Below are positions 1 to 64,000 of a DNA stretch of 64,000 nucleotides, in pieces. Every line of letters begins with the position of its first letter. Within the stretch, counting starts at the first letter, position 1. The DNA is taken from positions 35,920 through 99,919 of the forward strand of contig JAAXWX010000001.1 of NCBI GenBank assembly GCA_013334755.1, written 5' to 3'. The stretch is from Chlorobiaceae bacterium. GTDB taxonomy: Bacteria; Bacteroidota; Chlorobiia; Chlorobiales; Chlorobiaceae. The position numbers were made by a program, and so were the translations under genes. The notes under the pieces were generated by a model, which ran no database searches, was not told where the DNA came from, and was given only the letters and a program-made list of their open reading frames with translations.

Positions 1-244
1 AAACGAAACGGAATCTGTGGTGAATTCACTATTTGAAAGCATCATTGATTCTCTGAAAGCTGGAAAGAGAATCGAGATCAGAGGATTCGGCTCGTTCAAT
101 ATCAGGCACAAAAATCTGCGCCAGGCAAGAAACCCGAGAACTGGAGAAAAGGTGACGGTTGAACCTAAAAATGTTCCGTCATTTAAAATATCGAAGGAGT
201 TCAAGCTTGCTGTGAGTGAAAGCCTTAAATCTGATGGCGAATAG
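1..244 (+). CDS. HU/integration host factor family DNA-binding protein (5'-truncated by window edge)
   Basis: IEIRGFGSF...ARNPRTGE...VPSFKISKEFK is the HU/IHF signature; the frame is open back to the window start. Confidence 0.9.
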   Translation, partial: NETESVVNSLFESIIDSLKAGKRIEIRGFGSFNIRHKNLRQARNPRTGEKVTVEPKNVPSFKISKEFKLAVSESLKSDGE

Positions 245-263
245 CTTTTCGTCGCCTCATGAC

Positions 264-500
264 ATGATAACTTATAGCGCCCCAACTGAACGGCTTTCCG
301 GTTCGGTTGAAAGAGTTACGTTTCACAGCGAAGAATAGGGGTTCTGTATACTGCGGACAAAGGTAAAAGTGCGTCGTGACCTGGTTACTGTTGTTGGTTC
401 GGCCGCTTCCGTTACTCCTGGTGAGTTTATCGAATGTATAGGAAATTGGCATAACGATCGAACGTACGGGCTTCAGTTTAAAACGATCCGGTTGACAGTT
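264..500 (+). pseudogene. RecD2-like helicase N-terminal remnant
   Basis: ATG at 264 reads MITYSAPTERLSGSVERVTFHSEE*GFCILRTKVKVRRDLVTVVGSAASVTPGEFIECIGNWHNDRTYGLQFK, with in-frame TAG at 336-338; matches the RecD2 N-terminus (VERVTFH..GFCVLR..DLVTVVG..W.ND..G.QF); similarity ends near 500. Confidence 0.75.
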
Positions 501-701
501 TGTGCTTATATACAACCTGCAGGAAAGAACAAGTTGCAGTCGCTTTGCAAAGAGTGGAGAACCATCATGCATTAGCTGTAAAAATTATCTTCAGAACATT
601 TACTTTACATAACTAATATTATACAACAAATATTGATTTGAACAAACAGTCATACTCACATCGCTTTTTTGAGCGGTTTCGACTCTTCTCCTGTAAATAA
701 G

Positions 702-735
702 AAACCCGGACAGAACTGACGTCCTGTCCGGGTTT
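702..735 (-). terminator. Rho-independent terminator of the RRM gene
   Basis: aaacccggacag-N10-ctgtccgggttt hairpin about 20 nt downstream of the stop, with a T-rich tail on the minus strand. Confidence 0.8.
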
Positions 736-757
736 TAGTAAAAAACAGCCAGAAAGC

Positions 758-1045
758 TTAGTAGCGGTCTCTTCTTGGCGATCTGTCTTCGCGTGGTCTT
801 TCTTCGCGAGGTTTCGCTTCGTTTACCGTCACAGTGCGACCGTTCAAATCTTTTCCATTCATTGATTCGATAGCCTCACGAGCTTCACTGTCCTTAGGCA
901 TTTCAACAAATCCAAACCCTTTGGAACGGCCTGAAAATTTGTCATTGATGATGCTTGCGTTTGCAACTTCTCCGAATTCGGAAAAAGCATCGCGAAGGTC
1001 ATCTTCAGTTACAGTATAAGCCAAATTACCGATGTAAATATTCAT
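758..1045 (-). CDS. RNA recognition motif (RRM/RNP-1) RNA-binding protein
   Basis: MNIYIGNL (RNP2) and SKGFGFVEM (RNP1), R/D-rich tail; start placed at ATG 1045 rather than the ORF-track start. Confidence 0.95.
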   Translation of the reverse strand: MNIYIGNLAYTVTEDDLRDAFSEFGEVANASIINDKFSGRSKGFGFVEMPKDSEAREAIESMNGKDLNGRTVTVNEAKPREERPREDRSPRRDRY

Positions 1046-1333
1046 TATTAATGTCAGTGTACATGTGCATTGATAGAGAGAGATACCGGCAAGTAACCAA
1101 GGCACAAATTACTTGAATAGCGATCAGTCAACCATTGACTGATTTCTGTATCAAGTTTAACGTAATTAAAGATGTTTTCAAAACTAAACCTCTATTGAAC
1201 AGATTATTATTACAATAAGCCAAACGGGCTGTATCCTATATTTTTGACAAGATTGGACGTAACAATTTGTAATGAAACAGGTTATAATTTTTTTAACCGA
1301 AAATGGCAGCTATAGTGTCCAGGCAATGCCGAC

Positions 1334-1365
1334 AAAAAAAAGGCAGGAATGGTGATTCCTGCCTT
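1334..1365 (-). terminator. Rho-independent terminator of aclBA
   Basis: aaggcaggaat-ggtg-attcctgcctt hairpin followed by a T run on the minus strand. Confidence 0.85.
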
Positions 1366-1404
1366 GTAATCATGCTTCATGCATATCATTGATGCCTGAA
1401 AGCA

Positions 1405-3246
1405 TTAAGTGGTTTGCTTTTTTTCAGGTACTTCGCGTTCTTCCTTTACAGCATAGTTGATCAGGTAATCATAGAGTCTGATAAGGCGCGAATTCTGATT
1501 GTTCTGATCGATCCAGTGGCCAATCATGCCAATCGTACGTGCCAAAACGAAGAAACCATTAAGTGAGTATTCAGGGAAATCAAGATCTACAAGAATACAG
1601 CCAATAGTGCCATCGACATTCAGGATAAGGTTATCCTTCTTGGCTGTCGTGATCTTTTCAACCTGAAGCGCATAATCGAGACATGGTGTATGCAATGACG
1701 TCTGGTTTGTAACATAGTCAACCAGATATTTTACCCGTTTGTCAGGATTTTTAACGCTTTTCACCCTGTGGCCAATGCCAGGCACGGGACCGACATTCTG
1801 TTTCATCCAGTTAAGAAATCCAGGGATGTCGTTCGGATACTCCTTGACGCCGTACTTGAAATATTTTCCGGCATTGGTTACAGCGCCACCGAATCTTGGT
1901 CCAATCATGGTCATGCCTGCTGATACGGCCTGTGGCAGGTCGATGCCGGCACAAGCAGCAATAATAGAGCCGAATGCTCCGGAAACTGCCGGACCGTGAT
2001 CGGCTGAAATCATGATAATGCGTTTGATGATCTCAGACTCTTCCTTTGTTGGAAGTTTCTTGTTCCAAAGCAGCCCGATGACGTCCTCTATGCCATATCC
2101 TTTCTCACAAAGCTCTGAAGCAGCATAGCCGACATAACGAGGCTCTTCGCCACGGTCGTCAGAAATGGTGGTGCGAATTAGAGGCTCTACAATAACGTCA
2201 CCCTGCTTCATGACTTCCTGAACACTTGGAGGAAGTGCCGGCAGGAGTTTTTCATCAAGTTCCGCTTCCGGTTTGATCACACCTGTCTGGAGCAACTCCT
2301 CGTAAACCTGCTTGATCGCCTTGCTGAGCCCCCCGAAAGTATCAGGAACAACTGCTCCTGCTGCACGCAGTGCGTTGATTTTCGAACGTGCTGATCCAAG
2401 CCCTTTTTTCCCTTCCTTTGCACCTGCATGGCCGAATTTCATTCCCTGGGGCAGGACATCCTGGCAGGTTCCACCAATTGATGCAATGACTTTAATCCGT
2501 CGTATTTCTTTCCCGAGCCATTCCGCGGCCTCTTCCTCAAGCGTTCCGCCTACCTCTCCGACAATAACGACAGCCTTGGTTTCAGGGTCGTTTTCAAACA
2601 TATTGAGATAGGTCACGAAGTCTGTACCAGGATAGGAGTCGCCGCCGATAGCTACTGCAGACGTGATGCCGTTGCCATTCTGGGCACAGAGCCACATGGC
2701 TTCGTTCGAAAGTCCGCCCGACTTGGTGATGACGCCAAATGAACCTGGTCGATAGAGATTACAGAGCTTCAGGTTTTTGAACTCACCGCCGATAACACCA
2801 AGGCGACACTCCCCTGCAGACATGATACCGATTGAAGAAGGTCCGTTGAAAATTTTACCTGTCTCAATTGCATATTTACGCAACCGTTTGGCATCCTTTT
2901 CCGGAACTCCTTCCGTAATCATGGTAACAAGCTTGATCCCTTTTGCATCAAGAGCTTCTTTTGCTGACTGATATGCCCTGGATGCGCCGATATAGATAAG
3001 CGCGGTATTAATCTGAGGGTTCTCCTCGAGGGCTTTTTCGAGCGACGAATAAACGGTCACGTTATTCAGCTCGCCTCCCCGGTAAATCTCTTTCTGCTGA
3101 CCTTCCTCCGGTGGGTAGACAAACGCCTGAACCGTCAGCGGCCGGTTAATCAGAAAGTCGAACTGAGCCATCCGCCTTGCAGCATTCAATCCAGCAATAC
3201 CGCCAATGATGACCGCTCGTGTATCCTTATTTGCTATAATACTCAC
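1405..3246 (-). CDS. aclA: ATP citrate lyase alpha subunit (reverse TCA cycle)
   Basis: CoA-binding/ligase N-terminus, phospho-His motif FGHAGA, citrate-synthase-like C-terminus (ADHGPAVSGA, PGIGHRVKS). Confidence 0.97.
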   Translation of the reverse strand: MSIIANKDTRAVIIGGIAGLNAARRMAQFDFLINRPLTVQAFVYPPEEGQQKEIYRGGELNNVTVYSSLEKALEENPQINTALIYIGASRAYQSAKEALDAKGIKLVTMITEGVPEKDAKRLRKYAIETGKIFNGPSSIGIMSAGECRLGVIGGEFKNLKLCNLYRPGSFGVITKSGGLSNEAMWLCAQNGNGITSAVAIGGDSYPGTDFVTYLNMFENDPETKAVVIVGEVGGTLEEEAAEWLGKEIRRIKVIASIGGTCQDVLPQGMKFGHAGAKEGKKGLGSARSKINALRAAGAVVPDTFGGLSKAIKQVYEELLQTGVIKPEAELDEKLLPALPPSVQEVMKQGDVIVEPLIRTTISDDRGEEPRYVGYAASELCEKGYGIEDVIGLLWNKKLPTKEESEIIKRIIMISADHGPAVSGAFGSIIAACAGIDLPQAVSAGMTMIGPRFGGAVTNAGKYFKYGVKEYPNDIPGFLNWMKQNVGPVPGIGHRVKSVKNPDKRVKYLVDYVTNQTSLHTPCLDYALQVEKITTAKKDNLILNVDGTIGCILVDLDFPEYSLNGFFVLARTIGMIGHWIDQNNQNSRLIRLYDYLINYAVKEEREVPEKKQTT

Positions 3247-3307
3247 GATTCTTACGGTTTATAAGTTAGAAGTTTCTCTTTGGGCGTTCCTGCGATACCG
3301 CCTGACC

Positions 3308-4504
3308 TTATGAATTCAAAGCGAGGTCAACAATATCGGTCATTGGCATGCTGCGATCATACACATGGATCTCAAACCCCTCTTCCTGCAGCTTTTTCAT
3401 TGCAGCAAGTCCCTGGTTTTCGTTCGGCCCACCACGTCTTACCCAGATTTGCACGTTTTCAAGGTACCCTTTTGATTTGCTCTCACGGAATCCATTGATA
3501 ATTCCGCTGAAGGTTGCCTTGACATCAGTAAAATTGGCTATTGCGCCGCCGACAATGATATGTTTGATATTGGGAAGCCTGCAGATTGTTTCTGTAAGAG
3601 CTTCTACTGCCCAGTCTGGAGGATCACCGGAATATTCGGCGTAATTGGCAATTGAACCGCCTCTTGCAACCACGGCATCGGAATAAAAGACAGAAGCGCC
3701 GCCACCTGCCGTAAGTAGCGCAATGTTCCCGCCGGGTACTTCAACAAGCTTGACCGACCCCTTGATTCGGGCATCGATATCCATGATCTGCTGTTCAGCT
3801 TCTGTGTAGGATCGTCCGATTTCGGAAACCGGTTTGAAATCCCAGTCAGCATGACGGAAGCGTGCATCCCAGTCAACATTCATAACGGCATCAAGTGCCG
3901 CAAAACGCATGTCACTCTTGCGTATGACAAGCGGATTGATCTCGATTGACTGCGCATCTTCGTTGTCAAAACAGAGAATTAGACGTGATGCAATTTTTGC
4001 GACACGTTCGGCAATTTCACCAACGAAGCCTGCCTGAAGGGCCGCTTCAGTAATGGCTTCAATACTCGGTGTTTCATCAAGAGGAATGACAAGTCGCTTA
4101 ACGGTATCCCAGTTATCTTCAATATCCACGCCCCCCCTGTTGGAGAGAAGAAGTTCGCTGCCGTCTCGGTTACCGGCAATAGACAAGTAATACTCCTCGT
4201 CATGATCAAGCATTTCAGCAACAATGACCTGACGAACAACCGATGTGCCGATCTGACGTCCAATCATCTCCTTTGCTGCCTCATAAGCCTCGTCAAGATT
4301 CAGTCCCAGCTTTACCAGACCAAGCTTGAATCTCCCGCCGATAGCTTCATGAGCTTTCACAACGAGTTTTGATTCTCTTAACCATTTATTAGCTTCCCCA
4401 AGTTGGGCAAGGCGGTCGGGATCCATGATAACAACATAATTAGGCACGGGAATGCCCCATTTGTTGAATAACTTCATGGCTGGCCCTTCAAGTATCTTAG
4501 CCAT
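3308..4504 (-). CDS. aclB: ATP citrate lyase beta subunit
   Basis: ATP-grasp N-terminus, AGGGASV, NYAEYSGDP, GGAIANFTDV, VRRGGPN; directly upstream of aclA. Confidence 0.97.
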   Translation of the reverse strand: MAKILEGPAMKLFNKWGIPVPNYVVIMDPDRLAQLGEANKWLRESKLVVKAHEAIGGRFKLGLVKLGLNLDEAYEAAKEMIGRQIGTSVVRQVIVAEMLDHDEEYYLSIAGNRDGSELLLSNRGGVDIEDNWDTVKRLVIPLDETPSIEAITEAALQAGFVGEIAERVAKIASRLILCFDNEDAQSIEINPLVIRKSDMRFAALDAVMNVDWDARFRHADWDFKPVSEIGRSYTEAEQQIMDIDARIKGSVKLVEVPGGNIALLTAGGGASVFYSDAVVARGGSIANYAEYSGDPPDWAVEALTETICRLPNIKHIIVGGAIANFTDVKATFSGIINGFRESKSKGYLENVQIWVRRGGPNENQGLAAMKKLQEEGFEIHVYDRSMPMTDIVDLALNS

Positions 4505-4613
4505 ACTATCGGTTTTTGTATGTTAATGGGTAGAAACGCTGCACAGAAAAGCGCAAGATTTTAAGTTAACTAAATTTTTATTTGATCCAATAGCTTGAAA
4601 AAAAATCATCGTT

Positions 4614-5465
4614 ATGAGTGATATTTTACTTTGGTGGCAGAATTTACCCTCACAAATGAATCCCGTAATTTTTTCAATCGGATCTTTCGCTATTCGCTGG
4701 TATGGCATGATGTATATTATTGCCTTCGCTGTCACCTATCTCCTGAGCCATTATCGCATCAAAAGTGAAAAGCTTCCTTTTGAACGTTCCTTTGTTGGCG
4801 ACGCCCTGACATGGGCCATGGTTGGTGTTGTGCTGGGAGGGCGTCTTGGATATATTTTTTTTTACGGAATGAGCTCTTTTCTGGCTGATCCTCTCGGCTC
4901 ACTCATACCCTGGGTATCCGGTCCCGGAGGGTGTCGTTTTGCGGGCATTACCGGAATGTCCTATCATGGCGGGGTAATCGGGGTAATTATTGCTTTCCTG
5001 GTGTTTACCCATTCGCAGAAAAAAGGTTTTTTTGAAACATTTGATCTTTTTATTCCATCAATACCTCTTGGCTATACCTTTGGTCGACTTGGAAACTTCA
5101 TCAACGGCGAACTGTATGGAAGGATTACTGATTCCCCTTTTGGCATGTATTTTCCGCTTGCTCCAACCCATGAACTCCGCTACCCTTCCCAGCTCTATGA
5201 AGCTCTCTTCGAAGGAATCGTGCTCTTTATTATCCTATGGAGCCTGCGCAGAAAATCCCCTTTCCCCGGATTTCTTGCCGCAATCTATCTTATCGGCTAC
5301 GGGTTTGTTCGCTTTTTTATCGAATTTGTTCGTGAACCAGACGCCCATCTCGGCTTTATCTTCCTGAACTTTTCAATGGGTCAGGTGCTCTGCTTCTTCA
5401 TGATGATAGCCGGGGTCGCGGTGTTTCTTTTCAACAAACCTTCAACCCGGTCAGCGGGGAGTTAG
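4614..5465 (+). CDS. lgt: Prolipoprotein diacylglyceryl transferase
   Basis: IRWYG, GGRLGY, GMSYHGG, GRLGNFINGELYGR, PSQLYEA motifs. Confidence 0.97.
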   Translation: MSDILLWWQNLPSQMNPVIFSIGSFAIRWYGMMYIIAFAVTYLLSHYRIKSEKLPFERSFVGDALTWAMVGVVLGGRLGYIFFYGMSSFLADPLGSLIPWVSGPGGCRFAGITGMSYHGGVIGVIIAFLVFTHSQKKGFFETFDLFIPSIPLGYTFGRLGNFINGELYGRITDSPFGMYFPLAPTHELRYPSQLYEALFEGIVLFIILWSLRRKSPFPGFLAAIYLIGYGFVRFFIEFVREPDAHLGFIFLNFSMGQVLCFFMMIAGVAVFLFNKPSTRSAGS

Positions 5466-6236
5466 GAGCACCTCTTCCCCACTTCCGAAACAGCGGCGCC
5501 GTATGATGAGCATGACAATGACAGAACTGACCGCCGTTGAACCAACCAGCATCAGCATGACAACAATCTGGTAACGGATGGCAATGAGCGGGTCAGTTCC
5601 CGCAAGAATCTGGCCCGACATCATTCCTGGAATAAAGACAAGACCAACCCCCATCATGGCGTTGATCGATGGAATCATGCCTGCGGTAACCGCATTCCTG
5701 AAAATATCATTGCTTGCTTCACGGTAATTGGCACCGAGAGAGAGCTTCATTTCCAGCACATCTTTCTGTTGACGCATATCTTTGAAAAGCCGTTCCAGAG
5801 AGATGGCAAGTGCTGACATCGAATTGCCGATTACCATCCCGCCTGCCGGAATGAAGTAACGTGGTTCCCACCATGGAGTGATGCCGATAACCAAACCGGA
5901 AACGAAAAGCGCTGTAGCCAGATAACTGACGAGCATGGTCAGAAATGTCGGAAGGATATAGGGTATCTGCTTCTCCTTGACCCTTCCTTTAATGATAAAC
6001 ATGGCAGAGACGACCATCACCATGAAAACGCTGAGTGTCAGCCAGGGATTGGAGGTTTTCAAAATGAAGGTCAGCACATACCCCATAAGAAAAAGCTGTG
6101 AAAAAGTACGCAGTGTGCCTATGGCAATATCACGGTTAAGACCAAGATGGTAGATAAATGAACTTGCCTGTGCGATCAAAATAAAGAGAAGCGCAAGCAG
6201 AAGCTGACCGGTTGAGATGTCAATAATCTGGTTCAT
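5451..6236 (-). CDS. ABC transporter permease, UPF0014/FetB (YbbM) family
   Basis: Multi-TM protein; IPAGGMVIGNSM, GLVFIPGMMSGQILAG.DP..A.RYQI motifs. Confidence 0.9.
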   Translation of the reverse strand: MNQIIDISTGQLLLALLFILIAQASSFIYHLGLNRDIAIGTLRTFSQLFLMGYVLTFILKTSNPWLTLSVFMVMVVSAMFIIKGRVKEKQIPYILPTFLTMLVSYLATALFVSGLVIGITPWWEPRYFIPAGGMVIGNSMSALAISLERLFKDMRQQKDVLEMKLSLGANYREASNDIFRNAVTAGMIPSINAMMGVGLVFIPGMMSGQILAGTDPLIAIRYQIVVMLMLVGSTAVSSVIVMLIIRRRCFGSGEEVLLTPR

Positions 6237-6901
6237 GATGAACGATGCAGTGATCGGTTGGCGAGTGTATAGGTCAGCGACTTCACTGTTTCTGGTTGGT
6301 AATCGTTGTGGGTAACAGTTATTACGGTTCTTCGCTGCTCGACGTTCAGTCGCTCCATAATGGAAAACACCATTAAAGCACTCTCCTGGTCAAGGGCAGA
6401 TGTTGGTTCGTCAAGCAGAAGCAGCAGAGGCTCCTGAAGGAGTGCTCTCATGATGGCTACCCGCTGTTTCTGGCCAGTCGAGAGCTTCATGGTTGAATGA
6501 TCGAGGCTGACATCGCTGAGGTAAAAAATTTTCAGCATCACACTGAGCTCGTTTTTGCCTGGAGGAGATTTATCAGCGTTGATGGCAAATGAAAACGGTA
6601 ACAGCAGGTTTTCCATGACCGAAAGATCCAGCATCTGAGGAATCTGGGCAACGTAACTTATGGAACTTCTGAGCTTTGCAGGAGTAATCGATTGTATATC
6701 GGATCCCTGAAAGAGAATGGAACCTCCAGTCAACTGGTTAAGCCGGCATATAAGACGTAGAAGTGTCGATTTTCCGCATCCTGATGGACCTTTCACAAGA
6801 ATGAATTCTCCCGGTAAAACGGTCAGATTGAGATGTTCAAAAACAGGAGGCGATCCCTCATAGGCAAAGGAAATATCCCGTATGTCAAGCAAAGAAGTCA
6901 T
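6233..6901 (-). CDS. ABC transporter ATP-binding protein, FetA (YbbL)-like
   Basis: Walker A GPSGCGKS, signature LSTGQKQR, Walker B LLLDEPT; 4-bp overlap with the permease. Confidence 0.92.
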   Translation of the reverse strand: MTSLLDIRDISFAYEGSPPVFEHLNLTVLPGEFILVKGPSGCGKSTLLRLICRLNQLTGGSILFQGSDIQSITPAKLRSSISYVAQIPQMLDLSVMENLLLPFSFAINADKSPPGKNELSVMLKIFYLSDVSLDHSTMKLSTGQKQRVAIMRALLQEPLLLLLDEPTSALDQESALMVFSIMERLNVEQRRTVITVTHNDYQPETVKSLTYTLANRSLHRSS

Positions 6902-7143
6902 AATTGGTGTTTCTCGTAAAACACGAGATTACTTGATAAAACAGTTTGTTCACTTTTGAAAATATCTTGATATTTTACTGTACTTCCTAAGTCAAAGCTC
7001 TGGCTTTGCTGCATTGAAACGATTCTTGATGCTGTTCAGAGGTTTCCTGTAAAGGACAATTCCGGAAGACTACACAATGCATCACTGTTTGTATCGACAG
7101 AAACAGCACATCTGTTTTTTAACTTTTTAACTTCCTTAACGAT

Positions 7144-9738
7144 ATGAAGGCACCTGAAGAACGTCTCGGATCTTTTTATCTCGGAGCCGAATATGATCTG
7201 GCAGCAGGTACCCGGCTTGAAAAACCGGTTCATTACGACGCCAGGGATCTGACGACACATGCCGTATGCGTCGGAATGACAGGCAGCGGTAAAACCGGGT
7301 TGTGTATCGGCCTGCTTGAAGAGGCCGCTCTTGACCGGATACCAACGTTGCTGATTGATCCTAAAGGTGATATGACCAACCTTCTCCTGCAGTTTCCTGA
7401 CCTCTTGCCGGAAAACTTTCAGCCCTGGATCAATGCTGACGATGCCCGGCGCAAAGGGAAAAGTGTCGAGGAGTTTGCCGCCTCAACCGCAGAAGTATGG
7501 AAAAATGGCCTTGCAGACTGGGGGGTCGGCGCGGACCGGATCCGTCTTTTGAAGGAATCTGCTGATTTTACCATTTATACTCCCGGTTCCGATGCGGGGA
7601 TTCCTGTAAGCATTCTCGGCAGTCTCAAAGCCCCCGATCTTGACTTTGAAGAACATGCGGAAACCATCCGTGAAAGAATCAGTGGTACAGTTAGCGCATT
7701 GCTCGGACTGGCCGGAATAAAGGCCGATCCGGTGCGAAGTCGCGAATCAATCTTGCTTGCCGGTATTTTTGAGCATTTCTGGAAAGCCGGAATAGATCTT
7801 GATCTGGCAGCGCTCATCATGTCGATACAGAAACCACCGATGCGTCAGGTCGGAGTTTTTGAAGTAGATACTTTCTTCCCGGAAAAGGAGCGCTTCGAAC
7901 TGGCTATGGCGTTCAATACAATTCTGGCTTCTCCTACTTTTCAGAGCTGGCTCACAGGTGATCCGCTCGATATCGGTATGATGCTGTATACCCCCGAAGG
8001 AAAACCGAGGCACAGTATTTTTTACCTTGCCCATCTTTCCGACAGCGAACGGATGTTTTTTGTCACTCTTCTGCTTGAAAATGTGCTGACCTGGGTTCGC
8101 TCTCAGCCTGGCACTTCAAGCCTTCGAGCGTTACTCTATTTTGACGAAGTGTTCGGATTTCTGCCGCCTGTTGCTGAACCTTCATCGAAACGTCCGCTCC
8201 TCACCCTCCTCAAACAGGCACGGGCGTTCGGCCTCGGCTGTGTGCTGGTAACCCAGAATCCGGTTGATCTTGACTATAAGGGGCTTACTAATACCGGAAC
8301 CTGGTTTATCGGAAAACTTCAGGCAGAACGTGACAAGGAGCGGGTACTTGAGGGGCTGAAAAGCGCAATTTCGGAAGCAGGAGGCGGCAGCAGCCGCGTT
8401 GATTACGATCAACTGATCAGTCAACTCGGCAACCGTGTTTTTCTGATGCATAATGTTCATGAGGATCGTCCGGTTGTTTTCCAGACCCGGTGGGCCATGA
8501 GCTATCTTTCCGGACCCCTGACCAGGCCTCAGATCCAGACGCTCATGAAAGAACGGAGAAAAAATAGCGGCATTACAACGGCTTCTGCTCAACCTGTGCA
8601 GGTGATATCCGGCGGCATTGCTTCTTCTGCTGCCGCAAGCCAACTCTCTTCCGGATCATCGTCATCACCAGGAACTGCTGATGCACCTTACGGTTTCAAT
8701 GAACAACGGCCTTCGCTTGATCCTGCTGTGAAACAGGTTTATCTCCCGGTCATGCTCACAGCGGACAGTGCTGTTCAAGAGCTTGCCAGGCAAAAAGGAA
8801 GTCTGCCACAGGTGCTTCAGAAACAGCTTGTTTATGAACCTGCAGTGATAGGAGCCGCATCGGTTGTGTTTTCAGACCGGAAACTCGAGCTGAATGAACA
8901 GGAAGAGGTTCTCATGGCTTATCACTCTTTCGGAAGTACGGCTTTAAAAACCGACTGGGAAAAAGCTGAACAGCTTTCAATCCCTCCTGACCGCCTGGAA
9001 AACAGCCCTGCTGATGCCGGTAATGGACATAAATCTTTCTTTGCTCCTGTACCCGAACAGGCAAACAACCCAAGGGAACTGGACGCATTCGGCAAGGAGC
9101 TTGCTGACTGGCTCTATTATCATTCACGACGCCGTATTGCCAGCCATAAGGAGCTTGGGCTCTTCCAGCATCCGACTGAGGACGAACGGGATTTCAGGAT
9201 ACGGCTGCAACAGGCTGCAAGGGAAAAACGCGATGCTGAAGTTGATTTGCTTGAAAAAAAATTCCAACCCCGCATTGAAAAACTTCAGGACAGAATTCAG
9301 CTTGAAGAACGGGAGCTTGTAAGAGATGAGGCCGAACACCAGAGCCGGAAAACGCAGGAACTGGTTGGAATCGGCGAAACCGTACTCGGCTTCTTTCTGG
9401 GAAGAAAAAGCTCAAGGGGCATCAGCAGTGCTCTCGGTAAAAGACGGATGACCGCCAATGCACAATCAGATGTTGAAGAATCAAAGAGTGTAATTGACAA
9501 TCTGGAGAGGGAAATCACCGAATGCAATACGGAAATGAAACGTATGGCTGATGAAATTACCGGGAAATGGGAGCAGCTTGACCAGGGGATCGGCACTGAA
9601 GAGATTGCACCACGCAGAACCGATATCAATGTGCATTTTGTTGCTCTGGGATGGCTTCCCTACTGGCGGATTTCCTATGCAGAAGGTCAGGGTGTCGGGA
9701 CTCTGCTGCTTCCGGCATTTGAAACCCACCCCGCGTGA
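7144..9738 (+). CDS. HerA/FtsK-like (DUF87/DUF853-type) ATPase with C-terminal coiled coil
   Basis: THAVCVGMTGSGKT (Walker A), LIDPKGD, LYFDEVFG (Walker B), LKQARAFG, VTQNPVDLDYK; E/K/R-rich helical C-terminal third. Confidence 0.85.
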   Translation: MKAPEERLGSFYLGAEYDLAAGTRLEKPVHYDARDLTTHAVCVGMTGSGKTGLCIGLLEEAALDRIPTLLIDPKGDMTNLLLQFPDLLPENFQPWINADDARRKGKSVEEFAASTAEVWKNGLADWGVGADRIRLLKESADFTIYTPGSDAGIPVSILGSLKAPDLDFEEHAETIRERISGTVSALLGLAGIKADPVRSRESILLAGIFEHFWKAGIDLDLAALIMSIQKPPMRQVGVFEVDTFFPEKERFELAMAFNTILASPTFQSWLTGDPLDIGMMLYTPEGKPRHSIFYLAHLSDSERMFFVTLLLENVLTWVRSQPGTSSLRALLYFDEVFGFLPPVAEPSSKRPLLTLLKQARAFGLGCVLVTQNPVDLDYKGLTNTGTWFIGKLQAERDKERVLEGLKSAISEAGGGSSRVDYDQLISQLGNRVFLMHNVHEDRPVVFQTRWAMSYLSGPLTRPQIQTLMKERRKNSGITTASAQPVQVISGGIASSAAASQLSSGSSSSPGTADAPYGFNEQRPSLDPAVKQVYLPVMLTADSAVQELARQKGSLPQVLQKQLVYEPAVIGAASVVFSDRKLELNEQEEVLMAYHSFGSTALKTDWEKAEQLSIPPDRLENSPADAGNGHKSFFAPVPEQANNPRELDAFGKELADWLYYHSRRRIASHKELGLFQHPTEDERDFRIRLQQAAREKRDAEVDLLEKKFQPRIEKLQDRIQLEERELVRDEAEHQSRKTQELVGIGETVLGFFLGRKSSRGISSALGKRRMTANAQSDVEESKSVIDNLEREITECNTEMKRMADEITGKWEQLDQGIGTEEIAPRRTDINVHFVALGWLPYWRISYAEGQGVGTLLLPAFETHPA

Positions 9739-9790
9739 ATCTGAAAACCTCAATACCGGGATGGTGAAAATCCCGGTATTGTCACGCTCT

Positions 9791-10441
9791 TTATGATGCC
9801 CCATTTGCCGGCTTACGAAGAAAGATATAACCGGTAAGAATAATAAGAGCTCCTGCAGTGCACCAGATGGGAAGGGCAAACCCTGAACCACCTTCGAACA
9901 TGCTGAACATGCCGAAGAGGAAAAAAATGACCGCCGCCCCGATTTTGATGATGTTTTCAGGCAATCGCGCTCCAAGCATTTTCCCTGCTATAATAGCCAG
10001 TCCATCAGAAAGCACCATGCCGATGGTTGAGCCGATCCAGACCGGTAGAAACGGATGAGTTGATGCCAGGGTAATGGTTGAAAGCATGGTTTTGTCACCA
10101 AGTTCTGCCATGAAAAAAGTTGAAAAAACCAGCCAGAAGGGGTGAACTCCTGTTTTGCAGCTTTTCTCGTCGTCATCAAGACAATCGCCGCGTAGTGTCC
10201 AGAAACCGAATGCAATAAACGCGATACCGGCAACAAATTTGATCCATTCGACCGGCAGTTTATCGCCAATGAACCAGCCAATTCCTGCAGAAAAAACATG
10301 AACGGCAAGGGTTGCCCAGAAAATCCCCCATAAAACAACACTGGTATTGTAACAGGTTGCAAGCGTCAGGGCGACAAGCTGGGTCTTGTCACCAAGTTCA
10401 GCAAGAAAAATCATGACCAGTGAAAGCCAGAATGCGTCCAT
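9791..10441 (-). CDS. TMEM165/GDT1 (UPF0016) family Mn2+/Ca2+ transporter
   Basis: Two E-x-G-D-K-T motifs ([18 protein letters not shown]) in a hydrophobic protein. Confidence 0.93.
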
Positions 10442-10629
10442 TACTCCCTTGAGTTACCTGTTTGCACGGGAATGTGAGCCTCCGCTATTCATCCGTTTGG
10501 CAGAGCTGGTATCCCGCTAAAAATAAACCACAAGTATAGGGCAATAAGGAAGGATGTGCAACAAAAAAATGGAATTATGTAAGTGAGGAAGGAAGCATCA
10601 AGGTCAGACAAAAAGTCAGTGGATGCTGT

Positions 10630-13600
10630 TCATGATTCATCAGCATGATTCAGGATTTTATTCACCATCCTGGTCAATGATTTAAGAGAAAATGGTTTTT
10701 GAATAAAGTTGATACTATCACCAATTACTTGCTGAGGGGAAATCACATCATTGGAATAGCCGGACATAAAGAGGGTTTTAAGACCGGGAGTGAAAGAGAG
10801 GAGCTGTTGTGCGAGATCGCATCCATTCATCTCAGGCATGACAACATCGGTCAGGAGCAAGGCAATCTCTCCATTATATCGCCGGGCAAGCCGGATAGCA
10901 TCAGGGGGGGTAGCTGCCGAAAGTATCTTGTATCCACTTTGTTCAAGCGCATTCTTGCAAAGAACCAAAATATCATGCTCGTTTTCAACAAGAAGTATTG
11001 TTTCTTTGTCAGATATGTTTTCTGACGATGATTGTTCATCATCATCCTGATCGGCGTAACCTCCCCTGTGACGAGGAAGGTGAATTTTAAAAGTACTCCC
11101 CTTGCCCGGTTCGCTTATGTAATTGATACAACCATTGTTCTGTTTGACGATCCCATAGACCGTCGAAAGTCCAAGACCGCTCCCTTTTCCTAGTGCCTTG
11201 GTGGTGAAAAAGGGTTCAAAAATGTGAGGAAGATGCTCTTTTTCAATGCCACAACCATCATCTGTAACGGAAAGAGTTACATAGTCACCATGAATTTTAC
11301 AGGGGTGAAGTGGAGGGATAAGTGTTTTTTTCTCACAGAACCTGCCAACTTCAATGGTAATTTTACCGATACCGGCTATCGAATCCCGGGCATTGACACA
11401 AAGATTGGCCAGAATCTGGTCAATCTGCGACGGGTCGATTTTTACCAGAGTTCGTTGAATATCAGGTATCCAGTGAATGGTGATATTTTCGCCTATCAGC
11501 CGTCTCAGAACAGGGAGCATGTTTTCAACCATTACATTCAGTTCAAGTACTAATGGCATTACCGTCTGCTTTCGGGCAAAGGTAAGAAGTTGGCGGGTCA
11601 GATCGGCAGATCTTGTGGCTGCTTTGAGAATATTCTTCAGATTGTATTGTAATGACTCTTCAAGAGCCGGTGTTAGATCCATTGCTATTTCTATGTTCCC
11701 GATGATCACACCAAGCATGTTATTAAAGTCATGTGCAATCCCTCCTGCAAGCTGACCCATGAGTTCCATTTTCTGAAACTGGATCAGCGCTGACTGCATC
11801 TCCTGTTGCGACTGCTCGGCAAGCTTGCGGGAAACAATATCCCATGCAATATCGGCAATGGTGCGCACCAATTTGATGTCGTCATCAACATAGGCCGTCA
11901 GCTTGTTCCCAACCCAAAAAATTCCTACAACTTTATCACCCTGAAGCACAGGAGCTACCAGTGTACGGGTAATTTGAGGATGGTCATCCGGTAATTTTCT
12001 CTGATTCTCCTCTGTGCTGTATTCGTTGGTAATGAATGCTTTTTGCTCTCGCACTACATCAACCCATATCTCAGCAGGATTAAAAAACAAATTATGTACA
12101 TCATTATTTTGCATCCGCATAACATTGGATGAGGAAACCAAAGTGTGCTGCGGTTGATTTTCACCAATAAAGTAACAAAATCCAACGCTGCTCTCTGTTC
12201 GTTTTTCAGCTTCGTCGATGGTCAATCGCAGCAACTCCCCAACCGAATGAGACTCTGCTATCTGGAGCAGATGCTGGCGAAATGCAGAGAGAGATTCATG
12301 GAGAATACGCTCGGTAACATCATGAACAACGGAGTAGAGCAGAGAGCGTCCCTTGATGGTAATAGGAGCACTGAACACTTCTACATCGCGGATTGAACCA
12401 TCCGCCCGGCAATGGCGGGAAATAGAACCATTACTTCCTTCCTTAAGAGTCTCAGGACTTTCCGGCTTGACCGCTTGAGTCGGTATCAAGCTGATCTGCT
12501 TGATGTTCATCCGGCAGAGCTCATGCCGATTCCACCCATAGAAACTGACAGCTGCCGGGTTGGCGTCAACCAGCATACCATTTTCCGGATCAATGATCAG
12601 CATGACCGTATGATGGTTCTGAAAAATACTTCGGTAACGGGCTTCACTCTGACGCAGCGCATCTTCCGCCATTTCACGTGCCTTGCGGGTATGCAGCATC
12701 GTAATTCCATAGGCCAGGTTGTCAGCCAACGATGAAAGCAGCCTGGTCTCTTCTTCAGTAAAGGCATCCTGAACAATTGAATACATGGTTAACGCACCAA
12801 AAACCTTATTGCCGGATTTCAGCGGTAAACTCAGAACCGAAGCATAACCACGAGCCTTCGCTTCCATAAGCCATGGAAGGAACTGTGGATCTATCAGAAC
12901 ATCATTTGTTGTACAAGGCTGGCCAGTGCGGATTGCCGTTCCTGTTGGACCTCGTCCACGTTCGATATCCGCCAAGGAGATCATCAGTGTCTCAAGGTAA
13001 CCCTCTTCGAAACCTGCCTGAGCTACTGGAGAAACGCTTTTTGCATCATCCTGCTCCGCATAACCAACCCATGCCATCCGATAACCCCCGATCTCAACAA
13101 CAATCCGGCAGATTTCATGTAACAATTCTGATTCATCATGTGCATGAAGCAGCACCTGATTACAATTGCTGATTGCAAGCAGTGAGCGATTCAGTTTCTG
13201 AAGCTCGTTCTCCGCCTTCTTGCGTTTTGTGATGTCAATTCCCATGCCGATAAGGAATGGGGTGCCATTCAGCATAATTTTTTTCCCAGTCAACAGTCGC
13301 CAGATGATTTCCGACCCTCCCCGACGGCAAACCCTGACTTCAACACGCTCCTCAACACCAAGATTCAGGACTCTCAGCATTTTTTCCTGTATAATAGGCC
13401 GATCATCGGGATGAATAAATTCCAATGCATTGGAACCCGCCATCTCACTTTCCGCTTTACCGAAGATTTCATCGCGCAGATAGGCATTCCAGGCTACAAG
13501 CCGCACATTTGAATCAAGTAAATAAAACGTGCCGGGAATAGCATCGATAACAGCTTTACTGAAGGCTTTTTCATACAGCCCTGTAAGCTCGGATTGTTTG

Positions 13601-14061
13601 AGGAGCGTAATATCCTGCGCAAGAATAAACAGGTTTTCTATATCACCTTCAGAAGAGCGGAGAGGATAGATAGTATGACGATAGGTTCTTTCATGCCGTT
13701 CATCTTCAAATGTGAGTTCTTTGCCTGTGCGAAGAACTTCCATTACTTTTTTTCTCCGTAGTTCAGAAATCTCGGGCATCATGCAGTCACAAGAAAGCAG
13801 AGCGAAAACATTGAGACCTGAACATTCTTCCGGACTCCTGTTGAATCTTTCGGCAAAAGTTGCATTTGATTTAAGTATCAAACCCTCAGTGTCGATAAGA
13901 AAGCAGGACTCGGGAAAAAAATCAACCAGCGCGAAGGCAGTTTCCTTATCCACCACCCTCGAATGAATGGCATCTGGTTTCTTATACTGTTTTTTTAGCG
14001 GCATGGGTGTTATATTTTCGTTCCAGAAAGCACTGGAAATATCAACCCGCACGATCCTCAA
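10630..14061 (-). CDS. Hybrid sensor histidine kinase (PAS-PAS-GAF-PAS-GAF-HisKA-HATPase-REC)
   Basis: H-box AGGIAHDFNNML, N-box ILANLCVNARD, G boxes DDGCG/GSGLGLS, receiver LLTDVVMPEMNG; alternative start ATG 14004. Confidence 0.93.
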   Translation of the reverse strand: MRIVRVDISSAFWNENITPMPLKKQYKKPDAIHSRVVDKETAFALVDFFPESCFLIDTEGLILKSNATFAERFNRSPEECSGLNVFALLSCDCMMPEISELRRKKVMEVLRTGKELTFEDERHERTYRHTIYPLRSSEGDIENLFILAQDITLLKQSELTGLYEKAFSKAVIDAIPGTFYLLDSNVRLVAWNAYLRDEIFGKAESEMAGSNALEFIHPDDRPIIQEKMLRVLNLGVEERVEVRVCRRGGSEIIWRLLTGKKIMLNGTPFLIGMGIDITKRKKAENELQKLNRSLLAISNCNQVLLHAHDESELLHEICRIVVEIGGYRMAWVGYAEQDDAKSVSPVAQAGFEEGYLETLMISLADIERGRGPTGTAIRTGQPCTTNDVLIDPQFLPWLMEAKARGYASVLSLPLKSGNKVFGALTMYSIVQDAFTEEETRLLSSLADNLAYGITMLHTRKAREMAEDALRQSEARYRSIFQNHHTVMLIIDPENGMLVDANPAAVSFYGWNRHELCRMNIKQISLIPTQAVKPESPETLKEGSNGSISRHCRADGSIRDVEVFSAPITIKGRSLLYSVVHDVTERILHESLSAFRQHLLQIAESHSVGELLRLTIDEAEKRTESSVGFCYFIGENQPQHTLVSSSNVMRMQNNDVHNLFFNPAEIWVDVVREQKAFITNEYSTEENQRKLPDDHPQITRTLVAPVLQGDKVVGIFWVGNKLTAYVDDDIKLVRTIADIAWDIVSRKLAEQSQQEMQSALIQFQKMELMGQLAGGIAHDFNNMLGVIIGNIEIAMDLTPALEESLQYNLKNILKAATRSADLTRQLLTFARKQTVMPLVLELNVMVENMLPVLRRLIGENITIHWIPDIQRTLVKIDPSQIDQILANLCVNARDSIAGIGKITIEVGRFCEKKTLIPPLHPCKIHGDYVTLSVTDDGCGIEKEHLPHIFEPFFTTKALGKGSGLGLSTVYGIVKQNNGCINYISEPGKGSTFKIHLPRHRGGYADQDDDEQSSSENISDKETILLVENEHDILVLCKNALEQSGYKILSAATPPDAIRLARRYNGEIALLLTDVVMPEMNGCDLAQQLLSFTPGLKTLFMSGYSNDVISPQQVIGDSINFIQKPFSLKSLTRMVNKILNHADES

Positions 14062-14454
14062 AACTTGTGATTTTACTGCTTGATAAGAAATAATTTCTCA
14101 GAAGGCAGTAACAAGTATATTACACCATTTTACGAGAAGTATAACGATTCCTTTTTTCATTGCGTAATGATCTTGCCATCACTGCTATTGACTCAGTTCA
14201 TGCCAGAAGGCAAGTTCGAGCGCCATATCAACCAAACGAATAATTATTGCGTAAAATACAGTTTGATATAAAAAACCATTATATTTACACAGGTAAAGCA
14301 ACGGCTGTCTGCTGTATTTATACGGCTTAACAACACATCATATCTTTATTTAAAAAAAAGACTGCAAGCTCTCGATTCTCTGGAAAAAGAGACCCGATGT
14401 TGTTCCACGCAGACATGATTTTCCATGACACTCTCCGGAAGATGAACCCCACCA

Positions 14455-17193
14455 ATGCAGAAAAACCAGCATTCCAATAATACTGAAAACTGCCAGCAAG
14501 AACTTGAGCAGTCAATTGACTCATTCAATGCCTGTGAAATGCATCATCGCAACCTCATTGACTACATGCGGAACGGTTACGCTTGCTGTCGTATGATTAT
14601 TGAAAATGATCACCCTGTAGATTTTGTCCATGAGGAGGTTAACAGGGGTTATGAACATCTGACTGGCCTGAAAAACGTTATTGGTCGGAGAATAACAGAG
14701 GTTTTGCCGGGAATCAACGAGTCGAATCCTGAGTTTATTGAAAAACATATCCGCGTAGTCGAATCAGGGATTCCTGATCATTTTGAAATCCATCTCAAAT
14801 CATTGAACAAATGGTATGATATCTCGCTATACTGCCCGAAAAAAGGATACTCTGTAGCGATGTTCGACGACATAACCGAGCGCAAACATACTGAAGAAGC
14901 ATTGCAGGATAGTGAAAGAAAGTTCCGTTCCATTACTGAACAGATGTCTGAGGTTGTTTTTGTTTCTGATACCTTGGGCAATGTCAGCTATGTCTCTCCG
15001 GCAATTGAAAAAATATCCGGGTATAAACCTCAAGAGCTTATTGGCCATCACTTTGCAGAATTTCTTCCTGAAGAGAAGATCTCTGGTGCAGTTGGCTTAT
15101 GGAACGATGCCATGTCGTCTCAATTGACAACTCAAGCTCTTGAATTAACCTTCCAGAGCAAAAACGGTAAACCGGTTTACTCGGAAATTCATATACAGTA
15201 TTATCATGATAATGGATTTTGCGGTACGATAGGCGTGCTTCATGATATCACTGAACGTATGCACCATGAAAACATACGCAAGAAATATGAGCATAAGTTG
15301 CTCGAAAGCAGACAGTTTCTCCAGAATATCTATGACACTGTCAACCACTCCATTTTCGTGGTTGACGTTTTGCCGGATGGATCATACCGCTACAAAGGCA
15401 TTAACAAGATGCATGAAACACTGACAGGCATCAGTAATGAGGAGATATCAGGAAAAACCCCTGAAGAAATGCTTGACCCGGAGGTTGCCGCCACAGTTGC
15501 TAATTATTATGATACGTGTATTCGTGAAAGCAGTTCCATACAGTATGAAGAATGTCTGTCTTTCAAGGGTAAAAAGACATGGTGGACTACAGTCCTGAAC
15601 CCTGTTCGGGATGAGACCGGCCATATTTACAGGATTATCGGCACAAGCACCAACATCACGGAACGCAAGCTGGTCGAAGAAAAACTGAACAAACTGAGCG
15701 TTGCCGTCCAGCAGAGTCCTGCTGTTGTCGTCATTACCGATCCTCTCGGCAATATCGAATACATCAACCCTACGTTTACCCAACATACCGGCTATACCGC
15801 TGAAGAAGTTATCGGAAAAAATCCCCGTATACTTCAGTCAGGCCTGATGCCGAAAGAGCTCTATAAAGAACTCTGGCAGACGATTCTTTCAGGTGGCGTG
15901 TGGCATGGGGAATTACACAACAAGAAGAAAAACGGTGAACTATACTGGGAAGTAGCTGTTATATCAGCCATTGTAAATGATAAGGGTGTGATAACCAATT
16001 TTGTGGCTGTAAAGGAGGATATCACCGAAAAGAAAAAACTATGGATTGACCTAGTTATATCCAAAGAAAAAGCAGAGGAGAGCGACCGGCTGAAAACAGC
16101 GTTTCTGGCCAATATCAGTCATGAAATTCGAACTCCGATGAATGGTATTCTCGGCTTTTCAGAACTGCTGAAAGATCCTCATCTATCGGGAGAGGAAAAG
16201 GCTGAATATATCGACCTCATCCATCAAAGTGGTCAGCGCATGCTGGCGCTCATTAACGACCTCGTTGATATTTCCCGCATTGAAGCCGGAGAGGCCATGA
16301 TGCAGATCGAAGCAACAACGGTCAACAGGCTGTTGGAAGATCTCCATGCTTTTTTCAAACTCCAGGCTGAAAACAAAGGGTTGATTCTCTCCTGTATCAA
16401 GGGTCTTCCTGATGACGAAAGCATCATTGAGACCGACAGCTCAAAACTTACCCAGATCTTGACCAACCTTTTACAGAATGCCCTGAAATTTACTCTTGAG
16501 GGAAGCGTCGATTTCGGGTATACAAGAACAGAGAACCTCCTTGAGTTTTATGTCAGCGATTCAGGTATTGGTTTTCCTCCTGAAATGAAAGAAACCATAT
16601 TCGAACGATTCCGACAGGCTGATCACACCCTGACCCGCAACCATGAGGGATCAGGTCTCGGATTAAGCATATCCAAGGCTTTTGTTGAAATGCTGGGCGG
16701 CACGATCCAGGCTCACTCATTGCCGGGCAGGGGAAGCCATTTCGTTTTCACTCTGCCGTATAGCCCTCCCGGCTCACTGCAGAAGCCAGCACAATCTCAT
16801 GACAGGCAGGAACATCAGGGATTGCCGCCAGGCCTGACCATTCTTATAGCTGAAGATGACGAAGTCAGCACTTTTCTGCTGCAGAAGAGCCTGAGCGGTG
16901 AAAATATCACCATCCATCATGCCCGCAATGGCCGGGAAGCAGTTGAACTGTTTGAACATCATCCGGAGATCAATATCGTATTGATGGACATTAATATGCC
17001 GGTCATGAATGGTTTCGATGCAACAAGAGCGATCAAGAAGCTGCGTCCCGGACAGCCGGTTATTGCCCAGACTGCCTTTGCATCAAAAGAGGACAGGGAT
17101 ACAGCCATAATGGCCGGGTGTGACGGTTTCATAACCAAGCCCATCAACAAGAAAGAGCTGCTTGAAGTGATAAAGGAACTGCTTGACCGGTAA
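14455..17193 (+). CDS. Hybrid sensor histidine kinase (4x PAS-HisKA-HATPase-REC)
   Basis: PAC ends DITERK/NITERK/DITEKK, H-box ANISHEIRTPMNG, N-box LTNLLQNALKF, GSGLGLSI, receiver VLMDINMPVMNG. Confidence 0.94.
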   Translation: MQKNQHSNNTENCQQELEQSIDSFNACEMHHRNLIDYMRNGYACCRMIIENDHPVDFVHEEVNRGYEHLTGLKNVIGRRITEVLPGINESNPEFIEKHIRVVESGIPDHFEIHLKSLNKWYDISLYCPKKGYSVAMFDDITERKHTEEALQDSERKFRSITEQMSEVVFVSDTLGNVSYVSPAIEKISGYKPQELIGHHFAEFLPEEKISGAVGLWNDAMSSQLTTQALELTFQSKNGKPVYSEIHIQYYHDNGFCGTIGVLHDITERMHHENIRKKYEHKLLESRQFLQNIYDTVNHSIFVVDVLPDGSYRYKGINKMHETLTGISNEEISGKTPEEMLDPEVAATVANYYDTCIRESSSIQYEECLSFKGKKTWWTTVLNPVRDETGHIYRIIGTSTNITERKLVEEKLNKLSVAVQQSPAVVVITDPLGNIEYINPTFTQHTGYTAEEVIGKNPRILQSGLMPKELYKELWQTILSGGVWHGELHNKKKNGELYWEVAVISAIVNDKGVITNFVAVKEDITEKKKLWIDLVISKEKAEESDRLKTAFLANISHEIRTPMNGILGFSELLKDPHLSGEEKAEYIDLIHQSGQRMLALINDLVDISRIEAGEAMMQIEATTVNRLLEDLHAFFKLQAENKGLILSCIKGLPDDESIIETDSSKLTQILTNLLQNALKFTLEGSVDFGYTRTENLLEFYVSDSGIGFPPEMKETIFERFRQADHTLTRNHEGSGLGLSISKAFVEMLGGTIQAHSLPGRGSHFVFTLPYSPPGSLQKPAQSHDRQEHQGLPPGLTILIAEDDEVSTFLLQKSLSGENITIHHARNGREAVELFEHHPEINIVLMDINMPVMNGFDATRAIKKLRPGQPVIAQTAFASKEDRDTAIMAGCDGFITKPINKKELLEVIKELLDR

Positions 17194-17224
17194 GCACCCT
17201 TATAGAACAATATCCAGGTGACGG

Positions 17225-17875
17225 TCAGATTATCTTTTTTTGTTGCGGCAGGGTAAAATGAAAAATTGAGCCTGTTCCTGACTTGCTTTCAGCGCAAACT
17301 GTTCCGCCATAAGCTTCAACAATCTCCTTGACAATTGAAAGGCAACGCCCGAAACCGCTTTTTTCCTGCTGTCCGGATACACGGTAAAACTTTTCAAACA
17401 AATGCGTCATATGTTCAGATGCAATACCCTCTCCGGTATTTGCAACGGAAAATCTGATTGTTTCCTGATCTTCAGAAGCGCTTATGGTTATTGAACCGTT
17501 CGGTGGTGTAAACCGCAAAGCGTTTGACAAAAGGTTAACGAAGACATGACGAATGCGTTCAGGATCTGCCAAGACTTCCGGAACAGCGTTTACAAGATTT
17601 ACCCGGTTATCAAGGGCATCTATCCTGAAAGGCTTGATACCTTATTTCGCGAGACGAAAAGGAGCAACAGGATAAATGTTCAGATTTGCTTTTCCTGATT
17701 CTATCCTGTTGAGGTCGAGCAGATCATCAAGAATATGTGACAGTCGTTCACTCTCTTCGCTTGCAGCAAGCAACAGCTCTGCCTGTTTGCTGTTAAGGCT
17801 TCCGATACGCTCTTCAAGAAACAGATAGATTGACAGTCTGAGTGAAGTAAGGGGTGTGAGGAGCTGATGGGAATG
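17225..17875 (-). pseudogene. KinB-like sensor histidine kinase remnant (HisKA + HATPase_c)
   Basis: ORFs 17642..17893 and 17225..17572 share one frame, split by TAA at 17642-17644; H-box SHQLLTPLTSL, N-box NLLSNALRF, decayed G2 box (SGFGRCLSIVK); no sensor region. Confidence 0.8.
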
Positions 17876-18329
17876 TTCTATAGAGCGCTGCATCGAAGGT
17901 TCCTTTAGGCGAAATAGATTTCCGGATGCATACGGTTCAGGTCTTCCTGCAAGGAGGCAATACGCCTTTCCATACCGAATACTTCCCCAAGGCGTGCAAG
18001 TAATCTGTTCAAGCTGATCAGGTGTAAAAGTCCGAAGCGCCGCATTTCATGGCCTCAACCGCGGTCTCTACTGATGCGTAAGCTGTGATGACCACTATTT
18101 TGATCCAGAGACTGACATTCAAAAGTGACAGCACCAGTTCAAGTCCGCTCTCAGTACCTGATCGAATATGTACAAAGGCAAGATCAAAAACCTGCCGTTC
18201 AGCTTCCGAACATGCATCCCGTGAGTTACTGACAGCTTTGACGCCATGGCCGCGCGATTCCATAAAAACCGTCAGCGTTTTCCGGATGTTGGCTTCATCA
18301 TCGACAATCAGGACATTGAGCGATTGCAT
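17876..18329 (-). pseudogene. AlgB/NtrC-like response regulator remnant (receiver domain plus linker)
   Basis: LNVLIVDDEANIRKTL...VITAYASVETAVEAMK; phospho-acceptor position reads AFVH; frameshifted continuation FTPDQLEQ..RRIASLQEDL..PSMQRSIE; AAA+ and HTH domains absent. Confidence 0.8.
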
Positions 18330-18699
18330 GTACAGGGTGATATAATTTACGTATGCGCGATACTTTTGCAGACGTATAAATAAATATTAATGGATTTCGC
18401 TGTCCTCTTCAGCACAGTTCTAATCGACAGGCTGATAATGACGTTTTATGTTGTCAAAGCCATGAAGGAGGCTATGCTTCTTCCCGTTTTTTCCGATTAT
18501 GTATTTCACGATAGTGAACAAATAACACAGTCAAAAGTGTGAAATGGACAGAATGATTTGCATTTCCAGAAGATTGCGTCTTTAAACTGGAATTGCAGCA
18601 GAGTAACTTAGCATGCGTTCTATATTCAGTATTTTTCAGGTCACCTTTAATTTTTTCTGTGGCAAATCGATTTATCTTATTTTTAGGCACGTTCCTCCT

Positions 18700-19900
18700 T
18701 GAAGCACTAACAGCCTTTAGAATTACTACTAAAAAATTTATATTATAAAAACATATTTCAGAATATGATACTGGAATAAAACCAAACAGGACATATTAAT
18801 ACATGATATTTGAAAAGACGTATAGCAACAATAATCAAATGCATCGTTTATTTTTTTAAATATTATAAGGCGCGCAAAAACTATAACTTATTTACTGAAT
18901 TATTATTTCTTTGAGGCTTTACAGGAATTAATATAGAAAGCATACAAATATCAAAACTATCAATATTAACAACTTAAATATCCAGTTAAAACTCTATAAG
19001 TATTACGTTACGCACTGACTTCCAAATCACTAAAACATTAAGCTATGAATAACAAAAGATTAGAAGCCATACTTAAGCAATATGAAATTATATTTTCATA
19101 TTCAACTAAAGCAATTCCAAATTCAAAAAATTCTATTCTCACTTTTGGATTAAGTGCTATAGGAACAATACTTTTATCAACAATTTATATGCTTAATGTT
19201 GGTAAACATATTGAATTGTGTATAATATCTTTTATATTTATAATCCCATTAGCTTGTTTTTCTCTTCTTTTTATATGGGCAGGGGAAATTCACAGGATGT
19301 TGAGAGCTGGAAATTATGTAAAAAATTTAGAAGCGATTTTAAATAATGAGCTTAACGAATATCTTTTTAATTGGGAGAACTATATTAGAGAAAAAGAACA
19401 TAAAATAGTTTATCCCGAAATATTTGTAATTTCAATTTTCATTGGCACTGCTATAACATCAATTATATCTGGCATATGGATTTTAAATAATGATCCTAAT
19501 ACACTAGCACTTTCTAATAAACAAGTATTCTTTTTTGCTGGAATAATCTTTTCGTCAGCTATTGGCTTGATATTCCATTTATTAAATAAATTCAATAAAT
19601 ACAGATAATTTTTAATTATTAATACATATATCCCAATATAAACCCCTGTAATTACATCAACACAAGACGATAGTTCTGATGTACAATCTCACATAAAAAA
19701 ATTTTAGTTAACTATCCTTCACTATACTTACCTGAGCATCAAGGTTTCGGTGACTCAGATTAATGCAGTGATAAAAGAGCGGGTCGATAACCATATGAAT
19801 TCTCGTGAAACAATAGCACTTGTAAAAGAATGATCTTAGCCGTAAAATATTTTGAAATCTCAAAAAATTATCATGATTTTATGGATACGTGTGGCTCTGC
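18700..19900. other. AT-rich islet (probable foreign DNA)
   Basis: Visibly much more AT-rich than the flanks, with long A/T runs and AT-ending codons; boundaries approximate. Confidence 0.65.
19045..19608 (+). CDS. Hypothetical multi-pass membrane protein
   Basis: 187-aa ORF with about four hydrophobic segments inside the AT-rich islet; no recognised family. Confidence 0.65.
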   Translation: MNNKRLEAILKQYEIIFSYSTKAIPNSKNSILTFGLSAIGTILLSTIYMLNVGKHIELCIISFIFIIPLACFSLLFIWAGEIHRMLRAGNYVKNLEAILNNELNEYLFNWENYIREKEHKIVYPEIFVISIFIGTAITSIISGIWILNNDPNTLALSNKQVFFFAGIIFSSAIGLIFHLLNKFNKYR

Positions 19901-19938
19901 AACTGAAAGCCAGGTATTTTTTATCAGGAGAGTGAGAT

Positions 19939-20583
19939 ATGACTATTATCCCCGAAATAAGAGTAGCGACAAACAGCGATGTGGCAAGATGCACCGAGCT
20001 TCTTGAAGTTCTCTTCAGCCAGGAGCATGAGTTTATCCCCAACGCTGAAGCCCAGTCAAAAGCTCTCTCCGTGATTATCCGCAATTCTGAGGTTGGCCGG
20101 ATATTTGTTGCTGATATTGACGGAGTCATTCAGGGAATGGTGATGCTCCTTTTTACGGTCAGCACTTTTCTTGGCAAGAAAGTAGCCTTGCTTGAGGATA
20201 TGATTGTTGCTCCTGCATGGCGAAGCAAGGGTCTCGGCACCCGGCTTATCGATCACGCAGTGAATTATGCCCGCAGAGAAGGATTCGGGCGCATTACGCT
20301 CCTCACCGATAGCGATAACGATACAGCAAAGCAATTCTACCATTCCAAAGGGTTTTCAAAGTCAGGGATGGTTGTGTTCAGAAAACTTCTTGACGAGGGA
20401 ACAACTATGACAAACAGTGAAGATAACGCCAGGATGTGTCAGGAGTGCGGTTACGTCTATGATCCTGCTGAAGGAGATCCGGACAACGCGATCAAGCCTG
20501 GCACCCGGTTTGAAAAGATTTCCGATGAATGGGCTTGTCCGGTCTGTTTTGCCGGAAAGGCAATGTTTGATATCCTCGTGTGA
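19939..20583 (+). CDS. GNAT N-acetyltransferase fused to a C-terminal rubredoxin
   Basis: Acetyl-CoA motif [10 protein letters not shown] and FYHSKGF, then [34 protein letters not shown] (two CxxC, rubredoxin). Confidence 0.9.
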
Positions 20584-20683
20584 CCACCAACACCAGTACG
20601 CCCCGGACAATGCTGATCCATAAAAGTATCTTCGTAATACTTTTTTCAGCCAAAAGAAGATGCTCTTTGCTGACGTTGCTTTT

Positions 20684-21934
20684 TCAGTTTGTCTTGAGAT
20701 CAAGTGAACGGCTTTCAGCAATCAAGGCCGCCTTCCGTGCAGGATAGAGGCTTACAGCCAGACAAAGCAGGATGGCTGTAATGCCGACCGCAAAGAAATC
20801 ACCGGCCTGCATGTTGACCGGATAAGATTGTATAATAAAGGCGCTTTTTGAGGGAAGCTGTACGATACCGTAAAGTTCCTGAAGCTTGCAGACGCTCCAT
20901 GCTAAAATTGTTCCGGCGGCTGTTCCGGTAATTCCAGTCATACCTCCCTGAATGATGAAAATGGCCATGAACTGGGGTTTTTCCATTCCAAGGCAGCGGA
21001 GATAGAAGAGTTCACGCTGTTTGTCGATGGCGGTCATGGCAAGGGCTCCGGTAAGGCTCAGGGCGGCTACAAGAATAATGAGCATCAGCACGCTGAAACT
21101 CACCCACTTTTCAAGCTGCATCACGGCAAAGATATTGCTGTATTTTTCTTCGAGAGTGCGCACCTTGAAGCTTTTTTTCAATGGACTTTGTGCCAGCCAA
21201 TCCCTGAGGTTACCGTTGACGGCACTGCGAGATACCCCCTCCTTTCCCCTGATGTCAATACCTGAATACTCTCCCCTGCCGAAAAGCAGGATTTTCTGGG
21301 CAAACAGGCCGGAGGTGATAACATAGCGGTCATCAAATACTTTCTGCAAGGAAAAAAGTGAGGAAACGGTTGTTTCCGGAATGGCAAGTATCGGTATCAG
21401 ATATGGTTCCGACAACGATTCAAGGCCAAGTGAAATCAGTTCCGGGCTGAAAATCTTAACCTCCCTGAAGGGGTAGAGGTTTGTCCTGTAGGCGAGAAGT
21501 TCACCGACAGCAATGGTTTCAGGGGTAAAAAAAGGACGGGTTGCATGTGCTTGACGCATCAGCCGCCGGTGAGCTGTGTCGGTAAGTCCCTTGACAATGA
21601 CCAGTTCGCTTTTATTCCGGCTCGCCATAATGGCCTCTCCTTCAGAAAACGGCTCAGCAGATTCAACACCTTCGATGGCTCGTAACGATTGCAAAAGGCT
21701 GTCGGATACCTTCATGGTTCTGCCGTCAAGAGGAATAAACTGAACGGGGCTGTCAATAGTGATGAAAAGATCACGAGCAAGTTTCTGGAATCCATTCAAC
21801 ACGCTCATGACCACCAGCAGCGTGCTGACACCGATAACGATTCCGGCAAGACTGATTGCTGAAATAATATTGATAATCCGGAACCGTTTGCGGGCAAAAC
21901 TGAACCGTTTCGCTATCCATAAACCTGTTTTCAT
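20684..21934 (-). CDS. LolC/E (FtsX/MacB-like) lipoprotein-releasing ABC permease
   Basis: [36 protein letters not shown]. Confidence 0.88.
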
Positions 21935-21958
21935 ACCAGCGGCAATAACATTGATAGG

Positions 21959-23230
21959 TTAGGTCCCCAGTGCGGTTCCGGGTGTAAGCGAGGCTGCAAT
22001 CCGTGCGGGAATAAACGCAAAAAGCAGGGTAAGCGCCAGAACGGAGATGGATACTATGGCATAGTCAACAGGATCTATCAGAAGCGGAACATATTTAATG
22101 AAGTAGCTCTTTTCGGGCAGGGTGATAACATGATACCGGAGCTCGAAGAGCGAGATCGAGAGGGCCAGGATATTGCCGGCAGTTACCCCTGCAAGGGATA
22201 TAAGAAAGGCCTGAGCCATAAAAACAAGACTGATTTTACCGGGTTCAAGGCCCAGTGCGCTCAGCATGCCTATTTCACGGGTCTTTTCAATAATCAGCAC
22301 CAGAAGCGTGGAGATAATGTTGAAAACAGCCACGATGGTAATGGTTACAATCAGCAGTGGTGTAATGTTTTTCTGAAGCTTCAGCCATTCAAAGAGATTT
22401 GCATACCGCTCAAAAACCGTAAAGCCATAAAAGGGAAATCCAAGCACATTGACCAGCTCTTTCACCGTCTTTGGCAGTTGGTCAAGTTTGTGCACGTTGG
22501 CATCATAGCCACTGATCAAGAGAGGATTAAATCGCTGTTGAAGCTGTTTCAGATCGGCAAGCACGACAAAATCATCAAATCCCTCCTGCAGCCCCGTATC
22601 ATATATCCCCCGTATCACCCCAACTTCAAGGTCAAGAGAGGAAAGGAGTTCAACAATGTTTTTATTGCCGGCAATAAGCCTTGCGCCTGATTCGCTGCCT
22701 CCAAGACCGACAAGCATCACTTTTTTCCCTACCCTGAGATTGAGATTTTCTGCCAGGGTCTGTCCGGCATAGAGTGCAATACCGGTGCCGTTATCTTCAC
22801 CTTCAAGGTTTCCGGCCTGAAGAAATTTTTTCAGAAAGACTCTTCGCTGCTCCTCGCTGATTCCCTTGACGACAACCGGTTTGCTGCGCCAGGTATCATC
22901 AGGGCCTGAATTGCGGCTGCGAAGCACAAAGCTTTTCTCCAGAAAGGGTGAGACATCCGCAATGTTCTGATTGGCGGCTATCCTTGCAAGATCGGTGCGG
23001 CGTTCCTGAAAAAGCCGGTCTTCAGGATGTCGGATCTGCAGGTGGGCACTGAAGCTGATAAGCTTGTTTTCAACACTGCTGGCAAATCCCTGCACAATCG
23101 AGAGTGTCAGAATAAGTGCCGCCGTCCCTACGGCTATACCGATCACTGCAACCATAACGATGAAGGTTGGCTTTGATACCGATCGCTTTTTGAACGCAAA
23201 ACGCCTTGCAATGTAGAACTCGGGGTTCAT
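21959..23230 (-). CDS. LolC/E (FtsX/MacB-like) lipoprotein-releasing ABC permease
   Basis: FYIARRF, LSIVQGF, IEKTREIGMLSALG, FIPARIAA. Confidence 0.9.
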   Translation of the reverse strand: MNPEFYIARRFAFKKRSVSKPTFIVMVAVIGIAVGTAALILTLSIVQGFASSVENKLISFSAHLQIRHPEDRLFQERRTDLARIAANQNIADVSPFLEKSFVLRSRNSGPDDTWRSKPVVVKGISEEQRRVFLKKFLQAGNLEGEDNGTGIALYAGQTLAENLNLRVGKKVMLVGLGGSESGARLIAGNKNIVELLSSLDLEVGVIRGIYDTGLQEGFDDFVVLADLKQLQQRFNPLLISGYDANVHKLDQLPKTVKELVNVLGFPFYGFTVFERYANLFEWLKLQKNITPLLIVTITIVAVFNIISTLLVLIIEKTREIGMLSALGLEPGKISLVFMAQAFLISLAGVTAGNILALSISLFELRYHVITLPEKSYFIKYVPLLIDPVDYAIVSISVLALTLLFAFIPARIAASLTPGTALGT

Positions 23231-24519
23231 CCCGGTTTACAGTTTTCGCTGTTCATGGAGGTAAAGGTTACCACATTGTCCCTTCCGTTTGATTTTGCCC
23301 TGTAGAGTGCCCGGTCGGCATTGTTGATCAGGTTATGCCAGTCTGTGGCATCTGCGGGGAACGTTGCAATGCCGATACTTACAGTAAGCTCTCCTCCTGA
23401 CTGATTCTTTTCGTGCTGGAATGGTTCGGCACTGATAAGTTTACGCAGACGTTCAGCAATCTCCAGCGATGTGCCGGTATCTGTTTTTGGAAACAGAATT
23501 GCGAACTCTTCACCTCCAAACCTTGACGGAACGTCGTAAGCCCTGCATTGCGTGCTGATGATATCAGCAAGAGCTTTAAGTGCGCGGTCGCCCGCAATAT
23601 GACCATTGGCGTCATTGTACCGTTTGAAATAATCGATATCAATCATGGCGAGTGATACCTTTTCACCCTGGCGCTTGGAGCGTTCGACCTCGACTATCAG
23701 GTGCTCTTTGAAATGACGGTAGTTGTAGAGATTTGTCTTTTCGTCCCGAATGTGGAGTTCATCAAGTTTTTTGTTTTTGGCTTCAATATCGCCGCAAAAA
23801 CTCATGATCGACTGTGTAACCTGGGTTATGTCACTTGAGTACTCCGTCTCTGTTAAATCCTTTTTCATCTCCTCGGCAGTATCGTGAATACTTTCCGGTA
23901 TATTGCTGTTGATCAGTTTCAGCTGCCCGGCCAGCTGGGCAAGAGGAATGAGCGTCTGGCGGTAATTGTTGTGCAGCATCCAGCCTGCAACGATGCTCAG
24001 TGTGAGGAGTACGGCAAGAATAAAAAACAGAAAAAACTCATTGATAACAACAAGTTTGACTGAGGCATTTTTTGATTCAATTTTAGCTTTTTCAATACCT
24101 TTTTCAAGGTCAAGCCTGAACAGTTCAAGGTTTTGTGCGGTCGACATTGTCGGCCAGCTCTCTCTTGTAAGCTGCTTCGATGTAAAAGGCTTTAATCCAG
24201 CCTCATGCATCTCTGTGAGAAGTTTTTCGTACATAACGAACAGTGCTTCAGCACGCTGTTCATCCTTTATGGACAATTCTTCAGTTGCGATATGCAGGGA
24301 TTGCTGCGAGTTTCGGGACAGTTCAAACTCAACGAGTTTACCCCTGAAATCCAACAAGTCAAGATAACAGGTCTGTTTTTTCTTGACCGCGTCAAGCAGA
24401 TTTTGCTGCGTCACCAAAAACCCTGCCGTACCGGCAATGATAATAAACAAGCTTATCGTTCCGGTAAAAACAATGGCCTGTAACGGAGAGATTTTTTTTA
24501 TGGTATGCCTTCCAATCAT
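23227..24519 (-). CDS. Membrane-anchored diguanylate cyclase (GGDEF)
   Basis: Two TM segments flanking an extracytoplasmic region; DEKTNLYN, DIDYFKRYND..GH..GD, I-site RAYD and GGEEF active site. Confidence 0.93.
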   Translation of the reverse strand: MIGRHTIKKISPLQAIVFTGTISLFIIIAGTAGFLVTQQNLLDAVKKKQTCYLDLLDFRGKLVEFELSRNSQQSLHIATEELSIKDEQRAEALFVMYEKLLTEMHEAGLKPFTSKQLTRESWPTMSTAQNLELFRLDLEKGIEKAKIESKNASVKLVVINEFFLFFILAVLLTLSIVAGWMLHNNYRQTLIPLAQLAGQLKLINSNIPESIHDTAEEMKKDLTETEYSSDITQVTQSIMSFCGDIEAKNKKLDELHIRDEKTNLYNYRHFKEHLIVEVERSKRQGEKVSLAMIDIDYFKRYNDANGHIAGDRALKALADIISTQCRAYDVPSRFGGEEFAILFPKTDTGTSLEIAERLRKLISAEPFQHEKNQSGGELTVSIGIATFPADATDWHNLINNADRALYRAKSNGRDNVVTFTSMNSENCKPG

Positions 24520-24524
24520 TAGAA

Positions 24525-25493
24525 TTATTTCAGAATAATAGTCCTGTTAACAAGCCTGTAGGGGGCAAGCGAACTTCTTTCAAATGCTTTCTGCCCTCCT
24601 GAGCTTCCGAGCCATGAGCCAAATCCGGCAGCAAGCGCATCACCGGGATAATATACATAGTAAACAGTAGTAACAAGTGGATAGCGCCCGTCGAAGATAT
24701 TTTGCTGTGTTGGCAGGTATGCCGGAGTACCGCCTCCCCTTTTCGCAAGTGGTAGTATCCTGATGCTGTCGAAATTCTTTCCCTGTCTGAGTGCCATTTT
24801 CATCGCTGCATCAAAGGATGAGTGAAACAATACTCCGATGGCCCGCTTATCGGCTGCTACCCGTTCGATCAATTCACTGTCGCTGCTGCATGCCCATGGA
24901 TGCAGCTCTTCTCTCTTTTTCCCGGTTGTCGATGCAAGGAGAGAGAGAAGGCGAAAATCATCTGCCGTTATAAGAGGGGTCGCGCCCTTCTCCCCTTTTG
25001 CTGAAAAAAGAGCGCCAAGCTCATTGACAGAGAGCGTCAGCACTGGATTGCGGATATTGACAATACAGACAAGAGCTTCACGCGCAACTGGTTCACGGCG
25101 GATCGGCCGTTTCAGTTGTGCGAAAAGAGCGTCTTCACCGGCTTCAGGTTCCCCGCTGATCAATGCCGCCCTTACCTTGCCATCAAGAAGATGCTTAAGA
25201 CTCTTTCCTGAAGAGACCGGTTTGAGTGTTATTTTTGCTCCTGGATAATAGCGGCTGAACATCTCCGACTGACTCGCGGTTATCTCCTCAAACTGCCGAT
25301 CGAGTGCAAGAGTCATATTCCCGCTTCTGGCAGTTTCGGCATCTGGACGTTGCGTGCAGTTCAGCATCAGGAAAGCAGGAAAAAGAATAAACAGCCCCCC
25401 CATGATCTTCAAGGCTGCCCTATACATGGCTCTGTTCTTCACGATTATCCATCTTTTCGTTTTACCTGTTAACGGTTCTCTCTGTTGACTCAA
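24525..25493 (-). CDS. PstS-like periplasmic substrate-binding protein
   Basis: Signal/lipoprotein-like N-terminus, SSGKSLKHLLDGK, PVAREALVCIVN..NP, GRYPLVTTVYY; likely start ATG 25427. Confidence 0.75.
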   Translation of the reverse strand: MSQQREPLTGKTKRWIIVKNRAMYRAALKIMGGLFILFPAFLMLNCTQRPDAETARSGNMTLALDRQFEEITASQSEMFSRYYPGAKITLKPVSSGKSLKHLLDGKVRAALISGEPEAGEDALFAQLKRPIRREPVAREALVCIVNIRNPVLTLSVNELGALFSAKGEKGATPLITADDFRLLSLLASTTGKKREELHPWACSSDSELIERVAADKRAIGVLFHSSFDAAMKMALRQGKNFDSIRILPLAKRGGGTPAYLPTQQNIFDGRYPLVTTVYYVYYPGDALAAGFGSWLGSSGGQKAFERSSLAPYRLVNRTIILK

Positions 25494-25717
25494 TCGCTAA
25501 GATAAGGAGAAAAAAGATGTTGCCATAAAAATCGCATGGCATGTTACCGCGCTGAAAAAAAACCTTCCGATTCTTGAAAATCACGTAAAAAAGGTTAATA
25601 TTTCGGCCTTCCGGATCACCTGATGTATAAGTAATAGAGATATCCCCTTTTTTATATTGAAAACGTTTATTATAGCATATTCCTGAGATGACGACACCTG
25701 TATCGGAGAGATAGACA

Positions 25718-26722
25718 ATGCATTCAGTATCAATCATAGGAGCTTCGGGCTATTCCGGCGCTGAGCTGACAAGGCTTCTTCTTCATCATCCACGGGTCGA
25801 ACTTCAGGTGCTTTATGCTTTTTCCCAGGCAGGAAAACGTGTTTCGGATCTCTATCCCTCCCTTTCCTGTGAAAAGACATACCAGCCGTACGACGGAGAA
25901 CAGGTGAGTGATATTTATTTTCTTGCCCTTCCCCATGGTGAAGCACTTCAGTTTGTCCCGCCTCTTTTGGCGGCAGGAAAAACAGTGATCGACCTTTCCG
26001 GCGACTTCAGGCTGAAAAATCCGGTTGAACATGAGCAGTTCTACAAACAAGCCAAATCATCCGAAGCTGTGCTGACCTATGGGCTTGCTGAACTTTTTCG
26101 TGAAGAGGTCATCAAGGCAAAGGCAATCAGTAATCCAGGATGCTATGCGACAAGCATCATACTTGGTGTGGCTCCCCTTTTTCTTGGTACAGAAAGCTCA
26201 ATAAAGGTTCGTGCAATCAACTGCACCTCTACTTCCGGTATTTCCGGAGCTGGGCGCAGCAGCAAGACGGAGTTGTCGTTTTCGGAAATGAGTGAAAATG
26301 TAAGGGCATACAAGGTAGGATGCCATCAGCATACCCCTGAAATCATGCAGGCTCTCGGTACTTCTGCCATCAGCCCGTCGTTTGATTTTATCTTTACACC
26401 TATGATCGGCTCTCTGGTGAGGGGGATATACAGCATTCTTAACGTTCAGCTTGAGAGCCCCGCAGACTCAGAAAAGATCAAGGCGCTGTACAATGATTTT
26501 TACAAAAACGCACCATTTGTCAGGGTCCGCGACACGATGACCGAGGTAAAACATGTTACCCATACAAATTATTGTGATATCCATATTGCTCATTCAACAG
26601 CAAACGGTTCGCTGGTCATCGTCACTGCTCTTGACAACCTGCTGAAAGGCGCTGCAGGGCAGGCCGTCCAGAATATGAACCTCATGCTTGGTTTTGGTGA
26701 AACGACTGGATTATCCTTATAA
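25718..26722 (+). CDS. argC: N-acetyl-gamma-glutamyl-phosphate reductase
   Basis: [41 protein letters not shown]. Confidence 0.97.
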
Positions 26723-26751
26723 TTTTATAACAATTAACGTCATACACTGCA

Positions 26752-28035
26752 TTGGAGAAAAACCGTAAAGGGCTTAAAGTCATCCGTGAGCTTTCTGCTG
26801 TAACTCCCTGGCCGGCATCGGTCACCCCTATGTCGGCGGACTCAGACGGAACTCATGGGTTCTGGCCTGCAGGTTTTACTGCGGGTTCTGTTTCTGCGGC
26901 CATAAAATATGACCGAGCAGATCTTATGCTGCTTGTTGCAAAAGCTCCCTCAAGCGCAGCAGCACTCTTTACCCGGAACCTTTGCTGTGCCGCTCCGGTA
27001 ATGCTTTCCCGTGAGCACCTGCAGCGTTCCCGCTCCCTGGTTCGTGCCATTATCTGCAACAGTGGTAATGCCAATGCAGCCACTGGTGAAAAAGGCATGG
27101 ATGACGCCCTGGCCATGGCTAATGCCATAGCACGAGAACTTGCCGTAAAACCTGAAGAAGTTCTTGTAGCATCAACCGGCGTCATCGGCCAGCTTTTGCC
27201 CATGGAAAGAGTGCTTGGCGGTATTTCAGCTATCCCCTGCAGCCTCCAGCATGATTCAGGCATTGATGCTGCCATGGCCATAATGACTACCGATACCTTT
27301 CCCAAATTTTTTACTCTGGAACTTCAGCTCTCGGCCGGGAGTGTCCGTCTGAGCGGTATAGCCAAAGGGTCAGGTATGATAAGCCCTAACATGGCGACCA
27401 TGCTTGCATTTCTTGCAACTGATGCGGCTATATCGCCCGCACTGCTTCAAAAAGCATTGAAAGAGGCAAATCGTAAAAGCTTCAACGCCATTACTGTCGA
27501 TGGTGATACAAGCACAAACGATATGGCAGCTATCCTTGCCAGCGGCACCGGTCCTGAAATCAAGGCACACAGCAGCGATTTCACTCTTTTCTGCGAAGCG
27601 CTTGAGGCGTTGATGACCTTTCTTGCCAAGCTCATTGTTATTGACGGGGAGGGTGCCACAAAACTTGTCGAGGTTACCGTCGAAGGGGCCGCCAATGACC
27701 GGGATGCCGAACTTGCAGCAAGAACCATAGCCCAGTCCAGTCTTGTCAAGACCGCCATTCATGGCGAAGATGCCAACTGGGGAAGAGTTATTGCTGCAGC
27801 GGGTCGCTCTGGAGCACTCTTTAATCAGGAAGAGCTCGAACTGTATTTTAACGATCTTTGTATTTTGAGACCAGGTCTCATTGCTGACTTCTCTGAAACA
27901 GCTGCTTCAGAGATTATGGCAAAAGATTCCTATACTATTACACTCCATCTTGGTTGCGGCCAGGGACGAGCAACCGTGTGGACCTGCGACTTGAGCAAGG
28001 AGTATGTCGACATAAACGGAAGCTACAGAAGCTGA
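26752..28035 (+). CDS. argJ: Bifunctional glutamate N-acetyltransferase/ornithine acetyltransferase
   Basis: [48 protein letters not shown]. Confidence 0.97.
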
Positions 28036-28070
28036 TACTTCCTTTAACAATCAAGAGCAATTTTTCCGCA

Positions 28071-28985
28071 ATGGACACTGTACCGTGCAATGAACTGAAT
28101 CCGGCAAGAAAAGCCCCCCATTCCGCTATCGGGCCTGTGCTTATTGAAGCCTTGCCTTATATCCGCAAGTTCGAAGGCAAAACCTTTGTCATTAAATATG
28201 GCGGTGCGGCCATGAAGGACGCCTGTCTCAAAAACAGTTTCGCCCAGAACGTCACCCTTCTGCGTAAAGTCGGCATCAAGATTGTTCTGGTGCACGGAGG
28301 AGGAGACGCTATAACAAAAACGGCTGAAAAACTTGGCCTTGCCTCTCGTTTCCTTCATGGACGCAGGGTAACAGACAAGGAGATGATCAATGTCATCCAG
28401 ATGACTCTCGCCGGTAAAGTCAACCAGGATATTGTCCAGTTGATCAGCGAACATGGAGGCAAAGCTGTAGGCGTTACAGGACTCGATGCCGACACCATCA
28501 GGGCTGTACCACACCCGAATGCTGAAACTCTTGGCCTTGTCGGAGAGGTGGAACAGATCAGCACTGTCTATATCGATTTACTTTGCCGGGCCGGACTGAT
28601 TCCTGTCATTGCTCCGATTGGATTCGACGACAAAGGCAATATCTACAATATTAATGCTGATGATGCGGCAAGCAGTATAGCTATTGCACTGAAAGCTGAA
28701 AAACTTATCTACGTCAGTGATGTCGAAGGCATTCATGTCGGTGAAAGAATCCTGAAAACCATCTGCAAAGCTGAAGCAGCTGATTTTATCGAACAGGGTA
28801 TTATTTCCGGAGGAATGATCCCGAAAGTACTCTCTGCATTCAAGACACTGGATGAAGGAGTCAGAAAAATTCATCTCATTGATGGAAAATCAACTCATTC
28901 GCTTCTGCTCGAAATATTCACACATGAAGGGGTCGGCACCCAGTTTATTTCAGAACAGGACAGTGAACAATCCCAAAACAGATAA
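28071..28985 (+). CDS. argB: Acetylglutamate kinase
   Basis: [29 protein letters not shown]; start placed at ATG 28071. Confidence 0.96.
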
Positions 28986-28989
28986 TGGA

Positions 28990-30006
28990 ATGGAAGAAGT
29001 TCAAATAAAAAAAGTCCCGGGAAAACGGGATTTTCTCGGCTTTACCGCTCTTGATGGCAGCAAAATTATAGAGTTGTTTGATTACTCCCTCTTTATCAAG
29101 AAAAAGAGAGCTGAAAGCCCTTCCCTGTCGGGGTTTCTGCCGCTGAGAGACAAAACCGTTGCCATGATCTTCAGCAAGCCCTCACTGAGAACACGGGTTT
29201 CATTTGAGATCGGTATTCATGAGCTCGGTGGATATGCCATCAACCTCGATGGTCAATCAATAGGACTCGGTTCACGCGAGTCCGTCAAGGATGTTGCACA
29301 GCTTCTTTCCCGCTATAATGACGCCATTGTTGCCCGTCTGCATGATCATGCCGTCATCGAAGGGCTTGCAGAAAATGCATCTGTTCCGGTCATCAATGCG
29401 CTGACCGATCTGTCGCATCCCTGTCAGATCCTTGCTGATGCGTTCACGCTCTACGAAAAATCCTTGTGGCATGAGGGAATCAAGGTTGTCTTTGTCGGTG
29501 ACGGCAATAATGTCGCCAATTCATGGATAGAGCTGGCCGGCTTGCTCCCCTTTCACTTTGTCGTTGCATGTCCGGAAGGATACACACCGGACAAAGCAGT
29601 GCTTGATGCCGCCAGGCAGAAGGGTATCAGCCGCATCGAGATTCTCCATGATCCAAAAGAGGCTGCCGCCAATGCCGACGTGCTCTATACCGATGTCTGG
29701 ACCAGCATGGGGCAGGAAAAGGAGGTCGAGGAACGCATGAGGATATTCTCGCCCTTTCAGATCAACAATGCCCTGCTTGCAGAGGCAAAACCCGGTGCGG
29801 TTGTGATGCACTGCATGCCGGCACACCGTGGTCAGGAGATAAGCGCTGAGGTTATGGACGGTCCGCATTCCATCATTCTTGATGAGGCTGAAAACCGCCT
29901 TCATGTCCAGAAAGCGCTGCTTGTCAAGCTTCTGAACCATGAAGAGTACCGGAAATTTCATCTGACCCACCGGCTTCTGAATGCTGCCAGAAAAATCAGG
30001 AGCTGA
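28990..30006 (+). CDS. argF: Ornithine carbamoyltransferase
   Basis: KPSLRTRVSF, HPCQILAD, GDGNNVANS, YTDVWTSMG, MHCMPAHRG; start placed at ATG 28990. Confidence 0.96.
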   Translation: MEEVQIKKVPGKRDFLGFTALDGSKIIELFDYSLFIKKKRAESPSLSGFLPLRDKTVAMIFSKPSLRTRVSFEIGIHELGGYAINLDGQSIGLGSRESVKDVAQLLSRYNDAIVARLHDHAVIEGLAENASVPVINALTDLSHPCQILADAFTLYEKSLWHEGIKVVFVGDGNNVANSWIELAGLLPFHFVVACPEGYTPDKAVLDAARQKGISRIEILHDPKEAAANADVLYTDVWTSMGQEKEVEERMRIFSPFQINNALLAEAKPGAVVMHCMPAHRGQEISAEVMDGPHSIILDEAENRLHVQKALLVKLLNHEEYRKFHLTHRLLNAARKIRS

Positions 30007-30020
30007 AGGATGGAACGACG

Positions 30021-30467
30021 ATGAACAAACATGCACGACAACTGAAAATCAGGGAAATTCTTCAACAGAACAGTGTCAGCAATCAACATGACCTTCTGCA
30101 GCTTCTCCGGGATTCCGGTATGGCGGTTGCCCAGGCCACCCTTTCGCGTGACTGCGCCGAACTCGGCATTATCCGCACTCGATCAAACGGCATCTATAAA
30201 ATGCTCTGTCCTGATGATGATGCCGACAAAATTATCAAGGGTCTCGTAGGAATTGAAGTGCTTTCAATCAACTCCAATGAAAGCTGTGTGATTATCATGA
30301 CCCTCCCGGGCCGGGCTCATGGCGTCGGCTCATGGCTCGATCAAAAGAAAAGCCCGCTCATACTCGGCACAATCGCCGGAGATGACACGGTTCTTGTTAT
30401 TCCGACTTCAATACTGAATATTTCAGCTTTGAAATCATATATTCATAAAAATCTTTCTAAAAAATGA
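30021..30467 (+). CDS. argR: Arginine repressor
   Basis: QATLSRD winged-HTH and GTIAGDDT C-terminal motif. Confidence 0.96.
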   Translation: MNKHARQLKIREILQQNSVSNQHDLLQLLRDSGMAVAQATLSRDCAELGIIRTRSNGIYKMLCPDDDADKIIKGLVGIEVLSINSNESCVIIMTLPGRAHGVGSWLDQKKSPLILGTIAGDDTVLVIPTSILNISALKSYIHKNLSKK

Positions 30468-30483
30468 AAATTCATTATAACGC

Positions 30484-31686
30484 ATGAGTAAGGAAAAAAT
30501 TGCAATAGCCTATTCCGGCGGACTCGATACCTCCATCATGATCAAGTGGCTGAAGGACAAGTATGATGCCGAAATCGTCGCCGTAACCGGTAATCTGGGC
30601 CAGCAGAAAGAGATTGAAAACCTCGAGTCGAAAGCGATCTCGACCGGAGCTTCAAAATTCCAGTTTATCGATCTGCGCAAGGAATTTGTTGAAGAATACA
30701 TCTGGCGTGCACTGAAAGCAGGAGCCCTCTATGAGGATGTCTACCCGCTTGCTACCGCACTTGGCCGCCCTCTGCTTGCAAAAGCACTGGTCGATACCGC
30801 ACTCGCCGAAGGATGCACCATGCTTGCACACGGCTGCACCGGAAAAGGAAATGACCAGGTACGGTTTGAAGTGACCTTCGCCTCACTTGCACCGCATCTT
30901 AAGGTACTTGCTCCCCTGCGTGAATGGGAATTCACCTCAAGAGAGGCTGAAATTGCCTATGCCCTTGAACACAACATTCCGGTCTCTGCCACCAAGAAAA
31001 GTCCCTACTCCATTGATGAAAACATCTGGGGTATCAGTATTGAGTGCGGTGTGCTTGAAGATCCGATGGTTGCACCTCCCGAAGATGCCTATCAGATCAC
31101 AACCTCTCCTGAAAATGCACCGAATACTCCGGCGGTTGTTGATATCGAGTTTGAAAAAGGCATTCCGGTCGCCCTTGACGGCAAAAAGATCAGCGGCCTT
31201 GACCTCATCATCCGCCTGAACGAAATCGGCGCAGCCAATGGTGTCGGACGTCTCGATATGATCGAGAACCGTGTTGTGGGGATTAAATCACGCGAAATTT
31301 ATGAGGCTCCGGCGGCAACCATTCTGCACTTCGCACATCGCGAACTTGAACGCCTCACGCTTGAAAAAACCGTTTTCCAGTACAAAAAGAACATCAGTCA
31401 GGACTACGCAAACATCATCTATAACGGACTCTGGTTCTCGCCAATGAGAAAAGCGCTCGATGCCTTTGTAGATGAAACACAAAACCCGGTAACGGGCCTT
31501 GTCCGCCTGAAGCTTTATAAGGGCGGCGTCTCCCTGCTTGGCAGAAACTCCCCGTACTCGCTCTATAACGAGGAACTTGCCACCTACACAGAAGCCGATA
31601 CCTTCAATCATAAGGCTGCTGCAGGCTTTATCCATCTTTATGGACTTGGTCTGAAAACATTCAGCCAGGTACATTCCGTGAAATAG
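30484..31686 (+). CDS. argG: Argininosuccinate synthase
   Basis: [48 protein letters not shown]. Confidence 0.98.
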
Positions 31687-31704
31687 TACACGCCCTTTGT
31701 CAGT

Positions 31705-31743
31705 AAAACGCGCAGGCAGCTTTCTTGGTCTGCGCGTTTTTTG
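31705..31743 (+). terminator. Rho-independent terminator after argG
   Basis: aaaacgcgcag...ctgcgcgtttt hairpin with T tail. Confidence 0.85.
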
Positions 31744-31875
31744 TTAATCACTCTGCAGAAACACTCCCCTACAGTAAAAAAATCACAGCATCCGCCAGAT
31801 CATCGCTTGTATGGGCGTCGATGAATGCCGATATTACCCGTTACAACAAAACCTTTTAACAAAAGGAAAAAAGCA

Positions 31876-32079
31876 ATGAACAAACAAGCCGTCACTATGC
31901 TGGCGCTTCTTTCGCTCACCGCCGGCGCATACATGACTGGTTGCAGCCCGACCGTAAAGATAGAAGCTCCCGATAAACCAATTGTGATAAACATGAACAT
32001 CAAGATTGATCACGAAATCAGGATCAAGGTCGACCGTGAGCTTGACTCCCTGCTTGACACTAAAAAAGGCTTATTTTAA
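31876..32079 (+). CDS. ynbE: YnbE family lipoprotein
   Basis: Lipobox MTGC followed by PTVKIEAPDKPIVINMNIKIDHEIRIKVDRELD..LF; start ATG 31876 with AAGGA upstream. Confidence 0.9.
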   Translation: MNKQAVTMLALLSLTAGAYMTGCSPTVKIEAPDKPIVINMNIKIDHEIRIKVDRELDSLLDTKKGLF

Positions 32080-32096
32080 CCAGGAGGAACGGAACA

Positions 32097-32444
32097 ATGA
32101 GAACTCTACAATCGATAGCAATAAGGGCATCGGTGCTCATAATGCTGATTATGGGTTTGGCGGCAAGCGCCTTTGCGCTTGACCTTGAAACTGCCAGAAC
32201 GAAAGGACTTGCAGGTGAGGTTGACAACGGCCTTCTTGCTGCTCCTCCAGGAGCTGCAGCTGACGCAAAGGAATTGATGGTAACCATCAATAATTCCCGC
32301 CGCGCAGAGTATGCAAAAGTAGCAGCAAAAAACAATCTGACACTTGATGTCGTCGGGAGTATGATGTTCCAGAAAATCTACACCCGTCTTCCTGCAGGCA
32401 CATGGGTGCAGATCGAGGGAAAATGGACAAAGAAAACTCAGTAA
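32097..32444 (+). CDS. ydbL: YdbL (DUF1318) family periplasmic protein
   Basis: Signal peptide ending AFA-LDL, AGEVDNGLLA, INNSRRAEYAKVAAKN, W.Q..GKW. Confidence 0.88.
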   Translation: MRTLQSIAIRASVLIMLIMGLAASAFALDLETARTKGLAGEVDNGLLAAPPGAAADAKELMVTINNSRRAEYAKVAAKNNLTLDVVGSMMFQKIYTRLPAGTWVQIEGKWTKKTQ

Positions 32445-34585
32445 ACCAGCAAAAAAAGGTCTTCTTGACAAGGCTGCTCCGCATCCTGTTTGCTCTGCTT
32501 CTGCTGCTGGCGCTTCTTCCGGCGTCAGCATGGTTTTTGTTCCCCTGGTATGCGCAATCGATGGCGGATCGTGCCCTTGAGGGGAAACCATTTCACATTG
32601 AAATTTCCGGAGCAGGACTGCCGGGCTTTTCAGGTGCAAGCTTTCGCAAGATAAAGGTGACCTTCACCACGCCGCCAGATGGTTGCGGTGATGCTGCCAC
32701 CTATTCTCTCTCACTGGCCGATGTATTGCTCTCCTGGCATTTCAAAAATAACAACACTCCTGGTGCCGGAACTTTCCTGCCAAACGTTCTCAATGCGACA
32801 TTCACGATCGAAGCAGATTCGCTCAATCTGAAACCGGAAACTGAAGAGTTTGCTTTCAGCGACCTCAAACCTGAAATAACAGCGAACATCGACATTTCGC
32901 GCAATCAGGCCTTCAAACTCTCTTTCAGACCACTCCTGGCAACCTACCCGATCGACAGTGCAATCGTTACCCGGGAAAAGCTTCGCCTTGAAGGAGTCAG
33001 ATTCAACGTGCGGCTGAGCGCCGAAAACAAATGGCAACAGCCATTGGATACGCTGCATGTTGCAAAGCTTTTCAGCGATGGAAACCAGAGCCCTGTCGGC
33101 AATTTCAAAGCCCTCTTCAGTTCAAAACGCAATCCCCTTAACCCTTGTACCATAACGCTTACCGACTGCTTGGTGGAGCTGTTTCACTGGAAAGCCTCAA
33201 CAGAGAGTATTGAATACGACCTGAAAGAAAAGAGCTCCCGCTTCTCCCTCCGCCTGGCGGAAATCCCGCTTGCAGAGCTCCCGGGCTTCAAAGGCAGCAG
33301 CAGCACTCCCTTTGCCACTGGCAGGATAAGCGGGCTCATACCCGTTGAATTCCAGGATTCAACCGTGAACGTGCGTAATGCTGTTATCATGGCCGGTAAG
33401 GATACAAGACTTCTCTTCTACAATAAAGAACAGAAACCATGGCTTTCACTTGATTTCGGGATTGGAGAAGTAGCGAAAAATCTCAATGCAAGCGTAATAC
33501 TTAACAGCCGGAACAAAAAGCTTTCGGGACTTGCCATGAGCGACCTGTCGGCATCAGTGCTTGGCGGAACTGTCACGTCAACACCTGTCAGTTTTGACCC
33601 GTCAGCCAACACAACCCGGTTGACCCTCAGGCTGAACAGGATAAACGCACTTGATCGAGTGCGTCTGCACGGTGATTTCAAGGGCTCACTTAATGGCACG
33701 ATAAGCGGAACGATTCCGCTTGTCATCGCAAAAAAAGGATTCTCCATCCATAACGCGCATATTCAATCCCCTGGAGGCGGCAGGGTAACCTTTGCTCCAC
33801 CCTCGATACAGAAAAGTGCGCAGGAACGCATTTTCGGCACGCAGAAACCAGATGCAGACTATACCTTCAGCGAACCGGATCTTGTACTCAACCGTTCATT
33901 AAACGGCACTGCCACCATCAGCTTCAACCTGAAAAAACTCTTGCGGAAAACCGACGGAGGAGAAATGCTGCTCCTTTCACCCAAAGGCACGCTCATGCTT
34001 GGCCATAACCGCACGAACATGAATACTGTCGCCCTTTCGGATTTCAGTGCGGGATTTCTGGATGGCACCGTCGCTATCGGCCATATCGATTATGATATGG
34101 CAAAAAAAGAGGGGGAAACCATGCTGCAGGTCAACAATATTCCTCTGCAGAAACTGCTTGACATGCAGGGAACAAAAAAAATATATGCGACAGGCAACCT
34201 GAGGGGAAACATCCCGGTGAAAATGAAAAACGACGTATTTGAAATCAGGGATGGAGGAATGAACGCCGAACAGTCAGGACAGATCATTTACGCCACTACC
34301 CCTGAAGAGCGGGCTGCTGCAAATCAGGGGCTTCGCACCACCTATGAGGCGCTCTCAAACTTTCTCTACGTTCATCTGGTCTCCTCAATCAATATGGCCC
34401 CTGACGGCAAATCGATCATTACCATCCAGCTCAAGGGAACCAACCCCGACTTTCAGAACGGACGACCTATCGAACTGAACCTCAACGTCGAGCAGAACCT
34501 GCTCGACCTCATGCGCAGCCTCTCCATCTCTACGAACGTTGAACAGGTCATCTCCGAAAAAGCCCTTCAGCTTCAGAAAAAATAG
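32402..34585 (+). CDS. YdbH-like (AsmA-like) intermembrane lipid-bridge protein
   Basis: N-terminal TM anchor, beta-rich body, C-terminal ALSNFLY..L...G..IITIQLKG.NPD..GRPIELNLNVEQNLLDLMRSL typical of YdbH; likely start ATG 32423. Confidence 0.8.
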   Translation: MGADRGKMDKENSVNQQKKVFLTRLLRILFALLLLLALLPASAWFLFPWYAQSMADRALEGKPFHIEISGAGLPGFSGASFRKIKVTFTTPPDGCGDAATYSLSLADVLLSWHFKNNNTPGAGTFLPNVLNATFTIEADSLNLKPETEEFAFSDLKPEITANIDISRNQAFKLSFRPLLATYPIDSAIVTREKLRLEGVRFNVRLSAENKWQQPLDTLHVAKLFSDGNQSPVGNFKALFSSKRNPLNPCTITLTDCLVELFHWKASTESIEYDLKEKSSRFSLRLAEIPLAELPGFKGSSSTPFATGRISGLIPVEFQDSTVNVRNAVIMAGKDTRLLFYNKEQKPWLSLDFGIGEVAKNLNASVILNSRNKKLSGLAMSDLSASVLGGTVTSTPVSFDPSANTTRLTLRLNRINALDRVRLHGDFKGSLNGTISGTIPLVIAKKGFSIHNAHIQSPGGGRVTFAPPSIQKSAQERIFGTQKPDADYTFSEPDLVLNRSLNGTATISFNLKKLLRKTDGGEMLLLSPKGTLMLGHNRTNMNTVALSDFSAGFLDGTVAIGHIDYDMAKKEGETMLQVNNIPLQKLLDMQGTKKIYATGNLRGNIPVKMKNDVFEIRDGGMNAEQSGQIIYATTPEERAAANQGLRTTYEALSNFLYVHLVSSINMAPDGKSIITIQLKGTNPDFQNGRPIELNLNVEQNLLDLMRSLSISTNVEQVISEKALQLQKK

Positions 34586-34817
34586 GTTTCAGCCAACACG
34601 TTTATCCGGCAATGCCTGTATCGGGCTCAATTGTTGATCTGTTGAAGCATAAACTCCTGGCTTCATCAGGGGAACATCAAGCTTTATCGCACTGTTTTCT
34701 GTCAATGCCTTGAGTGAAGCGATCTTCAGAACGTTCACCATGCTCAAACATTCCTGACGGAAATGTGTTGTTAAGGGCTAACAAAAAAAGAAGTATTTCA
34801 AGAAATGGTGCCTCATA

Positions 34818-35558
34818 TCATTCCTCATGAACAATGGTATGCCGGTGCATGGTCGATGTCCGGCATATTCGCGTCAAATTGCCGACGGCAGTTTCGAGCT
34901 TGTCGTACGGAAAGGCAAGAAGCAGGTCATCGGGCCCGAGAGAGAGCCCGGCATTACCACCGGTATCTCCAAGCGTGAACGTCGGTTGTCCGGTTCTCAT
35001 GACATAGCTTGAAACCATCTCGCAGGTCGATCCCCCGGCGATTCCATGAACCAGTTCGCCGCTGTCAAAGCCGTAAGCCCTCAGGATGTGCTGTCCCTGA
35101 AAAGGCTTGCAGACGATCAGAACCACATCCGGCCGAAGGGTATCATCATTCATGGCAGAAAGAGGCCCGACGATCTGCGCTTCAAACTCTCCATCTTCAA
35201 ACGGCATGGTCGATGCGAGAGAACAGCGAAGAGCTTTCATCGTTCCGAACAGTTTCCCGTCACCGATCATGAATTTTTCTGCAACCTCGAGAGGCAGAAG
35301 GCTTCCGAAACCGGCCGCTATTGCACCGCCACCGCAAAGCTGATGCTCCCTGGTCGTATAGAATGGGCCTGCGCCCCTGAGGCAGTCGCCCCACATGGCA
35401 CAAAGAAATGATTTTGGAGTTTGCTCCCCTGATGAGGCTCCGAATTTTTTCACCCCTTCGGGCAGATCACTGAGCGAAGTAACAAATTTGACCGCTATCG
35501 GATTGCAGGCAAGTCCTTCGCTCTCTACAAGTGTTTTCGATAATTGCTCTGGAGTCAT
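34818..35558 (-). CDS. DUF169 family protein
   Basis: PIAVKF, FLCAM, CGGGAIAAG, PDVVLIVCKPFQ, STCE, TLGDTGG pattern. Confidence 0.75.
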   Translation of the reverse strand: MTPEQLSKTLVESEGLACNPIAVKFVTSLSDLPEGVKKFGASSGEQTPKSFLCAMWGDCLRGAGPFYTTREHQLCGGGAIAAGFGSLLPLEVAEKFMIGDGKLFGTMKALRCSLASTMPFEDGEFEAQIVGPLSAMNDDTLRPDVVLIVCKPFQGQHILRAYGFDSGELVHGIAGGSTCEMVSSYVMRTGQPTFTLGDTGGNAGLSLGPDDLLLAFPYDKLETAVGNLTRICRTSTMHRHTIVHEE

Positions 35559-35782
35559 GGTTCACTCTTGAATCGTTACTGGCGTGTTAACCGGACATCC
35601 GGCATTTAACTGGAGTATACTAAAATTGACAAACATCGCGGAAAAAAGGGGAAATACCCCGCATGTTCCGATAACGGAAAATATTGATCTCAATAGTCGG
35701 TTGTTTGATGGGTCATAAAAGCGCGAATAGGAAGGTTTTTTTAGTCAATCAACTGCAATAATCTTTATCCCTCTACCTCAAC

Positions 35783-35945
35783 TTATTCGATACAGTCGCT
35801 GCGGATGTATTGGGGTTGTTAACCTTTGTTGGGGTAGATATCGAGCTTGTCGTCACCTGAGGGAACAAGGAGGTTTGTGGCTTCCGGCGTACCGGCTTCA
35901 AGCCACTTTTTCCAGTGGTTTGGGCTCAAGAATGACCGGCATCCG
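35783..35945 (-). pseudogene. SOS response-associated peptidase (SRAP/YedK) C-terminal remnant
   Basis: Frameshifted RMPVILEP / HWKKWLEAGTPEATNLLVPSGDDKLDIYP / KVNNP / YIRSDCIE* matches the SRAP C-terminus (RMPVIL..WL..L.P..YPV..VNNP..CIE). Confidence 0.7.
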
Positions 35946-36159
35946 TCATGGACGAACCTTTCACCCTGGCATAGAAAGTAGCTGCAGGATGCTTGACGAG
36001 CGTTTTATTGAGGTCAAGGGAGACATCCTCAAAGTCTTCGGCAGGAGAGGGAAATCCGGCGGAAATCCCGGTACCCGCAAGCGGGAGCTCAAGGCTTGTG
36101 GTCAGGTCGGCGGTGTAGAAGTCGAGCACCGGACCGGAATGGATTTGTGAAAGCTTCAT
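35926..36159 (-). pseudogene. umuD: UmuD (LexA/S24 family) 5' remnant
   Basis: ISAGFPSPAEDF (autocleavage site), LDLNKTLVKHPAATFYARVKGSSMTDAG; truncated before the catalytic Lys; start ATG 36159. Confidence 0.85.
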
Positions 36160-36366
36160 AAAATAGTACGCTGTCCTTTTTCTTGAATATGCATTCGAGA
36201 AATGAACTGGCCAAAAGGTTTGAGCATGATTGATCAGCAATCAGCTTCCTGGCAATGTCCGGACTTTCCCGGAAATCTTTTTGCATGCAAGGCATCAGCT
36301 CAAAGCAATACGGTAAAATTTATTATTTTGCGGGCAGATTATTCCTACAACAACTGATATTCTCTT

Positions 36367-37749
36367 ATGAGCAGCAAAAAAGAATTACTCTGGCAGAGCC
36401 GGTTTTCCCTACCTTTTGACCGCGATGCGCTCCTGTTCTCATCGTCGGTTCATGTCGATAAAAAGCTCTATCGTGAGGATATTCAGGGCTCAATTGCCCA
36501 TGTCACCATGCTGGCCGAGGAAAATATTGTCAGTCAGGAAGAGGCTGAGCAGATTATTGCGGCACTCAGGGAGATTGAGGTGGAGCTTTCGAACGGAGAT
36601 GTTGTTCCGCACTGGGAGGACGAAGACATTCATACCGTCATTGAGAACCGGCTGAAGGAAAAGATAGGAGCGGTCGCCGGCAAACTGCACTCCGGCAGAA
36701 GCCGGAACGATCAGGTTGCAACCGATACCCGTCTCTATATGCGCCGCCAGATTGTTGAACTGCAGGAATCTCTTGGCGGACTTCTGAAGGTTCTTGTGGA
36801 AAAAGCGGAAACATACCGCGAAACCATCATTTTCGGGTATACCCATCTGCAGCGTGCCCAGCCAATATCCGCAGGCCATTATTATCTTGCATGGTTCAAC
36901 ATGTTTATCCGTGACCGCCAGCGGCTTGGTGATCTCATGAAAAGGGTTAATATCTCCCCTCTTGGCGCAGCAGCCTTTGCAGGCAGCACTCTGCCGCTCA
37001 ATGCTGAAAGAACTGCCGTTCTGCTTGGTTTTGACGATCTTTTTTCAAACAGCATCGATGCGGTCAGTGACCGCGACATAGTCATTGAGTTCATCTCCGA
37101 CTGCTCCATGATCATGATGCACCTGTCACGGTTCTCCGAGGATCTGATTCTCTGGAGCTCCTACGAGTTCGGCTATCTTGAGATCAGCGATGCCTTCGCA
37201 ACAGGATCATCAATCATGCCGCAGAAAAAAAACGCCGATATTGCCGAGCTGGTGAGGGGTAAAACGGGAAGGGTATACGGGAATCTGATGGCCATGCTGA
37301 CCATCATGAAAGGGCTGCCCCTCTCCTATAACCGTGACATGCAGGAAGACAAGCAGCCTCTGTTTGACAGCGCAGAAACAACAACAGCTTGTGTGAATAT
37401 TTTTGCCAAACTGCTTGAGCATACTTCACTCAAGGAGGGACGTCTGGCCAAACTGACCGGTGAAGATCTCAGCCTTGCTACAGAAATAGCAGAATACCTG
37501 GTACGCAAACAGATTCCTTTCCGCGATGCCCACCGCATTACCGGCAAAATAGTAACCTGGAGCATCGCTTCGGATATTACACTGCCAAACATCCCTGTTG
37601 AAAAGTTCAGGGAGTTCTGCGAAATTATTGATCCGGATATCTACGACTGCCTCAAGGCAGACATGAGTGTGAACTCAAAAAAAACACATGGGAGCTGTTC
37701 TTTTGACTCGGTTGCACTCCAGATCAGCAAGGCCAGAAAAGAGCTCTAA
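36367..37749 (+). CDS. argH: Argininosuccinate lyase
   Basis: [49 protein letters not shown]. Confidence 0.98.
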
Positions 37750-39809
37750 CGCAATGCCGGCAGGGCTCGGGCAGCCGGTTTTCCAGCCTCGATTTCTGCC
37801 AGATCCGCAACAACAGAGGCTGACTGGTTGAGCACCGCGTCCTTGCTCAGCTCATTCTTTGCGTCCGGCCCTTTCACCCACTGCTTCTCAATCCTGTTTA
37901 TTGTTTCCGTTTCAGATTTGACGGCTGAATCCTGAAGAGAAACCGCCTTCTTTTTGCGTATCTGGTCAAGGGTACCGATATCCTTGAGATAGCTCTGGTA
38001 GAGAGGGTTGCTCAATGACCGTTCCTGAAATTTTTGCCGGAGCAGATTGATTTTTTCCGGACTGATCTCTGCTGTGGGTTTATAAAATGATGGCGTGATA
38101 ATGCTCCATGGCAGACTGCTGGTATAGGTATCTTCACCAATTGCTGCTGTATTGATCATGGAGGGCATGATAATATCAGGCTCCACCCCCTTATGCTGTG
38201 TGCTTTCTCCGGAAATCCGGTAAAACTTTGCAACGGTGAGCTTGATCTCTCCAAGATAAGGCCGCTTTTCAACAATGGATGAAGGTCTTGAAAGCTTGAT
38301 GAGACTTTGAACCGTTCCCTTCCCGAATGTTCTCTCGCCGATGATAACACCGCGGCTGTAATCCTGGATTGCCGCAGCAAAAATTTCGGAGGCCGATGCG
38401 CTGTAACGATTGACCAGCACGGCAAGTGGTCCACTATACTGTACCCGACTGTCTTCGTCCTTGAGTACATCTTTTCCTCCTGCTGAGTCGCTGATCTGCA
38501 CGACAGGTCCGCTTGGAATAAATAGTCCTGAAACGTTTACGGATTCTTCAAGCGAACCGCCGCCATTATCACGAAGATCAATGATGACGCCATCGACATG
38601 CTCTGCATTCAGTTCGTTCAGAATGCGTGCAACATCACGGCTGGTGCTGTTGTAGTTGCCGCTGTTCTGCTGCTGAGCTTCGAAATCGAGATAAAATGAT
38701 GGTATGGTAATAACACCGATTTTCCTGGCATTCAGCTGGATAATTTTTTTCTGTGCAGCCTGTTCCTGCAGGTTGATCTTGTCGCGCACAAGTTCGACTG
38801 TTTTTTCAGGCCCACGCCCGCCCTGGCTTGCCGGGAGGATTTTCAGGCGAACAATGGTACCTTTCCTTCCGCGGATAAGCTTTACAACATCATAGATCCT
38901 CCAGCCTGAAACATCAACAACAGCCGCACCTCTGCCCTGACCGACACCAATAATTTTATCCCCTTTTTTCAACAGATTGCTTTTGAGTGCCGGACCTCCG
39001 GGAATAAGCTCATTGACAACGGTATGCTCCCCTTCTGTCTGCAGTTTGGCGCCGATTCCCTCAAGCGAACGGCTCATATCAATCTGGAAGTTATCAAACT
39101 CATCAGGAGAGAAATAGCTTGTATGGGGATCGAACGATGTTGTTAATGCATAGGTATAGGCATGAAAGGCATCTTCGGGTTTCTGACGGTTCAACAGGTT
39201 CAATCTGCTGGTAAAGGTTTTTGCAAGAGCTGCGCGAATGGTCTTGGTTTTTTCTCCTGAATACTTAAGGTTAAGCCACTGATATTTCAGCTCTTTTCTC
39301 CACAAATCGGTCAGTTGAAGCATGTCAGAAGGCCAGGGATCATTCTTGCGGTCAAGATCAAGGGTCTCCGGGGTTGAAAAGTTCAAATGCACGGTATCTG
39401 CCGCAGCCTTCATATACCGCATTTTCTCTTTGGCGCGTTTGAGAAAAAGGTTATAAATATCAAACCCGACAGTAGCCTTGCCGGCAAGAAATTCATCATC
39501 CATCTTGTTTGCGTACATCATCCTGAGGCGCTCAATATCACTGGCCAAAAAATAGCTTTTACTGCCGTCAAGATTGTCGATATAACGGTTAAAGATCTGC
39601 TGAGACAACGAATCATTGACCGACACCTTCCTGTAATGGTTCTGTAAAAGGTATTGGCTGATGTAGGTGCCCGCATCTGTTTCTGCAGTGGTCGGTTTGA
39701 GGGCAGTTTCTGACTGAACTGACGGGGTTTGCCGGGAATTTACGGCAAACAGGGGAACAATGCTTCCCGATGCGATAATAAAAAAAAGAAAGAGACTTTT
39801 TCTAAGCAT
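37746..39809 (-). CDS. Carboxy-terminal processing protease (Prc/CtpA, S41A), copy 2
   Basis: Signal peptide, DPHTSYF, EGIGAKL (PDZ), [19 protein letters not shown] (Ser), TFGKGTVQ (Lys). Confidence 0.95.
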
Positions 39810-39826
39810 TGTCGTGCAGGAAAATT

Positions 39827-40345
39827 TTATGAATACACCCAGACGGAGGCCGGCGGAATATTTTTCATAACAAACCGCCTTCTGACTTTACTCTGGAAAT
39901 TAACTTCACCAAGGGGATTATTGAGACCATACGTGTACATGACACACCACTTAAGCAGGCCATTGCTGTAAAGCGTGTTTATGATGGGAATGAATGATGA
40001 TTTAAATGGATTGTTGATAAGTGGAATTGAAAGCACCAGACCGAAACCCTTATCAACTTTTTTTAACTGCTCCAATGCACATGAATTGATGGTTTTCAAA
40101 TGAGGATAATTTTGCCGAAGCAGAGCGCAGAATTCCTTATCAATTTCAACCAATAGCGGGTTCAAGCTTGAAATATGTTTGGTGATTGCTCCCGTTCCAG
40201 CACCGATCTCAATAACGGGTGTCTGATCTAACTCTTTAATTGATTTAAATATAGCCTTTGCTAAAAACTCTGAAGAGGGTATGACGGAACCAATACTCTG
40301 GGGATTTCTTAGATATTTTTTTAGAAACAGTATCTTTTTACGCAT
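39827..40345 (-). CDS. PmtA-like class I SAM-dependent methyltransferase
   Basis: YLRNPQSIGSVIPSS..LAK, IEIGAGTGAIT, V..NIPPA.VW.Y match the phospholipid N-methyltransferase/KsgA-like small family. Confidence 0.8.
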   Translation of the reverse strand: MRKKILFLKKYLRNPQSIGSVIPSSEFLAKAIFKSIKELDQTPVIEIGAGTGAITKHISSLNPLLVEIDKEFCALLRQNYPHLKTINSCALEQLKKVDKGFGLVLSIPLINNPFKSSFIPIINTLYSNGLLKWCVMYTYGLNNPLGEVNFQSKVRRRFVMKNIPPASVWVYS

Positions 40346-40362
40346 GTACCTTACCTGATGTT

Positions 40363-40578
40363 TTATATTTTTTTACCTGCCGAATCACCTTCTTCATCTT
40401 TTGACTCTACGGATTCAACCACCTTGTTGAATTCGTTTTCAAGATCACTCTGTGCTTTTTTGAACTCCCTCATCCCTCTGCCGATTCCTCTGGCCAGTTC
40501 AGGAAGTTTTGAAGGGCCGAAAAATAACAGAACAATAAACAGAATAAGTAACAGTTCTTGACCACCAAGTCCAAACAT
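40363..40578 (-). CDS. tatA: Twin-arginine translocase TatA/E subunit
   Basis: MFGLGGQELLLILFIVLLFFGPSKLPELARGIGRGMREFKKA. Confidence 0.95.
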   Translation of the reverse strand: MFGLGGQELLLILFIVLLFFGPSKLPELARGIGRGMREFKKAQSDLENEFNKVVESVESKDEEGDSAGKKI

Positions 40579-40687
40579 GGTCACCCCCTTCGACGTTTAC
40601 ATTCCAATAAAACTGTTCCAGCCGGTTACGCGTATCTTCATTCTTGTTAATTACTACGTACACCGGTTGAATTTCTTTCAATAAACC

Positions 40688-42754
40688 TTAATTCAAGGAT
40701 GGTAAAGTCCGGGTTACTGTCTGCTTCTGGCTTGCCTTCAAGACTGCAAGATCTGAAACAACGGCCGCCGACTGATTGAGCAACACATCCTTGTTCTGGT
40801 TTTTGGTCGAATCCTGATTCTGCACCCACTGCCCCTCAATCTGCTTTATTCTCTCCATTTCTGATTTAAAAGCTGAATCCTGAAGAGAAACAGCCTTCCT
40901 TTTACGGATCTGGTTCAGGGTATACAAGTCATGAAGATAGCTTTGATAGATGCGGTTCTTCAATGACCGTTCCTGCTGCTTTTGGCGGAGCACAACGATC
41001 TCTTCCTGACTGACTTCTGCGGTCGGGCGATAAAATGACCGTGAAAGAGTGCTCCAGGGCAGGCTGCTGCTGTAAGTATCCTCACCCACCACAGAAGTAT
41101 CGATCATTGATGGCATGACAATATCGGGCACAACCCCTTTGTGCTGCGTGCTGCCTCCGGAAATACGGTAAAATTTTGCAATGGTGAGCTTGATCTGGCC
41201 AAGATCAGGTGGTTTTCCAAAAAAATTAAACGGCCTTGTAAGTTTGATGATACTTTGAACAGTTCCCTTCCCGAACGTTCTCTCGCCGATAACAACACCA
41301 CGGCCATAATCCTGGATAGCAGCAGCGAAAATTTCGGATGCAGAAGCACTGTAACGGTTTACCAGCACAGCAAGCGGACCGCTGTACAGGACTCTGCGAT
41401 CTTCATCCCTGAGTACCATTTTTCCGCCTGTTGAATTGCTGATCTGCACGACAGGACCGGTTGGAATAAAAAGTCCGGTGACCGCTACGGACTCTTCAAG
41501 CGAACCACCGCCATTGTCACGAAGATCAATGACTATGCCGTCAACATGTTCACTGTTGAGTTCATTTAAAATACGGGTTACATCACGACTGGTGCTGTTG
41601 TAATTGCCTGTATTCTGCTGCTGACCTTCAAAATCAAGATAAAATGACGGTATGGTAATCACGCCGATTTTTTCACCGTTCTGCTGAATAATGCTTTTCT
41701 TTGCAGCCTGCTCCTGCAGGTCAACTTTGTCGCGCTGGAGCATAACTATTTTTGCAGGGCCTCGCCCGCCCTGACTTGCAGGAAGGATTTTAAGGCGGAC
41801 CAGGGTGTTTTTCTTTCCACGAATCAGCTTTACCACATCATTGATTCTCCATCCGAAAACATCAACAATATCAGCGATCCGTCCCTGACCTACGCCAACA
41901 ATCTTATCCCCTTTTTTCAGGAGATTGCTTTTAAATGCGGGGCCTCCGGGAATCACCTCGTTAACAACAGTGTATTCGTTTTCTGTCTGCAGTTTGGCCC
42001 CGATACCCTCAAGCGAACGACTCATGTCGATCTGAAAGTTTTCAAATTCGTCCGGAGAAAAATAGCTTGTATGTGGATCGAACGATGTTGTCAAGGCATA
42101 GGTATAGGCTTGAAAGGCATCTTCCGGCTTCTGGCGGTTCAAAAGGTTCAGGCGGTTTGTAAAGCTTTTTGCAAGAGTTTGCCGAATGGTCTTGACGTTT
42201 TCGCCGGAATATTTCAGGCTGAGCCACTGGTACTTCAACTCTTTTTTCCAGAGTTCGGTAAGCTGGCGCCTGTCGGCCGGCCATGCATCGGACTTGCGAT
42301 CCAGATCAAGAGTTTCTGGCGTTGAAAAGTTGAAGCGTACAGTATCGGCAGTTACTTTCATATACCGCATCTTTTCTTTAGCCCGCTTCAGAAAAAAATT
42401 ATAAACGCCAAATCCGACATTCGCTTTCCCGGCAAGAAATTCATCATCGATGCGGTTTCCATAAACATGCCGGAGGCTTTCAATCTCGCTTGCCACAAAA
42501 TAGCTTTTGCTGCCGTCAAGATTATCGATGTAGCGATTGAGTATCTGTTGAGAAAGAGAATCATTGATCACGATCTTCCTGTAGTGGTTCTGCAGCAGAT
42601 ATTGACTTATATATCTGACAGCCTCCCCTTGTGCACCTGTCGGCTTGAGGGTGACGACAGGCACGGCTGGCAAAGAAGCTCCAGCATTTACTGCAAATAC
42701 CGGTACTGTACTTCCCATCACAACAATCATGAGAAGCAGACTTTTTCTAAACAT
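40688..42754 (-). CDS. Carboxy-terminal processing protease (Prc/CtpA, S41A), copy 1
   Basis: Same motifs as copy 2 ([38 protein letters not shown]); start placed at ATG 42754 (MFRKS). Confidence 0.95.
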   Translation of the reverse strand: MFRKSLLLMIVVMGSTVPVFAVNAGASLPAVPVVTLKPTGAQGEAVRYISQYLLQNHYRKIVINDSLSQQILNRYIDNLDGSKSYFVASEIESLRHVYGNRIDDEFLAGKANVGFGVYNFFLKRAKEKMRYMKVTADTVRFNFSTPETLDLDRKSDAWPADRRQLTELWKKELKYQWLSLKYSGENVKTIRQTLAKSFTNRLNLLNRQKPEDAFQAYTYALTTSFDPHTSYFSPDEFENFQIDMSRSLEGIGAKLQTENEYTVVNEVIPGGPAFKSNLLKKGDKIVGVGQGRIADIVDVFGWRINDVVKLIRGKKNTLVRLKILPASQGGRGPAKIVMLQRDKVDLQEQAAKKSIIQQNGEKIGVITIPSFYLDFEGQQQNTGNYNSTSRDVTRILNELNSEHVDGIVIDLRDNGGGSLEESVAVTGLFIPTGPVVQISNSTGGKMVLRDEDRRVLYSGPLAVLVNRYSASASEIFAAAIQDYGRGVVIGERTFGKGTVQSIIKLTRPFNFFGKPPDLGQIKLTIAKFYRISGGSTQHKGVVPDIVMPSMIDTSVVGEDTYSSSLPWSTLSRSFYRPTAEVSQEEIVVLRQKQQERSLKNRIYQSYLHDLYTLNQIRKRKAVSLQDSAFKSEMERIKQIEGQWVQNQDSTKNQNKDVLLNQSAAVVSDLAVLKASQKQTVTRTLPSLN

Positions 42755-42920
42755 TATTTTTTCGAGTGATGATTCAAGGGTTAATCGACAGTATTCAAGC
42801 TGTTCTTGAATAAGCAAAGTAATATACTTATATTTAGGAACAGATAATCAGGAGTTCAGCGACAAGATATCCTGATGAAAAAATTGCTGCACATAATAAT
42901 AAATAAACGAAAAGCTTTCA

Positions 42921-43895
42921 ATGGAAAAGACAAAAATCAGTTATAAAGAACTTGGGCTGTGCAACAGCCGGGAACTTTTCAAAAAAGCTGTGACAGGCGG
43001 TTACGCAATCCCGGCATACAACTTCAACAACCTTGAGCAGATGCAGGCCATTATTCTCGCCTGTGCTGAAACCAACTCTCCCGTTATTCTGCAGGTCTCT
43101 AAAGGAGCCAGAAGCTATGCAAACGAAACCTTGCTGCGCTATCTCGCCCAGGGTGCTGTTGCCTATGCAGAAGAACTTGGCAGCCCTATCCCCATTGTCC
43201 TTCATCTGGATCACGGTGACAGTTTTGAGCTTTGCAAGGATTGTATCGATTCTGGATTCTCTTCGGTGATGATTGACGGCTCACACCTCCCGTATGAAGA
43301 AAACATTGAACTGACCAAAAAAGTTGTCGCCTATGCACATCAGTACGATGTCACCGTTGAGGGTGAGCTCGGCGTACTTGCAGGCATTGAAGACGAGGTT
43401 TCGGCGGCACACCATACCTACACGCAACCGGAAGAGGTTGAGGACTTTGTGGCAAAAACAGGCGTTGACAGTCTTGCCATTTCCATCGGTACTTCACATG
43501 GCGCTTTCAAGTTCAAGCCAGGTGAGGATCCAAAAATCCGTCTCGATATTCTTACCGAAATTGAACACCGTATCCCTGGATTTCCTATCGTGTTGCACGG
43601 CTCCTCTTCCGTCCCGCAGGATCTTGTAAAGACCATCAATGAGCATGGCGGAAAACTGAAAGATGCGATCGGTATCAGTGAAGATCAGCTTCGCCTCGCA
43701 GCGAAATCAGCTGTGTGCAAAATCAATATCGATTCTGACGGCCGGCTTGCCATGACTGCTGCCATCCGCAAAGTGCTTGATGAAAAACCTGAAGAGTTCG
43801 ATCCAAGAAAATATCTTGGACCAGCCCGTGATGCTCTCAAAAAACTTTACGTCCACAAGATCATCAACGTTTTAGGCTCAAACGGAAAGGCATAA
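42921..43895 (+). CDS. fba: Fructose-bisphosphate aldolase class II
   Basis: IPAYNFNN, LHLDHG, SVMIDGS, VEGELG, SIGTSHG, VLHGSS, KINIDSD. Confidence 0.97.
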   Translation: MEKTKISYKELGLCNSRELFKKAVTGGYAIPAYNFNNLEQMQAIILACAETNSPVILQVSKGARSYANETLLRYLAQGAVAYAEELGSPIPIVLHLDHGDSFELCKDCIDSGFSSVMIDGSHLPYEENIELTKKVVAYAHQYDVTVEGELGVLAGIEDEVSAAHHTYTQPEEVEDFVAKTGVDSLAISIGTSHGAFKFKPGEDPKIRLDILTEIEHRIPGFPIVLHGSSSVPQDLVKTINEHGGKLKDAIGISEDQLRLAAKSAVCKINIDSDGRLAMTAAIRKVLDEKPEEFDPRKYLGPARDALKKLYVHKIINVLGSNGKA

Positions 43896-43910
43896 TTTTT
43901 CAGTTTTAAT

Positions 43911-43940
43911 AAAAAAAGGCGTCTATGGGCGCCTTTTTTT
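43911..43940. terminator. Bidirectional terminator between fba and the amidohydrolase
   Basis: aaaaaaaggcgtc-tatg-ggcgccttttttt. Confidence 0.85.
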
Positions 43941-43980
43941 ATGTCCAGTCGAGCCTGTGAGAACATTCTCAAAGAAATCT

Positions 43981-45198
43981 TCAAGAAAATTGAAGAAGGC
44001 GGATAGCTGCATAGGCAAGCAATCCACTACCGGTTTCAAGGGCGCGCTCCTCGGGATTGAATGTTGGAGAATGCAGTGTGTTGCTTTTGTCGTGTTCCCG
44101 GGTTCCTGTACCAATTTGCCAGAATGTTCCCGGACACTCCTGAAGGTAGTAGGCAAAATCCTCCGCCGTCATGATCGGTTCACTCTCAAGTACATTATCC
44201 TTTCCGAGATACTCCGTGCAAATAACCTCTGCCTGTTCGGTAACAGCGGGATCGTTATAGAGTACCGGATAGCCTTTTCTGATTTCCACTTCACCTGCAA
44301 CTCCAAGTCCTTCTGCAACATGCGAGACCGTCTGTCGAAGCTTCTCCTGGACCACGGAACGTACATTCTCGCTCATGGTTCTCATCGTCCCGGACATGGT
44401 TACCTGTCTCGGGATAACATTGGGCGCATTACCGCCATGAATGGATGCTATGGAAACAACAGCAGGTTCATGAGGTGGAACGACTCTGCTGACAAGATAC
44501 TGAGCTGCAGTAATAATATGAGCCGCAGCAAGTACAGGATCTGCAGCTTTATGAGGCGCCGAAGCATGCCCCCCCTGCCCTGTAACAGTAAAGTACAATT
44601 CATCGGCAGCAGCCATGAAGCTCCCTTTGCAAAGCGCAACTTTTCCTGTTTCAACATTGGGAAAACAATGCTGACCGATAATAACTGATGGTTTGAATTG
44701 CCTGAAAAGACCAGCATCAAGAAATGGTTTTGCCCCCCCGGGAGCTTTTTCCTCAGCTGGCTGAAAAACAAGAAGCACATCTCCTTCGAGCTGCTCTTTC
44801 ATTTCAACAAGTATTTTTGCTGCGCCCAGAAGCATTGCCGTATGCATATCATGTCCACACGCATGCATTTTTCCTGATTCCAGGGAACAGAAACCGTGCA
44901 AGTTTTCTTCGTTAAGTGGCAAAGCGTCAATATCGGCACGTAACGCGACAACGTTACCCTTGCTGGATTTATGCTCTCCATGAATTACTCCTACAACACC
45001 GGTTTCAAGCAGAGGCAGTTCAGGAGTTATGCCGAGTCCAAGAAGATAGTCGGATATCAAGGCTGTGGTCCTGACTTCTTCATAAGAGAGTTCCGGATGG
45101 AGATGAATATCCCTGCGCAGGGAAACAATTTCCTGATAAATCTCAGTTGCACGTTCCTGAATCCGTTGGGCAAGTCCGTCAGAGTGTTCGGTTTTCAT
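43981..45198 (-). CDS. M20D family amidohydrolase
   Basis: HPELSYEE, ALRADIDALP, MHACGHD, FQPAEE, GGHAS, AEDFAYY, LHSPTF. Confidence 0.93.
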   Translation of the reverse strand: MKTEHSDGLAQRIQERATEIYQEIVSLRRDIHLHPELSYEEVRTTALISDYLLGLGITPELPLLETGVVGVIHGEHKSSKGNVVALRADIDALPLNEENLHGFCSLESGKMHACGHDMHTAMLLGAAKILVEMKEQLEGDVLLVFQPAEEKAPGGAKPFLDAGLFRQFKPSVIIGQHCFPNVETGKVALCKGSFMAAADELYFTVTGQGGHASAPHKAADPVLAAAHIITAAQYLVSRVVPPHEPAVVSIASIHGGNAPNVIPRQVTMSGTMRTMSENVRSVVQEKLRQTVSHVAEGLGVAGEVEIRKGYPVLYNDPAVTEQAEVICTEYLGKDNVLESEPIMTAEDFAYYLQECPGTFWQIGTGTREHDKSNTLHSPTFNPEERALETGSGLLAYAAIRLLQFS

Positions 45199-45573
45199 AC
45201 ATATAATTAATTTTTATAACGACATACAAACATATCGTCACAACAAAACAGCCAGTACCCCTTTTCGCACTGGCATAAGCTGACCTCATACAAACAATTT
45301 GCTATCACACTTATCCCTGCTTCGTAATTAAAGCATATTTCATATCAACCGTAGATTTTTTTAAAGAGATACAGAAATATGTATTAGGTGCGGAATGTTG
45401 TTGTGTAAAACCTCTTGAAAACCGGTTTAATGTGAGAAACGAAAGCTCAGCATCTCCCCCCATTCATGAAGCTTCAGAACGAATGTAAATATAAGAATTT
45501 ACTTTTTCATGCGCTCAATAACTTGTGCCCGTTGCCCGCATGATTTATCCTTGAGTGCAATAACAGGTATAAC

Positions 45574-45600
45574 AAAACCCCGTTGGTGTACCGGGGTTTT
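45574..45600 (-). terminator. Terminator downstream of the small lipoprotein
   Basis: aaaaccccg-N9-cggggtttt hairpin about 24 nt after the stop. Confidence 0.8.
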
Positions 45601-45623
45601 GCAGAGATTGATCTGTCTTTACA

Positions 45624-45815
45624 TCAGCGTCCGCGATATTCATCACCCTGAACCGGAAGCGATCCGGGGGCCTGATTCTGAATTTGTTCACGACGTTGCG
45701 GATCACGATCGCGTCTGTCGCGATCATGCCTGTCACGATCACGTCTTCCACCTTCATCCAGATAGGCGCAACCCGCAAATAATAAAATCATTGCAAATAC
45801 AACTGCCTTTTTCAT
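45624..45815 (-). CDS. Small Arg/Asp-rich lipoprotein
   Basis: MKK..hydrophobic..LFAGC lipobox, (RD)-rich tract, own terminator. Confidence 0.65.
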   Translation of the reverse strand: MKKAVVFAMILLFAGCAYLDEGGRRDRDRHDRDRRDRDPQRREQIQNQAPGSLPVQGDEYRGR

Positions 45816-46019
45816 GGTTTTCTCCTTGAGATTTATATAATATCAACACCTTAATACAGGTAAGTTTTAACCAACGCCGACAAGCATTAGTTCCTCTTTT
45901 TATTAATGATCTTAAGGCTGAATGCGCCAGCATACAGCATAACAGTATGATCATAAATTTGCACTCAAAGATAGGGGCAGCGAACGTATGATCCAGGTAG
46001 TTTCAGAACGTATATTTCG

Positions 46020-46706
46020 TCACATATCCATAAAATGGATGAACTCAAGAGCCTTTTCTCTCAGGTCATCATCTTTTTCCTTGAAAAATGGTGACGTGTA
46101 ACGGATGACATAGCCATATTTTTCAAGATTTTTTACCAGACGAAAAAGATCATGTGTCTGAAGCCTGAAGGTGATAACGGTACCTTCACCTTCCGGGGCA
46201 GCAGGGTACATGCCGAAACTCAGCACGGTTGCATCGTTTTTTTCAAGGGCAGCAATAACCTCCGAGACTTTCAGGTCAGACGACGGCACATCCAGTTCAA
46301 GGGTCACTGCCTCTTCACCCAGATGAAAAATTGCAGCAAGACGCTCAAGAAGGAGAACTTTTTCAATAACACCGGCATACCTCCCTTCCATATCAGATAC
46401 AGGAATGAGAGGGAAAGAAAAGTCGCGTATCCGTGAAAAAATATCGAACAGATGTTCATGGAGTCCGATAATTGCAGCCTTTTCAAGGTTCAACTCTCTC
46501 AGAGTGACACCGGGTTTATTTTTTGAGTGCAACAGCAAAAGATCCGTTATTGTCACCATGGAGATGATTTGTTCCTCATGCAGGACGGGTGCGCATGAAC
46601 ACCTTTTTTCCTGCATAAGGACAAGAACCTCCCTGGCTGATGCATCATCTGCAAAAACCGGACAGGTTGTATCAAGATTACTCTTTATATAGTCGGTTAA
46701 CAGCAT
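46020..46706 (-). CDS. CBS-domain protein (AcuB-like; CBS pair plus ACT-like C-terminus)
   Basis: CBS pair (APVLHEEQIISMV, IPVSDMEGRYAGVI); L...LEKYGY.I C-terminus; overlaps rpiB. Confidence 0.8.
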   Translation of the reverse strand: MLLTDYIKSNLDTTCPVFADDASAREVLVLMQEKRCSCAPVLHEEQIISMVTITDLLLLHSKNKPGVTLRELNLEKAAIIGLHEHLFDIFSRIRDFSFPLIPVSDMEGRYAGVIEKVLLLERLAAIFHLGEEAVTLELDVPSSDLKVSEVIAALEKNDATVLSFGMYPAAPEGEGTVITFRLQTHDLFRLVKNLEKYGYVIRYTSPFFKEKDDDLREKALEFIHFMDM

Positions 46707-47131
46707 GGTTCGATTTTGTTCACTCTTCGTTCGTGCCTCCCGCCTTCAAATTCGGTGGTAAACCAGTTATGAAGACTTTTCTCAATAGTGGCTTTATCGG
46801 TGAAGCGCGCAGCGAAACAGATAATATTGGCATTATTATGTTGTCGGGCAAGTATGGCGAATTCCGGATTGCAGGCAACTGCCGCACGAATACCCTTGAT
46901 TTTATTTGCGGAAATAGAAACACCAATTCCGGTGCCACACAACAGAATTCCTGAATCGTACTCCCCTTCTGCAACTGCCTTGCCGACTTTTCGGGCATAA
47001 TCGGGATAATCCACCGAATCTTCATTATACGGCCCCATATCGTTGAACTCATAACCATTTTTTTCAAGCCAGTCAGTAACTGTTTTCTTGAATTCAACGC
47101 CGGCATGATCACTTCCAACTGCAATTTTCAT
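46697..47131 (-). CDS. rpiB: Ribose-5-phosphate isomerase B
   Basis: GSDHAG, SVDYPDY, LCGTGIG, ANKIKGIRA, HNNAN, FEGGRHERR. Confidence 0.97.
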   Translation of the reverse strand: MKIAVGSDHAGVEFKKTVTDWLEKNGYEFNDMGPYNEDSVDYPDYARKVGKAVAEGEYDSGILLCGTGIGVSISANKIKGIRAAVACNPEFAILARQHNNANIICFAARFTDKATIEKSLHNWFTTEFEGGRHERRVNKIEPCC

Positions 47132-47149
47132 AATTGATTCAGATTAAAT

Positions 47150-49276
47150 TTACATGATTTTTTTTTTCTGACTGGTACGGGATAAAAAGAGAACCTGACT
47201 GTTCACTTTCGGGGATGCATTGTTGATCTTTGAATAGACGCCATCGGCGTTCATCTGCCAGGCCTTGACATTGTCGCTCAGAATCAGATCAAGATCAGAT
47301 TTGACAAGCTGGATAAACCCTTTATCAAATACCGGAAAGAGGGTTTCAACCCGGTCGTCAAGGTTTCTCGGCATGATATCAGCACTTCCAAGATAGAGCT
47401 CTTCTTTTCCTCCATTATGAAAGTAGTATGCTCTGCTGTGCTCAAGAAAACGTCCGATGACGCTGATGACCCTGATATGTTCACTGACTCCCGGGATTCC
47501 CGGTTTCAGGCAGCAGATTCCCCGGATTATAAGATCGATCTTAACGCCTTCACCTGATGCGTTGTAGAGCGCACGAATGGTTTTTGCATCCACCAGGGCA
47601 TTCATTTTCATGATTATTCTTCCCTTCCTCTCCTTCCGGTTCAATTCGACCTCCCTTTCTATCATCTCGATAATCCTTTTCCGGGTATTGATCGGTGAAA
47701 CAAGGAGCTTTCTGTACTCCGTATGTTTTGAATATCCGGTCAAGGCATTGAACAGTTCCGCAACATCGTTGGCAAGCTGCTCGTTTGCCGTAAAAAGACT
47801 GTAATCTGTATATATCTTTCCGGTGGCCGGGTTGTAGTTCCCGGTACCAAGATGGAGATACCGCTTCAGCTTCTGTTGCTCTCGACGAACTATCAAGGTA
47901 AGCTTTGCATGGGTTTTCAATCCCGGAAGACCGTAGGCAACATGCGCTCCGACATCTTCAAGTGCACGGGCCCAGACAATATTGTTCTCTTCATCAAACC
48001 TTGCCTTGAGTTCAACCAGCACGGCAACCTGTTTACCCTCTTCAGCGGCTTTCATCAATGCCTGGACTATCGGAGAGTTACTTCCAACCCTGTACAATGT
48101 CTGCTTGATCGAAAGTACATCGGGATCAACTGCTGCCTGATTGATAAAATCGACAACAGGCTGAAACGAGTCATAAGGATGGTAGAGCAGCTGATCTTTG
48201 GCTTTTATGGCGCTGAAAATATCGGTATCGAACTGCTCGGCGATCCGGTTATTGGGTACAAAAGGCTCATCTTTCAAATCCGGACGGTCAATTTTCAGTA
48301 TGTCCAGAAGACAGCTCATCCCAAGCGTACCATCTATTTCATAGACGTTTCGTTCGGTTACTTCAAGATTTTTCATGAGCAGTTTTCTGACCGAAAGAGG
48401 CATTGCCGGGGTAATATCAAGTCTTACAACTTTCCCATAGCGTTGTGAGCGGATTCCCTGTTCAATGGTTTCAAGCAGATCCCCCGCCTCGTCCTCCTCT
48501 ATTTCAATGTCAGCATCACGGATCAATCTGAAAAGATGTGACTGAATAATCCTCATTTTCGGAAACAGCTGCGCCAGATTGTTTTCAATAAGATCTTCGA
48601 GCCAAAGAAGCCTTATGATGCCGTCATCATTAAAACCCTTGATATCATTAAGCCAGAGAAGTCTTGGAAGAATACTCGGAACCTTCACACGGGCAAACTT
48701 CAAGGTTTTACTTTCCTCGTCTTCCAGTTCGATAGCAAGGTTCAGCGACAGGTTGGACATGAAAGGAAACGGATGACCGGTATCAAATGCCAGCGGGGTC
48801 AGTACCGGATAGATCTCCTTCCGGAAATAGTGACTCAAGGCCCTCTGCTGCTGTACAGAGAGTTCGGCAACTCGAAGGAATACTATGCCTTTATGTTGCA
48901 ATGCCGGCAGCAGATCATGATAAAAACACTCGTTCCTTTCGCTGAGCTGCTGCAGCACCATCATTCGGATTTTTTCGAGCTGTTCAGATGGGGTAAGGCC
49001 ATCAATTGTCCGATCCTGAATGCCGGCTTCATACTGATCCTCAATACCGGCAACGCGGATCATGAAATATTCATCAAGGTTTGAACTGAAAATGGAAATG
49101 AATTTTACCCGTTCAAGAAGCGGGTGCGCGTCAGGATCAAGTGCCTCTTCAAGTACACGCTGATTGAAATAGATCCAGCTCAGCTCCCTGTTGACATAAA
49201 AAGAGGTGTCAAATAGATCCGGAAGCAATTCCCCCTTGCCGTTGTTTTCAGTTCCTGTCGGCATAAAAAGCATCAA
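47150..49276 (-). CDS. ppk1: Polyphosphate kinase 1
   Basis: [65 protein letters not shown]. Confidence 0.98.
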
Positions 49277-49905
49277 AGATTAGCGTTGAATCGAATAATT
49301 CCGAGTTCATGAACTGCTCCATCAAGCGGCACATCCCAGGGATCTGCCAGAACCGCATCAACCATCTGCATGCTGAAGGCAAGTCCAATGCGGCATGGGC
49401 GAATACCATGAAGCAAAAGCCGATGGAGAAAACGGTCATAAAAACCTTTACCATAACCGACCCGATATCCATTTCTGTCAAAGGCAACAAGAGGCATCAG
49501 CACAACATCAAGACAAGATTCATCCACCTTCACAACTGCTTCAGGCTCAGGTTGCCCGAATTGTGCAAGCCTGACAGGGTCTCCTTTTCGATAAGCTGCA
49601 GAAAAGAGATCACTCTTCTGTATTACAGGAACCGATAACTCTTTACCCATTGCATCCAATGCTTCAAGAATAGGTACGGTAGAAACTTCTGCCTGTCCCG
49701 GAATGGAAAGATAGACATGAATATGACGGGCTGAGATTACTTCAGGCAATGCTTTTACATAACCGGCAATCACCATGCTCATTGCTCTCCTGGTTTCTTC
49801 CGGGAGCATCCCTCTTCGAGCTATCATCCCGGCTCTGACGCCTTCTTTTTCAACAGCAATACCTGCATTACCATCCATGGGTTTCCATCGATTCATAGCG
49901 GCCAA
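49273..49905 (-). CDS. 5-formyltetrahydrofolate cyclo-ligase
   Basis: [34 protein letters not shown]. Confidence 0.93.
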
Positions 49906-50082
49906 TCAATACTTCATGATACCGTTCAAACAATATTCAAGAGATACTTTACATTATAAAACGTAAAATAATAAAATAGAGTTCTTTCCCTTTATTCCGC
50001 TTATTGCGGCACTGCAATTCTCTCATGTCATAATATGCACTGCTCAAATCAGTTATACTAACTCAACAACCATTTCAACAGC

Positions 50083-50802
50083 ATGCAAAGCCTGATCAAT
50101 CGCAAAACCATTTCACCCGGTGCCATTTATTGTGTCGGAAAAAACTATCCGGAACACGCAAAGGAAATGGAACTGCTTGAGAGTAAAATATTGCAAACCC
50201 GGACTGACAATATTTCTGAACCGATTATCTTCATGAAACCCCCAACAGCCCTTGAAACGGATGGAGTTATTGTGATGCCCGCATTTCAAGGCAACCCACT
50301 TTCGACAAACATGCATTATGAGGCTGAACTGGTGCTGCTTGTCGGGAAATCAAGTGACGGGTGTACCCTCGAAGAGGCTCCGGACTATATCCGTGGTTAC
50401 GGTGTCGGCCTCGACATGACGCTGAGGGATGAACAACTTGCTGCAAAAAAAGCAGGGAATCCTTGGCTGAAAAGCAAAGGATTCAGGAAAAGCGCACTGA
50501 TTTCAGATTTTGTGCCCTTCAATCAACATGACTTTCCTCTTGATATCGAAATATCGCTTGAGCTGAACGGATTACTGGTACAGCATGGTGCTGTATCGGA
50601 TATGCTGCATTCACCGGCCATGCTTATTCATTATTTGTCGTATCTTTACGGACTGCGCAGCGGTGATCTGATTTTTACCGGAACACCGGCAGGTGTCGGA
50701 CCGGTGACATCAGGAGATACTTTGAAAGCACTGATTTTCCTGCCTGAGTTTATCGGCCGGGAACGTCAGGAGCTCGCTGAACTGAGGGCAAGGGTTGACT
50801 AA
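50083..50802 (+). CDS. Fumarylacetoacetate hydrolase family protein
   Basis: CVGKNYPEH, FMKP, HYEAELV, GLDMTLRD, DLIFTGTPAGVG. Confidence 0.93.
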   Translation: MQSLINRKTISPGAIYCVGKNYPEHAKEMELLESKILQTRTDNISEPIIFMKPPTALETDGVIVMPAFQGNPLSTNMHYEAELVLLVGKSSDGCTLEEAPDYIRGYGVGLDMTLRDEQLAAKKAGNPWLKSKGFRKSALISDFVPFNQHDFPLDIEISLELNGLLVQHGAVSDMLHSPAMLIHYLSYLYGLRSGDLIFTGTPAGVGPVTSGDTLKALIFLPEFIGRERQELAELRARVD

Positions 50803-50825
50803 CATTATAAAATTTAATCAGAGCC

Positions 50826-52154
50826 ATGAGTTATATTTTTCAGCAGGCACATCTTATCAATCCTCTTGAGCATCTTGATCGAACCGGAACAATAAAAGTT
50901 TCCGATAACGGAATAATTGAAGCTGTCATATTTGGCAATGAGCCTCTTGAGACATCTTCCCTGGACAAAGTAATTGATATGAGAGGCAAGATACTTGCTC
51001 CGGGGCTTTTCGATATGCATTGCCATTTCAGGGAACCAGGTCAGGAATACAAGGAAACACTTGAAAGCGGCTCAAAAGCGGCAGCCGCCGGCGGGTTTAC
51101 CGGCGTTGCCCTTATGCCGAACACAAAACCCGTTATCGACAGTCCGCTTGGTGTTGCCTATATCCGACATCACAGCGCAAAACTTCCCGTCGATCTTGAG
51201 GTAATCGGAGCCATGACGGTTGAAAGCAAAGGGGAACACCTTGCTCCGTTTGGCAAGTTCCATTCTTATGGAGTCACAGCAGTCTCAGATGATGGTTCGG
51301 CCATCCAGAACAGCCAGATCATGCGGCTTGCCTTTGAATACGCATCAAACTTTGATCTTCTTATCATTCAGCACTGTGAAGAGCGGTCGCTTACGGTTGG
51401 TGCGGTCATGAATGAAGGACTGTTTTCAACAAAACTCGGCCTGAAAGGCATCCCTGACGTCTCCGAAGCTATTATGCTCAGCCGGGATCTTCTTCTTATG
51501 CACTATCTTGAACAGCATAAACTGCACGACCCGCTCAGAAGACCCCGTTATCATGTCGCCCATATCAGCACAAAAGCTGCACTTGATCTTGTCAGAAAGG
51601 CCAAGCTGGATGGATTGCAGGTTACCTGCGAAGTTACTCCCCATCATTTCACACTCTGTGATGAAGATCTGTTTCATGCTGAGCTGAAAGGTAATTATAT
51701 CATGAAACCGCCGCTTTCTTCCAGTGAGAATCGTGATGCGTTGCTTGAAGGCCTTGCTGACGGAACTATTGATGCCATAGCAACAGATCATGCACCCCAT
51801 GCCTCTCATGAAAAAGAGTGTCCATCCGACCAGGCAGCGTTTGGCATCATAGGGCTTGAAACCTCACTCGGCCTGACCATAACGGAACTTGTTGAGAAAA
51901 AAATTATCTCCATGACTCGTGCCATAGAACTGCTGTCAGTCAATCCACGAAACATCATGAAACTGAAGCCTGTTCTTTTCTCGCCGGGAGAAGTTGCGAA
52001 TTTCTCTATCATCGACCCTGATGCACAGTGGAGTGTAACTTCCAGCTCTTTGAAGTCGAAATCGTCAAATACTCCTTTTCTCAACCGTTCCCTGAAAGGA
52101 AAGGCTCTGGGTATCTTCCATAAGGGGGTATTTCATGAATCGTCAGTCCAGTAA
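50826..52154 (+). CDS. pyrC: Dihydroorotase
   Basis: DMHCHFREPG, MPNTKP, HVAHIST, EVTPHH, KPPL, ATDHAPH. Confidence 0.95.
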   Translation: MSYIFQQAHLINPLEHLDRTGTIKVSDNGIIEAVIFGNEPLETSSLDKVIDMRGKILAPGLFDMHCHFREPGQEYKETLESGSKAAAAGGFTGVALMPNTKPVIDSPLGVAYIRHHSAKLPVDLEVIGAMTVESKGEHLAPFGKFHSYGVTAVSDDGSAIQNSQIMRLAFEYASNFDLLIIQHCEERSLTVGAVMNEGLFSTKLGLKGIPDVSEAIMLSRDLLLMHYLEQHKLHDPLRRPRYHVAHISTKAALDLVRKAKLDGLQVTCEVTPHHFTLCDEDLFHAELKGNYIMKPPLSSSENRDALLEGLADGTIDAIATDHAPHASHEKECPSDQAAFGIIGLETSLGLTITELVEKKIISMTRAIELLSVNPRNIMKLKPVLFSPGEVANFSIIDPDAQWSVTSSSLKSKSSNTPFLNRSLKGKALGIFHKGVFHESSVQ

Positions 52155-52269
52155 GAACAATTCCATCAGCAGAAGGCTTGTTTATCGGATATATTTTTAT
52201 TACTTTCATGTTCATTTTGAGCAGAAATAACAGAACAGCGTCTTAACCTAAAGAACCACCTTACAAGTC

Positions 52270-52464
52270 ATGGCAAAGAAACAATCATTTGCGGATAAAG
52301 GCAAAAAAACCGGTACCAGTGATTTCAAGTGTGCCAAAGTTATTTTTTCTGTGAAATCAGAGAAAACCAATGCATGGAAATTTATTGAGAAGAACGTCCG
52401 GATCCCAAACGGGGAAAATGATCAAGTGATTCTTGCAAAAGCTATCACTGATTACGCAAAGTAA
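52270..52464 (+). CDS. Small basic protein, DUF4295/ribosomal protein bL38-like
   Basis: MAKK start and K(V/I)I..VKS.KT.A(W/Y).F.E pattern recalled from Bacteroidota DUF4295 proteins; followed by hairpin ggggcatc-gcgt-gatgccct. Confidence 0.6.
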   Translation: MAKKQSFADKGKKTGTSDFKCAKVIFSVKSEKTNAWKFIEKNVRIPNGENDQVILAKAITDYAK

Positions 52465-52541
52465 TCATACCGGATTCTTGCCTCGGGGCATCGCGTGATG
52501 CCCTGAATCTCTCCCCTCTGCTTTCTCATCTTTTTTCTCCC

Positions 52542-53336
52542 TTGGACATGGCTGACCATCCCGATAGCCCGCAAACAAACACACCATCAATCTGGTTTAA
52601 AGAGTGGTTTAACCATCCCCTCTACCTTGAAGTTTACAGTCACAGGAACAATGATGAAGCGGCAAGCTGTATTCAGACGATTCTCTCCCATACCGGCCTT
52701 GAACTGAAAGATCCTGCGTCGCTATCCATACTCGATATTGCCTGTGGGGCCGGACGACATGCCCTTGAACTCGCCCGACTCGGGTACACTGTCACAGGAA
52801 ATGACCTTTCACCATTTCTGCTTGAAGAAGCCAGAAAAGAGGCGTTAAACAACAAGCTGCAGCTAAAGCTTACTTGTTGCGACATGAGAAATATTCCTCC
52901 CTCAGGCCTTTTTGATCTTGTGGTTCAGCTTTTTACCAGCTTTGGCTATTTCGACCTGAAAGAAGATGATTTGTTAGTGCTCAGCAAGGCTTATGGTGCG
53001 CTTAAATACGGTGGATGGTATGTTCTGGACCTTCTTAATCCCTCTCCTCTTGCCCGAAATCTGGTTTCTCATTCCAGCAGAACCGTCGGCGACCTTACAA
53101 TCCTTGAAGAGCGTGCGTTTGATAATGACAGGATTACAAAACAGATTACCATTACCCCTCATGTTGGTGAAACGCTTATTTTTTCTGAGTCGGTCAGGCT
53201 TTACGGCAGAGAGGAAATCCAGGTAATGCTTCAGGGTGCCGGTTTTACAGTCGCTGAAATTACAGGCAACTATAATGGCGAACCATTCATTGAAAATGAT
53301 TCACCAAGGATGATGCTTTTTTGCCGGAAAAAATGA
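52542..53336 (+). CDS. Class I SAM-dependent methyltransferase
   Basis: WFKEWF, ILDIACGAGRH, CCDMR, LFTSFGYF, SPRMM. Confidence 0.9.
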   Translation: MDMADHPDSPQTNTPSIWFKEWFNHPLYLEVYSHRNNDEAASCIQTILSHTGLELKDPASLSILDIACGAGRHALELARLGYTVTGNDLSPFLLEEARKEALNNKLQLKLTCCDMRNIPPSGLFDLVVQLFTSFGYFDLKEDDLLVLSKAYGALKYGGWYVLDLLNPSPLARNLVSHSSRTVGDLTILEERAFDNDRITKQITITPHVGETLIFSESVRLYGREEIQVMLQGAGFTVAEITGNYNGEPFIENDSPRMMLFCRKK

Positions 53337-53369
53337 AATTTTTATATGCTTGATCCTGATGAGGGTCCG

Positions 53370-54365
53370 TCAGTTAAGCATATTTCGGTCCCGATACCAT
53401 TCGTAAGCGTTCCGAATACTGTGTTCATGGGGCTCATAACGCATATTCAACTCACGTGTGGCCTTGGATGAATCAAAATAGAGATAATGAGAAGCCACCC
53501 GGAACATTGACATATTGAAAAGCTTGGATATCCGGTTGTTGTTTTTGTAAAGATCAAGCGCTGACCTTAATATCTTTGCCATCCAGAAAGGGAGGGGAAA
53601 CAGTACTCTGGGCGCACCTGTTATCCTTGATATCGTATCGGCAAGCATCTTGTAGGAAACGTTTTCACCGCCAAGAATATAACGCTCCCCTGTTTTTCCT
53701 TTTTCCATAGCGGCCATTATCGTATCAGCCACAATTTCAACATCAACCACACAGATCCCCCCAAGAGGATAAAACGGCAGTCGTCTGTTATAGATGTCCT
53801 TGATAATCCGCCCGGCATTGAAATTGATGTCACCGGCACCAAACACAAAAGCCGGATTAACGATAACACAGTCAAGTCCTTTTTTTATCGCTTCAGCAAC
53901 CTCAACTTCGGAAAGGTGCTTCGTTCTTGCATACTCAAGGCTTATAGAGTGAAAATTCCAACTGACAGATTCGTCAACAGGCTTTTTGTCGAAGGCAATT
54001 CCTACAGCAGTTATTGAACTGACATGAACAAATCTTGTGACTCCGGCTGCAACTGATGCCTGCAGCATATTGCGGGTACCTTCAACATTGATTTTATAAA
54101 GGAGTGCATTCTTTTTATCCCCCATATAGGTAAGACCTGCAGAATGATAGACAAGATTTATGCCCTGCAGCGCAGGACCCAGTGAATCCAGATCGGTAAT
54201 ATCACCATAGACAAGCTTGACCTTGTGCAAAACATCAGAAAGTGAGGTTAAATCCGAACTTTTACGGACAAGAATTGAAACTTCATCTTCAGTCGCAGTC
54301 AGCTTTTTCACAAGACTTGAACCAAGAAAACCAGTTGCCCCGGTAACAAGGATTTTTTTATTCAC
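53370..54365 (-). CDS. NAD-dependent epimerase/dehydratase (extended SDR, DFR/HpnA-like)
   Basis: VTGATGFLGS, YHSAG, NVEGT, HVSSITA, YARTK, VNPAFVFG. Confidence 0.9.
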   Translation of the reverse strand: MNKKILVTGATGFLGSSLVKKLTATEDEVSILVRKSSDLTSLSDVLHKVKLVYGDITDLDSLGPALQGINLVYHSAGLTYMGDKKNALLYKINVEGTRNMLQASVAAGVTRFVHVSSITAVGIAFDKKPVDESVSWNFHSISLEYARTKHLSEVEVAEAIKKGLDCVIVNPAFVFGAGDINFNAGRIIKDIYNRRLPFYPLGGICVVDVEIVADTIMAAMEKGKTGERYILGGENVSYKMLADTISRITGAPRVLFPLPFWMAKILRSALDLYKNNNRISKLFNMSMFRVASHYLYFDSSKATRELNMRYEPHEHSIRNAYEWYRDRNMLN

Positions 54366-54453
54366 CAGTATTGTACTTCAATCAATTAACAATCCAACAT
54401 TTTTTCCGCTCACCAAAAAGACCACCAGTGGTTACTGACAAGTCCTTCAATCA

Positions 54454-55497
54454 TTATTGTTCAACGGCGGTCTCATCGACAACAATTTTTCCTTCTATTA
54501 TTTTTTTTCTGATCTCTTCAAGTTGCTGATGATTTTTGAGTCCGATCAATGAAGCATTTTTTTCATTGTACACATAATCCGTATAGCGATCTGCAAGACC
54601 GAATACGGAAACACCACCACCCTTGAAACTTCCATCAAGTACCGTTTCCACAGTTTTCAATACAGCCCTGTCAACAGCCTTGGTCATCGTGCTCAGGACA
54701 AATCCGGGAGCTACAGATTGCTGATCCCGGTCAGTGCAGATAACAAGCGCTTTGCTCTCTCTTGCTGCTTCGATAACACCAAGCCCGCTGGCTCCTGCTG
54801 CCTGATAGATAATATCTGCTCCTTTGCCGTACTGTCCAAGTGCAAGTTCCTTACCCTTGGCAGGATTGGCAAAGGCGCTGCCGGTCATGCCAATATAACC
54901 TGAAATAACGTTGACACCGGGATTGATGGAGCGGACCCCTTCAATAAAGCCACTCTCGAATTTTTTGATGACGCTTGATTCCATCCCACCGATGAATCCA
55001 ACCGTTTTTGTTTTGGTAACCAGAGCTGCAAGTGCGCCTGCCAGAAAAGAGCCTTTTTTCTCTTCGAAAACTATGCCCTGGAGATTTGATGGGATGACAA
55101 CTTCAGGCTGATGGATATAGTCGATGCAGACGAACTTTTTATTGGGGAATTCTGACGCAATAGCGGTAATATCTTCACTGAAGAGCATGCCTACACCGAT
55201 AATCAATCCGATATCCGGATCCACTGCCATCTGGCGCAAAGCAGCCTCACGGTCAGCTCCCTCTCCCTGCGGCTCGATAAAAAGAAAGTTTATGCCATGC
55301 TTTGCCTTGGCTAATTCCAGGCCGTTATAGGCAGAATCATTGAATGATTTATCACCCCTCCCGCCGACATCAAAGACCAGACCAATCTGCAGCTTGCCAT
55401 CTGAAGAATCTCCGTTCACTTTTTTTTCTTTGTTTTGCCCGGAACAACCTGCAAGAAAACATAAAAAGCACAGAAACAAAGAAAACGAATGCTTCAT
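54454..55497 (-). CDS. BMP family ABC transporter substrate-binding lipoprotein
   Basis: Lipobox LAGC, GGRGDKSFNDSA, GFIGG, IYQAAGASGLG, DRDQ. Confidence 0.92.
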   Translation of the reverse strand: MKHSFSLFLCFLCFLAGCSGQNKEKKVNGDSSDGKLQIGLVFDVGGRGDKSFNDSAYNGLELAKAKHGINFLFIEPQGEGADREAALRQMAVDPDIGLIIGVGMLFSEDITAIASEFPNKKFVCIDYIHQPEVVIPSNLQGIVFEEKKGSFLAGALAALVTKTKTVGFIGGMESSVIKKFESGFIEGVRSINPGVNVISGYIGMTGSAFANPAKGKELALGQYGKGADIIYQAAGASGLGVIEAARESKALVICTDRDQQSVAPGFVLSTMTKAVDRAVLKTVETVLDGSFKGGGVSVFGLADRYTDYVYNEKNASLIGLKNHQQLEEIRKKIIEGKIVVDETAVEQ

Positions 55498-55658
55498 CGA
55501 TTTGCGGAAAAAAGGTTTATCAGACCTGTTAATTTTTTGACGCTGCTAATTTATGAAATAATCGCTCTATTTAAAAGCTGCATATATCGGTAATGGGAGT
55601 AATTTGCGCTTATTTTACATCTGCACGATAGTAACATCTGATCATTATGCGCAAATCA

Positions 55659-56525
55659 TCATTGTCGACGGGGCATGCCAGCCTGCTTCTTCATCAGAAG
55701 AAAGTACCTTCCTATTCCAATAACCTCTTTAATTTCAATAATTAATTTGATTAACATCATTATTGGAGGTTGATGCCTCAAACGACTGCTCCGTCCGGTT
55801 ATTGCCCGAATTTTTGGTACCAGAACAGTCGCAACCTTTTCAGGCCTTTGTGCGATGATCTTGAATAGCCTTAGAGCACCTTCCGAAGCATCCTGAAACA
55901 GCAACCCGGTCTGCACAAGGCCGGGGCTCAGCTCATGAACCCCTATGCTGGTTATTCCCGCTTCCTTTAATTCTCCGGAAAGAAATTGAGTCAGTTCCGC
56001 CACTCCCCTTTTCGATGCCTTGTGAGAAACCGCTGAACGTGAGAAAAAAGCACCAAGTGATGAAAAGCCCATGTTGAAAATATGATAAACAGGTTCTGGT
56101 GAGGAGGGCTGACGCATCATAAGCCTGATTGCTTCAGCGCAGAGCATGATTGATCCTGAAAGGTTGGTCGTGCAGGTTTCCAGAATATCATCGGCATGAA
56201 GCTCCCATAACGGTCGTTTTAACCGACCCGCAGTACCAGCATTGTTTATCCACCGGTCAACTCTACCGAGCCGGGAAGCAGCAAAAGCGGCAAGTGCCTT
56301 TCCATCTTGAGGATTGCCTGCATCACACACCATTCCATAAACCACTCCATATGGCTTAGCCAGTTGGAGTGAGTATAACGCTTCATCAAGACGCTGAGGG
56401 TTCCTGCCGCAAATGACCACACGGTCACCAACAGAAATAAACACCTCGGCAAGGGCATACCCCAATCCTTTGGTGCCACCGGTGATGACAACACCCAGGG
56501 AATCCTCCATCTTTACTTTATTCAT
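55659..56525 (-). CDS. SDR oxidoreductase, chlorophyll(ide) b reductase (NOL/NYC1)-like
   Basis: VITGGTKGLG, GDRVVI, WINNAG, TNLSG, HIFNM, VHELSPGLV; catalytic YxxxK reads HKASK; start ATG 56525. Confidence 0.8.
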   Translation of the reverse strand: MNKVKMEDSLGVVITGGTKGLGYALAEVFISVGDRVVICGRNPQRLDEALYSLQLAKPYGVVYGMVCDAGNPQDGKALAAFAASRLGRVDRWINNAGTAGRLKRPLWELHADDILETCTTNLSGSIMLCAEAIRLMMRQPSSPEPVYHIFNMGFSSLGAFFSRSAVSHKASKRGVAELTQFLSGELKEAGITSIGVHELSPGLVQTGLLFQDASEGALRLFKIIAQRPEKVATVLVPKIRAITGRSSRLRHQPPIMMLIKLIIEIKEVIGIGRYFLLMKKQAGMPRRQ

Positions 56526-56808
56526 TCCTTTCCCTTTTCCTGTCAGCACCCGGTTAACTTCATGGGTATTATTTTCACGTATGCAGTTGGAATATTTTTT
56601 AATATGTTCTGTAACTTAAAATCAAAGATTATTGTAATAAACTGATAAAATAACACCATGCCTCGACCTTTTCAGCAAACGATCCCTTAAAAAACGATTC
56701 CCGGTTATATTGTACCGCGTTATAAACGTTGCTAATTTTTTAAAGATAAATAAAACAGTCCCGGAAGCTCGAGATTGAAATAGAGCATCCCGAGCCAATC
56801 ACCAATGA

Positions 56809-57432
56809 TTGCTTCACAGGATTCAAACCCTCCGCTCTTATATGAAACTCTTTTTTAAACTTACCCTGATTTGTGTTTTTTCGGTAAGTGCATCAGCAGC
56901 AATCTTTTTTTTAAGCCTTGGTTTTCTGGTTTCACAACATGCTGCAAATCCAGAAAAAAGTGATGTCATTGTTGTATTGGGAGGCGATAATGGGCTTCGG
57001 GTACGTAAAGGAGCTGAGTTATATAATGCTGGATACGCAGCTCATGTGATTCTGACCGGTATTGACGAACGATTTTACCGCCCCGGTCATCCAAACTGGC
57101 GTGAGCGCCGCATAATAGCACTGGGTGTCCCCAAAAAAGCGATCAGGGTCGATGCCAAATCCAAAACAACCTGGGAGGAAGCGGAAAATACATCAAACAC
57201 TATGGAGAAAAACGGATGGAAAAGTGTTATTGTCGTCAGTGACCCTCCTCATCTGCTCCGCCTTCACCAGACATGGAGCAAGGCATTTGAAGGGTCGTCA
57301 AAAAAATTTATTCTGATATCGACAAGCCCTCCATGGTGGCACAAGGTATTCTGGTGGAAAAACAAGCAAAGTTACCAATTTGTCATAAGCGAGATTAAAA
57401 AAAACCTCTTCTACGCTGCAGTGTACTACTGA
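56809..57432 (+). CDS. YdcF/DUF218 family protein
   Basis: N-terminal TM, DVIVVLGG, ILTG, SKTTWEEA, IVVSDPPHLLR. Confidence 0.88.
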   Translation: MLHRIQTLRSYMKLFFKLTLICVFSVSASAAIFFLSLGFLVSQHAANPEKSDVIVVLGGDNGLRVRKGAELYNAGYAAHVILTGIDERFYRPGHPNWRERRIIALGVPKKAIRVDAKSKTTWEEAENTSNTMEKNGWKSVIVVSDPPHLLRLHQTWSKAFEGSSKKFILISTSPPWWHKVFWWKNKQSYQFVISEIKKNLFYAAVYY

Positions 57433-57632
57433 AAGTCAGGAGTGTCCACCGACAACTATTCGCATGATTTTAACATTTAAAACGATGAACCGAAAGAGTT
57501 GCCACGGAAGGTTTTTCCTCCAGAACAACGTCCCTTTTGACGGAACCGGCGGATAGGCTTCGTCATAATATGCCTTGACTTTATTTGTGCCCATAATGCA
57601 TTTCAAATTTAACAGTTGATTTCAATTTCCGA

Positions 57633-59087
57633 TTATTCAGGAATTAACCACCAGAATGGATAGCCTTTAGCTTTGTGGAAGAAAAGATAGTGCAGGATCA
57701 CTTTCAGCCAATGGCCGGCAAGACCGGCTTCCCCTAAAGAATAGTGCATGTCGCGGCCCCATTCAGGATACTTTTCCCAGTCAGGAACAACCGGAAAGAG
57801 GGTCATAGATGCTCCCAGACCATCAAATGAACCGAATCCTGCTGATACAACACATGCTGCGCCCATTCTGCTCATTGAGGCTTTATGACGATGTTCCTGC
57901 GCTCCCTGGATTTTTTCTGCAATATTTAGCGCGACAATTTTCCCCATAACACCGGCAGGCATACCGGTTCGAGGCGCTGTGGGAAAAATCTGGCGACCAG
58001 TCGGACTCGACATGGGCTTTGAAATCGGATGCGGTGGGGCGAAGGCGATGCCTGGAGCATAGATGTTTTTGAACAGAGGATTCTGGTAAATCGACGGCCA
58101 GTCATCAGCTTTCCAATCTTCAAATGGTTTCGCGGTGTAGTCCGCATCAACCTTCATAAGCTTGTTCGGCGCAAACATCTTTTCCGTAATATCCGTCCCT
58201 GTCTTATCGTATGCAGTCAGACCAACTCCGGAAAAAGAAGGAATAAGCATGGCGAAATCAAATTCCTGTATTTTCTCTTCTCCTTCCAGCGTTTCGTAAT
58301 ACGCCTTGCCGGGCTCAACCTTATAGACTCCGGCTCTTCTTATCCAGTTGATTCCGTACTCGGCCATAAGAGATTCGGTGAAAACTTTCGTCGGAGTATA
58401 GTAACCTCCCCGGTTAATGAATGCTCCGGCCATGCCAAAATCACCCAGTTCATACTCATTCGACAGCCAGGTAATCTGTGCCATATGGCTGAGACCGAGT
58501 TTTGAAATTTCATAGGCAACATTGAGGATATATTCAAAAGCCGCACCCTGGCATGTTGCCATGGCATGACCGGTGCCAATCAAAAAGCGCTGTTTTTGAC
58601 CAGCCTGCATCTTTTTGATGTTTTCCTGAAGGTTCTCCCAGGCATGCGCTGCATGACCATAAGTACAGACCGAAAAGGTATTTTTATCGGGACCAAGACC
58701 TTCAGTCGCTTCGAAATTAAGCTTTGGACCTGTTGCGTTGACAAGATAATCATAGTCAACCTTCTCCGTCTGACCGTTCCTTACTCCATCGGTGTATTCA
58801 ATCGTCACATACCCTTTCGCAATTTCATGATCACCTTCAGGATGGATTTCAACCGCTTTGGCTTGTTTAAGGATTATACCCCAACGGGCATAGACTTTTT
58901 TCAATTCGAAGCGGACATCGTCGATGGACATCTGACCCACACCAACCCATATGTTTGATGGAATCCATTGATAGTAAGCGTTTGGGGTAACAACGACTAC
59001 CTCATGATGTTTGCCAAGCTTTTTTTTGAGAAATGAGGCGGCGGTATGGCCAGAAACACCAGCACCTAAAACAACGACCTTTGCCAT
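57633..59087 (-). CDS. sqr: Sulfide:quinone oxidoreductase (SqrD-type)
   Basis: VVLGAGVSG, WIPSNIWVGVG, SVC, GHAMATCQGAAFEY, APRTG, AACVVSAG; matches the Chlorobi SqrD pattern. Confidence 0.93.
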   Translation of the reverse strand: MAKVVVLGAGVSGHTAASFLKKKLGKHHEVVVVTPNAYYQWIPSNIWVGVGQMSIDDVRFELKKVYARWGIILKQAKAVEIHPEGDHEIAKGYVTIEYTDGVRNGQTEKVDYDYLVNATGPKLNFEATEGLGPDKNTFSVCTYGHAAHAWENLQENIKKMQAGQKQRFLIGTGHAMATCQGAAFEYILNVAYEISKLGLSHMAQITWLSNEYELGDFGMAGAFINRGGYYTPTKVFTESLMAEYGINWIRRAGVYKVEPGKAYYETLEGEEKIQEFDFAMLIPSFSGVGLTAYDKTGTDITEKMFAPNKLMKVDADYTAKPFEDWKADDWPSIYQNPLFKNIYAPGIAFAPPHPISKPMSSPTGRQIFPTAPRTGMPAGVMGKIVALNIAEKIQGAQEHRHKASMSRMGAACVVSAGFGSFDGLGASMTLFPVVPDWEKYPEWGRDMHYSLGEAGLAGHWLKVILHYLFFHKAKGYPFWWLIPE

Positions 59088-59797
59088 AAAATGTCAATTA
59101 TTTCAATGAAATCACACTGCTATATCTTTTATATAACTATATAGTTATTTAAAAGCAAACAAGGAAGAGTAACTTTTGTTTTTGCTTGAATGGCAGGGCA
59201 ATAAAATAAGATTTGAAGTGCTGCTTATTTGCAACCATGAACGGATCCCCTGTATTTAGCAATATTGCCGATCAAGACATTTACCATGCAAGATACAAAT
59301 TTATCTTCTCGATAAGCTGAAAAAGCCGCAGGAACCTCTGAAACAGCGAAGGCATTGCGGGAACTAAAATCAGCAGCCAGCCATTATTGCCTCAGTTTAT
59401 GTCTCAATAGCTCAGATTGGATTGAAACCACATTTATCAATAAGTAGTGATGCAACATTTGGAGTCATGGCTCAAAGCTGCTCCCTTTCACGCCAGGTTA
59501 AAGCAATGCAAGCTGCACGGGAACTGCTTTCTGTTTGTACCAGACAATGTTAACCCGCCATTCCCATAGTAAACCTCCGGTATATTGTTCTTCAACTATA
59601 GTGATAATATCTCTTTTCATCATTGATTACTCCTTTTATAGGCTCAATAGGGAAATATTTTTTTTGAATAAATGCCATATAACGGCATAATTTATCCTGA
59701 ACTGAAAGAACAGATTTGTTGCTATACATTCAGTACATTTGGTTTAGCTTTTTACCTTAGACTCTCCATAACGATCTATAAGAGAACAGGCTGAGCA

Positions 59798-61039
59798 ATG
59801 ACATTCGAACTGGATCCCGGACTGTTTGAAAACGTACAAGGCAAAGGAATAACCATCAAAATCGTCGGCATCGGCGGATGTGGCTGCAATGTCTTGAACA
59901 CAATGATTGAGAATGAAATCAACGGTGTTCAATATGTTGCATTCAACACAGCACCTCAAGAGCTTCTGGCTTCAAAGGCTCCAATCAGAGTGAGAATCGG
60001 TAAAAATGCGGCGAATGGTATCGAACCAACTGCCGTTTTTGCAAAAACTCCATTGAACAATCCTCTCTTTTCTGAAGAAGACCGCGAACATGTTGCTACG
60101 CAACTCCATGGGGCGGATATAGTCATTATTGCGGCAGGGATGGGAAAAAGCACAGGAAGCACGGCTGCCCCATTGATTGCCCTGATAGCAAGGAACATGG
60201 GTATCCTGACGCTCGGGCTGGTAACAAAACCGTTCACATGCGAAGGAAAAATGAAGGCAAAGACCGCAGAGGATGGAATTACAGAGCTGCGTAAATACAT
60301 CGACACACTTATCCTTGTTGATAATGAACAGATCATGAGTGGTGCCGAAGAGCACACAACTGTCAACGAAGCCTTCAATATGGCTAACGATGTCATATAC
60401 AGGGCGGCGAAAGGAATTGCAGATATACTTAACAGCCGTGGGCATATCAATGTCAACTTTGGCGACCTCTGCGGGCTGATGACGAATGCTGGTGAAGCGG
60501 TTATCGGCACAGCTGCAGCTTCAGGCGAAAGACGTGCCCTGAGGGCATCAACGGATGCATTCAACAATCTCCTTCTTGGAGGTGTATTGGTACAAGGCGC
60601 CAAAGGACTACTGGTCAACATTACAGGCGAAGTGACCATGAAAGATCTGGCGGAGGCAATGACCTACATTGAGGATCAGGTTGGCAATGAAACCACTATT
60701 ATCAACGGCTACATAGATGAAGCAACCATATCGGGCGAAACAAGGGTAACGGTTATTATCACCGGCTTCAAGAGAAAACCGACAGAGGACCTTGACCATA
60801 CCCGGTCAGAAAAACACAAGGAAACATGCAGCATCGGCAACGGAACACCTTCATTACCCAAAACTGATTATTCCATTCCAGCCTATATCCGAAGGCGGAC
60901 ATTGATCCATGATGGAGAACCTGAGGAGCAAAGCCCATTGTTCCCAGTCAAAAAAGAGTTGAGTGCCGATAGAATTCAAAAAGGCCTGCCAGATACTCCG
61001 GCATATCTTCGCAGGATAAAAAACGGAAACAATGATTGA
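59798..61039 (+). CDS. Divergent FtsZ paralog
   Basis: FtsZ fold motifs (KIVGIGG, AGMG, VTKPF..EG, IDTLI..DN, AFNMANDV, RVTVIITGF, IPAYIRR) with altered T3, T4 and T7 loops; no neighbouring ftsA. Confidence 0.9.
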   Translation: MTFELDPGLFENVQGKGITIKIVGIGGCGCNVLNTMIENEINGVQYVAFNTAPQELLASKAPIRVRIGKNAANGIEPTAVFAKTPLNNPLFSEEDREHVATQLHGADIVIIAAGMGKSTGSTAAPLIALIARNMGILTLGLVTKPFTCEGKMKAKTAEDGITELRKYIDTLILVDNEQIMSGAEEHTTVNEAFNMANDVIYRAAKGIADILNSRGHINVNFGDLCGLMTNAGEAVIGTAAASGERRALRASTDAFNNLLLGGVLVQGAKGLLVNITGEVTMKDLAEAMTYIEDQVGNETTIINGYIDEATISGETRVTVIITGFKRKPTEDLDHTRSEKHKETCSIGNGTPSLPKTDYSIPAYIRRRTLIHDGEPEEQSPLFPVKKELSADRIQKGLPDTPAYLRRIKNGNND

Positions 61040-61225
61040 TACCGAATTATTTTTTTTACAAGCCGGCACATAAATAATGCCAGCCATTTTCTGAAAAAAA
61101 AATAATAACGTGCTGGTTTTGGTTGAAAAAGAAGAATAAAGAACGTGAAATCAATATTAAAATGGTAATCTGTTGTACACCTTTCGAGAATTGTACATGC
61201 AGTTTTACTATGAGGGAAATCATCC

Positions 61226-61534
61226 ATGCTTGCCAGGAAAATGCCACCACTTCATCCAGGAACTGTTCTGCTTGAAGAGTACCTTACCCCCATGAATCTT
61301 AGCGAGAACAGAATTGCCGAAGATATGCAAATTCCGGTCTGGCGTATCAACGATATTATTGCGGGAAAACGATGCATCACAGCAGAGACTGCTTTGCGGC
61401 TTGCTCGCTATTTCAGCACCCCGCCACAATTCTGGTTTGGACTGCAAATGGACTACGATCTTAAAGTAGCCCTGAATAAGGAAGGTGCAAACATTGAACG
61501 GGAGATCAAGGCCTGCGATGATTCAAGACCATAA
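61226..61534 (+). CDS. HigA family antitoxin (XRE HTH)
   Basis: HPGTVLLEEYL, RINDIIAGKRCITAETALRLARYFST.PQFW.GLQ..YDL. Confidence 0.92.
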   Translation: MLARKMPPLHPGTVLLEEYLTPMNLSENRIAEDMQIPVWRINDIIAGKRCITAETALRLARYFSTPPQFWFGLQMDYDLKVALNKEGANIEREIKACDDSRP

Positions 61535-61542
61535 TCGTTCTG

Positions 61543-62853
61543 CTACTCTTCATTGTTGACTATATCGTTTTCTGCTTCAGCTGCCATGTCCGGCGGTATC
61601 TGACGGCTCACTTTTGCCCCAAGCCTGCGGATCTCCTCGACCCTGCCAACAAGATTGCCCCGTCCCTCTTTCAGGCGTTTCAGAACCACGTCAAACGATT
61701 CCGATACTCCTGAAAGTTTTTTACGTGCTTCGATTATTGCCTCAAAAACAAGAAAGGCTTGATCATAGATCTTTCCGGCCTTTTCAGCGATAAGCTCGGC
61801 ATTACTGTTCTCATTCTCACGCCGCCAGATCTGCGAAATCAGCTTGAGGGTGATCATGAGCGTCGTCGGACCGCACAAAACAACGTTTTTACCTGCAAGA
61901 TCATAGATCAGATCGGGATCGTTTTGCATAACTGCATGCCATGCCGGTTCGAGCGGAATGCACATGATGACAAAATCAAGCGTCCGGTTGCCACCGATAC
62001 CACTGTAATCTTTTGTCTGCAAATCGGCAACATGACGACGCACTGACTGTATATGCTCCCTGAGGACCGACTGGCGTTTCGTATCCTGCTCAACGCTGCA
62101 GAAACGTTCATAGGCCGTCAGCGAAACCTTGGAATCAACAATCACAGCTTTGTTCCCCGGCAACATCACCATAAAATCCGGGCGTTTAAGCAACCCGTCC
62201 TCTCCCCTGAAGCTCTCCTGGGCCAAGTATTCCCGGCCTTTTTCAAGACCCGAAGCTTCAAATATTCGCTCAATAATCATCTCGCCCCAGTCACCCTGTT
62301 TTTTCGAGTCGCCCTTAATAGCGCGAGCCAGCAGGTTTGCCTCATCGCTCACTCTGCTGCTCATCTCCTGAAGCTGTCGAACCTGCTCGACAAGTCGTGC
62401 AGACTGTTCCGTATCCTTGTTATGAACCTCGTCAACCCTCTTTCGAAACGAGTCAAGCTGTTCACGCAAAGGCTGAAGTATACCTTCCATTCGTTCACGG
62501 TTTTCCATTCCAAGCGCTCTGCTTCGATCCTCAAAGATTCTGTTGGAAAGGTTTTCAAACTCAATTTTCAATCGTAATTCCGACTCTTGCATAAGGAGCA
62601 TTTTTTCGGCGGCGTTGCGCCTTTCGTTCTCGATATCAGATTCAAGACGTGCATGAGTGATTTTCAGAGTTTCAAGCTCGATGCTTTTCGCTTCGAGCCG
62701 GAGATCGTTGGCACGGGCATCTTTTTCAACACCCCGGAGGCGAAGCAATTCCGTTTTCAGGGGAGCATCACGTATCAGACGGTAGACCACAAAAACCAGA
62801 AGAATAAGAAGAAGCAGAAGGATAGAGAGAGTGATAGTATAGGTCATGAGCAT
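61543..62853 (-). CDS. rmuC: DNA recombination protein RmuC
   Basis: N-terminal TM plus coiled coil, GDWGEMII, RPDFMV.LP, IVDSKVSL, DFVIMCIP, PTTLM. Confidence 0.95.
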   Translation of the reverse strand: MLMTYTITLSILLLLLILLVFVVYRLIRDAPLKTELLRLRGVEKDARANDLRLEAKSIELETLKITHARLESDIENERRNAAEKMLLMQESELRLKIEFENLSNRIFEDRSRALGMENRERMEGILQPLREQLDSFRKRVDEVHNKDTEQSARLVEQVRQLQEMSSRVSDEANLLARAIKGDSKKQGDWGEMIIERIFEASGLEKGREYLAQESFRGEDGLLKRPDFMVMLPGNKAVIVDSKVSLTAYERFCSVEQDTKRQSVLREHIQSVRRHVADLQTKDYSGIGGNRTLDFVIMCIPLEPAWHAVMQNDPDLIYDLAGKNVVLCGPTTLMITLKLISQIWRRENENSNAELIAEKAGKIYDQAFLVFEAIIEARKKLSGVSESFDVVLKRLKEGRGNLVGRVEEIRRLGAKVSRQIPPDMAAEAENDIVNNEE

Positions 62854-63000
62854 TGCCCTGATTATGGGATTAAAAGCATCGCCTGGTTCTGACTGATAAA
62901 ATTGTGCTCCGGGACAATCACAACCATTCTACCGGTAAATGAAGTCTGAATAAAGATGAAATCATTCTTCATCAGATTGCTGATGCATTGCCACTGTTGG

Positions 63001-63999
63001 TCAGATGAAAGGATTGTCATGAAATGGAAGTCCAAGTGAACAGGCAACCGCTTTATGAGTCACACGACCACTCCAGGTATTAAGCCCGCCTGAAAGGCCG
63101 GGCACCATCACCATAGCACTTTCAAGACCAAGATCAGCAATTCTTCTGATGTAGGGAAGGGTTGCACCAGTTAGTCCTTCAGTAGAGGTAAGGGGGTATG
63201 CGGCAGGCATATTGGTGACACAATAATGAACAATTCCCTCTTCGATAAATACCGGATTTTCATGGGTTGTCGGACGTGAAGTTTCAAAACATCCTCCCTG
63301 ATCGATAGCTATGTCGACAACAACGGCTCCCCTCTTCATTTTTCGAAGCATTGAGCGGGTAAGGAGTTTCGGAGCAGTCGCACCAGTGACCAGCACCGCA
63401 CCAACGATCAGATCAACATCGGCCAGCATTTCCTCAAGATTCTGTTCATTGGCATAAAGAGTATGTACCTGTGGGGGAAGCAGATTATCAAGTTCACGCA
63501 ATCGTTCCTGATTGATTTCCATGATTGTGACTTCTGCGCCCAGACCAGCTGCAGCTCTGGCTGCATTTGTACCTGCAGAGCCGCCACCAAGAATCAACAC
63601 TTTGCCCGGAAGCACTCCTGGAAGGCCTCCCAGAAGTTTTCCCTCACCACCCTGGTCTCTTGCAAGATAGAAGCCCCCCATTATGATGCTCATTTTTCCG
63701 GCAATTTCACTCATTGGTGTAAGCAAGGGAAGACGACCACCATATTCAATTGTTTCATAGGCTATTGAGGTGGTTTTAGCTGCGATCAAACTGTCTGTCA
63801 GCTCAGGCGCATTGGCCAGATGAAGAAAAGCGAAGAGCATCTGATCCTCTCTGAAGAATTGAAACTCTTGCGCAATGGGTTCCTTGACCTTGACGATAAG
63901 GTCATTTTTCCATACCTCTTCCGGTGAATCGGCAATAACTGCACCTGCACGCCGGTAATTCTCATCATTTAAATGGCTGCCTGAGCCGGCACCACACTC
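63001..63999 (-). CDS. ald: Alanine dehydrogenase (5'-truncated by window edge)
   Basis: Frame open upstream of 63840 (AGSGSHL.DE.Y..AGA, IVKVKEP); LLTPMSEIAG, GGGSAG, GAVLVTGA.AP, DIAIDQGGC, HYCVTNMP. Confidence 0.96.
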   Translation of the reverse strand, partial: ECGAGSGSHLNDENYRRAGAVIADSPEEVWKNDLIVKVKEPIAQEFQFFREDQMLFAFLHLANAPELTDSLIAAKTTSIAYETIEYGGRLPLLTPMSEIAGKMSIIMGGFYLARDQGGEGKLLGGLPGVLPGKVLILGGGSAGTNAARAAAGLGAEVTIMEINQERLRELDNLLPPQVHTLYANEQNLEEMLADVDLIVGAVLVTGATAPKLLTRSMLRKMKRGAVVVDIAIDQGGCFETSRPTTHENPVFIEEGIVHYCVTNMPAAYPLTSTEGLTGATLPYIRRIADLGLESAMVMVPGLSGGLNTWSGRVTHKAVACSLGLPFHDNPFI

Positions 64000-64000
64000 A

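Follow-up and report, generated by a model that had tools for sequence, protein, structure and literature searches.

Is the ftsZ gene in this stretch of Chlorobiaceae DNA the division gene of its genome, a duplicate in decay, or a copy that has taken on another role? The window (the whole stretch of 64,000 nucleotides that was analysed) carries the gene between an SQR-like flavoprotein gene and an HTH_3 gene, an interval referred to here as the slot:

57633–59087, minus strand: SQR-like flavoprotein gene, left border of the slot, with a sequence that follows the species tree
59153–61136, plus strand: segment without a counterpart in G015, the closest non-carrier relative
59798–61039, plus strand: ftsZ paralogue (type A, see below; protein P0001), an intact open reading frame of 413 aa
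61226–61534, plus strand: orphan HTH_3 (XRE/HigA-like) gene, bordering the slot on the right and found both in genomes that carry the paralogue and in those that do not
61543–62853, minus strand: rmuC, convergent with the paralogue, as in genome G118

The preliminary description had reported an intact FtsZ frame of 413 aa without stops, and the open reading frame, the Pfam matches and a match to a solved structure agree with it. The protein combines a Tubulin/FtsZ GTPase domain (PF00091 Tubulin, 107 bits) with an FtsZ C-terminal domain (PF12327 FtsZ_C, 60 bits), followed by a disordered linker and two C-terminal peptides. It matched B. subtilis FtsZ in the PDB (2VAM; E = 6e-64), and its AF2 model resembled solved FtsZ structures in Foldseek with a TM of up to 0.89. 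Against the NCBIfam FtsZ equivalog model TIGR00065 it scored 269.1 bits, below the cut-off of 295.2 bits. Membership in the FtsZ-like families FtsZl-1 and Tubulin_2 (Makarova and Koonin 2010, PMC2875224) was ruled out, as PF00091 and PF12327 were the only significant Pfam matches and the protein was placed inside Chlorobium FtsZ in a phylogenetic tree.

A canonical ftsZ (P0002; TIGR00065, 373.3 bits) was found on contig C80, adjoining ftsA (TIGR01174, 369 bits), with ftsW some 5 kb away. It holds the place next to ftsA in the dcw cluster that the window copy lacks, so the window gene is the second copy of its genome. The two proteins are 55% identical. As previously stated, the window gene is flanked by sqr, HTH_3 (higA) and rmuC, without division genes nearby. 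The view that it is unlikely to be the essential copy also stands, given a canonical ftsZ beside ftsA on another contig and the gain and loss of the window gene's family at one slot.

We named this family type A; it has two related types, A2 and B. Type A was present in 13 of 78 Chlorobium species, all of the carriers being uncultured MAGs, mostly from lakes, and is thus not the strain-specific copy that the preliminary description had allowed for. Types A, A2 and B formed a single clade (support 100/99) nested within Chlorobium FtsZ; judging from this topology, the clade arose by duplication inside the Chlorobiaceae. The sister type B adjoins an extra FtsW/RodA gene (SEDS), which ties the paralogue clade to the envelope and division machinery and suggests a wider, undescribed set of FtsZ-derived accessory modules in green sulfur bacteria. 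A speculative link between the paralogue and the branching or net-like growth of Pelodictyon-type species was not borne out: the net-forming P. phaeoclathratiforme BU-1 (G036) has a single FtsZ, and the second FtsZ of C. (Pelodictyon) luteolum DSM 273 belongs to another type, whose GTPase motifs are intact.

The gene order at the slot was DUF218, SQR, slot, HTH_3 and RmuC, and the flanks followed the species tree. In G015, the interval between SQR and HTH_3 contained 674 bp of degraded hcp/TPR gene fragments, and tblastn detected no type-A remnant in this genome (E > 0.8). At this one conserved slot type A has been gained and lost, some genomes having it and others not, and it is therefore accessory and dispensable. 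A mobile element or defence island was considered and rejected: the slot is conserved, its flanks track the species tree, and the HTH_3 gene also occurs in non-carriers. No conserved operon partner of type A was found among its neighbours, which varied between carriers (sqr, an Rrf2-hcp block, LptF/G in G002, and others in G028). Another element lies upstream of the gene:

59720–59747, plus strand: conserved block TGCTATACATTCAGTACATTTGGTTTAG, 50 nt before the ATG, containing TAnnTTTG

This block accompanies the type-A gene through differing genomic contexts, which makes it a candidate promoter. In a scan for sigma-70 promoters and terminators, matches were no commoner than in shuffled sequence.

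The nucleotide-binding and catalytic loops were located as follows:

59867–59893, plus strand: T1 loop GIGGCGCNV, with GGCGCN where the lineage has GGCGGN
59945–59953, plus strand: T2 motif NTA (residues 50–52), with the Asp of the lineage motif NTD lost
60017–60070, plus strand: replaced T3 loop GIEPTAVFAKTPLNNPLF (residues 74–91), compared with GLGAGADPAKGRQA
60137–60163, plus strand: T4 tubulin-signature region GMGKSTGST, compared with the lineage norm GMGKGTGTG
60449–60466, plus strand: T7 loop NVNFGD, compared with the lineage motif NVDFAD

The motifs NTA, GIEPTAVFAKTPLNNPLF, GMGKSTGST and NVNFGD had been quoted in the preliminary description, and each was found in its place. In T1, the Gly preceding the Asn was replaced by Cys in every type A, A2 and B sequence examined. 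The T2 Asp position was variable over type A (K, E, D, A or T). The T3 loop lacks G-x-G-A-G and is four residues longer than GLGAGADPAKGRQA; its PLNNPLF segment is conserved among type A, and its dN/dS was 0.13. AF2 modelled T3 with low confidence (pLDDT < 55 in both models). A frameshift origin of the loop was rejected, as neither of the two alternative reading frames of canonical T3, when translated, gave anything similar. The window protein reads GKSTGST in place of the intact T4 signature (G-G/K-G-T-G-T-G), as earlier noted, but the Lys, then counted as a deviation, is already typical of the Chlorobium lineage, and only S118, S121 and T122 deviate. The T4 change common to type A concerns the last Gly, replaced in every case by M, T, N or I. 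In T7, where N-x-D-x-x-D with both acids would be expected, the first Asp (E. coli D209, S. aureus D210) was Asn in all nine type A and both A2 sequences tabulated, the next-but-one Ala was replaced by Gly, and the second Asp (D212) was kept. The same substitutions recur in 13 species and in approximately 17 protein clusters at 90% identity, and are therefore far beyond chance.

In S. aureus FtsZ (SaFtsZ), the T3 loop detects the gamma-phosphate and, through G72, keeps the catalytic water in place, D210 positions this water, and D46 is the Mg-water-coordinating Asp of T2 (PMC8936486). The D210N mutation abolishes both assembly and catalysis, and D46A abolishes assembly (PMC8936486). The fixed Asp-to-Asn change in T7 of type A is the equivalent of D210N, and from the loop residues we infer that GTPase activity has been lost. 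The guanine and ribose contacts (E138, N165, F182, N186 and D187; E. coli numbering) are nevertheless kept in the window protein, as are N207, D212 and most of T4. The nucleotide motifs had been called systematically altered; the changes in T1, T2, T3, T4 and T7 are real, but the wording was too strong in view of these retained residues. Nucleotide binding, and even some activity, may therefore persist. The same residues, together with the full length of the protein and strong selection on it (see below), would also fit a genuine second FtsZ, a working GTPase with unusual loops comparable to the chloroplast and archaeal FtsZ1/FtsZ2 pairs. This we consider improbable: type A has lost the catalytic Asp and the canonical T3, tolerates various residues at the T2 Asp position, carries a bulky residue in place of the last signature Gly, and scores under the TIGR00065 cut-off.

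The overall dN/dS of type A was 0.12–0.18, indicating purifying selection. The segment comprising H7 and T7 was the most constrained (dN/dS 0.031), and alleles coexisting in metagenomes showed 21 synonymous versus 9 non-synonymous codon differences. In three lake metatranscriptome runs, RNA contigs tiled the ELA orthologue of type A, at a depth (contig depth only, and of the orthologue rather than the window gene) of about a quarter to half of that of canonical ftsZ. For the window gene itself and for the L227 orthologue, no RNA run turned up. A decaying or neutral duplicate would be in keeping with the patchy distribution of type A, its absence from its closest relatives, and a non-synonymous rate in its globular domain 10–15 times that of canonical FtsZ. 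However, the frame is intact in 13 species, the dN/dS and the synonymous-biased polymorphism contradict neutral evolution, the upstream element is conserved, and the orthologue is transcribed, which leaves decay with hardly any probability. The preliminary description had named two findings that would overturn it, a sole ftsZ in the genome or a strain-specific copy both neutral and unexpressed. Neither applies to type A, with the part on expression resting on the RNA contigs of the orthologue. By these substitution patterns, the second copy is maintained by selection.

Two peptides were recognized in the C-terminal part of the protein:

60866–60898, plus strand: internal conserved peptide DYSIPAYIRRR, aligning with the E. 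coli FtsZ tail peptide DYLDIPAFLRKQ and present in 13/13 type A
60968–61015, plus strand: terminal conserved peptide DRIQKGLPDTPAYLRR, common to canonical Chlorobium FtsZ and present in 12/13 type A

Canonical FtsZ has almost the same two tail peptides. Both core motifs (DYSIPAYIRR and DTPAYLRR) are present and constrained, with a dN/dS of 0.10 for the internal peptide, and they are predicted to bind tethers (FtsA and others). Their conservation could be explained if type A were a monomeric decoy competing through them for FtsA or other peptide-binding partners, and the loss of SaFtsZ assembly upon D210N- and D46A-type changes (PMC8936486) would suit a monomer. Such a decoy would have no need of a strongly constrained globular domain, yet H7 with T7 and T3 are constrained (dN/dS 0.031 and 0.13), and the one species without the terminal peptide (G097) has kept the rest of its type-A protein. 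We regard it as a poor candidate explanation.

Type A probably modulates division rather than driving it. We propose that the gene is a lineage-specific, catalytically degenerate FtsZ paralogue ('pseudo-FtsZ') derived from canonical Chlorobium ftsZ, and that its product would act as a non-hydrolysing subunit that shares the membrane tethers of canonical FtsZ and would cap, poison or stabilise its filaments. Taken jointly, these two statements have in our judgement about an even chance of being correct. Since the FtsZ-like fold retains its flexible linker and both FtsA-type tether peptides, delivery to the same places as FtsZ would be expected. Docked on the GTP face of a canonical FtsZ subunit, a T7 loop without the swinging catalytic Asp would not trigger hydrolysis, and a rebuilt nucleotide face (T1, T2, T3 and T4) would not support the normal GTP-dependent recruitment of the next subunit. 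Sub-stoichiometric type A would then cap or poison canonical FtsZ filaments or heterodimers and alter Z-ring turnover, slowing or tuning division in an accessory role without being its motor. From the residues we infer both that type A interacts with FtsZ and FtsA and in which direction it acts.

Several observations speak against this proposal. The SaFtsZ D210N mutation led to a loss of assembly and produced no capper, so docking on FtsZ may be weak. The canonical FtsZ of carriers showed only two conservative clade-specific changes (E89D and E240D), of which G000 has neither, and no convergent adaptive substitution was found in it; there is no conserved operon partner, and the guanine and ribose contacts are intact. 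Both polymerisation faces were remodelled and then conserved, which fits a new self-interface just as well as a hetero-interface to FtsZ. On the top face, T2-H2, T3, T5 (F137C) and H6-H7 (A178V/T179N) were changed and then fixed in type A, as was T7 on the bottom face (R-G-H-I-N-V-N-F-G-D-L-C-G). A self-interface would permit an independent, non-dynamic scaffold: stable self-assembled filaments that form without nucleotide hydrolysis, anchored by FtsA, with a role unrelated to the Z-ring, for example in shaping the cell or in placing envelope synthesis. The link of the sister type B to its own SEDS polymerase and the lack of co-adaptation in canonical FtsZ are also in line with a scaffold. On the other hand, no partner genes specific to type A lie close by, the gene is easily lost and gained, and the near-canonical tail peptides predict shared rather than separate tethers. 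We therefore hold the scaffold to be possible, though on the unlikely side.

A more specific form of the proposed modulator would be a defined heterodimer or co-polymer of type A with FtsZ, in which the Asn-bearing T7 covers the GTP of FtsZ and keeps it unhydrolysed, which would put a regulated brake on the treadmilling of Z-rings. On this view, the A, A2 and B paralogues would represent a small radiation of regulators of the 'pseudo-FtsZ' kind, in which type B has joined a SEDS cell-wall synthase of its own. We rate this version as doubtful.

Compared with canonical FtsZ (TIGR00065; P0002), type A has the same two-domain fold, N-terminus, linker with a two-peptide tail, and guanine and ribose contacts. 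It differs in T1 (Gly to Cys), T2 (Asp lost), T3 (replaced), the signature (last Gly lost) and T7 (Asp to Asn), in its location outside dcw, its score below the cut-off, its accessory nature and a globular domain evolving 10–15 times faster. Point mutations engineered in the laboratory at such positions, at D209 and D212 in E. coli FtsZ as well as in SaFtsZ, inactivate the protein. Type A shares the identical catalytic Asp-to-Asn change in T7 and the loss of the T2 Asp with the SaFtsZ mutants D210N and D46A (PMC8936486), whereas its changes were fixed by selection in a separate gene beside a wild-type FtsZ and are accompanied by a rebuilt T3. Selection has thus kept a full-length, tail-bearing copy in which laboratory substitutions that inactivate FtsZ (T7, T2) occur naturally together with a rebuilt T3.

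To our knowledge, FtsZ duplications are rare in bacteria. The described duplicates are mostly truncated copies keeping the GTPase domain. Among them, FtsZ1 and FtsZ3 of Hyphomicrobiales (A. tumefaciens) are truncated 'FtsZ GTPase' duplicates that are lineage-restricted, non-essential and thought to tune division, and over-expression of A. tumefaciens FtsZ1 inhibits division (bioRxiv 10.1101/2025.09.29.679267). Going by these descriptions, the Chlorobium protein is the reverse: it has not lost its tail while keeping the GTPase domain, but joins a full-length tail to a degenerate GTPase site. Neither a Chlorobium FtsZ paralogue nor a degenerate, tail-keeping bacterial FtsZ was found described in the full-text literature. 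In the chloroplast and archaeal FtsZ1/FtsZ2 pairs, two paralogues likewise work side by side within a single compartment and divide the labour, both members being described as FtsZ proteins with a part in ring assembly or constriction (PMC3494859; bioRxiv 10.1101/2020.06.04.133736); the duplications behind those pairs are ancient and widespread, whereas type A is a degenerate protein of recent origin that occurs in only part of one genus. The thaumarchaeal FtsZ-like protein Nmar_1262 of Nitrosopumilus sets a precedent for keeping a degenerate FtsZ, as it is without the conserved GTP-binding motif and fails to polymerise (PMC3684127). It differs from type A in being archaeal, the sole FtsZ homologue of its genome, of unrelated origin and without the bacterial FtsA-binding tail.

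An action on the Z-ring would make type A an endogenous poison or stabiliser of FtsZ, encoded in the genome and itself made from FtsZ. Type A would then represent a natural experiment in which a cytomotive filament protein became a regulator, a step thought to underlie non-catalytic tubulin subunits. In the alpha/beta-tubulin dimer, as in BtubA/B, the T7 loop of beta-tubulin is without the catalytic acid, and the nucleotide at the covered interface stays unhydrolysed; the non-catalytic partner keeps its own fully functional nucleotide site. The T7 loop of type A similarly lacks the catalytic acid, with Asn at the D209-equivalent position, and a hypothetical heterodimer with FtsZ would, if real, be a bacterial and recent analogue of the alpha/beta-tubulin non-exchangeable site.

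The preliminary description of this locus concerned a single FtsZ-like gene:
59798-61039, + strand: uninterrupted open reading frame of 413 codons encoding the FtsZ-like protein type A

The protein matched the Pfam domains Tubulin/FtsZ GTPase (107 bits) and FtsZ_C (60 bits), and its whole globular part aligned with solved structures of FtsZ (B. subtilis 2VAM, E=6e-64). An AlphaFold model (88 sequences), with pLDDT 87-95 for the N-domain and 55-78 for the C-domain, matched FtsZ crystal structures with target-normalised TM scores of 0.78-0.89 among the 50 matches listed. All motifs quoted previously were found in place, including NTA in T2, GKSTGST in T4 and NVNFGD in T7. The tubulin signature does deviate, except that its lysine is the lineage norm (GMGKGTGTG); in T7, only the first of the two aspartates is lost. 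T1 additionally carries a Gly-to-Cys change. The gene had been described as a second FtsZ, and a canonical copy was indeed located beside ftsA on contig C80 of the same assembly (2.11 Mb, 103 contigs, 97% complete), which held exactly two Tubulin-family genes. The C80 gene, directly downstream of ftsA (TIGR01174, 369 bits) and with an FtsW-type SEDS gene ~5 kb away, encodes a 430-aa protein with every canonical motif. It scored 373 bits on the FtsZ equivalog TIGR00065 (cut-off 295.2), versus 269 bits, under the cut-off, for type A. The two proteins were 55% identical and shared the N-terminus M[AT]FELDPGLF and the C-terminal peptides IPAYIRR and DTPAYLRR.

According to high-resolution filament structures and mutants of SaFtsZ, T7 residue D210 of the upper subunit swings and positions the catalytic water, which is held by D213 and by T3 G72 of the lower subunit, and the Mg-water shell is ordered by D46 of T2; assembly is suppressed by each of D46A, N208L, D210N and D213N, and D210N also disorganises the partner's T3 loop (PMC8936486). 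In type A the D210N-equivalent is fixed, the D46-equivalent is free to vary (K, E, D, A, T) and T3 is wholly replaced; N208, D213 and Q48 are kept. Judged from these residue states and the SaFtsZ mutants, canonical GTP-driven homopolymerisation and hydrolysis by type A are unlikely. The guanine/ribose-binding residues (E. coli E138, N165, F182, N186, D187) are kept in the window protein, and a still-active, unusual GTPase seems improbable.

Both tail peptides aligned with the C-terminal peptide of E. coli FtsZ, where FtsA and other partners dock. The internal peptide was present in all 13 type A proteins and the terminal one in 12. The type A gene of genome G097 (L076) has a TGA just ahead of the terminal peptide (391 aa), which could reflect natural truncation of the tail or a mistake in the assembly. 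Metagenomic Chlorobiaceae also encode a 385-aa FtsZ variant with canonical GTPase motifs (P0104, P0101, P0110, P0117; ~100 contigs) that has the internal IPAY[LI]RR only, without the terminal PAYLRR peptide.

Pairwise dN/dS (NG86) was 0.115-0.178 among type A orthologues and 0.035-0.067 for canonical ftsZ of the same five genomes.

dN/dS by region of type A
H7 and T7: 0.031
N-domain: 0.08-0.12
New T3 segment: 0.13
C-domain: 0.15
Internal tail peptide: 0.10
Terminal tail peptide: 0.24
Linkers: 0.28-0.36

The globular regions of canonical FtsZ gave 0-0.012, and non-synonymous change was 10-15x faster in type A than in FtsZ. These regional values mean that type A is clearly constrained, novel parts included; neutral decay of the gene deserves hardly any credence. 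That the protein serves as a decoy through its tail peptides is a slim prospect. The reading we put first, and hold with evenly balanced confidence from sequence considerations, is that type A caps, sequesters or locally stabilises FtsZ and thereby tunes Z-ring turnover. Type A would probably reach the same membrane tethers as FtsZ, its strongly constrained H7/T7 face would dock on the FtsZ GTP face without triggering hydrolysis, and its rebuilt nucleotide face would be unable to propagate the filament.

The type A gene was recovered from four metagenomes, with a second allele that departs from it synonymously at 21 codons and non-synonymously at 9. A coexisting allele in three metagenomes differed at 25/274 and 16/219 nt within window 60004-60469 (residues ~69-224, T3 to T7); the differences were confined to this interval and the flanking contigs were almost the same. 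This allele looks like a recombinant mosaic and resembles the 90%-identical JGI protein P0003.

Upstream of the gene lies one conserved element:
59720-59747, + strand: block of 24-28 nt containing TAnnTTTG, kept in most orthologues in at least four upstream contexts

We take this block to be a candidate Bacteroidota-type -7 promoter element. The window's own type A gene was not found in RNA runs. In three freshwater metatranscriptome runs, all of one sample, contigs with 0-3 mismatches tiled the orthologue of ELA088 (G002); word depth was ~2-7 versus ~5-26 for that genome's canonical ftsZ, contig depth being a crude measure. In G002 (L035 6883-9489, G002:C2), an LptF/LptG-family permease gene lies 19 nt behind type A in the same orientation, and the two may form a local operon; such a gene was not seen behind type A in other carriers.

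Across 123 species genomes of the family, type A orthologues (73-78% identity) occurred in 13 of the 78 species of the window's genus, and none in the other two genera. Named records were all uncultured Chlorobiaceae MAGs, and titles naming a site referred to lakes (ELA Lake 227, Lac Pavin); metagenomes from biofilm, soil, wetland and freshwater sediment also contained the window's own sequence. A collection of 5.8 billion proteins held ~17 type A clusters at 90% identity, the named ones carrying the automatic label 'cell division protein FtsZ'. Two further kinds of extra copy were found, A2 (G020, G107) and B (G019, G020, G024, G027, G107, G119 and three species of another genus). When 52 FtsZs were placed in a maximum-likelihood tree, A, A2 and B formed one clade (100/99) with long branches inside the genus's canonical FtsZ, which indicates a putative single duplication, then acceleration and more splits, with the exact nesting possibly subject to long-branch effects. 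A fourth kind with intact GTPase motifs (347 bits on TIGR00065) in C. luteolum DSM 273 (L090, G090, ABB23758.1) and a relative (L038, G029:C4) implies that FtsZ was duplicated more than once in Chlorobium.

The A2 proteins (L043 G020:C10; L088 G107:C24; 395-407 aa), sister to A and B, have the T7 loop NVNFAD and a differently replaced T3; in G020 the close neighbours on the same strand are a DUF1003 gene and a NAD-dependent epimerase-like gene. Type B (L089 3072-11969, G107:C4, minus strand; L040, G020:C33; L039, G019:C11) has also lost base-binding residues (N165S, D187E). Alongside a third SEDS (FtsW/RodA) gene, its co-directional cluster encodes a PdaC/DUF3298 membrane protein, a metallophosphoesterase, a protein of ~600 aa that matches VWA weakly, DUF2085 and several products without matches; type-B-free genomes checked had only two SEDS genes. 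The cluster may represent a previously undescribed accessory module for the envelope or for division. The link of type B to its own SEDS gene, and the joint remodelling of both faces of type A, would suit type A as an autonomous non-dynamic scaffold, a possible if doubtful role.

In a DNA tree built from canonical ftsZ of 44 of the 78 species, a proxy only for the species tree, 12 of the 13 carriers grouped in a clade of their own (SH-aLRT 99). The tree of type A mirrors that of these carriers, so on this congruence type A is vertically inherited there. The window genome falls outside, in a clade of nine species that includes P. phaeoclathratiforme BU-1; type A is absent from the other eight. 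The window's type A gene was nested within the carriers' clade (93/96), and placement outside was marginally rejected (AU test, p=0.042). Between this gene and other type A genes dS was 0.86-1.12, lower than the 1.54-1.69 between their canonical counterparts; dS approaches saturation at about 1 and above. The conserved gene order was DUF218, SQR, slot, HTH_3, RmuC.

Content of the slot between SQR and HTH_3
G019, G006: Rrf2-4Fe4S-TPR-hcp block and ftsZ-A
G118: ftsZ-A adjoining HTH_3 and rmuC, as in the window
G024 (non-carrier): hcp block only
G015 (closest relative; L092 4054-5876, G015:C20): 674 bp of degraded hcp/TPR fragments

The G015 slot held no trace of an ftsZ-A remnant. The rmuC beside it carries several stops and is a pseudogene; together with the hcp/TPR fragments this points to local gene decay. 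SQR tracks the species tree (93-94% identity to relatives versus 89-90% to carriers). The simplest reading, resting on the marginal AU test, is that the window lineage gained type A by homologous recombination at the common slot; a possible alternative is that the ancestor had the gene and that it was lost repeatedly. Under either history the gene is accessory and dispensable. The HigA-like HTH_3 gene (61226-61534), kept at the same position in carriers and non-carriers, was rejected as half of a toxin-antitoxin pair, having no HigB-like partner and no ORF in the 187-nt gap upstream; by sequence, it is an orphan XRE-type regulator.

The suggested link to Pelodictyon morphology was not supported: P. 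phaeoclathratiforme BU-1 (G036, exact protein match) has one FtsZ. C. phaeobacteroides DSM 266 also has one, the second FtsZ of C. (Pelodictyon) luteolum DSM 273 is of the motif-intact kind, not type A, and every type A carrier is uncultured. Full-text literature searches found no description of Chlorobium FtsZ paralogues of these kinds. A thaumarchaeal homologue of FtsZ that lacks the GTP motif fails to polymerise; unlike type A, it is archaeal and the sole FtsZ homologue in its genome (PMC3684127). Chloroplast and archaeal FtsZ pairs differ in being ancient, with both partners acting in ring assembly or constriction. Relative to the truncated FtsZ paralogues of Hyphomicrobiales, Chlorobium type A is the converse, combining a full tail with degenerate catalytic loops.
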